DNA from: Promethearchaeota archaeon
GTDB taxonomy: Archaea > Asgardarchaeota > Odinarchaeia > Odinarchaeales > JBHLKK01
Reading direction: 5' to 3'
Length of the DNA stretch: 14,707 nt
Assembly (NCBI GenBank): GCA_048939465.1
Contig: JBHLPL010000044.1
Coordinates: forward strand, 1 to 14,707
Part shown: piece by piece, positions 1 through 14,707 of the stretch
Position numbering within the stretch: the first letter of the stretch is position 1
Layout of the letters: every line of letters begins with the position of its first letter
Made by a program: the position numbers and the translations under genes
Notes under the pieces: generated by a model
What the model was told of the DNA's origin: nothing
What the model saw: the letters and a program-made list of their open reading frames with translations, nothing else
The model's database searches: none

Positions 1-278
1 AGAAGCGCTGTGTTATCAAAATATCCCCTTGAGTCAAACTTTATTCGTTTACTGATTTCTTTTTGTAGTTCACGTTCGTTGCTAAACGTCCGCAAGAGCT
101 CCTCAGCTCTTTTAGTCTTGGGGAGTATATGTCCTTTAACGTATCTGTTCAGAACAGTTATTGGGAGCCCGGTTGCTTTTGACAAATTATCATAGGTATG
201 GGTTTTCTTTAGCAACCTTAGCAACTCGACAGCTCTTATCCGCTTTTCAATGTTCTTTAGGTGAATATCTTCACTCAA
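1..278 (-). CDS. N-terminal part of an archaeal HTH + phosphoribosyltransferase (PurR-like) protein; runs off the window edge
   Basis: Not in the ORF track. Manual translation from TTG at 278 (GGAGG just upstream): MSEDIHLKNIEKRIRAVELLRLLKKTHTYDNLSKATGLPITVLNRYVKGHILPKTKRAEELL...IKFDSRGYFDNTALL, open to base 1. The LRLLKK.TY..LS..TGLPITVLNRYVKGH.LP helix-turn-helix is typical of this archaeal family. The PRT domain would lie outside the window. Confidence 0.75.
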   Translation of the reverse strand, partial: MSEDIHLKNIEKRIRAVELLRLLKKTHTYDNLSKATGLPITVLNRYVKGHILPKTKRAEELLRTFSNERELQKEISKRIKFDSRGYFDNTAL

Positions 279-496
279 AAATACTCCTCCTACCAATGCA
301 CATCTCTCATAACCTCTGAGTGGATTTTCCATATTAAATTCTTTACATTCTAAACCTTCTCTCAAGGTTTCAACTTACGATTAAAACACACCGGCTATGT
401 CCTTCGCAGAAACAATTTATATTATGATAACAATTGAAATATAGTGCTGCAAATCGTCGGCAAATGATTAAGGTTAACTCATAAAAAGCATCAATT

Positions 497-604
497 GGGC
501 CCGTGGCCTAGCCAGGATAGGGCACTGGCCTCCTAAGCCAGTAGATCTACTTAGAATCTCTAAGTGGGGCTGATTCGCCGGTTCAAATCCGGCCGGGCCC
601 GCCA
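497..604 (+). tRNA. trnR-CCT: tRNA-Arg(CCT) with a 30-nt intron at 46/47 (545-574)
   Basis: Acceptor GGGCCCG/CGGGCCC, anticodon arm CTGGC-CTCCTAA-GCCAG, T arm GCCGG-TTCAAAT-CCGGC, encoded CCA. BHB: central helix CAGT/GCTG, bulges AG|A and AT|T, intron stem TCTACTTAGA/TCTAAGTGGG. Mature length 78 nt. Confidence 0.93.
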
Positions 605-609
605 ACGTT

Positions 610-1296
610 TTAAATCCTTTCGAGCTTTTCCACGTGATCAGCATACCCCACATATACAATGTGGGCCAGACCCGAAAAGATACCATTCTCGATTACTCCT
701 GGGATGTTGTTCAATTCTCTTTCAAGTATTGATGGCTCATCGATCTTATTGAATTTTACATCAAGTATGAAATTACCATTATCAGTAATAACCGGCCCTA
801 GCTTTCGACTTGCGTTCCTTAGGCTTACGTTCCCTCCCATTTCCTGCATTTTTCTTTTTACGAAATTATTGGCAAATGGCAGCACTTCTACCGGAACAGG
901 AACTCCCCCTATATTCTCCGAAAGCTTGGATGAATCTACGACGATTATCAGCATTGTTGCAGCGGCACCGACAATCTTTTCCCTGGTTAAAGCCGCGCCG
1001 CCACCTTTTATCAGATTTAAAGCTCGATCCACTTCATCGGCCCCATCTATAGCAATATTCAGAGAAGGATATTCGTCCAGTGAAGTCAACGGTATCCCGT
1101 TCTCTATGAGTTGATGGGCTGCTTGATGTGAACTCGGGACTGCTGAAATGTTAATTCCGTCTCGCTTCACTCTTTCTCCTAGAAGATCAATTACGTGAGT
1201 TATTGTCGTTCCACTCCCAATTCCCACGATATCCCCTTCTTTAACATGTTTTATGGCTTCTTCTCCAGCTAATCTTTTGCCCTTCTCATTAGTCAA
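610..1296 (-). CDS. rpiA: ribose-5-phosphate isomerase A
   Basis: Motifs GIGSGTT, DGADEVD, IKGGGAALTREK, PVITDNGNFILD, IPGVIENGIF. Start chosen at TTG 1296 behind GGAGG; the ORF track extends to 1323. Confidence 0.96.
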   Translation of the reverse strand: MTNEKGKRLAGEEAIKHVKEGDIVGIGSGTTITHVIDLLGERVKRDGINISAVPSSHQAAHQLIENGIPLTSLDEYPSLNIAIDGADEVDRALNLIKGGGAALTREKIVGAAATMLIIVVDSSKLSENIGGVPVPVEVLPFANNFVKRKMQEMGGNVSLRNASRKLGPVITDNGNFILDVKFNKIDEPSILERELNNIPGVIENGIFSGLAHIVYVGYADHVEKLERI

Positions 1297-1425
1297 GTTC
1301 TCTGTCCCTCCGCAAGCGTTCATTTCTATTAAAGGAACCCTTTAAGTATGATTTACATTACAAAATATATCTATTATAAACAATTTTATATAGAGATAGG
1401 ACACAAAAGCCAAATAACCTAGGAC

Positions 1426-2004
1426 ATGAGTCTATTCAAACCGGTCTTTTCTCTTAGCGCTTTGAGGATTGAGAAGAAGATGAGTGATGAGACAATCCGC
1501 AAGAGTTGGCTTGAGAAACAAATAGAAACAGCAGCTAAGAGAGATGCTATGAGCCTTTCTCATAGATTATTTGATATTTTCTTTGGTGCTGGCTTTGTTA
1601 CTCTGTTCTTAATATACTTCCTTCTTCATTACTTTCTATCAACAGGATTTTTCACTTCAGGATTTGGAAGACCAGAATTCTTCTTATTCTTCGTTCCCGC
1701 GCTCCTCGGTTTAGGGATAACTATGATGAGAGGAATTGTTGGTCGAAAGAACGTTATACGTCCTTTTGAAGTATTTCAATTGGGTCTTAGTGCAGTTGGT
1801 GTTGCTTGGCTGTTAGCGGTTTTTCCATTTGATTTTTCTCATTTTGCTGATATTCTGCCGGCTTCCGTCCAGATCCACCTGCAGTGGTTATCCAGTGATA
1901 TTGTCAGGGTGTTTATGGTACTGATACTCATAGGGACCTCCGTTGCCACCACTTATAATGCTTTGTTATATACTAATGTGCGCCAAAAACTCTCCATGGT
2001 TTAA
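1426..2004 (+). CDS. hypothetical integral membrane protein (about 4 TM segments)
   Basis: 192-aa ORF with four hydrophobic stretches (FFGAGFVTLFLIYFLL; FFLFFVPALLGLGITMM; VFQLGLSAVGVAWLLAVF; IVRVFMVLILIGTSV). No family recognised. True start may be ATG 1480. Confidence 0.7.
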   Translation: MSLFKPVFSLSALRIEKKMSDETIRKSWLEKQIETAAKRDAMSLSHRLFDIFFGAGFVTLFLIYFLLHYFLSTGFFTSGFGRPEFFLFFVPALLGLGITMMRGIVGRKNVIRPFEVFQLGLSAVGVAWLLAVFPFDFSHFADILPASVQIHLQWLSSDIVRVFMVLILIGTSVATTYNALLYTNVRQKLSMV

Positions 2005-2067
2005 GAGAATACATTAGTATGCACATATCGAGATTTCCTGGGCTCATTCAGCATAGTTATTAGTAGC

Positions 2068-2117
2068 GCGAACTACCTCATCTTTTCCGACGGAGTCCTC
2101 TTGCGGAGAAGAAGATA
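2068..2117. repeat. copy 1 of a 50-bp dispersed hairpin repeat (copy 2 at 7414-7463)
   Basis: 41/50 identity to copy 2 (31/34 over the core TTTCCGAYGGAGTCYTCTTKCGGAGAAGAAGATA). Internal stem TCTTTTCCG/CGGAGAAGA. Confidence 0.8.
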
Positions 2118-2156
2118 GGCTTTTGCAGAAGTAGAACGTTGTCATAATCTTACGGG

Positions 2157-2250
2157 TGGAGCCTCGGAAGGGATTTGAACCCTCGACCAACGGCTAAATG
2201 GTGATCTTGCACTACCATGCCGCCGCTCCACCGGGCTGAGCTACCGAGGC
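2157..2250 (-). tRNA. trnT-GGT: tRNA-Thr(GGT) with a canonical 17-nt 37/38 intron (2196-2212)
   Basis: Reverse complement GCCTCGG...CCGAGGC-T-CCA (U73 fits Thr). Anticodon arm GCGGC-ATGGTA|A-GCCGT. BHB helix ATGG/CCAT, bulges TA|G and TT|A. Mature length 77 nt. Confidence 0.93.
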
Positions 2251-2282
2251 TCTGTGTATTTGTAATTTCCAGTTTCCGATGT

Positions 2283-2288
2283 TTTAAA
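2283..2288 (-). promoter_or_regulatory. putative TATA box of tRNA-Thr(GGT)
   Basis: AAAAGA-TTTAAA on the minus strand about 33-38 nt upstream of tRNA position 1; similar boxes precede tRNA-Met and tRNA-Pro. Confidence 0.5.
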
Positions 2289-2420
2289 TCTTTTGCTATT
2301 TCAAGAACTGCTTAGAATGGGTTCGATAAAACCGATAAGAAAACGATATTGTAAATTCTCAAGAGACGGAAACACTACACTGGCTGGCAAATCCTGATTG
2401 ACTGAACATTTGGGTTCCAA

Positions 2421-2948
2421 TTACTTATGTTGCCTTTGTTTGAGGTACTCTTCTTTTAATATATCAAACGCAACACTGTCGTAGTATTTCCCGGCACGCA
2501 TACCTACTCCTCGCTCTCTACCTGCGCCCCTCATACCGTATTCTTTTACTATATCGATAAGCCAACTATTCCATGAAGGTATCCAGACGGATGCACTGTT
2601 TTTTGCGTCAAATTCCATAAACAAGTAAGACAGAGCTAGGTCAATAGCCTCTATAACTGCTTTCTTGTGTTCTTCGTTATGATTTGGAATTAGGAGATTT
2701 ATTCCACTGTAGCTGGTATAAATTATAATCATCCCCAGAAGCTTTGATCTGTCCTTTTTCTCGATGAGCATCCTAACTTCATGACTCTGCTTTGACCAAT
2801 CTTTATATTTTTTCTCCATCTGGGGAACAGTCAAAGGTAATAATATGCCGTCAGTGCCTCTCAGCTTTGGATTGCTGTACCAAGTTCGTATTGTCTCAAG
2901 GTCAGATTGTTCAACTATTCTCAGATGTATTGTTTCTCCCTTAATCAT
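2421..2948 (-). CDS. GNAT (RimJ/RimL-like) family protein with degenerate acetyl-CoA motif
   Basis: MIKGETIHLRIVEQSDL..., ending G.YYDSVAFDILKEEY. Clear paralog of the upstream GNAT and overlaps its stop by 8 nt. Confidence 0.82.
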   Translation of the reverse strand: MIKGETIHLRIVEQSDLETIRTWYSNPKLRGTDGILLPLTVPQMEKKYKDWSKQSHEVRMLIEKKDRSKLLGMIIIYTSYSGINLLIPNHNEEHKKAVIEAIDLALSYLFMEFDAKNSASVWIPSWNSWLIDIVKEYGMRGAGRERGVGMRAGKYYDSVAFDILKEEYLKQRQHK

Positions 2949-3477
2949 TGTGATACATCTCCAAGTACTCCTCTCTTAGCATATCGTAGCAGAGTGCATC
3001 CTGCCACTCTCCATCTCTCATAAACCCTTTCCGTATCCTTACAGCCAGTTTAAATCCGAGAGACTCTGAAAGTTTTTGAGCAGATATATTCCAACCGCCG
3101 GTCCATAGTGATAATTTATGGAAATTCTCTTCAAGAAAACAGATTCCTAATAATAGTTGAATCGCTTCAGTCCCATATCCTCCTCTTCGGAACTTCTCTT
3201 CACCAATTACAATACCAATCTCTGCTGAGTTGAAATCTCCAATTTGATAACTCACTGAGCCAATTAACTCTCCAGTTTTCTTTAAGACTATGGACAATCT
3301 ACGTTTTTTGTCATCGGATGTGTTCATGAATCTTTCCTGCTCGAAACGCTCAGCAGACATCGGGCTGTACCCACCAATCCACACTCCTCTCATATCATAG
3401 TCGTTATACCATTCTCGGATTTTAGATAAATCGTCTATCTCTATAGCTCGTAGGAATACCCTTTCACCTTCAAGCAA
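2941..3477 (-). CDS. GNAT (RimJ/RimL-like) N-acetyltransferase
   Basis: LEGERVFLRAIEIDDL, AEIGIVIGEEKFRRGGYGTEA (motif A), N.SAQKLSESLGFKL, GEWQDALCYDMLREE. Start taken as TTG 3477 behind GGTGA; the ORF track gives 3489. Confidence 0.9.
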   Translation of the reverse strand: MLEGERVFLRAIEIDDLSKIREWYNDYDMRGVWIGGYSPMSAERFEQERFMNTSDDKKRRLSIVLKKTGELIGSVSYQIGDFNSAEIGIVIGEEKFRRGGYGTEAIQLLLGICFLEENFHKLSLWTGGWNISAQKLSESLGFKLAVRIRKGFMRDGEWQDALCYDMLREEYLEMYHND

Positions 3478-3714
3478 GTAAATCACCAAACAAAATACAT
3501 TAACTAATAGATTATGTAGGCTAGCTATTTAATTTGTATCGTTCAGTCAAATTTCGCCAGCATGCCAAGAACAGAACAATTTGACCTTGTTAAAATATGA
3601 GGTTCAAGAATTGGAATTAACACAGACTAATTTAAAAAAGTAAATCTTGCTCTATAAAACCCAAAAAACCACATCGTATCGAGTCAAGGAATATCAACAT
3701 CTCCGGATTTTTCC

Positions 3715-4065
3715 CTATTGGATGTTGACCCTCTCGATCAGATGTGGACGTTTTAGCGGTATGATTATGTTCAGCCGGCCATTTTCAAACTTGGCCTCTG
3801 CTCTATTGGCATCTACCGGGGGAATCAGAGAGTAGCATCCTCCAAGATCTAAATCGTCTCTGGATCCTTTTATCCAAAGGCCCTGCTCAGAGACCTCCAA
3901 ATCTATATCTTCTCTCTCAACTCTGGGTAGCTCGACTTGAATGTAATAATTCATACTATCGTGATCCATAAGTACTGTAGGATTAATTATCGATTTGTAA
4001 CAGCTTTGACTGTCATTATTAATGCAAGTTGTTGAATCTACCTCACACTTTGATTCTCCAGACAA
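3715..4065 (-). CDS. small heat shock protein (Hsp20/alpha-crystallin domain)
   Basis: YYIQVELPRVEREDIDLEV...VDANRAEAKFENGRLNIIIPLK. TTG start behind GGAGGTG. Confidence 0.85.
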   Translation of the reverse strand: MSGESKCEVDSTTCINNDSQSCYKSIINPTVLMDHDSMNYYIQVELPRVEREDIDLEVSEQGLWIKGSRDDLDLGGCYSLIPPVDANRAEAKFENGRLNIIIPLKRPHLIERVNIQ

Positions 4066-4199
4066 TATAACACCTCCTACAGTTAGTAAATCCGGAAATA
4101 TAAAAACTACAATAATGAAAAACAGAATTCAATTTTGAACTGAGATTCCTTTGCCGAGTAAGTCTTATTAGGAAAAAAAGGCTCAATAGCCTCTAGAGT

Positions 4200-4365
4200 G
4201 CGAGGGTACCCAAGCTAGGTCAAAGGGGCGGGTACAGTTGATATAACTGTCGCTAAACTTAAGATCCCGTAGCGTAGAAAGCTACTAGATATCCTAGGCT
4301 TGTGAAAGCTTTCGAGGGTTCGAATTGATAGGTTTCTCATCACGAAAATCCCTCCCCTCGCACCA
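4200..4365 (+). tRNA. trnL-TAA: tRNA-Leu(TAA) with three introns: 30/31 (4233-4256), variable arm (4278-4307), 59/60 (4325-4348)
   Basis: Acceptor GCGAGGG/CCCTCGC-A-CCA. Removing 24+30+24 nt gives an 88-nt tRNA with CGGGA-CTTAAGA-TCCCG, variable arm AGC-GTAG-GCT and GAGGG-TTCGAAT-CCCTC. BHB helices GGCG/CGCT and TTCG/CGAA are clean; the variable-arm helix is relaxed. Confidence 0.88.
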
Positions 4366-4454
4366 CTTCTGGCCTTTTTCTAGAGAAAGATTATTCTAGC
4401 ACAAAATTTCTTATTTGTATGCCACTCATCTGTTTTCATCTGAGGGATCCAACC

Positions 4455-5588
4455 ATGTCCGGATATAAGGTAACTCCCTGGGAAGTTGAAGGAGTAGTCG
4501 ATTATGATAAGCTTACTGAAGAGTTTGGAACACAGAAAATCGACCAAGACTTGCTTCAAAGAATAAGCAAGCTTACGGGCGAAGTTCACTTATACCTTAG
4601 AAGAGGATTCTTCTTTTCTCATAGAGATCTAGACAAGGCGTTGGACGCTTACGAGTCTGGGAGTGGATTCTTCCTGTACACAGGGCGAGGTCCCACTGGC
4701 GATATGCATCTCGGTCACCTAATTCCCTTTCTATTCTGCAAATGGCTTCAAGACAAATTCCAAGCAAACCTGTACGTACAGATAACAGATGATGAAAAAT
4801 TCCTTCATAAGAAACCCCTATCTTTGCGTAGGACCCGGAAGTATTCCTATGAAAACATTTTAGACATAATTGCCTGTGGTCTTAATCCCGACAAGACTTT
4901 CATTTTTCAAGACAGTGAGTATACAAATATCTACCCTCTTGCCACAAAAATCGCAAAACGGATAACCTTTTCTACTGCCAAGGCAGTGTTCGGTTTTACG
5001 AGTCAGACTAATATTGGTATGATCTTCTTTCCAGCAATTCAAGCTGTACCATGTTTCCTTGAAAAGAAACAATGTCTAATTCCTGCTGCCATTGATCAAG
5101 ATCCTTATTGGCGAATACAAAGAGATGTGGCGCCAAAGCTTGGTTATAAGAAAACTGCTGCAATACATAGTAAATTCGTGCCCAGTCTAGAAGGTCCAAA
5201 GGGTAAGATGAGTGCCAGTAAGAAAGAGACCGCAATCTATCTGACTGATACGCCCAAAGATGTGAGAATGAAAATACAAAAACATGCTTTCACTGGAGGT
5301 CAGCCTACTGTAAAGGAACAAAAGGAAAAAGGAGGAAATCCGGACATATGTACTGTCCAACAATGGCTTTCGATATTCATAGAACCTGATGATGAGGCCG
5401 TAAAAGAACAGTATATACGCTGCAAACAAGGGACGCTTCTCTGTGGAGAACACAAGGAACTACTCGCAGAGAAGCTAAGTGCTTTTCTGAATGGACACCA
5501 AAGGCGACGGGAGGACGCCAGAGAATTGGTTGAGACGTTTAAGCATGAAGGAAAATTGGCTCAGACGATGTGGGTCAAGAAGTGGTAG
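4455..5588 (+). CDS. trpS: tryptophanyl-tRNA synthetase (archaeal/eukaryal type)
   Basis: VTPWEVEG, LYTGRGP, HLGH (HIGH), ITDDEKFL, CLIPAAIDQDPYWR, KMSAS (KMSKS), HAFTGGQ. Start at ATG 4455; the ORF track gives 4419. Confidence 0.97.
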   Translation: MSGYKVTPWEVEGVVDYDKLTEEFGTQKIDQDLLQRISKLTGEVHLYLRRGFFFSHRDLDKALDAYESGSGFFLYTGRGPTGDMHLGHLIPFLFCKWLQDKFQANLYVQITDDEKFLHKKPLSLRRTRKYSYENILDIIACGLNPDKTFIFQDSEYTNIYPLATKIAKRITFSTAKAVFGFTSQTNIGMIFFPAIQAVPCFLEKKQCLIPAAIDQDPYWRIQRDVAPKLGYKKTAAIHSKFVPSLEGPKGKMSASKKETAIYLTDTPKDVRMKIQKHAFTGGQPTVKEQKEKGGNPDICTVQQWLSIFIEPDDEAVKEQYIRCKQGTLLCGEHKELLAEKLSAFLNGHQRRREDARELVETFKHEGKLAQTMWVKKW

Positions 5589-5602
5589 ACTAAGGCAACA
5601 AG

Positions 5603-5612
5603 TTTTTTAAAT
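5603..5612 (+). promoter_or_regulatory. putative TATA box of tRNA-Met
   Basis: TTTTTTAAAT 26-35 nt upstream of tRNA position 1. Confidence 0.5.
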
Positions 5613-5637
5613 TATGAATAAGTGATAGTATAGGCGC

Positions 5638-5824
5638 GCCGAGGTGGCTCAGCCTGGTTAGAGCGCCGGACTAAGAACGGGCGATACTCATAATCTTAGA
5701 AGAATCGGGGTTCAGATGAGCCATCCGGAAACGGATGGTACAGAGGGATCATGCGCCTGAAGTCGCGGGTTCGAATCGTCCTGAGAACTCTTCTCTTGGC
5801 GAGACAGGCCCGCCCTCGGCACCA
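5638..5824 (+). tRNA. trnM-CAT: elongator tRNA-Met(CAT) with four putative introns: 30/31 (5670-5685), 37/38 (5693-5722), 45/46 (5731-5761), T-loop 59/60 or 60/61 (about 5776-5807)
   Basis: Acceptor GCCGAGG/CCTCGGC-A-CCA (GCC start fits elongator Met, not initiator or Ile2). Removing 16+30+31+32 nt from 187 nt gives a 78-nt cloverleaf: CCGGA-CTCATAA-TCCGG, AAGTC, GCGGG-TTCGAAN-CCCGC. Confidence 0.85.
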
Positions 5825-5916
5825 ATTACCACTTCTTCTAATCAAATATTTTATATTTGTTAAATATTTAATATGCTCATGTCCAAGAGAGTCTCAAAAA
5901 TTTGGGGTGTCGGGCA

Positions 5917-7161
5917 ATGGGCTATACGTTCTTGACACTCGACGATGTAAACGTTTCTGGCAGAAGTGTCCTAGTTAGAGTAGACATTAACTCTCCGATT
6001 AGTCCCAGAAATGGAAAGATTCTGGACATCTCTCGAATGAGAGCAATACAAGACACACTTAATGATTTGAAACCTGCAAGAGTTGTGCTTCTGGCGCATC
6101 AGAGTCGACCCGGCAAAAGTGATTTCACAACGCTTAGGCCGCATGCTAAGGTCCTCAGGACGCTTACAGGCGGTCGTGTAAGGTTTGTTGAGGATATCTT
6201 TGGACCTACGGCAAGAGATGCGATTAAATCGACCAACATCGGTGAAATCTTACTTCTGGAAAATGTTCGTTTCTATTCCGAGGAGAATATAGAGGTTCCG
6301 CCAGAAAACTTGGTCAAGACTCACTTGGTTAGGATACTGTCTCCGTATTTCGATTTGTTTGTAAATGATGCATTTCCTGCCGCGCATAGGTCTCATCCAT
6401 CGTTGGTGGGATTTGCAGAGGTTTTGCCGACAGTAGCAGGACGTGTTATGGAACGTGAGTTGAACGCCCTAAACAAGAGTCTGAATCCAGATAGACCCTG
6501 TGCTTTTGTTATTGGTGGAAGTAAGGTCTATACAAAACTTAAGATCATCGAAAACATATTGAAGAATGGTAAGGCTGATAAAATCCTTGTTGGAGGCCTT
6601 TTGACACACATCTTCCTTCAAGCTGTTGGCAGAGATATTGGCAAGGTCAATGAGAAAGCTGTGGCAGAATACGGAAAACTCTTGGACCACGCTAAAAAGC
6701 TTATTAAAAAGCATGAGTCTGTAATAGAAATCCCTACAGATGTTGGCATTGACAAGGATGACGAAAGAATTAATATTTCCACCGACGAGCTACCGTCAGA
6801 TCACCAGATCTTGGATGTCGGTCCAAACACGGTTGATAAATATATAGATATCATTAACGCTTCTCAAACTGTTGTTGCAAACGGACCTTTGGGCGTTTTT
6901 GAAAGAAACGATTTTGCCTTCGGAACCAAGAAGATAGTTGAAGCCATGGCTACACACAATGAAACTACTATTGTTGGCGGGGGCGAATTAGGGGCTCTTA
7001 TCTACACTCTTGGGCTTGACAGTAAACTGAGTCATGTGAGTACAGGTGGCGGTGCAACAATATCTCTGCTCTCTGGTGAGCAATTGCCGGTGATTGCCGC
7101 TCTAGAACGTGCGTCCAAAAGATTCCGACAAGCAACCCGCAAAAAACTTAAAAAAACTTAA
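5917..7161 (+). CDS. pgk: phosphoglycerate kinase (archaeal type)
   Basis: LVRVDINSP, LAHQSRPG, LLENVRF, FVNDAFPAAHRSHPS, GGSKV, VANGPLGVFE, HVSTGGGA. Start at ATG 5917. Confidence 0.97.
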   Translation: MGYTFLTLDDVNVSGRSVLVRVDINSPISPRNGKILDISRMRAIQDTLNDLKPARVVLLAHQSRPGKSDFTTLRPHAKVLRTLTGGRVRFVEDIFGPTARDAIKSTNIGEILLLENVRFYSEENIEVPPENLVKTHLVRILSPYFDLFVNDAFPAAHRSHPSLVGFAEVLPTVAGRVMERELNALNKSLNPDRPCAFVIGGSKVYTKLKIIENILKNGKADKILVGGLLTHIFLQAVGRDIGKVNEKAVAEYGKLLDHAKKLIKKHESVIEIPTDVGIDKDDERINISTDELPSDHQILDVGPNTVDKYIDIINASQTVVANGPLGVFERNDFAFGTKKIVEAMATHNETTIVGGGELGALIYTLGLDSKLSHVSTGGGATISLLSGEQLPVIAALERASKRFRQATRKKLKKT

Positions 7162-7219
7162 TGTACCTTCTTATTCAATATCTTGATGAGAACAGCTAGG
7201 TCATATCCATCAATGGAGA

Positions 7220-7351
7220 GCCCCGGTGGCTTAGCCCGGTAGAGCAGCGGACTTGTAGGTCACGTTAGGCTTGGCTAAGAAATCCGCCGATTAGTGGTAA
7301 TTTACCATCATTAAGCGGAAGTCAAGGGTTCAAATCCCTTCCGGGGCTCCA
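7220..7351 (+). tRNA. trnT-TGT: tRNA-Thr(TGT) with two introns: 37/38 (7258-7281) and 45/46 (7290-7320)
   Basis: GCCCCGG/CCGGGGC-T-CCA. Anticodon arm GCGGA-CTTGTA|A-TCCGC. BHB helices CTTG/TAAG and CCGC/GCGG. Mature length 77 nt. Confidence 0.92.
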
Positions 7352-7413
7352 TCATTTGGAAAATCGGATTTTTATGCACCTTACATGGATCTTCATTGAA
7401 AAGGATCTTGCCG

Positions 7414-7463
7414 GTGAACTACGCCACTATTTCCGATGGAGTCTTCTTTCGGAGAAGAAGATA
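7414..7463. repeat. copy 2 of the 50-bp dispersed hairpin repeat
   Basis: 41/50 identical to 2068-2117, same orientation on the + strand. Stem TTTCCGA/TCGGAGA. Confidence 0.8.
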
Positions 7464-7466
7464 AAG

Positions 7467-7474
7467 TTTTAAAT
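7467..7474 (+). promoter_or_regulatory. putative TATA box of tRNA-Pro
   Basis: AAAG-TTTTAAAT 29-36 nt upstream of tRNA position 1. Confidence 0.5.
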
Positions 7475-7502
7475 TTGGATTACATCCAGTAGATTACCAA
7501 GT

Positions 7503-7640
7503 GGGGCGGTGGTCTAGCTTGGTATGATACAAGATTTGGGAGTGTCTCACATAACGTGTGATGCCGGCAAATCTTGTGGTCAGGAGTTCGAATCGAAAGG
7601 GCGTTACTACTTTTTCGAGGAATTCTCCTCCGCCCCACCA
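7503..7640 (+). tRNA. trnP-TGG: tRNA-Pro(TGG) with two introns: 37/38 (7541-7570) and 59/60 (7593-7623)
   Basis: GGGGCGG/CCGCCCC-A-CCA. Anticodon arm CAAGA-TTTGGG|A-TCTTG, T arm AGGAG/CTCCT. Both introns have good hairpins and relaxed (3 of 4 pairs) central helices. Mature length 77 nt. Confidence 0.9.
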
Positions 7641-7728
7641 ACTCCTTGATTTAATCTTTCATGATCCCGTGTCTTGGCTCGATATGTTTTTATTGAAATT
7701 CTGACTAAGACCTTCTTTGTGATATCCA

Positions 7729-8697
7729 ATGAGTGATGATATTGGTATTTGGGTTGAGAAATATCGCCCAAGAACGCTAAAAGACATAATCAATCAAACG
7801 GAGATAGTAGATAGGCTAAAGCACTTTGCAAACACAAGATCTATGCCGCACCTGATCTTTGCTGGCCCTCCCGGTACCGGAAAGACTACTGCTGCTTTAG
7901 CGCTGGCACACGATCTATTCGGTGACAACTATCGGCAGAATATGTTAGAACTGAATGCGAGCGATACCAGAGGGATCGATGTTATAAGAACGAGAGTGAA
8001 GGACTTTGCCCGCGTGTCGGGCTATGGCGAAGTACCCTTCAAATTAATGATTCTAGATGAAGCAGACAATATGACTGCAGATGCTCAACAAGCGTTAAGG
8101 AGAACGATGGAGCAATATACGCGAAATACCAGATTTATACTTGACTGCAACTACTCCAGTAAAATCATAGAGCCAATTCAATCACGCACTGTAGTCTTCA
8201 GGTTCACGCCGTTAAGCAATGAGGATATTACCAAACAGCTCGGGAATATAGCAAAGAGCGAAAGCGTGGATCTTACTCCTGAAGGAACTTCTGCAATTCT
8301 ATACGTTGCTGGCGGAGATATGCGAAAGGCCATCAACACTCTGCAGGCGGCATCTGCGTTTTCAGGAAGTGTTGGAGCGGATGTTGTCTACAAAGTTACT
8401 GGCAAGGCAAGGCCTGAGGAAATTGAATCAATGATTAATCTTGCATTACAGGGAGAGTTCATTGAATCAAGAGAAAAACTCAGAGAATTACTAATAAGAT
8501 ACGGTCTTTCTGGTGTTGACGTAATAAGACAGATCCACAAGGCCCTTTTTGTCCTTGACATCCCCGAAGACCTGAGGGTAAGTCTTGCTGATAAGACTGG
8601 AGAGATTGATTTTCGGTTAACTGAAGGTGCAAATGAGGAAATTCAGTTAAACGCCCTTCTGGCTTTCTGTGCTCTCCTAGGAAGCAAGAAAGATTAG
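7729..8697 (+). CDS. rfcS: replication factor C small subunit
   Basis: WVEKYRP, GPPGTGKT (Walker A), LELNASD, ILDEAD (Walker B), AQQALRRTME, IQSR, GDMRKAINTLQ. No intein. Confidence 0.97.
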   Translation: MSDDIGIWVEKYRPRTLKDIINQTEIVDRLKHFANTRSMPHLIFAGPPGTGKTTAALALAHDLFGDNYRQNMLELNASDTRGIDVIRTRVKDFARVSGYGEVPFKLMILDEADNMTADAQQALRRTMEQYTRNTRFILDCNYSSKIIEPIQSRTVVFRFTPLSNEDITKQLGNIAKSESVDLTPEGTSAILYVAGGDMRKAINTLQAASAFSGSVGADVVYKVTGKARPEEIESMINLALQGEFIESREKLRELLIRYGLSGVDVIRQIHKALFVLDIPEDLRVSLADKTGEIDFRLTEGANEEIQLNALLAFCALLGSKKD

Positions 8698-8706
8698 TCT
8701 CCTCTA

Positions 8707-9528
8707 TTATTCTTCCATTCTTAGGGAACTGAATGCACTCAGGAATGTTTGGTGAACCCGCATTCTAATCTGATAGTCTCTGGCTACCTGTCGCAAGTAT
8801 TCTCTAATCTCCTCCAAGGCGATTCTATTAACTGCAAATGAAAAAGGATATTCGATATTGTACAGGATTAGTCCCCGTGAGGAAGCGGGTTGTACATCCT
8901 TGGTTGGGGAGCTGGACGGATTCAAAAGTGTTCTTAGCTCCTCCAGAGGCATGATGCCTTTTCCAATATGCAGAAGCGTCGTCACGATCTTTCGTATCAT
9001 TTTCCAGAGAAATCTCTTTCCCTTAAAATCAAAAACAACGAAATCACCTTGCTTCTGCAACTTAACTTCCAAAAGAGTACAAATCGTGTTGTCTTTCTTA
9101 TTCGGCTTAGATAGCTTTTGAAAATCGTGGGTACCTTCCAGTAGTGATGCTCCTTTTATCATTTCATCCAGATTCTCTCCATCGTACGGTATGATATATC
9201 TATAATGCTTGTATATGGCCTCTTTTCTAGGATTGAATTTCTCTGGAACCTCAGATATCGCCCACGTTTTGATGTCTTTAGGAAGAAGACTATTAATCAG
9301 TGGGATTATCGGAGTCTGAGCTGATGAAAAACTGACTACTTGAGAAACCGCTGAGACTTCTCTGTCCGTTCTACTTGCAGAAACATATCTTGCCTTCCTT
9401 AGGTCCTCAACAATCTTCAATTTCTTAAGAACTCTTAGAAGCTCTCCTTCAATTGTAGACAGATCTGGTTGACGCTGGAATCCGTGATAGTTAAGTCCAA
9501 TGTAGAACAATTTGATTGCATAGCGCAT
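8707..9528 (-). CDS. truA: tRNA pseudouridine(38-40) synthase
   Basis: YHGFQRQP, ASRTD (catalytic Asp), EGTHDF, FLWKMIRKIV. Confidence 0.94.
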   Translation of the reverse strand: MRYAIKLFYIGLNYHGFQRQPDLSTIEGELLRVLKKLKIVEDLRKARYVSASRTDREVSAVSQVVSFSSAQTPIIPLINSLLPKDIKTWAISEVPEKFNPRKEAIYKHYRYIIPYDGENLDEMIKGASLLEGTHDFQKLSKPNKKDNTICTLLEVKLQKQGDFVVFDFKGKRFLWKMIRKIVTTLLHIGKGIMPLEELRTLLNPSSSPTKDVQPASSRGLILYNIEYPFSFAVNRIALEEIREYLRQVARDYQIRMRVHQTFLSAFSSLRMEE

Positions 9529-9608
9529 CTCGGTTTCACCAAGGAGTCAGTCGACGGAACAAGTTGAATAAGCTAAATCAACGCTTGTTTAAGTCAAACC
9601 GATCTGAC
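9529..9608 (-). promoter_or_regulatory. structured 5' leader of truA: long hairpin plus SD-sequestering hairpin
   Basis: Minus strand: GTCAG/CTGAC, CGG/CCG, AACAAG/CTTGTT and TTGA/TCAA nested stems, then CTTGGT-GAA-ACCGAG directly before ATG. TTAAAT at 9633-9628. Confidence 0.45.
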
Positions 9609-9638
9609 GGAACCATTCAAAGTAGGCATTTAAGAGAT

Positions 9639-10172
9639 TCAGATTCGCTTTTCCTTAAGATGCTTCATTATATGACCAATCTCGGGGATTATTAATTGTT
9701 CCAATGCGAGTCTTGCAGCATCGGGTGAACCTGGCAAGCAGAATATCACAGTTTCTTTTATAATACCTGCTATTGCCCTTGTTAGTATAGTTGCCGCACC
9801 AATTTCCTTGAAGCTTATCTGTCGTAGAAGCTCCCCGAAACCGGGAATCTTCTTTTCTAGAAGGGGTTCTATCGATTCCACGGTCACATCCCTCGGTGAG
9901 AGCCCTGTCCCCCCTGTTGTTATAATTGCTGGCACCGGAATACCTAATAACTCCTCTACAACTCTCAGAATATGTGCCTTGCTATCAGGAACGCATTCTA
10001 TGGATTCTACCTTATGTCCCGCATCCGTCAGGAGTTGAACCATGATGGGGGTGGATCTATCACTGGACTCCTTTCCAGATTTCAACTCCTCGTATCTCGA
10101 GTCGCTTACAACAACAACGGCAAATGGTATGTTCTTGGGTGCCCCTTTCTTGTGTTTTGCTGGTATTGACAT
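9639..10172 (-). CDS. moaB: molybdenum cofactor biosynthesis protein B (MoaB/MogA family)
   Basis: VVVVSDSR, ITTGGTGLSPRDVTVE, IPGFGELLR, IFCLPGSPDA. Confidence 0.93.
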   Translation of the reverse strand: MSIPAKHKKGAPKNIPFAVVVVSDSRYEELKSGKESSDRSTPIMVQLLTDAGHKVESIECVPDSKAHILRVVEELLGIPVPAIITTGGTGLSPRDVTVESIEPLLEKKIPGFGELLRQISFKEIGAATILTRAIAGIIKETVIFCLPGSPDAARLALEQLIIPEIGHIMKHLKEKRI

Positions 10173-10181
10173 CAATCTCGC

Positions 10182-10637
10182 CTATTTTCTCTTCTCTTTT
10201 CTTATTACGCGTATGTCTGTTATTGCAGTGTTTGGATATTGACCGAACTCGTCTTTTTCATACTTTTTTACCATATCCCAAATTGTTAATAACGCTGCAC
10301 TGAGAGATGTTAGCGCCTCCATTTCCACCCCTGTTTTGCCTACGCTCACGACTTCGCTCGTTACTGTGAGGCCGTTGTCTTCTATTTTCGTGACTATTGA
10401 GACCTTAGTTATAGGTATGGGATGACATAGAGGCACAATGATCGGTGTTTGCTTTGCTGCCAGGATGGCCGCAGTCTTCGCCACCGCCAGCACGTTGCCC
10501 TTCTCCACATTTCCCTTTCTGATTCTTATCACCGTTTCTGGTCGAAGTCTAATATGTCCGCTTGCTCGGGCGATCCTTGTCAAATCAGCCTTTCGAGTTA
10601 TCTCAACCATTCTAACTTGATCCTTTTCCTCTTCCAT
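10182..10637 (-). CDS. moaC: cyclic pyranopterin monophosphate synthase
   Basis: VRMVEIT.K...R.A.ASG, KGNVLAVA, IVPLCHPIPI, GKTGVEMEAL, TIWDMVK. Confidence 0.96.
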   Translation of the reverse strand: MEEEKDQVRMVEITRKADLTRIARASGHIRLRPETVIRIRKGNVEKGNVLAVAKTAAILAAKQTPIIVPLCHPIPITKVSIVTKIEDNGLTVTSEVVSVGKTGVEMEALTSLSAALLTIWDMVKKYEKDEFGQYPNTAITDIRVIRKEKRK

Positions 10638-10721
10638 GTTTATGCCTCTCCTATCTTTACGTCCAAAAATGAAGATGGGCTAAATTCATCTCGGAGATAC
10701 TTCCTAAGAATTCTTCTCACC

Positions 10722-11456
10722 TTATCTTCCCGGAACTACTTTTTCGGATTTCTCTTCTATGCGTTCTCTGTCGAATGCGTCCCTGTGTTTCATTTTCATT
10801 TTTCTACTCAACATCTGCTGGATCTTCTTTTGCATAAGAGTGCGTTCCTTAACCAAGTCTGTGATTTTGCTTTGGAAGTCACCAAGACGGGTTGATAAAC
10901 CTTCCAGTCTTCTATTTAAACTCTGAATGGTTAGGTCCTTTCTTCTTATACTCGCTTTCAGTCTTGAGAGTCTTGAGAGCAGGATTTCTCTCTCTTTTTC
11001 TAGCTCTGTAACATTTAATCTCAGAATTCGTATCTCTTCAATTACCGGGTTGATTTCTGGGTAGTACCTTCCAGTTAATTGCGTGATCGAGGCTAGTTGC
11101 TCATTTATGGTATCGAAGTTCCTACCAAAAAAACTGAGGGCTCTATCGGTATCTAGCTCCTTGTTAGTTAATATTCTATAGTTATTCTCCAATGTGTCTA
11201 TGGCTTCTTGATACTGCGTTTGTGTTTCTTCACTTCTCTGGTACTCCAGTGTTTCGGCAGCTACCCTCCTAAGTCCCTTTAGGGATCCAGCAAGTTGCCT
11301 GATATAGCTTGCTATCTGACCCCTTTGTTCTATAGCCTCATCTTTTTCTAAGGTCTTCAATCTTGAGCTGGCCCCATCCAACATTCTTATCAATAGCTTT
11401 ACCCTGCTTAGCCTTTCCTCAAAAGGTAGAGTCAATATTTCTCCCCTCGGGGTCAC
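10722..11456 (-). CDS. hypothetical coiled-coil protein
   Basis: 244-aa ORF, all-helical composition, long heptad-like stretch from about residue 135 to 220. GTG start uncertain; no family recognised. Confidence 0.7.
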   Translation of the reverse strand: MTPRGEILTLPFEERLSRVKLLIRMLDGASSRLKTLEKDEAIEQRGQIASYIRQLAGSLKGLRRVAAETLEYQRSEETQTQYQEAIDTLENNYRILTNKELDTDRALSFFGRNFDTINEQLASITQLTGRYYPEINPVIEEIRILRLNVTELEKEREILLSRLSRLKASIRRKDLTIQSLNRRLEGLSTRLGDFQSKITDLVKERTLMQKKIQQMLSRKMKMKHRDAFDRERIEEKSEKVVPGR

Positions 11457-11607
11457 CCAATAAATAGGTGGATCTTCATTCTTTAATTCTCACTCTTATG
11501 ATAGCCTCTCTTACTAAATAAGAATTGCTTTTCTCTTATATGGTATCTGAAATCTGTCAGGTGGGAGCTTATCCGAACCAAAAAATCGCCCAATGAGCGT
11601 GAATGCT

Positions 11608-12240
11608 CTATCGTAGCATGCTCAGTGCCTTTCTACGTATTTTCGTCAAAAAGCGCGTTGGCCGACCGTATACTTCTGTCCGGTTTTTTCGTATAGCTTC
11701 CAATATGTCCTCAACATCTGTCTCATCAATTATTGTATATGCATTTCCTACAGCTGTGCCAATGTGTGCATCACTTCCAGCAACAGTGGAATATCCTTCT
11801 TTTTCAGCGGCTCTTCTGGCAAGTCTGTTTGCAAATGGTAAAACCAAGTTTGAATTGTAAACCTCTACAGCATCGAATTTTAGCGCTTTCATCCTAAAGC
11901 CTATGCTATTTCTCAAAAGGTCATATGGATGCGGTATAACTGCTATTCCTCCTCTATCTCTTATCAAGTCAATTGTTTCCTGTGCACTCCTTCCTTCTGG
12001 CAATCTTTGCGTTATACCTAATCCCAGTATTTCACCATCCTTTGTAGATACCTCTGTCCCCGGAATAACTGTAAGCTCTTGGTTATTTCTCATTGCTTGA
12101 AGAGCTCCAACAGTTGTGTTGTGATCGGTTATTGCGATCCCGTCGAGTTTCTTGCTTATCGCTATTTTGACTATTGTCTTTGGTGAATCTAAGCCACACT
12201 TTGAATAGTGCGTATGTATGTGGAGGTCGAACTTTGCCAT
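11608..12240 (-). CDS. PHP-domain metal-dependent phosphoesterase
   Basis: DLHIHTHYS, AITDHN, PGTEVST..G.IL, IPHPY, AVEVYNS, AGSDAH. Confidence 0.92.
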   Translation of the reverse strand: MAKFDLHIHTHYSKCGLDSPKTIVKIAISKKLDGIAITDHNTTVGALQAMRNNQELTVIPGTEVSTKDGEILGLGITQRLPEGRSAQETIDLIRDRGGIAVIPHPYDLLRNSIGFRMKALKFDAVEVYNSNLVLPFANRLARRAAEKEGYSTVAGSDAHIGTAVGNAYTIIDETDVEDILEAIRKNRTEVYGRPTRFLTKIRRKALSMLR

Positions 12241-12299
12241 TTTCTACATCTCTGGAGATTCATCGCAATTTTCAATGTGAATTTTTTACCCTTCTTATT

Positions 12300-13928
12300 T
12301 CAATCTGATAGCGCCATTATCAATGCTTTCTTAAATTCATTTAATGTGGCCCGATCCGTACGTTCTGCCATTTTGTTTGGAAGACATATGAATCGAATTC
12401 CTCTAAGATCAGAGCCTTTTCTAAAAGCCTCGACTAATTCATTTCCATACTTATCCCAATTGTTATAAAAAACAACCGTTTTGTATATGTGTGTTGAAAC
12501 GTACTCCTCAAAGGCATTTGATATCGTCTCAACACTTTCGTATTGGTACTCATCTAATACCTCGTGCTGCGAGAGTGGATATATATCTTCCAACTCTCGT
12601 GGAGTGAGTCCAAATAGCATGGAAACTGTAAAAACATGAAATCTTTCCCTTTCTTTTGCAGAGAATTCTTCGAATATTTCTTGATATCTCCGATGTTCGA
12701 TGGATCGTCTGTAGGGCTTGGTTCTTGGCTCAGGTAAAACTACCATAATATCGGTTTTTTCTGGTTTTTCATATCGCTTGAGTCTCTCTATGTGTCGAAT
12801 CGTCTCAGGTCTCGATAGGGAGGACGTTCCACAATAGAATATCCCTCTTTTTTTTATCAATGGAGTGAATCTTTCAAGGTATTTAGAGTATTTCTTGAGC
12901 CTATATAGGCTTTGAAGGAGTTTGGGATGAGCTCTGCTCCTCATTTCCACGAACTCCCAAAGCCTCCCGTCATAGATTGCTTGTCTTATCTTCCTAATCT
13001 CGTTTAGTGAGACATACAGGTTGTGTCTCGAAATAACTATCTCCCGTTCGTTGGGCGGAAGTTGATTTATCTCTTGTGGGTCAATTCTTCGGCAGACAGG
13101 ACACAAGCAAATGGATTCTTTTAGATTTCCCATGCGTACCGTCCCTTGGTTTGTCATATATCGTCCCTGTGCTGCATACAAAGCATAAGCTGCGGAGTCA
13201 AAAACGTCACACCCAAGCAATACGGCAAGTGAAAACATCATTGGGTGGCCAGCACCGAAAAGATGTACTGGTCTCTCCAGTGGTAAATTCATTTTCGCAC
13301 TCATGATTAATTCCACAATCTGATCAAACCGGTATTGTTCCATTAGCTGGGTTGGACTCCCGATAGCATGTATGTCGAAATCAAGCTTCCCCATCTCTTC
13401 CGCACATAGTTGGACCAAATCCAGATTAGTGCCTCCCTGTATTGGCCCTACCCATAAAAGATCCTCCTTAGTTCTTATCGCTTCACTTTCTTTAGCTCTT
13501 CTTATGGTCTCCATCACTGTGTCTCTGGCGTGGCTATACGAGGCGCTACCTCCAGTTGGAACATCGAGTATTACTGCGATATCAGAGTCGATCTTCTCCT
13601 GAAATGTGATGATTTCGGATGAAGAAACATCAACTTGACCATAGACTAGCAGCTGATAGGCTCCTGAATCTGTCATAATCGATTTTGAAAAATCAAGCAA
13701 TCTATGGACGGTCTTCTTGATGGCTTCGCATCTCAAGTTCTTATAAAGAATGTACGCATTCGTGATTATTGCATCACATCCAAATTCTCTTTCAAGTTCT
13801 TCCGGCGGGACAGTTATTTTCATCGGATTTACTACTGGCAACAGTACTGGTGTTCTTATTTTTCCTGTTTTGGTACGTATCGTTCCAGTGCGTCCCATTA
13901 TGTCTCTTTCTTTGATTTCAAAGGCCAT
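12300..13928 (-). CDS. tgtA: archaeal tRNA-guanine(15) transglycosylase (archaeosine pathway)
   Basis: TPVLLPVVNP, IITNAYI, MTDSGAYQL, GPIQGG, PVHLFGAGHP, DVFDSAAY, zinc site CLCPVC...RHNL. No C-terminal PUA domain evident. Start at ATG 13928; the ORF track gives 13937. Confidence 0.95.
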   Translation of the reverse strand: MAFEIKERDIMGRTGTIRTKTGKIRTPVLLPVVNPMKITVPPEELEREFGCDAIITNAYILYKNLRCEAIKKTVHRLLDFSKSIMTDSGAYQLLVYGQVDVSSSEIITFQEKIDSDIAVILDVPTGGSASYSHARDTVMETIRRAKESEAIRTKEDLLWVGPIQGGTNLDLVQLCAEEMGKLDFDIHAIGSPTQLMEQYRFDQIVELIMSAKMNLPLERPVHLFGAGHPMMFSLAVLLGCDVFDSAAYALYAAQGRYMTNQGTVRMGNLKESICLCPVCRRIDPQEINQLPPNEREIVISRHNLYVSLNEIRKIRQAIYDGRLWEFVEMRSRAHPKLLQSLYRLKKYSKYLERFTPLIKKRGIFYCGTSSLSRPETIRHIERLKRYEKPEKTDIMVVLPEPRTKPYRRSIEHRRYQEIFEEFSAKERERFHVFTVSMLFGLTPRELEDIYPLSQHEVLDEYQYESVETISNAFEEYVSTHIYKTVVFYNNWDKYGNELVEAFRKGSDLRGIRFICLPNKMAERTDRATLNEFKKALIMALSD

Positions 13929-14004
13929 CCTCTGCACCTTTTGTGGATTTCTCGTTATTTTTTTACCACTAACAAAAAAAGAATAACACTATTAGAGCAA
14001 AGCT

Positions 14005-14436
14005 CTAATCCGCTTCTTTTTCTTCAAAATAGTGTTCATAGACTTTTCTCACGCGTTCCGCAATAGGTCCTGTTCCCTCTACGCCTTCTTCTGTAACTCG
14101 TATTTTGTTAAGTATTGATATCACTCTGGCATCTTCTAGGTACTTAACTTCGCCTGGGGGAAATATTTTTTGAAGTTCGTCGGCCAAACCTCCTAGGTCA
14201 AAGGGCTCTTCTGTTTTTACAAGCTCGACGATGTTGTTTCCATTTATAAAGACCCTATGAGCCATCTTCCCTTCATTGTCCTTTGCATCGGCAAGAACCA
14301 GGCTCAGGGTATTCACATCGAACCCTTTTAATACGCCGCTGTATGTCTTTCCTGAAGTCATAATCACATTCACTGCCGATTCCAGTAATGAAACCAACTC
14401 TCTAAAGAAGCGTCTACTTGATGCACTTTCAGACAT
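14005..14436 (-). CDS. Sm-like archaeal protein with C-terminal extension (SmAP3 type)
   Basis: Sm fold V.V....GK.YSGVLKGFD..TLSLVL.DA......RVFING.NI, followed by an about 65-aa C-terminal domain (PFDLGGLA..L...F....VKY...A.VI.I.NKI.V...GV.GTGP.AERV) characteristic of SmAP3. Confidence 0.88.
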   Translation of the reverse strand: MSESASSRRFFRELVSLLESAVNVIMTSGKTYSGVLKGFDVNTLSLVLADAKDNEGKMAHRVFINGNNIVELVKTEEPFDLGGLADELQKIFPPGEVKYLEDARVISILNKIRVTEEGVEGTGPIAERVRKVYEHYFEEKEAD

Positions 14437-14707
14437 TCCCTTTCCCTTCTCTACCGCCTTTTGTACTGATCAAATCTTTTTGGCTGGATAAGAATAGAGA
14501 GTAAACACGTATTTTACAGTTGCCATTTTCATGTTCAAATATCACACTTCCAACAAAAGAGAATCCCAAAATAGCCTTTTGACAGGGGGCCATTTCGCTT
14601 AGACAATACTTTTGTAGCCTAGAGTCGCTTGTTATCCCGCAGAAATTGCTCTTGATGCAAATGTAAAAGAAACCCTAGCTGCTTTGATACCGGTTTTGGA
14701 AAAGCAG

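Follow-up and report, generated by a model that had tools for sequence, protein, structure and literature searches.

Six tRNA genes interrupted by thirteen bulge-helix-bulge introns in an Asgard archaeon of the Odinarchaeum order

The window, that is, the whole 14,707-nt stretch of DNA analysed here, contains tRNA genes for six anticodons, Arg(CCU), Thr(GGU), Leu(UAA), Met(CAU), Thr(UGU) and Pro(UGG), and every one of them is interrupted by between one and four short introns, 16-32 nt in length. We consider it highly probable (roughly 0.88) that these genes are functional and belong to an Asgard archaeon of the Odinarchaeum order, and that their introns would be removed by a heterotetrameric (alpha-beta)2 splicing endonuclease, EndA, and the exons rejoined by RtcB. 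The genome is an Asgard MAG that shares its GTDB order, but not its family, with Ca. Odinarchaeum yellowstonii LCB_4; this order also includes an NCBI-labelled Odinarchaeota genome. The LCB_4 chromosome has been closed by PCR (Tamarit 2022, PMC9246712), and Kaneta 2018 (PMC5829648) surveyed the tRNAs and EndA of this organism.

The introns were located by enumerating bulge-helix-bulge (BHB) geometry, and the spliced products were then scored as cloverleaves (Table 1). The 13 introns comprise four at the canonical 37/38 position and nine at other sites, including 30/31 (two), 45/46 (two), 46/47 (one), the variable arm of Leu(UAA) (one) and the T-loop site 59/60 (three), reproducing the counts and sites given by an earlier reading of the letters alone (the sequence-only reading), according to which every tRNA of the window is interrupted. 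The spliced products form cloverleaves with 20-21 of the 21 stem positions paired, with sensible anticodons and discriminator bases.

Table 1. Interrupted tRNA genes of the window, their introns and the state of each in LCB_4. Exact cut sites are model-dependent, several being ambiguous by 1-3 nt, because the solver picks boundaries partly by BHB geometry.
Feature	Position	Strand	Length (nt)	Motif or gene features	LCB_4
tRNA-Arg(CCU) gene	497..601	+		1 intron; CCA encoded 602-604; Rfam tRNA match 55.4 bits; spliced product 75 nt, 21/21 paired	ortholog compact, 75 nt
Arg(CCU) intron 46/47	545..574	+	30	HBh' type; central helix CAGU/GCUG; 10-bp inner helix	absent
tRNA-Thr(GGU) gene	2160..2250	-		1 intron	
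Thr(GGU) intron 37/38	2196..2212	-	17	canonical site; central helix AUGG/CCAU	intron at 46/47 instead
tRNA-Leu(UAA) gene	4200..4362	+		3 introns; CCA encoded 4363-4365; spliced product 20/21 paired	T-arm compact
Leu(UAA) intron 30/31	4233..4256	+	24	canonical hBHBh'; GGCG/CGCU; 7-bp inner helix	site shared, sequence diverged
Leu(UAA) variable-arm intron	~4279..4306	+	26-30	register ambiguous by 1-2 nt	shared
Leu(UAA) intron 59/60 (T-loop)	4325..4348	+	24	textbook hBHBh'	absent
tRNA-Met(CAU) gene	5638..5821	+		4 introns; elongator-type acceptor stem; CCA encoded 5822-5824; spliced product 75 nt, 21/21 paired	
Met(CAU) intron 30/31	5670..5685	+	16	central helix CGCC/GGCG	site shared
Met(CAU) intron 37/38	5693..5722	+	30	central helix CUCA/UGAG	site shared
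Met(CAU) intron 45/46	5731..5761	+	31	relaxed motif CCGG/CCUG; 1 mismatch; weak inner helix	site shared
Met(CAU) intron 59/60 (T-loop)	5776..5807	+	32	central helix with 2 mismatches; 5-bp T-stem and 4-bp inner helix flanking	site shared
tRNA-Thr(UGU) gene	7220..7348	+		2 introns; CCA encoded 7349-7351; Rfam match 46.3 bits; spliced product 21/21 paired	
Thr(UGU) intron 37/38	7258..7281	+	24	canonical site; central helix CUUG/UAAG	site shared
Thr(UGU) intron 45/46	7290..7320	+	31	central helix CCGC/GCGG; 8-bp inner helix	same or adjacent site, 46/47
tRNA-Pro(UGG) gene	7503..7637	+		2 introns; adjoins Thr(UGU); CCA encoded 7638-7640; spliced product 20/21 paired	gene pair with Thr(UGU) conserved
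Pro(UGG) intron 37/38	7541..7570	+	30	1 central-helix mismatch	absent; intron at 45/46 instead
Pro(UGG) intron 59/60 (T-loop)	7593..7623	+	31	1 mismatch; 8-bp inner helix	shared

Compared with shuffled introns, nine of the 13 junctions display a canonical BHB where 0.34 would be expected, and 12 show at most one mismatch against 2.2 expected, confirming at the sequence level that the inserts are genuine archaeal BHB-type tRNA introns, well above chance. The 59/60 motif of Leu(UAA) comprises the T-stem followed by the helix UUCG/CGAA and two 3-nt bulges, and the T-arm BHB is visible in the minimum-energy folds of both the Leu and the Met precursors. For the Met precursor, however, the prediction favours a hairpin, CCAUCCG-GAAA-CGGAUGG, in which the anticodon-stem 3' strand is sequestered. 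The motifs of Met 59/60 and of Met 45/46 are poor, the latter having an inner helix of 2 bp. The mismatches reported earlier for Met 45/46, Met 59/60 and both Pro introns were found again, whereas the one ascribed to the Leu variable arm disappears in an alternative register, the 28-nt one of three possible, in which the helix is exact.

The genome encodes two EndA paralogs, as does that of LCB_4, and two RtcB proteins. EndA alpha (contig C90, 204 aa) contains the Tyr/His/Lys triad together with the L1/CSL loop lysine; it aligns over its full length with EndA alpha from Aeropyrum pernix (E 1.5e-44) and holds the equivalents of Y125, H133, K164, R157, W183 and the loop residue K44, the roles of which were described in this (alpha-beta)2 enzyme with a Crenarchaea-specific loop (Hirata 2011, PMC3241643; PDB 3P1Z). 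EndA beta (contig C139, 191 aa) preserves the Tyr and the Lys, with the catalytic His replaced by Val. Unlike short beta subunits of the crenarchaeal type, it resembles EndA over its full length and has lost only the catalytic His; its closest counterpart is the homotetrameric M. jannaschii enzyme (E 1.6e-28). The two paralogs thus fit an (alpha-beta)2 endonuclease, into which they would assemble as a heterotetramer, and a two-subunit EndA with a broad-specificity loop agrees with the very permissive endonuclease suggested by the sequence-only reading. Cleavage, ligation, the assembly of the subunits and the sequence of cuts, as we infer them, would run as follows: the (alpha-beta)2 EndA would cleave every 3-nt bulge between its second and third bases, the loop lysine of the alpha subunit would confer broad specificity, and RtcB would ligate the exons. 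Several of the motifs draw on D-stem or anticodon-stem nucleotides, so that the precursor would have to refold between cuts.

The weak Met inserts at 45/46 and 59/60 could instead escape cleavage by EndA at a BHB, being retained as extra loops or otherwise removed, a reading that we regard as unlikely. In its favour are their mismatches, the weak flank of the 45/46 motif, and a report that a substantial minority of Asgard inserts are without a canonical motif, none having been shown to be spliced (10.64898/2026.10.13.758758). Nevertheless, 31-32 additional nucleotides in the variable loop or in the T-loop would destroy the L-shaped fold, EndA enzymes with a CSL/L1 loop cut relaxed motifs (PMC3241643; PMC5829648), and both inserts recur at identical positions in five species, their motifs relaxed yet recognisable and flanked by helices of 4-5 bp. 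The whole four-intron layout of Met(CAU) is common to this genome and four Odinarchaeum species, with invariant exon blocks and diverging inserts: the GGCG strand of the 30/31 helix is kept in all five species, the 45/46 position is kept in Odinarchaeum with one mismatch at another pair, and the 59/60 position is kept in the four Odinarchaeum species with a single mismatch in the helix.

According to a genome-wide census, which is a lower bound because it recognises only genes with U8, a 7-bp acceptor stem and a T-loop that keeps GTTCRA intact, about 94% of the 32 solved tRNA genes bear introns, at 1.8 introns per gene, and 59/60 is the commonest non-canonical site, present in 12 of the 32. 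The same census method applied to LCB_4 yields a lower load of about 1.35 introns per gene, with the 59/60 site occupied in 4 of 34 solved tRNAs and compact Arg(CCU), Ser(GCU), Arg(UCU) and Val(GAC) genes. The recurrence of the 59/60 site would suit a spread in which a small number of intron families were copied or transposed, the process suggested for Thermoproteales; however, an all-against-all comparison of 62 introns returned one 11-nt match, disclosing no families and no intron with a second copy in the genome, and the 2026 census of other Asgard families concluded likewise (10.64898/2026.10.13.758758), rendering such a spread quite improbable.

It is also very improbable, and largely refuted, that the loci are decaying tRNA pseudogenes or debris, with functional copies elsewhere, for instance in unassembled parts of the MAG. 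The assembly is indeed incomplete (152 contigs, 91% completeness), several expected anticodons were not recovered in the census, and one intron-free Leu(UAA) lies on contig C43. Nonetheless, two families share exons with 100% conservation, whereas their inserts have diverged. Among same-genus genomes, the exons of Arg(CCU) are invariant and the sole two substitutions fall in the intron, as do all three substitutions of Thr(GGU) in the genomes G006 and G007. The window gene is the sole copy found genome-wide for five of the six anticodons; CAU occurs twice, the second gene being also interrupted, and for none of the six did the census reveal an intron-free duplicate of archaeal type. Likewise, the closed LCB_4 chromosome displays the same interrupted layout, and its Met, Leu(UAA), Thr(UGU) and Pro(UGG) genes have no compact second copies. 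Intron-free copies of the same isoacceptors, combined with a lack of spliced products, had been named beforehand as the finding that would speak against functional interrupted genes, and the C43 gene is the only such copy encountered. It was rejected as an archaeal isoacceptor, being a bacterial-type tRNA beside a bacterial-like integrase, on what is most likely a contaminant contig. Finally, despite the fragmentation and an estimated contamination of 3.8%, the probability that the inserts are assembly or binning artefacts is negligible, given their specific RNA geometry and their recurrence, site for site, both in same-genus genomes that were assembled independently and in the PCR-closed LCB_4 (PMC9246712).

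Standard annotation recovers these genes incompletely, as the sequence-only reading had anticipated. In the window, the default run of ARAGORN called a single gene, Thr(GGU), misnamed Pro, and Rfam/Infernal recovered three of the six tRNA genes, so that half of them, Leu(UAA), Met(CAU) and Pro(UGG), all three bearing 59/60 introns, were found by neither tool.

The Asgard affiliation bears out the earlier idea of a lineage other than Thermoproteales, whereas the accompanying statement that such intron densities are known mainly from that group is out of date: heavily interrupted tRNA genes and (alpha-beta)2 EndA with the L1 loop have already been published for Asgard archaea (Kaneta 2018, PMC5829648; Valentin-Alvarado 2024, PMC11291895; Goswami 2026 preprint, 10.64898/2026.10.13.758758). 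According to works that cite Sugahara 2008 and Fujishima 2010, the multi-intron tRNA genes of Thermoproteales resemble those described here in carrying several BHB introns per gene, in non-canonical sites such as 30/31, 45/46 and 59/60, and in the (alpha-beta)2 EndA with a CSL loop; the present genome differs in its phylum, in the absence of detected transposing intron families and in belonging to an organism that seems to be a moderate thermophile and not a hyperthermophile. The tRNA stems contain 81% G+C (32 solved tRNAs) in a genome of 43% G+C, compared to 80% for the stems of the thermophilic LCB_4, and a proteome index points to roughly 63 C; a mesophile is not indicated. The earlier view that the organism is not a hyperthermophile is therefore plausible, although the A-U-rich stems adduced for it make a weak argument.

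In the two Asgard surveys (PMC11291895; Goswami 2026, 90 genomes, 10.64898/2026.10.13.758758), about 92-97% of tRNA genes contain introns and more than half contain several. As observed here, many of the sites are non-canonical, including the T-arm and the variable region, with median lengths of 22-28 nt, many go unnoticed by standard tools, and no intron families were detected. The main text of neither work names the Odinarchaeum order, to which this genome belongs, as intron-rich; its lower-bound load lies between the mean of 0.91 introns per gene for the 'other families' and the 2.2 of the focal families. The window is a further example of a kind of tRNA interruption already published for Asgard archaea.

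The six tRNA genes of the window contain 13 introns, comprising four at the canonical 37/38 site and nine at other sites. The introns were recovered by a script that lists all geometries of the bulge-helix-bulge (BHB), the RNA motif recognised by the splicing endonuclease EndA, defined as a helix of 4 bp with two bulges of 3 nt, each cut behind its second base. Candidate introns are then taken out in varying combinations, and the cloverleaf fit of every product is scored. A relaxed-filter form of the solver overfits long precursors, including that of tRNA-Met, and solutions scoring below 32-33 were dropped as likely false; the introns of Met(CAU) were placed by hand and then verified. The outcome reproduces the list of a sequence-only reading of this DNA, which had claimed 13 introns in six tRNAs, nine of them non-canonical. 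After splicing, all six products display 20-21 of 21 stem positions paired, and an anticodon loop and T-loop of 7 nt each, with Met(CAU) reaching 21/21 in 75 nt, and each of the six genes encodes its 3' CCA.

Coordinates of the tRNA genes and other features (window positions unless a contig or genome is named; C contigs belong to the genome under study, G000)
Feature	Location	Strand	Particulars
tRNA-Arg(CCU)	497-601	+	intron 46/47
tRNA-Thr(GGU)	2160-2250	minus	intron 37/38
tRNA-Leu(UAA)	4200-4362	+	introns 30/31, variable arm, 59/60
tRNA-Met(CAU)	5638-5821	+	introns 30/31, 37/38, 45/46, 59/60
tRNA-Thr(UGU)	7220-7348	+	introns 37/38, 45/46
tRNA-Pro(UGG)	7503-7637	+	introns 37/38, 59/60
Hairpin in tRNA-Met precursor	5718-5741		7 bp, GAAA tetraloop
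Hsp20-like ORF	3715-4065		
RNA-related genes near the tRNAs	8707-9528, 12300-13937, 14005-14436	minus	
Dispersed repeat, window copies	7414-7474, 2070-2117		
Dispersed repeat, copies elsewhere	C73:16325-16377, C23:17237-17285, C141:1405-1449		
tRNA-Trp(CCA)	C41:2014-2209		37/38 intron of 66 nt
tRNA-Trp(CCA), LCB_4 (G008)	G008:337450-337614		37/38 intron of 62 nt
EndA-family gene (PF01974 match)	C90:9287-9538		204-aa protein
EndA-family gene (PF01974 match)	C139:31376-31636		191-aa protein
RtcB gene	C31:2961-5708	minus	973-aa open frame
S-adenosylhomocysteine hydrolase (ahcY)	C118:315-951	minus	
Intron-free tRNA-Leu(UAA)	C43:3-89	minus	bacterial-type
Tyrosine integrase ORF	C43:99-1172	minus	nearest clusters bacterial (WOR-3, Nitrospirota, Aminicenantota)

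The central 4-bp helix with two 3-nt bulges on opposite strands is exact in nine of the 13 introns (G-U allowed), with one mismatch in three and two in the remaining one, bearing out the helix mismatches already noted by eye; the flanking helices h or h' comprise at least 2 bp in all 13 and 4-10 bp in most. When each intron was shuffled 2000 times with its exon context fixed, 0.34 canonical BHB junctions were expected against the nine observed, and 2.2 junctions with at most one helix mismatch against 12, of 13 in both cases. The RNAfold minimum-energy folds of the Leu and Met precursors include a motif formed by the T-stem, a UUCG helix and a 3-nt bulge. At several junctions the exact predicted cut site could shift by 1-3 nt, and Met 45/46 and Met 59/60 are poor BHB motifs. 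Judged from the DNA, the 13 inserts are predicted archaeal BHB tRNA introns that would be removed in the cell. Within the Met precursor, the stretch from the end of intron 2 through exon positions 38-45 into the beginning of intron 3 also contains a hairpin of seven perfect base pairs capped by a GAAA tetraloop (CCAUCCG-GAAA-CGGAUGG). This hairpin prevails in the predicted fold, where it would rival the anticodon stem, and is not kept in Odinarchaeum.

The expectation that ordinary annotation misses such genes proved justified, since three of the six escape both ARAGORN and Infernal. The default run of ARAGORN yields one tRNA in the window (2157-2250), named Pro(UGG) although the gene is Thr(GGU), and Rfam/Infernal returns three matches, with the limits of Arg(CCU), Thr(GGU) and Thr(UGU) and all far exceeding tRNA length; Leu, Met and Pro, the three genes with T-loop introns, are undetected by Infernal and by ARAGORN with or without intron mode. 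On the whole 1.96-Mb genome, ARAGORN finds seven intron-free tRNAs and no more, and Infernal 24 tRNAs above threshold, mostly of 90-140 nt. Between the tRNAs of the window lie genes for TrpRS, PGK and the RFC small subunit, and the nearby minus-strand neighbours encode a TruA-type pseudouridine synthase, an archaeosine tRNA-guanine transglycosylase and an Lsm protein with an Lsm_C domain.

The genome, a fragmented MAG, comprises two separate EndA-family genes, and PF01974 is found in all seven genomes of the order, most with two matches. The C90 protein can be aligned over its whole length with alpha, the catalytic subunit of A. pernix EndA (E 1.5e-44), including (i) the triad Y142, H150 and K181, equivalent to Y125, H133 and K164 of A. 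pernix (PMC3241643), (ii) the substrate residues R174 and W201, and (iii) the broad-specificity L1/CSL loop, where GIRKPKIPEFNRP aligns to DVEKPRGADFEGP with K59 matching K44 and K61 matching R46. By mutagenesis, the CSL-loop lysine K44 is required for broad specificity in A. pernix (PMC3241643). The C139 protein is closest to the M. jannaschii enzyme and fits a putative structural beta subunit, because Val stands at the position of the catalytic His125, with Tyr and Lys retained. The architecture check yields two paralogs, a catalytic alpha with the L1/CSL lysine and a beta lacking the catalytic His; by homology, they would assemble into an (alpha-beta)2 heterotetramer able to cut relaxed motifs. 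Two genes encode the tRNA ligase RtcB, one of which, on C31, gives two separate matches to the Pfam profile (positions 1-57 and 45-426), about 1.4 kb apart within one open frame, an arrangement that suggests an intein. Among protein-coding loci, the Pfam match of ahcY is fragmentary with stops between, and a quick strict BHB scan gave no solution there; the Hsp20-like ORF looks truncated in Pfam, yet is an intact short protein without intron.

The organism is an Asgard archaeon in a family of its own within the Odinarchaeum order, as indicated by kinship labels shared with Odinarchaeota genomes, and is not a member of the Thermoproteales, the placement under which the sequence-only reading would have found nothing new: the 30 nearest genomes all lie in the phylum of the Odin- and Baldrarchaeota genomes, a phylum that also holds Baldrarchaeum yapensis, and RFC finds its best matches among Asgard and TACK MAGs. 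According to the kinship labels its genus holds two other species (G006 and G007), and the order includes four genomes of another family, seven genomes altogether. Among the members of the order are the closed 1,418,269-bp genome of LCB_4 (Ca. Odinarchaeum yellowstonii) and G009, whose EndA coordinates and scores equal those of the genome holding the NCBI entry JAEOUO01 'Candidatus Odinarchaeota archaeon J65_bin.29'.

The stems of all solved tRNAs are 81% G+C in the study genome (43% G+C overall), comparable to thermophilic LCB_4 (80%, genome 38% G+C), and the case for a non-hyperthermophile that had been built on two A-U-rich stems is weak. The IVYWREL proteome index, with a formula reportedly due to Zeldovich et al. 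2007, gives about 63 C, and 72 C for LCB_4. Nothing in G000, G006, G007 or LCB_4 matches reverse gyrase above the cut-off, and this marker is uninformative on thermophily because LCB_4, described as thermophilic (PMC9246712), also lacks it. The best reading is a moderate thermophile.

Both the enzyme type and the phenomenon are already published for Asgard archaea, and no new mechanism is involved. Kaneta et al. 2018 reported an (alpha-beta)2 EndA with L1 loop in Asgard archaea, including LCB_4, and suspected undetected disrupted tRNA genes (PMC5829648). The closed LCB_4 genome paper does not mention tRNAs or introns (PMC9246712). In complete genomes of Atabeyarchaeia and Freyarchaeia, 92-95% of tRNA genes are interrupted, more than half by several introns and often at non-canonical sites (Valentin-Alvarado et al. 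2024, PMC11291895), so that such densities are not, as had been supposed, known mainly from Thermoproteales. A 2026 preprint by Goswami et al. describes three focal families with 2.2 inserts per gene against a mean of 0.91 elsewhere, no intron families and a widespread two-paralog EndA (bioRxiv 10.64898/2026.10.13.758758). The present locus fits the description of interrupted Asgard tRNA genes in the latter two studies, and is therefore a new example of a known phenomenon, in an order named in the main text of neither.

In a genome-wide census, high-scoring solutions were obtained for 32 tRNA genes in G000 and 34 in LCB_4, comprising 58 and 46 introns (1.81 and 1.35 per gene), respectively. 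These counts are lower bounds, as the pipeline requires U8, a 7-bp acceptor stem and an intact GTTCRA T-loop and is blind to introns in the D-arm or acceptor stem. At least one intron is present in 30 and 28 genes and at least two in 20 and 17, so that even by this lower-bound method G000 (30/32 and 20/32) shows the published Asgard pattern of about 90% or more of tRNA genes interrupted and more than half several times. The sites include 37/38 (17 and 16), 45/46 (8 and 6) and 46/47 (5 in each). Clean tRNA hits by Infernal, whose number falls roughly as interruption rises, were counted across 31 Asgard relatives and amount to 21 in G000, 31 in LCB_4, 13-14 in two closed 2.8-Mb genomes and 4-11 in another family; by these counts G000 is heavily interrupted but not the extreme of the phylum. 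Several near-complete Asgard genomes (G016, G026, G022, G032, G029 and G033, the two closed 2.8-Mb ones among them) give only 4-14 clean hits, which suggests a heavier intron load than in G000. In both G000 and LCB_4, tRNA-Trp carries an exceptionally long 37/38 intron, and the two copies have in common the blocks CUGAC...ACGGAUGAAGA...UCUGGAGCG, which resemble the internal D'/C' boxes of the box C/D guide RNA in tRNA-Trp introns of Euryarchaeota.

Comparison within the order discloses both stable and variable sites. The tRNA-Met gene is interrupted by four inserts whose sites coincide in G000 and four Odinarchaeum species, with exon blocks identical in all five and inserts diverged. The Thr(UGU)-Pro(UGG) pair is kept in LCB_4, where the introns occupy identical or nearby sites, except for the Pro(UGG) intron at 45/46 instead of 37/38; Leu(UAA) keeps its 30/31 and variable-arm introns, with a compact T-arm in LCB_4 against 24 extra bases in G000, and Arg(CCU) is compact in LCB_4. 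A tentative reading, to which we give about one chance in three, is that the family of G000 underwent its own wave of new 59/60 introns in at least eight tRNAs, with mutually unrelated inserts and Odinarchaeum orthologs lacking them, whereas the older introns, such as the four in tRNA-Met, are stable in position across the order and fully turned over in sequence. The counts at this site, 12 in G000 and four in LCB_4, are unpolarised and may reflect gain in the lineage of G000 or loss in Odinarchaeum. Spread by transposition or as intron families is contradicted by the comparison of 62 introns, which revealed no sequence families and no second copy of any in G000. Pseudogenes and assembly artefacts are excluded by invariant exons and diverged inserts at shared sites across relatives, including G006 and G007 (flanks 85-91% identical), where the exons of Arg(CCU) and Thr(GGU) are unchanged and all substitutions are intronic.

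Intron-free copies of the same isoacceptors had been proposed as a sign of pseudogenes; the sole Leu(UAA) candidate, on C43, is of bacterial type, adjoins a tyrosine integrase that is likewise bacterial-like, and does not bear on the interrupted gene. The contig probably represents bacterial contamination of the MAG or a mobile element, and this type of Leu(UAA) was not found in LCB_4 or in G006 and G007, both incomplete. Synteny of window 4100-7700 was not recovered in the same-genus genomes, MAGs of 78-82% completeness, where a dispersed repeat alone matched. This repeat, about 50 nt long and sharing the core TTTCCGAYGGAGTCYTCTTKCGGAGAAGAAGATA, comprises about 19 copies in G000 and at least 10 in the same-genus genomes, and has no Rfam family and no significant fold; one copy mostly fills the 154-nt Thr(UGU)-Pro(UGG) spacer, which is only 16 nt in LCB_4.

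For annotation, ARAGORN and Infernal overlook half of the tRNA genes in the window and probably at least a quarter of those in the genome, which biases estimates of MAG completeness and inferences on codon usage. The Odinarchaeum order is added to the Asgard lineages with heavily interrupted tRNA genes, and the comparison of its two families documents long-term retention of intron positions, as in tRNA-Met, together with turnover, as in Pro(UGG) and in the extra 59/60 introns of G000, both of which bear on how archaeal tRNA introns are gained. If the wave of T-loop introns is real, the lineage would offer a natural setting in which to observe archaeal tRNA introns arising at one structurally favoured site.

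Follow-up and report, generated by a model that had tools for sequence, protein, structure and literature searches.

How can a tRNA gene that is interrupted three times, once at the very tip of its variable arm, give rise to a leucine tRNA that its synthetase still recognises? This question is raised by the gene at positions 4200-4365 of the window, i.e. the whole stretch of 14,707 nucleotides that was analysed. The host, an Asgard archaeon, belongs to the same order as Odinarchaeum and to a sister family, and its DNA is best represented in mangrove and sediment metagenomes; RNA runs carrying this DNA did not occur among the public-run matches listed. The original prediction of a tRNA-Leu(TAA) with introns at 30/31, in the variable loop and at 59/60 was borne out, the spliced product being 88 nt long. 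The gene is organised as follows:

4200-4232, plus strand: exon 1, tRNA positions 1-30, which form the 5' strand of the acceptor stem, the D arm and the 5' side of the anticodon stem as far as G30
4233-4256, plus strand: intron 1, 24 nt, at 30/31, with a full bulge-helix-bulge motif
4257-4277, plus strand: exon 2, positions 31-47d, with anticodon UAA at 4260-4262 and the LeuRS identity bases A47c and G47d at 4276-4277
4271-4273 paired with 4281-4283, plus strand: second decoy stem near intron 2 (prediction only)
4278-4307, plus strand: intron 2, 30 nt, at 47d/47e in the variable loop; relaxed HBh' motif, its central helix degenerate
4296-4311, plus strand: competing GNRA-loop hairpin over the 3' splice site of intron 2 (prediction only)
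4308-4324, plus strand: exon 3, positions 47e-59
4325-4348, plus strand: intron 3 at position 59/60, 24 nt, perfect bulge-helix-bulge motif
4349-4365, plus strand: exon 4, positions 60-76, with discriminator A73 at 4362 and encoded CCA

With all three introns removed, the remaining 88-nt cloverleaf with its CCA is identified by ARAGORN as Leu(taa). When the variable-loop insert is kept in the sequence the program calls no tRNA, and the unspliced gene (4200-4365) goes undetected by both ARAGORN and Rfam. All features of a tRNA-Leu are present, namely A73 (A4362), a long variable arm with A47c/G47d (A4276/G4277) and the UAA anticodon. A split or permuted tRNA is ruled out, as the four exons are collinear inside 166 bases. 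An assembly artefact could also be excluded, since the same letters are found in contigs from public DNA runs, one of which spans the whole gene.

Introns 1 and 3 occupy positions that are listed among the known archaeal intron sites (PMC4090602), and both show the strict motif, with four central pairs and a helix beside them. At 30/31 the central helix is complete (4/4, one G-U), as is the intron helix (4/4), and the exon helix has three pairs; at 59/60 all three helices are perfect. The orthologue of the 30/31 intron measures 23 nt in four Odinarchaeum genomes and carries compensatory stem changes. Odinarchaeum Leu(UAA) lacks the 59/60 intron. A few other 59/60 introns of the host genome score z 3-4, but nothing about a donor can be concluded from them because the site itself imposes the shared tail.

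Intron 2 follows directly on the variable-arm AGC-GTAG, which corresponds to 47d/47e in archaeal LeuRS numbering. The strict motif is not formed here. The central helix GCGT/GTGA pairs as U-G, G-U, C-G and G.A, hence 3/4 pairs, two of them G-U; the intron helix AAGC/GCTT is fully Watson-Crick (4/4), and an outer helix is absent. This agrees with a relaxed motif, defined by at least three central pairs in a register that is conserved among homologues. Two further elements of the original prediction, the weakness of this motif (GCGT/GTGA with two G-U and one G-A) and a competing hairpin at 4296-4311 across the 4307/4308 junction, were likewise confirmed, the hairpin having a predicted pairing of 0.37-0.76 at 37 C. 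The splice-ready fold is predicted to lie 8-10.5 kcal/mol above the ensemble (6.6-9.6 with the strain substitution A4305T, which turns the G.A mismatch into G-U), and its predicted pairing probability is near zero, compared with about 0.98 for the Odinarchaeum orthologues. Fold prediction is a weak guide, however, because many short introns with clean helices also score near zero. Several other cuts in the variable region were considered and rejected. Excision of 19 nt (4285-4303) would leave an unusual arm of 21 nt, excision of 31 nt (4284-4314) would abolish the T stem, and for 27-nt excisions inside the GAAAGCT repeat no helix is available. The idea of a second intron nested within intron 2 was rejected as well, since the inner bulge measures 2 nt in this gene and 1 nt in its relatives.

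The placement of intron 2 is best judged by comparison. In the host genome 5/5 Leu genes carry an insert after the same variable-arm loop, and Leu inserts at 47d/47e also occur in both same-genus genomes, in four Odinarchaeum genomes and in four further Asgard families, so that Leu genes of six Asgard families have introns at this site. The pattern used for the Asgard-wide search was strict, and the counts obtained with it are too low. Among 43 distinct Asgard Leu genes with an insert at 47d/47e, the four central pairs form in 33; when the register is shifted by 1-3 nt, they form in none (0/43). The intron strand of the helix tracks the exon strand (GCGT/GCGC, CCGT/GCGG, GTGC/GCAC, CTGT/GCAG), and this intron-exon covariation yields 50 pairs against 42.3 +/- 2.0 on reassignment, a value reached in 0/20000 shuffles, although kin are not independent. 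The four Odinarchaeum orthologues use the same 47d/47e junction with a complete central helix (4/4). Moreover, the predicted spliced arm with its four-base loop is seen in 17/17 intron-free Asgard Leu genes; three loci (L203, L204 and L208) were pattern artefacts with intron-free arms and were recoded as such. In one Asgard genus Leu(UAA) occurs both with a 31-nt intron of the long family described below (L164) and without it (L231, L235), the flanks being the same.

The site is also used outside the Asgard archaea. Within Thermoproteota, 13 of 251 sampled genomes have a 47d/47e intron, many of them in one Caldarchaeales family. The full helices in 21/21 of these introns lend no independent support because the search pattern required a helix-like tail. 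Their stem is mostly CCC/GGG, which is able to slip to the strict motif (20/21). Over the comparison as a whole three candidates were discarded, L286 because it is not a tRNA, and L242 and L244 as chance matches.

The comparison brought up some peculiar arrangements. In Odinarchaeum Leu(GAG) (L177, L180, L183, L184) the intron lies within the variable stem, at 46/47, and 47d/47e is unoccupied, in contrast to the remaining Leu genes of the order. Odinarchaeum Leu(UAG) (1375-1515 in both L186 and L187, minus strand) apparently contains four introns, of which two interrupt the variable arm, at 46/47 and at 47d/47e; the 47d/47e motif can form only once the 46/47 intron is gone, and its helix seems out of register. 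Two Thermoproteota Leu(UAA) genes (L273, L275, about 1500-1560) have a 34-nt 47d/47e insert that holds the helix strand GCGG twice, resembling tandem introns. The shortest intron seen at the site is an 11-nt one with a perfect central helix in a Leu(CAA) gene of Asgard family f7 (L191, minus strand). A tRNA-Ser(GGA) gene of the same family (L200, from 1501) has a seeming insert in its variable-arm loop; the three Ser genes seen in the host genome show no insert there. An intron of about 257 nt in the anticodon loop of Atabeyarchaeia-2 Leu(UAG) (L218, minus strand) is already contained in a published table. The window itself has other interrupted tRNA genes, for Arg CCU (497-601), Pro UGG (2157-2250) and Thr UGU (7220-7348), two of them interrupted in the variable region. 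On the same strand, a TrpRS gene (4419-5588) starts 53-89 bases past the tRNA, and the two genes are not adjacent in Odinarchaeum. A sigma-70 promoter scan was set aside as inapplicable to archaea.

Against this background the alternatives to a cut at 47d/47e can be weighed. A one-pair shift (A4276-U4301) creates an equally stable motif that leads to another product: if the excised intron were 4279-4306 (28 nt), shifted by one register, the tRNA would be 90 nt long, with GUAGAA as a six-base loop and A47c/G47d still on the 5' exon. This register has a complete central helix (4/4) and four pairs in the intron helix; it tops the viable junctions in a blind scan of the gene, and its energy equals that of the main register. 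It is contradicted by the four-base loop of all intron-free Asgard Leu arms (17/17) and by the orthologues, which use 47d/47e instead; we regard it as very unlikely. Alternatively, intron 2 might often or always be retained. Since the first bases of this intron are a repeat of the beginning of exon 3, the precursor would fold a decoy arm, 4271-4273 pairing with 4281-4283, on which A47c/G47d are still displayed, and the 118-nt form could be charged or kept in reserve. The decoy stem is indeed predicted in the precursor (0.75-0.94), and the GNRA hairpin masks the 3' splice site. The decoy, however, can form in this gene only and in no other member of the family, the hairpin is weakened in the strain variant A4305T, no intron-free relative has such an arm, and a further 30 bases at the elbow of the tRNA would probably interfere with translation. 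Retention thus appears very improbable too, if anything slightly more so than the shifted register.

We give the least credence to a decaying pseudogene with a second intron that can no longer be spliced. Two of the four central-helix bases are unlike those of the orthologues and the assembly is incomplete, yet the exons are nearly identical to those of Odinarchaeum Leu(UAA), from which they differ in 4/85 positions. A related strain contig has six listed substitutions and two deletions in the introns and none listed in the exons (19/23 substitutions being listed). No second Leu(UAA) gene was found in the host genome, which is 91% complete, so that a further copy is possible, and UUA accounts for about 13% of its Leu codons. 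As the sole Leu(UAA) gene found, with UUA in use and listed strain changes confined to introns, the gene is, judging from sequence, under selection.

We therefore return to splicing at 47d/47e and consider it very probable that this is a functional tRNA-Leu(UAA) gene, the three bulge-helix-bulge-type motifs of which would be cut by an (alpha-beta)2 EndA of relaxed specificity and the ends joined by RtcB. Both a putative broad-specificity EndA, with its two subunits on contigs C90 and C139, and RtcB are encoded by the host. The predicted EndA alpha subunit keeps Y125/H133/K164, R157/W183 and the loop lysine K44 of the A. pernix enzyme, in which the loop lysine is the basis of broad specificity; the beta subunit lacks the broad-specificity loop and the catalytic His. 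Asgard archaea with this EndA type have been described by Kaneta et al. (PMC5829648). As to RtcB, the reading frame (L239; host contig C31, 2961-5708, minus strand) comprises 973 aa, in which some 450 residues, probably an intein, interrupt the match to the family, and a second RtcB homologue is located on contig C78.

Introns 1 and 3, with their strict motifs, would form their splice sites independently. Cleavage of intron 2 after G47d and before G47e would generate the AGC-GUAG-GCU arm with three pairs and A47c/G47d at its tip. Since the loop of this arm has four bases, its mature stem provides no outer helix unless it slips, which CCC/GGG can and AGC/GCU cannot; with the stem unusable, a broad-specificity enzyme would be needed for intron 2. 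Because the three motifs involve separate bases, no splicing order is forced, but the decayed central helix suggests that removal of intron 2 is probably a slow, final step. This step would matter for aminoacylation. The original prediction had emphasised the variable arm for archaeal LeuRS, and rightly so: A47c/G47d are documented as its main identity bases (PMC4005665). The site lies directly behind them, and charging should thus depend on splicing, presumably waiting for intron 2 to be removed. Archaeal LeuRS reads A47c/G47d with its C-terminal domain. In the host LeuRS, the gene of which is cut by a contig end, the equivalents of Asp845/Ile849 are kept, and in the same-genus genome G001 the Pro962/Ile964/Ile966 equivalents are kept and that of Glu967 is not. 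We infer transcription, cutting, its order and charging from sequence comparison.

Intron 2 is not like its counterparts in the Odinarchaeum orthologues and is a member of a family of 30-32-nt introns that comprises those of Leu(UAA) and Leu(GAG) in the host genus and those of Leu genes in Freyarchaeia-type genomes; judged by intron sizes and spacing, the second family holding such long introns appears to be Freyarchaeia. An incomplete central helix is found in 10/12 members of the long family, which represent two lineages and not 12 independent cases, versus 0/31 of the other Asgard 47d/47e introns. The introns of Leu(UAA) and Leu(GAG) in the host genome match in 22/32 alignment columns, and those of host and Freyarchaeia-type Leu(GAG) in 25/31. 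In the part of the genome's introns that was compared, similar copies occur only in Leu genes at 47d/47e, which falls short of what defines a translocatable intron: with all copies in Leu genes at one site, isoacceptor conversion or shared descent explains the likeness as well as transposition does. Kinship with the variable-region intron of Arg(CCU) (545-574) is unsupported (z 1.2, 76/500 shuffles as high). The conserved inner hairpin may be a splicing aid or the mark of a recent transfer. One could imagine that the long introns constitute a conserved Odinarchaeales/Freyarchaeia-type family freed from the four-base-pair helix rule, in which the inner hairpin, or a helper binding it, lets EndA cut an otherwise invisible site, a slow or regulated step gating LeuRS recognition of several leucine tRNAs. 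We consider this unlikely, but apart from the family of degenerate long introns nothing in the finding could hide something new.

In the context of known systems, the assumption that three-intron tRNAs are rare did not stand. Three-intron Leu genes were tabulated by Valentin-Alvarado et al. 2024 (PMC11291895, Supplementary Data 4), and according to a preprint by Goswami et al. 2026 (bioRxiv 10.64898/2026.10.13.758758) multi-intron tRNAs are the rule in several Asgard families, and genes with three or more introns, up to five, are common in Asgard archaea. Like the gene studied here, these genes have several short BHB introns at non-canonical sites. The supposed novelty of the variable-arm site did not hold either. 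The second intron of Atabeyarchaeia-2 Leu(CAG) (638243-638275) in the published table maps exactly to 47d/47e, and the tabulated 31-nt introns of Freyarchaeia Leu(TAG) and Leu(GAG) fit it by coordinate arithmetic (PMC11291895). In the part of the literature that the search covered, the site was nowhere found to be named or discussed in words; neither the text of PMC11291895 nor that of the preprint names 47d/47e or draws a link to LeuRS identity. [quoted passage not shown] The 47d/47e introns, from strict to badly decayed motifs, offer a natural substrate series for gauging how much relaxation this enzyme cuts. They also matter for annotation, as tRNA scanners miss the gene or misread its variable arm.

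Non-canonical introns of TACK archaea and Thermoproteales (PMC4090602, PMC4033280) are comparable in that up to three occur per gene, together with an (alpha-beta)2 EndA that has a specific loop, but 47d/47e is missing from the review's example list of positions (PMC4090602). The V-arm intron of Caldiarchaeum was rejected as a precedent, as the one placed by number in PMC3082918 and PMC3293823 is at 45/46 in a class I tRNA-Thr. The translocatable introns known from Thermoproteales (Fujishima et al. 2010, summarised in PMC4390854 and PMC4090602) likewise show similar introns in different tRNA genes, and none was known in class II tRNAs according to a 2015 review. The position 47d/47e is thus a well-supported and apparently unnamed addition to the archaeal tRNA intron map, recurrent in Asgard and TACK archaea, and the three-intron tRNA-Leu adds one more case to a known kind, with an intron at a site that is common among archaeal Leu genes.

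Follow-up and report, generated by a model that had tools for sequence, protein, structure and literature searches.

Three introns in a single tRNA gene is the archaeal maximum stated by Kanai (2015) and in the tRNAscan-SE 2.0 paper (2021), and such genes are found in the Thermoproteales, for example Pyrobaculum calidifontis tRNA-Glu(UUC) and P. islandicum tRNA-Pro(UGG). In the literature on those genes we found no description of internal exons of 7-8 nt. The initial annotation of the locus described here also took three introns as the reported maximum; the figure is indeed in print, but has since been overtaken. Columns headed "intron 4" appear in Supplementary Data 4 of Valentin-Alvarado et al. 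(2024, PMC11291895), which includes a Freyarchaeia "Ile2 CAT" gene with 4 introns, and 4 introns were likewise observed in the tRNA-Trp (CCA) of Atabeyarchaeia-2 (PMC11291895). [quoted passage not shown] Incomplete tRNA sets have been noted for Asgard genomes, Odinarchaeota LCB_4 being among those analysed, and Asgard EndA has been described as an (alpha-beta)2 type with a broad-specificity L1 loop (Kaneta et al. 2018).

The gene analysed here is genuine and encodes a methionine tRNA in an Odin-type Asgard archaeon; it is an extreme case of the fragmentation already reported for other Asgard archaea. It lies in a stretch of 14,707 nucleotides (hereafter the window), which is contig C88 of a 1.96-Mb metagenome-assembled genome (MAG; 152 contigs, 91% complete, 43% G+C). 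The same order holds only seven species genomes, with two more in the genus of this MAG and four in a second family. The locus is very probably a functional, and probably the only, gene for elongator tRNA-Met(CAU) in an Odinarchaeales archaeon of mangrove or other sediment, with four introns that would be removed by EndA and RtcB. An earlier suggestion that four introns might be a record does not hold, because four-intron Asgard tRNA genes were tabulated in 2024 (and genes with up to five are given in the preprint), because the same four-intron gene occurs in public Odinarchaeum genomes, and because the initiator tRNA gene of the same genome has five or six introns. This initiator gene, on contig C63, carries five introns with 4/4 central helices, at 20/21, 37/38, 45/46, 59/60 and 71/72, and the count becomes six if the insert in the D loop is split around a conserved TCAGG. 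An alternative 3' end for it, reached through a 77-nt intron to a downstream CCCCGCTACCA, proved wrong, the end being accounted for by an intron of 33 nt at 71/72 whose helix is 4/4.

Gene model and junction geometry

The five exons proposed in the initial annotation join to a 78-nt tRNA-Met(cat), which ARAGORN, run on the spliced sequence, folds with zero stem mismatches into a class-I cloverleaf with anticodon CAU. The stems have 7/4/5/5 bp, and T8, T33, A37, a T-loop TTCGAAG, A73 and an encoded CCA are all present. The proportion of intronic DNA, put at 109 of 187 nt, likewise agrees (16+30+31+32). Intron positions follow standard tRNA numbering and are offset from raw positions because the D loop is 10 nt long. 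The unspliced locus gives no ARAGORN match, and no match to the Rfam tRNA model even at E values up to 10. Upstream of the gene, the A/T-rich box TTTTTTAAATTAT is a possible archaeal TATA element, its position being one that fits an archaeal promoter.

Features of the tRNA-Met locus, with bulge-helix-bulge (BHB) motifs at the intron junctions and sites that differ between strains (positions in the window)
Feature	Position	Strand	Description	BHB motif	Strain differences
A/T-rich box	5603..5615	+	TTTTTTAAATTAT; 23 nt upstream of the tRNA-Met gene; from sequence		
Exon 1	5638..5669	+	32 nt; positions 1-30; acceptor 5' strand, D arm		
Intron 1	5670..5685	+	16 nt, at 30/31; full hBHBh' motif	central helix CGCC/GGCG 4/4; bulges GG|A, AT|A; outer helix GAG/CTC, 3 bp	5674 A>C, 5675 G>A (in loop of intron 1)
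Exon 2	5686..5692	+	7 nt, ACTCATA; positions 31-37; CAT anticodon inside		
Intron 2	5693..5722	+	30 nt, canonical 37/38 site	central helix CTCA/TGAG 4/4; bulges TA|A, CC|A; inner TCT/AGA (3 bp) and GAA/TTC	5699 deletion, 5702 G>A, 5707, 5710 G>T
Exon 3	5723..5730	+	8 nt, ATCCGGAA; positions 38-45		
Intron 3	5731..5761	+	31 nt, at 45/46; relaxed HBh' motif	central helix CCGG/CCTG 3/4; bulges AA|A, AA|G; inner 2+4 bp; without outer helix	
Exon 4	5762..5775	+	14 nt; positions 46-59		
Intron 4	5776..5807	+	32 nt, at 59/60, T loop	central helix TTCG/AGAC 2/4; bulges AA|T, AG|G; outer T stem, 5 bp; inner CGTC/GGCG, 4 bp	5776, 5781, 5787, 5788, 5789, 5790, 5805 (seven sites)
Exon 5	5808..5824	+	17 nt; position 60, T-stem and acceptor 3' strands, A73, CCA (5822-5824)		

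The junctions were scored as four exon nucleotides followed by a 3-nt bulge cut after its second base, the exon 4-mer pairing with the four intron nucleotides that precede the 3' bulge. All four junctions fit two 3-nt bulges on opposite strands with the junction after the second bulge nucleotide, and at least one flanking helix of at least 2 bp is present at each of the four introns. For introns 1-3 the helices and bulges quoted in the initial annotation were all recovered; here the junction can slide by up to 3 nt with the same spliced product, and the central helix is paired solely in the register given there. The outer helix of intron 2 is the anticodon stem (5 bp), available after removal of intron 1, and the mismatch in the central helix of intron 3 is one C-U. 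In the preprint, a "relaxed" central helix has 3/4 pairs (10.64898/2026.10.13.758758). Its criteria class introns 1 and 2 as canonical and intron 3 as relaxed, and they place intron 4 below the relaxed class. Intron 4 had been likened to a T-loop intron in a tRNA-Pro gene, a comparison that fails: the tRNA at 2157-2250 (minus strand) is Thr(GGT) with an ordinary 17-nt intron at 37/38. A comparable T-loop intron is found within the window in the Leu(TAA) gene at 4200-4361.

Two other elements were considered inside the gene and rejected. A C/D-box sRNA spanning intron 2, exon 3 and intron 3 (Rfam sR9, 5709-5762) scores 13 bits, with E = 6.6, versus a gathering score of 36; its "C box" is accounted for by the 3' end of the canonical intron, a conserved stretch that pairs with the anticodon loop, and in Odinarchaeum the spacing between its CTGA and the junction is not the same. 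Around exon 3 the minimum-free-energy fold shows a stable hairpin, CCATCCG-GAAA-CGGATGG; it is only weakly conserved in Odinarchaeum and missing in one species, and was not retained as a functional element.

Orthologues and the history of the introns

In Odinarchaeum, which belongs to the other family of the same order, introns occur at the same four positions in 4 of 4 species (J65_bin.29, the HHBFW-2 bin, Odinarchaeia RPA3 and a closed genome of 1,418,269 bp). We found no publication describing this four-intron gene in Odinarchaeum. The exons are 76/78 identical to those of the MAG, the only differences being at T-loop positions 57 and 60; exon 1 is identical over 32/32 nt in the four species, exon 3 is identical, and exons 4 and 5 match at 13/14 and 16/17 nt. 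Within Odinarchaeum the exons are 78/78 identical. The introns are only about 53-69% identical to those of the MAG and differ in length, being 14-15, 35-36, 22-24 and 30-31 nt (in gene order). The Odinarchaeum genes share the encoded CCA and have equally relaxed motifs at 45/46 and 59/60, but their central helices differ in strength from those described here, that at 37/38 being weaker (2-3/4) and that at 59/60 stronger (3/4). The search for an orthologue in the two remaining genomes of the genus (G001 and G002, 78% and 82% complete) gave no match.

More distant Asgard orthologues are more compact. That of genome G009 has an intron at 37/38 only, and that of G027 (Atabeyarchaeia-2) has introns at 30/31 and 37/38; those of G017 (Atabeyarchaeia-1), G037, G032 and G022 have introns at 30/31, 37/38 and 59/60. 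The 30/31 intron is present in most of the Asgard orthologues, and the 7-nt sequence of exon 2 is invariant across all of them. Since the compact orthologues are contiguous over the exon blocks, these blocks are fixed without recourse to any splicing motif. The combination of conserved exons, divergent introns and blocks that are contiguous in orthologues means that the structure is more than chance.

Among the genomes searched, an intron at 45/46 of tRNA-Met was found only in Odinarchaeales. The compact orthologues show it to be an Odinarchaeales addition to an older set at 30/31, 37/38 and 59/60, as far as the genomes searched extend. At least nine further tRNA genes in the genome carry variable-region introns of about 28-42 nt that end in "..AA|N", and intron 3 shares their position, length class and 3' end. 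Introns at 59/60 recur in at least five. This recurrence places introns 3 and 4 in families that are characteristic of the lineage. A perfectly paired TTCG/CGAA helix is present in the 59/60 introns of other Asgard tRNA-Met genes and of further tRNAs in the genome, and the helix of intron 4 is therefore best read as a degenerate derivative. Pattern searches outside these genomes added little: a two-gap pattern in which introns 2 and 3 had to be present gave 0 matches in metagenomes, and a scan of a genome collection with ATCCGGAA..GTCGCGGGTTC, a pattern that is too loose, returned about 120 mostly random bacterial matches and three real Odinarchaeota loci.

Identity, copy number and alternative readings

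The anticodon arm and acceptor stem are not initiator-like. Initiator identity was judged by an A1:U72 pair and three G:C pairs at 29-31:39-41; the initiator gene on contig C63 has A1:U72 and the stem CGGGG/CCCCG. Here the pair is G1:C72 and the anticodon stem is CCGGA/TCCGG, and initiator identity is excluded on these grounds. The loci of the complete Atabeyarchaeia-1 and -2 genomes used in the comparison (L008 and L007) have exactly the coordinates of the published "Met CAT" genes (PMC11291895, Supplementary Data 4), which were typed by tRNAscan-SE 2 isotype models with scores of 88 and 82.8 (PMC11291895). They match the gene described here in the acceptor stem, D stem and anticodon arm, and differ at one base in the D loop; their introns number two or three, none of them at 45/46, and the 59/60 intron (in Atabeyarchaeia-1) has the perfect TTCG/CGAA helix. 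By orthology to these published automatic calls, the gene can probably be assigned as an elongator tRNA-Met.

Whether this might be the only such gene had been posed as a check, and no other CAT elongator candidate was found in the 91%-complete MAG. Of 31 candidates built on acceptor stem and T arm, this locus alone can be parsed with CAT. A scan of the MAG for a contiguous CAT anticodon arm followed by a T arm gave nothing credible, and ARAGORN reports 25 tRNAs in the MAG, 0 with CAT. In the closed Odinarchaeum genome 0 of 33 Rfam tRNA matches is a CAT elongator. These copy searches miss genes interrupted in the D arm or acceptor stem, and split genes. On this evidence the locus is probably the sole elongator tRNA-Met gene of the genome. 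Because ARAGORN and Rfam are blind to the gene, Odinarchaeales genomes, the closed Odinarchaeum genome included, would seem to have no elongator tRNA-Met at all; tRNAscan-SE also misses such genes in part (10.64898/2026.10.13.758758).

The window stems from a MAG in 152 contigs, and a chimeric or mis-joined contig could in principle generate apparent insertions. DNA of the locus occurs in mangrove and sediment metagenomes, however, and the assembly, for which the initial annotation had wanted confirmation, is borne out by contigs of other studies, from four runs, that tile 5500-5950; the runs are listed under four studies other than the likely source of the window, and since they pair up (X5 with X6, X7 with X9) they may represent two independent data sets. 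One 194-nt piece spans 5635-5828 with 4 differences, all intronic. Together with the same architecture in four other species, one of them with a closed genome, this leaves the probability of an assembly artefact practically nil. The contigs reveal two strain variants at the locus, and all 13 of the itemised variable sites within the gene are intronic and 0 exonic, for which the chance by length alone is (109/187)^13, or about 9e-4; the X5/X6 variant contig has four further differences at 5628-5658 outside the itemised set, so that exon 1 of that strain is partly checked. The changes in intron 2 shift its inner helix yet keep 3 bp, and 5787 A>G retains a G-U pair. No intron-less form of the DNA was seen among the contigs of the four runs. 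The same variants bear on a different parse of the locus, in which exon 1 extends to 5676 and a single 46-nt intron (5677-5722) takes the place of intron 1, exon 2 and intron 2, giving a three-intron gene for a class-I tRNA with anticodon AAG. This parse came from an intron solver that is very permissive (16,107 parses at the locus) and forces class-II tRNAs into class I; its output served to list alternatives rather than as evidence, and its intron counts for other genes are rough. The AAG parse has a mismatch-free cloverleaf and fewer introns, and its 5' junction has a central helix CTAA/TGAG of 3/4, which is weaker than the 4/4 of the CAT parse at both junctions. Two of the three bases in its anticodon, at 5673-5675, are different in a strain that occurs alongside (5674 A>C, 5675 G>A), and the parse is impossible in every orthologue, against the invariant exon 2 of the CAT parse. 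Four Leu tRNA genes can be read at other loci of the genome. Leu tRNAs of archaea belong to class II, and to our knowledge tRNAs with A34 are not used in archaea; these points count further against an AAG gene, which is exceedingly improbable.

Two remaining alternatives accept the CAT parse with its four introns. One is that the gene encodes tRNA-Ile2, in which CAU is modified to agmatidine and reads AUA, and not an elongator Met tRNA. The anticodon alone fits both equally, the four-intron CAT gene of Freyarchaeia was typed as Ile2 (PMC11291895), and a separate Ile2 gene was not found in this genome. The direct orthologues in Atabeyarchaeia-1 and -2 were nevertheless typed as Met with the scores given above, the Ile(GAT) genes of relatives have the acceptor stem GGGCCC as opposed to GCCGAGG here, and an Ile2 assignment would leave the genome without any elongator Met gene; we consider it very unlikely. 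The other is that the locus is a decaying or non-functional copy, the motifs of introns 3 and 4 blocking maturation, with the working gene elsewhere, either among the 9% of the genome that is missing from the assembly or in split or more strongly disrupted form. The central helices, with 2/4 pairs at intron 4 and 3/4 at intron 3, would agree with decay, as would the incompleteness of the MAG and the fact that scans overlook strongly disrupted genes, as the initiator gene first showed. A copy in decay would not be expected, however, to keep exons with identities of 76/78 between the two families and 78/78 inside Odinarchaeum as the introns diverge, nor to have all its itemised strain differences outside the exons. 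The closed Odinarchaeum genome, moreover, lacks another CAT elongator among its detectable tRNAs, and Odinarchaeum retains the gene despite equally relaxed motifs at the same sites. Decay is thus an unlikely explanation, and the locus is treated below as a working elongator tRNA-Met gene.

Splicing and comparison with known systems

The genome encodes two EndA paralogues, of 204 aa (contig C90) and 191 aa (contig C139), each with an N-terminal and a catalytic domain (PF02778 and PF01974). The 204-aa protein corresponds to the C-terminal, catalytic half of fused EndA models, and the 191-aa protein to the N-terminal half, with a weak match to beta-subunit models. We infer that the pair would fit an (alpha-beta)2 arrangement. 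RtcB is encoded by two further genes. Transcription would yield a precursor some 190 nt long with four introns of the protein-spliced BHB type; each intron would be cut by an EndA with two subunits in (alpha-beta)2 form, and the exons would be joined by RtcB to give the 78-nt tRNA. The four intron positions hold, and the four rounds of cleavage and ligation put forward in the initial annotation are needed.

The motifs share nucleotides. That of intron 1 uses the 3' strand of the D stem, positions 26-28 and the CTC of exon 2, that of intron 2 uses the CTCA of exon 2 and the anticodon stem, and that of intron 3 uses CCGG at positions 40-43, which is also within the outer stem of intron 2. Because of this overlap motifs 1, 2 and 3 exclude one another, and the precursor has to change its fold from one cut to the next. 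In constrained ensemble folding of the full precursor, forming the motif costs 5.7 kcal/mol of free energy at intron 1, 7.5 at intron 3, 9.6 at intron 4 and 16.5 at intron 2. At intron 2 this drops to about 4.4 kcal/mol only with introns 1 and 3 gone, and at intron 4 it is constant throughout. These costs predict an order in which introns 1 and 3 are removed before the canonical intron 2, with the T-loop intron 4 independent of them. A search for RNA data sets that contain the locus returned none. Transcription, splicing, its order and the subunit arrangement of EndA are all what we infer for this locus.

What is new is the Odinarchaeales lineage, the comparatively dated gain at 45/46, and the presence of micro-exons with overlapping motifs; a markedly degenerate central helix at a junction in a seemingly essential gene is new as well. 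The locus is a clear case of an intron gain that can be dated by comparison, 45/46 having come onto 30/31, 37/38 and 59/60, and its 7- and 8-nt exons, overlapping motifs and degenerate helices provide natural substrates for work on the specificity of Asgard EndA and the order of splicing. A broader proposition can be put forward only tentatively, and is more doubtful than not: that Odinarchaeales are a further centre of extreme Asgard tRNA-gene fragmentation, beyond the recent surveys, in which the only tRNA-Met passes through mutually exclusive folds and is cut at 59/60 despite a 2/4 helix. If this were true, Odin-type EndA would read the spacing of two flanking helices, or use a helper, and not a paired central helix.

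The three-intron genes of the Thermoproteales resemble this gene in having several BHB introns, at non-canonical sites as well as canonical ones, in their dependence on an (alpha-beta)2 EndA of broad specificity, and in motifs that form only after a neighbouring intron has been removed; they differ in belonging to another phylum and in their maximum of three introns. The Freyarchaeia Ile2-CAT gene, the Atabeyarchaeia-2 Trp-CCA gene and the genes of the preprint are alike in carrying at least four short introns, many of them non-canonical, in genes that are often missed by standard tools. The general picture is unchanged, having already been drawn by the 2024 and 2026 papers for other Asgard classes. 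Those multi-intron genes differ from the tRNA-Met described here in coming from other classes and in being other genes.

Sequence features within the introns of elongator tRNA-Met

In the elongator tRNA-Met gene, the canonical 37/38 intron has a 3' portion (..ATCGGGGTCAGATGAG..; window 5706-5720) that is conserved in distant Asgard classes, at loci L003, L019, L007 and L008 (the latter two being the tRNA-Met loci of the two Atabeyarchaeia genomes). Such cross-class conservation is unusual for intron sequence, and pairing with the anticodon loop accounts for only the last 7-8 nt. The start of intron 1 (window 5670-5677), ACTAAGAA, is similar to ACTCATAA, the segment of the anticodon loop downstream of it. 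The likeness gave rise to a spurious reading of the gene with three introns (the AAG parse), which was rejected, and it may hint at the origin of the intron 1 insert. It is absent from Odinarchaeum.

The initiator tRNA-Met gene

The introns of the initiator tRNA-Met gene (L151) lie at 20/21 (42 nt), 37/38 (16 nt), 45/46 (23 nt), 59/60 (30 nt) and 71/72 (33 nt), all five form the complete central helix (4/4), and the predicted spliced product is 78 nt. The same five introns are found in G002, another genome of the genus; the Odinarchaeum initiator gene is devoid of the 59/60 intron. A sixth intron would result if the D-loop insert were divided around a conserved TCAGG, and the first of the resulting sub-introns has a good motif (3-4 of 4 pairs) in all six orthologues; that of the second is poor, with 1-2 of 4.

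Approximately 40 nt past the point where the initiator tRNA ends, the sequence of its acceptor 3' end and CCA recurs (CCCCGCTACCA or CCCCGCTGCCA), with a small hairpin in front of it. This copy is kept in both genera (L151 and L152-L156); possible explanations are an att-like duplication and an alternative 3' exon.

Other tRNA genes in the window

The window contains five tRNA genes. The one at 2157-2250 is called tRNA-Pro(tgg) by ARAGORN under default settings, which is a mis-parse: it reads Thr(GGT), with an uninterrupted T arm and a perfect central helix (ATGG/CCAT, 4/4) in its intron. Thus, the initial annotation's statement that intron 4 of tRNA-Met mirrors a T-loop intron of tRNA-Pro does not hold, there being no T-arm insert at this locus. 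The Leu(TAA) gene was matched by neither Rfam nor ARAGORN. Its first intron (4233-4256) interrupts the anticodon stem on the 5' strand, directly 5' of nucleotide 31, the same place as in tRNA-Met, and its T-loop intron (4325-4348) is at 59/60 with a perfect TTCG/CGAA helix.

Location of tRNA genes and of one RtcB gene in the window and on other contigs of the same genome (G000)
Feature	Location	Strand	Remarks
tRNA gene	window 497-601		
tRNA-Thr(GGT)	window 2157-2250	-	canonical 17-nt 37/38 intron
Class-II tRNA, read as Leu(TAA), 162 nt	window 4200-4361	+	two introns
Elongator tRNA-Met(CAT)	window 5638-5824	+	four introns
tRNA gene	window 7220-7348		
Initiator tRNA-Met (L151)	C63, about 4419-4640	-	five introns
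tRNA-Trp(CCA), 195 nt	C41 19870-20064	reverse	3 introns (rough home-made solver)
RtcB gene (one of two), in 973-aa open frame	C31 2961-5708	-	Pfam match

RtcB, tRNA-Ile and tRNA introns genome-wide

The Pfam match of the RtcB gene on C31 is in two pieces (profile positions 1-57 and 45-426) about 1.4 kb apart, a pattern expected of an intein or another kind of insertion.

In the closed Odinarchaeum genome (G003, loci L157-L186), ARAGORN called a tRNA-Ile(tat) and reported no Ile2(CAT). Either a tRNA with anticodon UAU decodes AUA in Odinarchaeum, or the call is another mis-parsed intron-containing gene.

According to rough counts from a home-made solver, nearly all recognised tRNA genes of G000 contain 1-3 introns, and Gly-CCC is the only one that is intron-free. 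Introns at 45/46 and 59/60 with similar ends are repeated in many isoacceptors, and this recurrence is suggestive of position families similar to the ones reported for Thermoproteales.

Follow-up and report, generated by a model that had tools for sequence, protein, structure and literature searches.

The window analysed here, a stretch of 14,707 nucleotides of archaeal DNA, encodes on its + strand an elongator tRNA-Met(CAU) gene with an encoded CCA (5638-5824) that is interrupted by four introns, inserted at 30/31, 37/38, 45/46 and in the T-loop. The BHB motifs of the three introns in the anticodon arm overlap, and our folding calculations suggest that the order in which these introns would be removed is forced mainly by the overlap of the splice motifs and not by special helices between introns. 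On balance, we think it probable that four elements together account for this precursor, namely a sequential order driven by motif overlap, a very stable GAAA hairpin acting as a competing fold, a T-loop intron that is processed independently, and a complementarity between introns 3 and 4 that is due to chance.

The window is part of contig C88 of a 1.96-Mb MAG that is 91% complete and belongs to a class represented by 7 reference species; DNA of the tRNA-Met locus occurs in mangrove and sediment metagenomes, and no RNA run was among the data sets matching it. In its unspliced form the gene is called neither by ARAGORN nor by the Rfam tRNA model. The region 5638-5824 nonetheless has the parts of a tRNA: an acceptor stem whose strands are complementary, the D and T arms, the pieces CCGG..ACUCAUA..AUCCGG of the anticodon arm, and CCA. 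On the spliced RNA ARAGORN calls tRNA-Met(cat) under all 3 T-loop models, with a length of 78 nt including CCA. The spliced product is a standard cloverleaf in which the acceptor, D, anticodon and T stems are all complementary. The gene model thus rests on the call for the spliced product, on orthologs and on exon conservation (see below). An anticodon-loop pattern search of the 91%-complete MAG for a second elongator tRNA-Met yielded only noise; the gene may be present in a single copy. The exons between the introns measure 7, 8 and 14 nt, the first two being micro-exons.

We used a BHB rule that reads, in order, outer helix, 4-nt central helix, NN|N, then the 4-nt partner, NN|N and outer helix, i.e. 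two 3-nt bulges around a 4-bp helix with cleavage after the second bulge base. The rule was checked on the canonical introns of tRNA-Pro (2160-2250) and tRNA-Thr (7220-7348) of the same window. Introns 1 and 2 conform to it strictly, intron 3 is relaxed with 3/4 central pairs, and intron 4 reaches only 2/4 in register. Intron 1 (16 nt, 5670-5685, position 30/31) has the central helix CGCC(5664-5667)/GGCG(5680-5683) with 4/4 pairs, the bulges GG|A and AU|A and the outer helix GAG(5661-5663)/CUC(5687-5689). It is followed by micro-exon 2, ACUCAUA (5686-5692), which comprises A31-A37 including the anticodon and is delimited by the boundaries of introns 1 and 2 and by the spliced product. Intron 2 (30 nt, 5693-5722, canonical position 37/38) has the central helix CUCA(5687-5690)/UGAG(5717-5720), again with 4/4 pairs, the bulges UA|A and CC|A and the inner helix UCU/AGA; its outer helix is the anticodon stem, and its core, GGGGUCAGAUGAG, is common to the Atabey and Odin orthologs.

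Micro-exon 3, AUCCGGAA (5723-5730, A38-A45), is defined by the motifs of introns 2 and 3 and by the junction seen in an Odinarchaeia contig (L096) that is devoid of intron 3: its sequence, ...AUCCGG AAGUC GCGGG, confirms the 45/46 junction. Intron 3 (31 nt, 5731-5761, position 45/46) has the relaxed central helix CCGG(5725-5728)/CCUG(5756-5759), in which 3/4 positions pair and C41 faces U5758 as a mismatch, flanked by the bulges AA|A and AA|G. Its inner helix, CGGAUGGU(5732-5739)/AUCAUGCG(5748-5755), forms 7/8 pairs. Non-canonical introns are said to require alternative precursor folds, a view attributed to Marck and Grosjean (2003) and to Sugahara et al. (2007).

Exon 4 (5762-5775, G46-A59) is 14 nt long under the 59/60 model and is recognised by the T-stem strand GCGGG plus UUCGAA. 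The boundary to intron 4 (5776-5807, uncertain by 1-2 nt) was placed at 59/60 by homology with orthologs and with 13 other T-loop introns of the same genome; these introns and the orthologs follow the scheme UUCR AA|N ... H' NN|U, then the T-stem strand. In this genus the 3' side of intron 4 reads GG CGAG AC A GG CCCGC, of which AGG CCCGC is kept in three species. UUCG(5770-5773) pairs perfectly with CGAG(5800-5803), in a helix that is shifted by 2 nt relative to the T stem and whose use would leave a T loop of 9 nt; pairing in register achieves only 2/4 and gives G60. The alternative motifs for intron 4 cost 6.4-11.4 kcal/mol, compared to 0.1-5.5 kcal/mol for the other T-loop introns. Nested or two-step removal of intron 4 as well as boundaries at 60/61 or 61/62 were also considered; they come without a motif and at costs of 16-18 kcal/mol. 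The original prediction had placed CAGGC (5805-5809) at the end of intron 4; this would require the 61/62 boundary, for which there is no BHB motif.

The same tRNA is recorded in MAGs of Odinarchaeota/Odinarchaeia, and more distant orthologs occur in Atabeyarchaeia and Baldrarchaeota; a pattern scan of metagenomes returned orthologs from Baldr- and Atabey-archaeia and no others. All four intron positions are kept in four Odinarchaeum species. The introns at 30/31, 37/38 and, mostly, 59/60 are common to Atabey- and Baldr-archaeia, with recognisably similar cores. Three Atabeyarchaeia sequences (L008, L072, L078) are without introns 3 and 4, and Bathyarchaeia and others have the 37/38 intron alone in tRNA-Met. 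Two more species of the window's genus (L084/L091 and L090) were found via the neighbouring TrpRS and PGK genes; the genus reference genomes G001 and G002 (78% and 82% complete) yielded no tRNA-Met or neighbouring PGK with the queries used. Among the three species of the genus the tRNA-Met exons vary at 0-1/77 positions, the flanking spacers by 8-33%, and introns 1, 2, 3 and 4 at 3/16, 4/30, 1/31 and 5/33 positions, respectively. Since the exons are near-invariant while introns and spacers diverge, the gene is real and under selection. The variants are also present in strain contigs from independent studies, and the conservation across species rules out an assembly error as the source of the odd T-loop junction. 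Of the four introns, intron 3 has changed least, at 0-1/31 positions between species, whereas each of the others differs by 13-19%; the surplus of conservation, 1/31 versus 12/79 changed positions, is only suggestive.

To quantify how readily each motif can form, we computed the free-energy cost of forcing every BHB motif in each of the 15 splicing intermediates, at two temperatures (25 and 37 °C). The calculation is of the nearest-neighbour type and penalises bulges; the enzyme, other proteins, folding during transcription and the growth temperature do not enter it, so that the costs in this paragraph, all for 37 °C, are model values. The intron 1 motif costs 1.4-2.6 kcal/mol in every state. 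For intron 2 the cost amounts to 10.6-11.5 kcal/mol as long as intron 3 is present, falls to 8.4-9.0 kcal/mol when intron 3 is gone and intron 1 remains, and reaches 4.0-4.2 kcal/mol only when introns 1 and 3 are both gone. The intron 3 motif costs 6.7-7.4 kcal/mol before the anticodon stem can form and 8.5-9.0 kcal/mol once it can. Intron 4 stays at 11.0-11.5 kcal/mol in every state, independent of the other introns.

These dependencies follow the double use of individual nucleotides. C27-C28 and C32-C34 are used by both the intron 1 and the intron 2 motif, and C40-G43 serve as outer helix for intron 2 and as central helix for intron 3. As the three anticodon-arm motifs share nucleotides, they are mutually exclusive and splicing must be sequential. 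In the mechanism that we propose, each intron would be removed by the protein splicing endonuclease at its BHB motif, the overlapping motifs of the anticodon arm would form one at a time, and the predicted order of removal is 30/31, then 45/46, with 37/38 last. Because the central helix at 45/46 uses a strand of the anticodon stem, the 37/38 motif should be blocked until the 45/46 intron is out. The T-loop intron would be processed independently of the other three.

A second gene of the window offers a comparison. The tRNA-Thr(UGU) gene (7220-7348) carries introns at 37/38 and 45/46, the latter also 31 nt long as in tRNA-Met. Aligned without gaps, the two 45/46 introns are identical at 15/31 positions (P 0.003) and are probably homologous, judged by this alignment; a scan of 400 genomes of the phylum revealed no further relatives of intron 3. 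Two compensatory double changes keep the inner helix between the Met and the Thr intron, which supports the BHB fold as the functional one. In tRNA-Thr the 45/46 motif is perfect, with 4/4 central pairs, an 8-bp inner helix and a cost of 1.7 kcal/mol, and there is no strong exon-intron hairpin; in tRNA-Met, by contrast, the motif has two mismatches and a hairpin is the ground state. Nevertheless, the canonical motif of tRNA-Thr costs 10.7 kcal/mol before and 4.9 kcal/mol after removal of the 45/46 intron. The same dependency is thus obtained without a hairpin, which makes the order a general result of having an intron at 45/46. The original prediction had ascribed an imposed removal order to alternative folds built from pairings between introns. 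Mutually exclusive folds and a modelled order are indeed obtained; their source appears to be mainly the overlap of the motifs, as the tRNA-Thr case indicates, and not inter-intron helices. A checkpoint role for such folds, also proposed there, finds no support and would be a modelling inference.

The one local feature that sets tRNA-Met apart is the hairpin CCAUCCG-GAAA-CGGAUGG at 5721-5738. As had been predicted, it has a perfect 7-bp stem and a GNRA loop; its free energy is -11.5 kcal/mol at 37 °C, and it appears in both the MFE and the centroid fold of the precursor. In agreement with the gene model, it joins the last 2 nt of intron 2, the 8-nt exon A38-A45 (5723-5730) and the first 8 nt of intron 3. 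Its proposed masking of the anticodon stem and of the exon strand of the intron 3 motif is correct as well: the hairpin pairs U39-G42 of the anticodon stem, which belong to the intron 2 motif as outer helix and to the intron 3 motif as central helix. Beyond what had been proposed, it covers the 3' splice-site bulge CC|A of intron 2, and its arm CGGAUGG is alternatively the 5' arm of the intron 3 inner helix. Partition functions for each splicing intermediate, the check suggested at the outset, give the hairpin a pairing probability of 0.97-0.99 in all forms that retain both intron 2 and intron 3, and of 0.98-0.99 in the unspliced precursor; the pairing between introns 3 and 4 that had been proposed alongside it stays at 0.0 in every modelled intermediate.

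According to the model, the hairpin would act as a fourth, very stable competitor that occupies the 3' bulge of intron 2 and the 3' strand of the anticodon stem and also captures the 5' arm of the intron 3 inner helix. It would make the intron 2 motif about 6 kcal/mol more costly and turn the intron 3 motif into a minor conformer, and it should delay the removal of these two introns. Mutations introduced in silico agree with this: with AU in place of CC5721-22 the intron 2 motif costs 5.0 instead of 11.1 kcal/mol, and with G5734C, which breaks the hairpin and at the same time repairs a G.G mismatch in the inner helix, the intron 3 motif costs 2.1 instead of 7.4 kcal/mol. The intron 3 motif, at about 7 kcal/mol, is expensive compared to the 1.7-3.4 kcal/mol of comparable introns, and in the model this reflects either a hairpin that truly impedes splicing or a motif that is incomplete as drawn.

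Such a competitor could be a selected timing device, i.e. a lock that closes intron 2 at its 3' splice site and intron 3 on its 5' side. On this reading the 7- and 8-nt micro-exons would never be cut on both sides at once and the anticodon stem would form only last. All three species of the genus (window, L084/L091 and L090) have the hairpin in identical, perfect form; G5734, mismatched in the inner helix of intron 3, pairs perfectly with C40 in this hairpin; the bulge bases CC5721-22 lengthen the stem and cause most of the intron 2 block; and the most conserved intron is intron 3. Set against these points is the tRNA-Thr gene, which reaches the same order without a hairpin. Moreover, 7% of dinucleotide shuffles of the 187-nt precursor hold a perfect hairpin of at least 7 bp, and when intron 3 alone is shuffled 1.4% of the sequences yield a 7-nt complement to the 16 nt upstream, so that with a chance probability of 0.014-0.07 the hairpin is only modestly significant. 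The four Odinarchaeum species keep it neither as such nor in register: they have at most a 4-bp AUCC/GGAU helix in another register, with P 0.6-0.7 in one species and about 0.25 in another, and absent in two. A hairpin in tRNA-Leu of the same window (4296-4311) reaches P 0.12-0.17 only, in a fold for which two of the Leu intron boundaries were off by one. With the exon arm fixed by tRNA function, the hairpin has no compensatory changes, and its invariance within the genus is uninformative for the covariation check that had been put forward. The expectation that the pairing be conserved in related genomes was borne out within the genus and failed in Odinarchaeum. The comparison of these orthologs places the hairpin at the level of the window's genus and not among ancient features. 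In view of both sets of observations we consider a selected timing device unlikely; the hairpin may instead be a tolerated by-product. Even less credit is due to the wider proposal that the hairpin is a selected splice-site lock which forces the order 30/31, 45/46, 37/38 so that micro-exons are never freed on both sides, and that it exemplifies a recurrent GNRA device in heavily interrupted Asgard tRNA genes; this strikes us as quite doubtful.

The opposite reading holds that these folds are irrelevant in vivo, since the endonuclease and RNA-binding proteins would melt or bypass them, leaving no fixed order beyond the motif overlap itself. The genome encodes two genes with an EndA domain, located at C90:9287-9538 and C139:31376-31636. 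Their PF01974 matches score 103 and 77 bits and their ORFs measure 204 and 191 aa; the Tyr/His/Lys context is present in one paralog, and the other is without the His. Judged from these sequences, the pair would fit an (alpha-beta)2 enzyme of broad specificity, including the putative subunit arrangement, which agrees with the multi-intron gene model as well as with this reading. The (alpha-beta)2 EndA enzymes cut relaxed motifs (PMC5829648), and the two paralogs of this genome resemble them. In addition, the modelled costs are positive even for ordinary introns (0.1-5.5 kcal/mol), so the enzyme must routinely pay folding costs. However, the 3/4 and 7/8 helices are far weaker than the GC-rich 7-bp GNRA hairpin with which they compete (-11.5 kcal/mol), and in the red alga Cyanidioschyzon merolae the order of splicing tracked motif stability (PMC3728597). 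We thus judge it rather unlikely that the folds are without consequence, and retain the overlap-driven order with the hairpin as competitor as our preferred explanation.

The second pairing of the original prediction connects GCCUG (5755-5759), in the 3' part of intron 3, with CAGGC (5805-5809), where the last bases of intron 4 run into C61 of the T stem. The 5-bp complementarity is indeed perfect, and GCCUG, which contains the CCUG strand of the intron 3 central helix, does pair with its own exon less well owing to the C41-U5758 mismatch. If the pairing formed, it might couple the removal of introns 3 and 4 or create a composite splice motif, and U5758, the mismatched base of the central helix, would find a partner in it. 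In three Odinarchaeum species a comparable match of 7 bp, CUGACGG/CCGUCGG, links the end of intron 3 to the middle of intron 4 (duplex P 0.009-0.034). By our own arithmetic, however, two 31-nt segments should share about 0.7 perfect 5-mer complements by chance, and 98% of shuffles give a stronger duplex than the best one between introns 3 and 4, which follows from the purine-rich sequence of intron 3 and the pyrimidine-rich one of intron 4. The helix would be a pseudoknot that crosses the T stem, CAGG can alternatively pair with CCUG (5780-5783) of intron 4 itself, and the cost of the intron 4 motif is unaffected by removal of intron 3. In Odinarchaeum the ensemble probability does not exceed 0.03, and in the fourth species the match contains a mismatch (P 0.55).

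Within the genus, GCCUG is invariant in all variants, and CAGGC is UAGGC in L090 and the strain contigs. The resulting change of G5755-C5805 to G.U, at one end of the helix, is the sole change in this pairing, and no compensatory change keeps it. A composite BHB of introns 3 and 4, in which CCUG pairs with CAGG between the bulges AA|G and CC|C (5761, 5810), was also rejected: it would make the correct cut at 5761|5762 and a wrong one at 5810|5811, inside the T-stem strand, and hence a wrong exon junction. The pairing is thus left without thermodynamic, statistical or topological support, and we regard a coupling of introns 3 and 4 through it as very improbable; GCCUG:CAGGC is a chance match. 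An origin of intron 3 as a tandem duplicate of the exon 4/intron 4 junction, which would have accounted for the match, found no support in local alignments of six sequences (P 0.35, 0.37, 0.62, 0.67, 0.03 and 0.24).

We also considered that 5709-5762 might represent an intron-borne C/D-box guide RNA of the pre-tRNA-Trp intron type, with AGAUGA (5714-5719) as C box and CUGA (5757-5760) as D box. The boxes are near-consensus and the region gives a weak match to Rfam sR9 (13.3 bits, E 5.1). This score lies far under the gathering threshold of 36 bits, inspection reveals neither C'/D' boxes nor a terminal stem, and the second guide would be only 8 nt long. Besides, AUGAG is already explained by its pairing with the anticodon loop CUCAU, which is common to many archaeal tRNA-Met introns. 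The low score together with the missing boxes and stem effectively refutes a guide RNA at this position, to which we give next to no weight.

Multi-intron tRNA genes and ordered BHB splicing are both already published. In Atabey- and Freyarchaeia 92-95% of tRNA genes contain introns, and over half contain several (Valentin-Alvarado 2024, PMC11291895); Asgard tRNA genes have up to five intervening sequences (bioRxiv 10.64898/2026.10.13.758758; PMC11291895), and insertions in the variable region are at canonical motifs only 21% of the time (10.64898/2026.10.13.758758). Thermoproteales also have multi-intron tRNA genes (Sugahara 2008, cited in PMC4033280). The tRNA-Met gene resembles these Asgard and Thermoproteales cases in being missed by standard tRNA finders and in the relaxed motif of its variable-region intron, as is often found there. 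In contrast to PMC11291895 and 10.64898/2026.10.13.758758, it comes from Odinarchaeia, a class named in neither; the two works contain no treatment of splicing order or competing folds. [quoted passage not shown] The tRNA-Met precursor likewise has several BHB motifs with 37/38 last, here as a prediction of the model only. The C. merolae motifs fold independently, whereas those of tRNA-Met overlap and a hairpin competes with two of them.

Taken together, this tRNA-Met is an ordinary multi-intron gene with one interesting local feature, which extends known principles and adds no new one. That Asgard archaea characteristically have heavily interrupted tRNA genes has been recognised only recently. 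To our knowledge, it has not been studied so far how a four-intron precursor with exons of 7-8 nt is processed without losing pieces. With three overlapping motifs and a strong hairpin, the gene offers a compact test case in which the order and fidelity of splicing and the tolerance of the endonuclease are measurable with few transcripts. Finally, the tRNA-Met introns at 30/31, 37/38 and 59/60 are common to three Asgard classes, which bears on the picture of 'repeated gain'.

The introns at 30/31 and 37/38, and mostly also that at 59/60, are found in the elongator tRNA-Met of three Asgard classes. Hereby, the Atabeyarchaeia and Baldrarchaeia loci used for comparison (L004, L008, L009, L011, L013 and L067-L078) and the Odinarchaeia carry similar intron cores, namely GGCGAAA|CU and GGGGUCAGAUGAG. 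The 30/31, 37/38 and 59/60 introns of tRNA-Met look old and common to the classes, rather than being recent gains. In two of the Atabeyarchaeia loci, L004 and L009, the sequence CCAUCCGGAGAUCGCG, made up of the end of intron 2 together with the exon and the T-stem strand, occurs a second time inside the T-loop intron; this additional copy suggests a local duplication while the intron grew.

At the T-loop intron of the tRNA-Met studied here (window 5770-5813) no in-register bulge-helix-bulge (BHB) motif was found. The helix UUCG/CGAG of this intron is perfect but lies 2 nt out of register relative to the T stem, and the junction reads AGG, where all other T-loop introns of the genome show a single U60. 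This odd junction is kept in three species.

Within the genus, TrpRS is followed by tRNA-Met and then by phosphoglycerate kinase (window 4419-7161), an arrangement that is kept in two further species (L084, L090), whereas in Odinarchaeum a metallo-beta-lactamase-fold gene sits between TrpRS and tRNA-Met. A second tRNA-Met-like 5' part is present at locus L063 of isolate LC30 (contig JAHPYV010000014, shared with locus L045). No matching 3' acceptor strand was found within 450 nt, and this 5' part may belong to a split gene or to one with a very long intron, or may be a remnant.

The genome (G000) encodes two splicing-endonuclease paralogs, one of 204 aa (G000:C90:9287-9538; locus L100, 1168-1782) and one of 191 aa (G000:C139:31376-31636; locus L101, 1474-2049; minus strand). 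Only one possesses the catalytic His context, as is the case in heterotetrameric (alpha-beta)2 enzymes. The Rfam tRNA model recovers only 24 tRNA genes in G000, and ARAGORN detects one of at least six in the window (497-7640). A 59/60 intron is present in at least 13 genes. In their richness in introns, the Odinarchaeia of this genus seem to match the published Asgard classes.

The 45/46 introns of tRNA-Met (window 5731-5761) and tRNA-Thr(UGU) (window 7266-7296, inside the gene at 7220-7348) are both 31 nt long and share 15 of 31 positions without gaps (P 0.003), while their 8-bp inner helix is preserved through two compensatory double changes. The two introns are probably homologous, which, if true, would imply intron transfer between tRNA genes.

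Follow-up and report, generated by a model that had tools for sequence, protein, structure and literature searches.

Background

Introns at position 59/60, Asgard tRNA genes with multiple introns and a G at position 60 of elongator tRNA-Met are all already on record. In vitro, the EndA of ARMAN-2 cleaves 59/60 introns that have relaxed bulge-helix-bulge (BHB) motifs (PMC3239211). In S. tokodaii, EndA is guided by the flanking helices when it cuts a tRNA-Met motif whose central helix contains mismatches, and for one tRNA-Met of this species prediction from the BHB gave incorrect borders (PMC4307357). A Crenarchaea-specific loop allows EndA to cleave relaxed motifs that lie at non-standard sites (PMC3241643). 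Asgard tRNA genes can contain several introns (up to five are reported), with the T arm among the commonest sites (PMC11291895; preprint 10.64898/2026.10.13.758758). The relaxed BHB class of the recent Asgard census has three of four central pairs, and the text of that preprint makes no mention of Odinarchaeia, tRNA-Met or G60 (10.64898/2026.10.13.758758). In P. furiosus a G60 preceded by A59 is found in the tRNAs for Ile, elongator Met and Thr; this combination is termed rare, and alignments of sequenced tRNAs from the species also list G60 (Wolff et al. 2020, PMC7668247).

Here we describe the T-loop intron (intron 4) of an elongator tRNA-Met gene in an Odinarchaeales genome. The gene lies in a stretch of 14,707 nucleotides (contig JBHLPL010000044.1, positions 1 to 14,707), which is referred to as the window. 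Intron 4 resembles those of ARMAN-2 tRNA-Cys and tRNA-Pro in its 59/60 site, its short hairpin and its use of the T stem as the exon helix, as well as in the cut sites, which in both bulges follow the second base and are predicted here but were established in vitro there (PMC3239211). It differs from them in having two Watson-Crick central pairs, a G as the third base of the 3' bulge, and an (alpha-beta)2 rather than an epsilon2 EndA. The isotype and the A59-G60 dinucleotide are those of the elongator tRNA-Met of P. furiosus and other Thermococcales (Wolff et al. 2020, PMC7668247), although the T loop contains no intron there, whereas here G60 doubles as a base of the splice motif. Like the reported multi-intron Asgard tRNAs, of which many have relaxed motifs and an (alpha-beta)2 EndA (PMC11291895; 10.64898/2026.10.13.758758), the gene is heavily interrupted; its T-loop junction, however, falls below the relaxed class of the preprint. 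Central mismatches with strong flanking helices that would set the cuts are shared with the intron of S. tokodaii tRNA-Met(CAU-1), but that intron belongs to the region of the anticodon arm and has experimentally mapped borders, while those given here are predicted (PMC4307357).

Results

An elongator tRNA-Met gene with four introns

The features of the gene are collected in Table 1. Neither ARAGORN nor Rfam detects the unspliced gene, which is broken by the four inserts. When these are cut out in silico, ARAGORN recognizes a complete cloverleaf, tRNA-Met(cat). The anticodon is CAT, and the acceptor has G1-C72, C2-G71, C3-G70 and A73, which we take to be elongator Met traits; with its G60 and with orthologs that have G or A at 60, the gene belongs to the purine-60 elongator tRNAs-Met. 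No other elongator tRNA-Met was found in this 91% complete genome, which also contains an ESCRT-II (Vps25) domain, as fits an Asgard archaeon. The 5' border of intron 1 is fixed by orthologs in another family of the same order (f2; L129-L132).

Table 1. Features of the elongator tRNA-Met gene and its T-loop intron (positions in the window)
Feature	Position	Strand	Remarks
TATA-box-like element	5604-5611	+	roughly 27-34 bases before the start of the tRNA; promoter role probable, judged from sequence
Elongator tRNA-Met(CAT) gene	5638-5824	+	contains four introns and encodes CCA; 78 nt after in-silico splicing
Intron 1, site 30/31	5670-5685	+	16 nt; central helix 4/4, exon-side helix present
Intron 2, canonical site 37/38	5693-5722	+	30 nt; full hBHBh' after removal of intron 1
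Intron 3, site 45/46	5731-5761	+	31 nt; relaxed motif, central pairs 3/4, no exon helix
T-stem 5' strand (49-53) and T-loop 54-59	5765-5775	+	
Exon strand of intron 4 central helix	5770-5773	+	
Intron 4 5' bulge	5774-5776	+	
Intron 4, site 59/60	5776-5807	+	32 nt
Intron 4 intron helix	5777-5780 with 5798-5801	+	
Intron 4 inner hairpin	5783-5787 with 5791-5795	+	
Intron 4 central-helix strand	5802-5805	+	
Intron 4 3' bulge	5806-5808	+	
G60 of mature tRNA (predicted)	5808	+	last of the three 3'-bulge bases
T-stem 3' strand (61-65), acceptor 3' strand, A73, CCA	5809-5824	+	

The splice register of the T-loop intron

The initial annotation had pointed to a conflict in the T loop, in which a cut at 59/60 yields G60 and a U60 calls for a register without a BHB. 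Its description of the sequence at 5770-5813 holds: T54 is 5770, A59 is 5775, T5776 is the first base of the insert, and G5808 directly precedes C61 (5809). The spacing is also the same as in the tRNA-Pro(TGG) of the window. We enumerated all pairs of cuts around the T loop, including 58/59, 60/61, 61/62 and unequal cuts. Among the registers that keep a 7-nt T loop, 59/60 is the only one with both flanking helices, namely an exon helix (the T stem) of 5/5 pairs and an intron helix of four. Two 3-nt bulges lie four positions apart between these helices. The central helix consists of T.C, T-A, C-G and G.A; its two Watson-Crick pairs are indeed as few as had been proposed, and the product has G60. 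The registers that keep U60, 60/61 and 61/62, have no motif, each with one central pair and at most one flanking pair, again in agreement with the annotation.

The candidate registers 58/59, 60/61 and 61/62 and the unequal cuts were rejected, as none gives a motif with a 7-nt loop; two slides of the same helix lead to loops of 5 or 9 nt. Pairing of the end of intron 4 with intron 3 was also considered, and the register result is unchanged with the other introns present or removed. When the intron was shuffled, 0.2-1.3% of 100,000 shuffles matched the 59/60 arrangement (a plain shuffle, with criteria chosen after the motif had been seen). The arrangement exceeds chance. Under the strict hBHBh' definition, which takes all four central pairs to be Watson-Crick or G-U, the junction falls short at 2/4. 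It also lies outside the relaxed three-of-four class (preprint 10.64898/2026.10.13.758758), unless G57.A is counted as a third pair.

Other T-loop introns of the genome

A genome scan found T-loop inserts in 13 genes, and 59/60 is the best fit in all 13. Seven have 4/4 central pairs, four have 3/4 with a purine-purine opposition at 57, and two, Leu-GAG (G000:C15, minus strand) and Met, have 2/4 with a G.A. A G.A or A.G at 57 recurs in six of the 13. Other T-loop introns show any of the four bases after A59, and those of this genome A, G or T; because the first intron base varies in this way, T5776 carries no weight for a U60. All the other 12 genes with a T-loop intron, and all 27 found without one, have T60, and only Met has G60. 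The expectation of a pyrimidine at 60 is sound for tRNAs generally and for the other 39 tRNA genes found here, but it does not extend to archaeal elongator tRNA-Met.

The Met motif is the weakest predicted of the 13, both by pair count and by computed energy. Its BHB conformer lies 9.1 kcal/mol above the lowest-energy fold, compared with 0-5.3 for the other 12. The difference arises because U54 and U55 are able to pair with G5808 and G5807, which lengthens the T stem. The competing fold conceals the 3' bulge. The cost is 8.6 and 5.7 kcal/mol for the strain variants, and 1.0-1.6 kcal/mol for orthologs with G60 in another Asgard family (f12). On these computed energies the Met junction is probably spliced more slowly; we do not call it unspliced, because the energy model gives no credit for G.A pairs or for enzyme binding.

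G60 in orthologs and in other archaea

A pattern for elongator tRNA-Met matched 22 of 400 Asgard genomes; it needs an uninterrupted D arm, so the matches are not a census. One of them (L111) has G60 without a T-loop intron. In seven genomes of family f12 (L118-L124) a 59/60 intron with a 4/4 central helix is found and G is the third base of the 3' bulge; there the base after A59 varies among A, C and T, while G60 stays. Families f2, f13, f15 and f20 have T60. The nearest family with the gene is f2, which belongs to the same order and whose four insert sites coincide with those of the gene described here (L129-L132), so G60 and T60 alternate inside one order. No match for the tRNA-Met gene was obtained in two genomes of the same genus (78% and 82% complete), and a locus search anchored on TrpRS returned distant relatives only.

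A search for T arms with G60 in 50 named genomes outside Asgard returned five tRNAs, all of them elongator Met of Thermococcales. In a Thermococcales sample, G60 without a T-loop intron was present in 58 of 59 matches, which represent one lineage and not independent kin. Among 67 readable elongator Met genes in a Thermoproteota sample (counted by hand), position 60 is T in 41, A in 16, G in six and C in four, and is therefore a purine in 22. These ortholog samples, together with the published P. furiosus alignments (PMC7668247), indicate that position 60 is variable in elongator tRNA-Met and that purines recur in several lineages. G60 here is a normal, published trait of elongator tRNA-Met in many archaea. 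The initial annotation had offered four explanations, an unusual mature base, editing, atypical cleavage or a decaying intron. Only the first is supported, and in part: the mature base would be G60, but intron-less orthologs and PMC7668247 show that it is not unusual for this isotype.

Strain variation

Contigs identical to the window over 5751-5870 are present in the sequencing runs X5/X6. A second haplotype there has changes at 5781, 5788-5790 and 5805 (to T) among those listed, besides six differences none of which starts from a G; every change from a G counted for X5/X6 lies at a position other than 5808. T5805 makes the central strand the same as that of Leu-GAG. The third haplotype (X7/X9, from another study) differs at 5776 (to C), 5781, 5787 and 5790, and these are its only four changes across the gene. 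G5803, G5807 and G5808 are unchanged in all contigs compared, over three haplotypes; the comparison amounts to about two data sets, since X5 and X6 have the same depths and are probably one, and X7/X9 come from one study. All listed differences within the gene are in introns. Those in intron 4 affect its first base, bases of the hairpin loop, and 5781 and 5805, which are unpaired; the change at 5787 maintains pairing, and the intron helix is preserved.

The splicing enzymes

The EndA alpha subunit (204 aa) is closest to that of A. pernix (E 1.5e-44) and has intact catalytic motifs (Tyr, His and Lys). It aligns without gaps across the Crenarchaea-specific loop of A. pernix, including Lys44 (K44). 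A paralogue (beta) of 191 aa lacks the His. RtcB is also encoded, so the genome has both a predicted broad-specificity EndA and an RNA ligase. Two RtcB genes were found, at G000:C31:2961-5708 (minus strand) and C78:6301-7587 (plus strand); the former is part of a 973-aa frame whose RtcB domain comes in two separate parts, the pattern expected from an intein.

Discussion

We see intron 4 as an archaeal tRNA intron of the ordinary kind, located where T-loop introns usually are, whose splice signal is unusually weak. We are highly confident that the gene encodes G60 and is spliced at 59/60 by means of a relaxed BHB, so that neither editing nor odd cutting is needed. The precursor would fold as a relaxed BHB in which the T stem serves as the exon helix and the intron hairpin as the inner helix, and in which positions 54-57 face 5802-5805 through two Watson-Crick pairs, one G.A and one mismatch between pyrimidines. 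The flanking helices would make up for the weak central helix. An (alpha-beta)2 EndA would then cut after A59 (5775/5776) and after G5807, and RtcB would join the exons to a mature tRNA with A59-G60, as in Thermococcales and two other Asgard families. The register analysis, the G60 orthologs, the conservation across strains and the presence of the enzymes together point to these cuts in the cell and to a G60 tRNA.

A first alternative is a shifted cut at 60/61 that removes 5777-5808 and leaves U60. In its favour, T5776 would then complete a T loop of the most frequent type, T60 is found in the sister family f2, and predicted borders have failed for an S. tokodaii tRNA-Met; nevertheless, 60/61 retains a single central pair without a flanking helix, and 61/62 is no better. 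The base after A59 varies elsewhere, and is C in one strain, as for an intron base. In family f12 the same shift would place A, C or T at 60 and throw away a 4/4 motif. We regard such a cut as highly improbable, and the atypical cleavage suggested earlier is not needed, as the shifted registers lack a motif. Equally superfluous is an editing or repair step that turns a spliced G60 into U. All that speaks for it is that tRNAs in general favour a pyrimidine at this position, and since intron-less genes of many archaea and sequenced P. furiosus tRNAs carry G60, there is nothing to correct. We know of no G-to-U tRNA editing activity in archaea, and this explanation is extremely improbable.

The weakness of the motif bears on two further readings. 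An intron in decay, or one spliced too poorly for a working tRNA in a gene turning into a pseudogene, would fit the lowest rank among the 13 introns by pairs and computed energy, and the fold that hides the 3' bulge. It is at odds with the status of the gene as the only elongator tRNA-Met found in a genome 91% complete, with listed strain differences that are confined to introns and leave the intron helix intact, with the equally weak centre of Leu-GAG and with the same four intron positions in family f2. Decay, as the initial annotation had it, is very unlikely on this evidence and not needed. It is also unlikely, if somewhat less so, that the two-pair helix and the G60-driven fold form a deliberately slow or conditional step that gates the supply of the single elongator tRNA-Met, for instance through T-loop modification, prior removal of the other introns, or recognition of the flanking helices only. 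That an error at 5805-5808 masks a normal motif and T60 is conceivable for a metagenome assembly. The contigs of three haplotypes keep G5803, G5807 and G5808, and this constancy refutes such an error, short of a systematic one common to all these contigs; its chance is practically negligible.

The significance of a G60 gene spliced at 59/60 is modest and mostly practical. The Met and Leu-GAG junctions lie below the published relaxed BHB class, yet they are found in tRNAs that are apparently single-copy and needed, and they are therefore ready substrates for determining the minimum central pairing of the Asgard (alpha-beta)2 EndA. For annotators, U60 should not be forced when T-loop introns of tRNA-Met are placed.

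Additional observations

In family f13 the T-loop intron (40-43 nt; L113 on the minus strand and L114 on the plus strand, about 90-165 bases into the gene) contains copies of exon sequence from the same gene. One of them, 14 nt long and matching positions 38-51, extends across its 3' end, and another of 8 nt is located at its start. These copies may have originated by local duplication, or may be a consequence of helix constraints. The 5' part of a second tRNA-Met (L133, G037:C169), at a distance of about 2.3 kb from L113, breaks off behind the T loop, and no 3' acceptor strand lies near enough to complete it; this part could be an integration scar or contain a very long insert.

Several other tRNA genes lie in the window. 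ARAGORN and Rfam both miss a tRNA with several inserts at 4200-4365 (plus strand), probably Leu-TAA, whose 59/60 intron (4325-4348) has a textbook 4/4 BHB. The tRNA-Pro(TGG) at 7503-7640 (plus strand), which ARAGORN misses, has an anticodon-loop intron and a 59/60 intron (7593-7623) with 3/4 central pairs and a G.A. The tRNA-Pro(TGG) that ARAGORN reports at 2157-2250 (minus strand) becomes a tRNA-Thr(GGT) when a 17-nt intron at the canonical 37/38 site (2196-2212) is removed, with an unusual A at position 32. A tRNA-Arg(CCT) with one variable-region insert is found at 497-601 and a tRNA-Val(TAC) with two inserts at 7220-7351, both on the plus strand. Between molybdenum-cofactor genes and a PHP-like gene, a 244-aa ORF (10722-11456, minus strand) looks rich in coiled coil.
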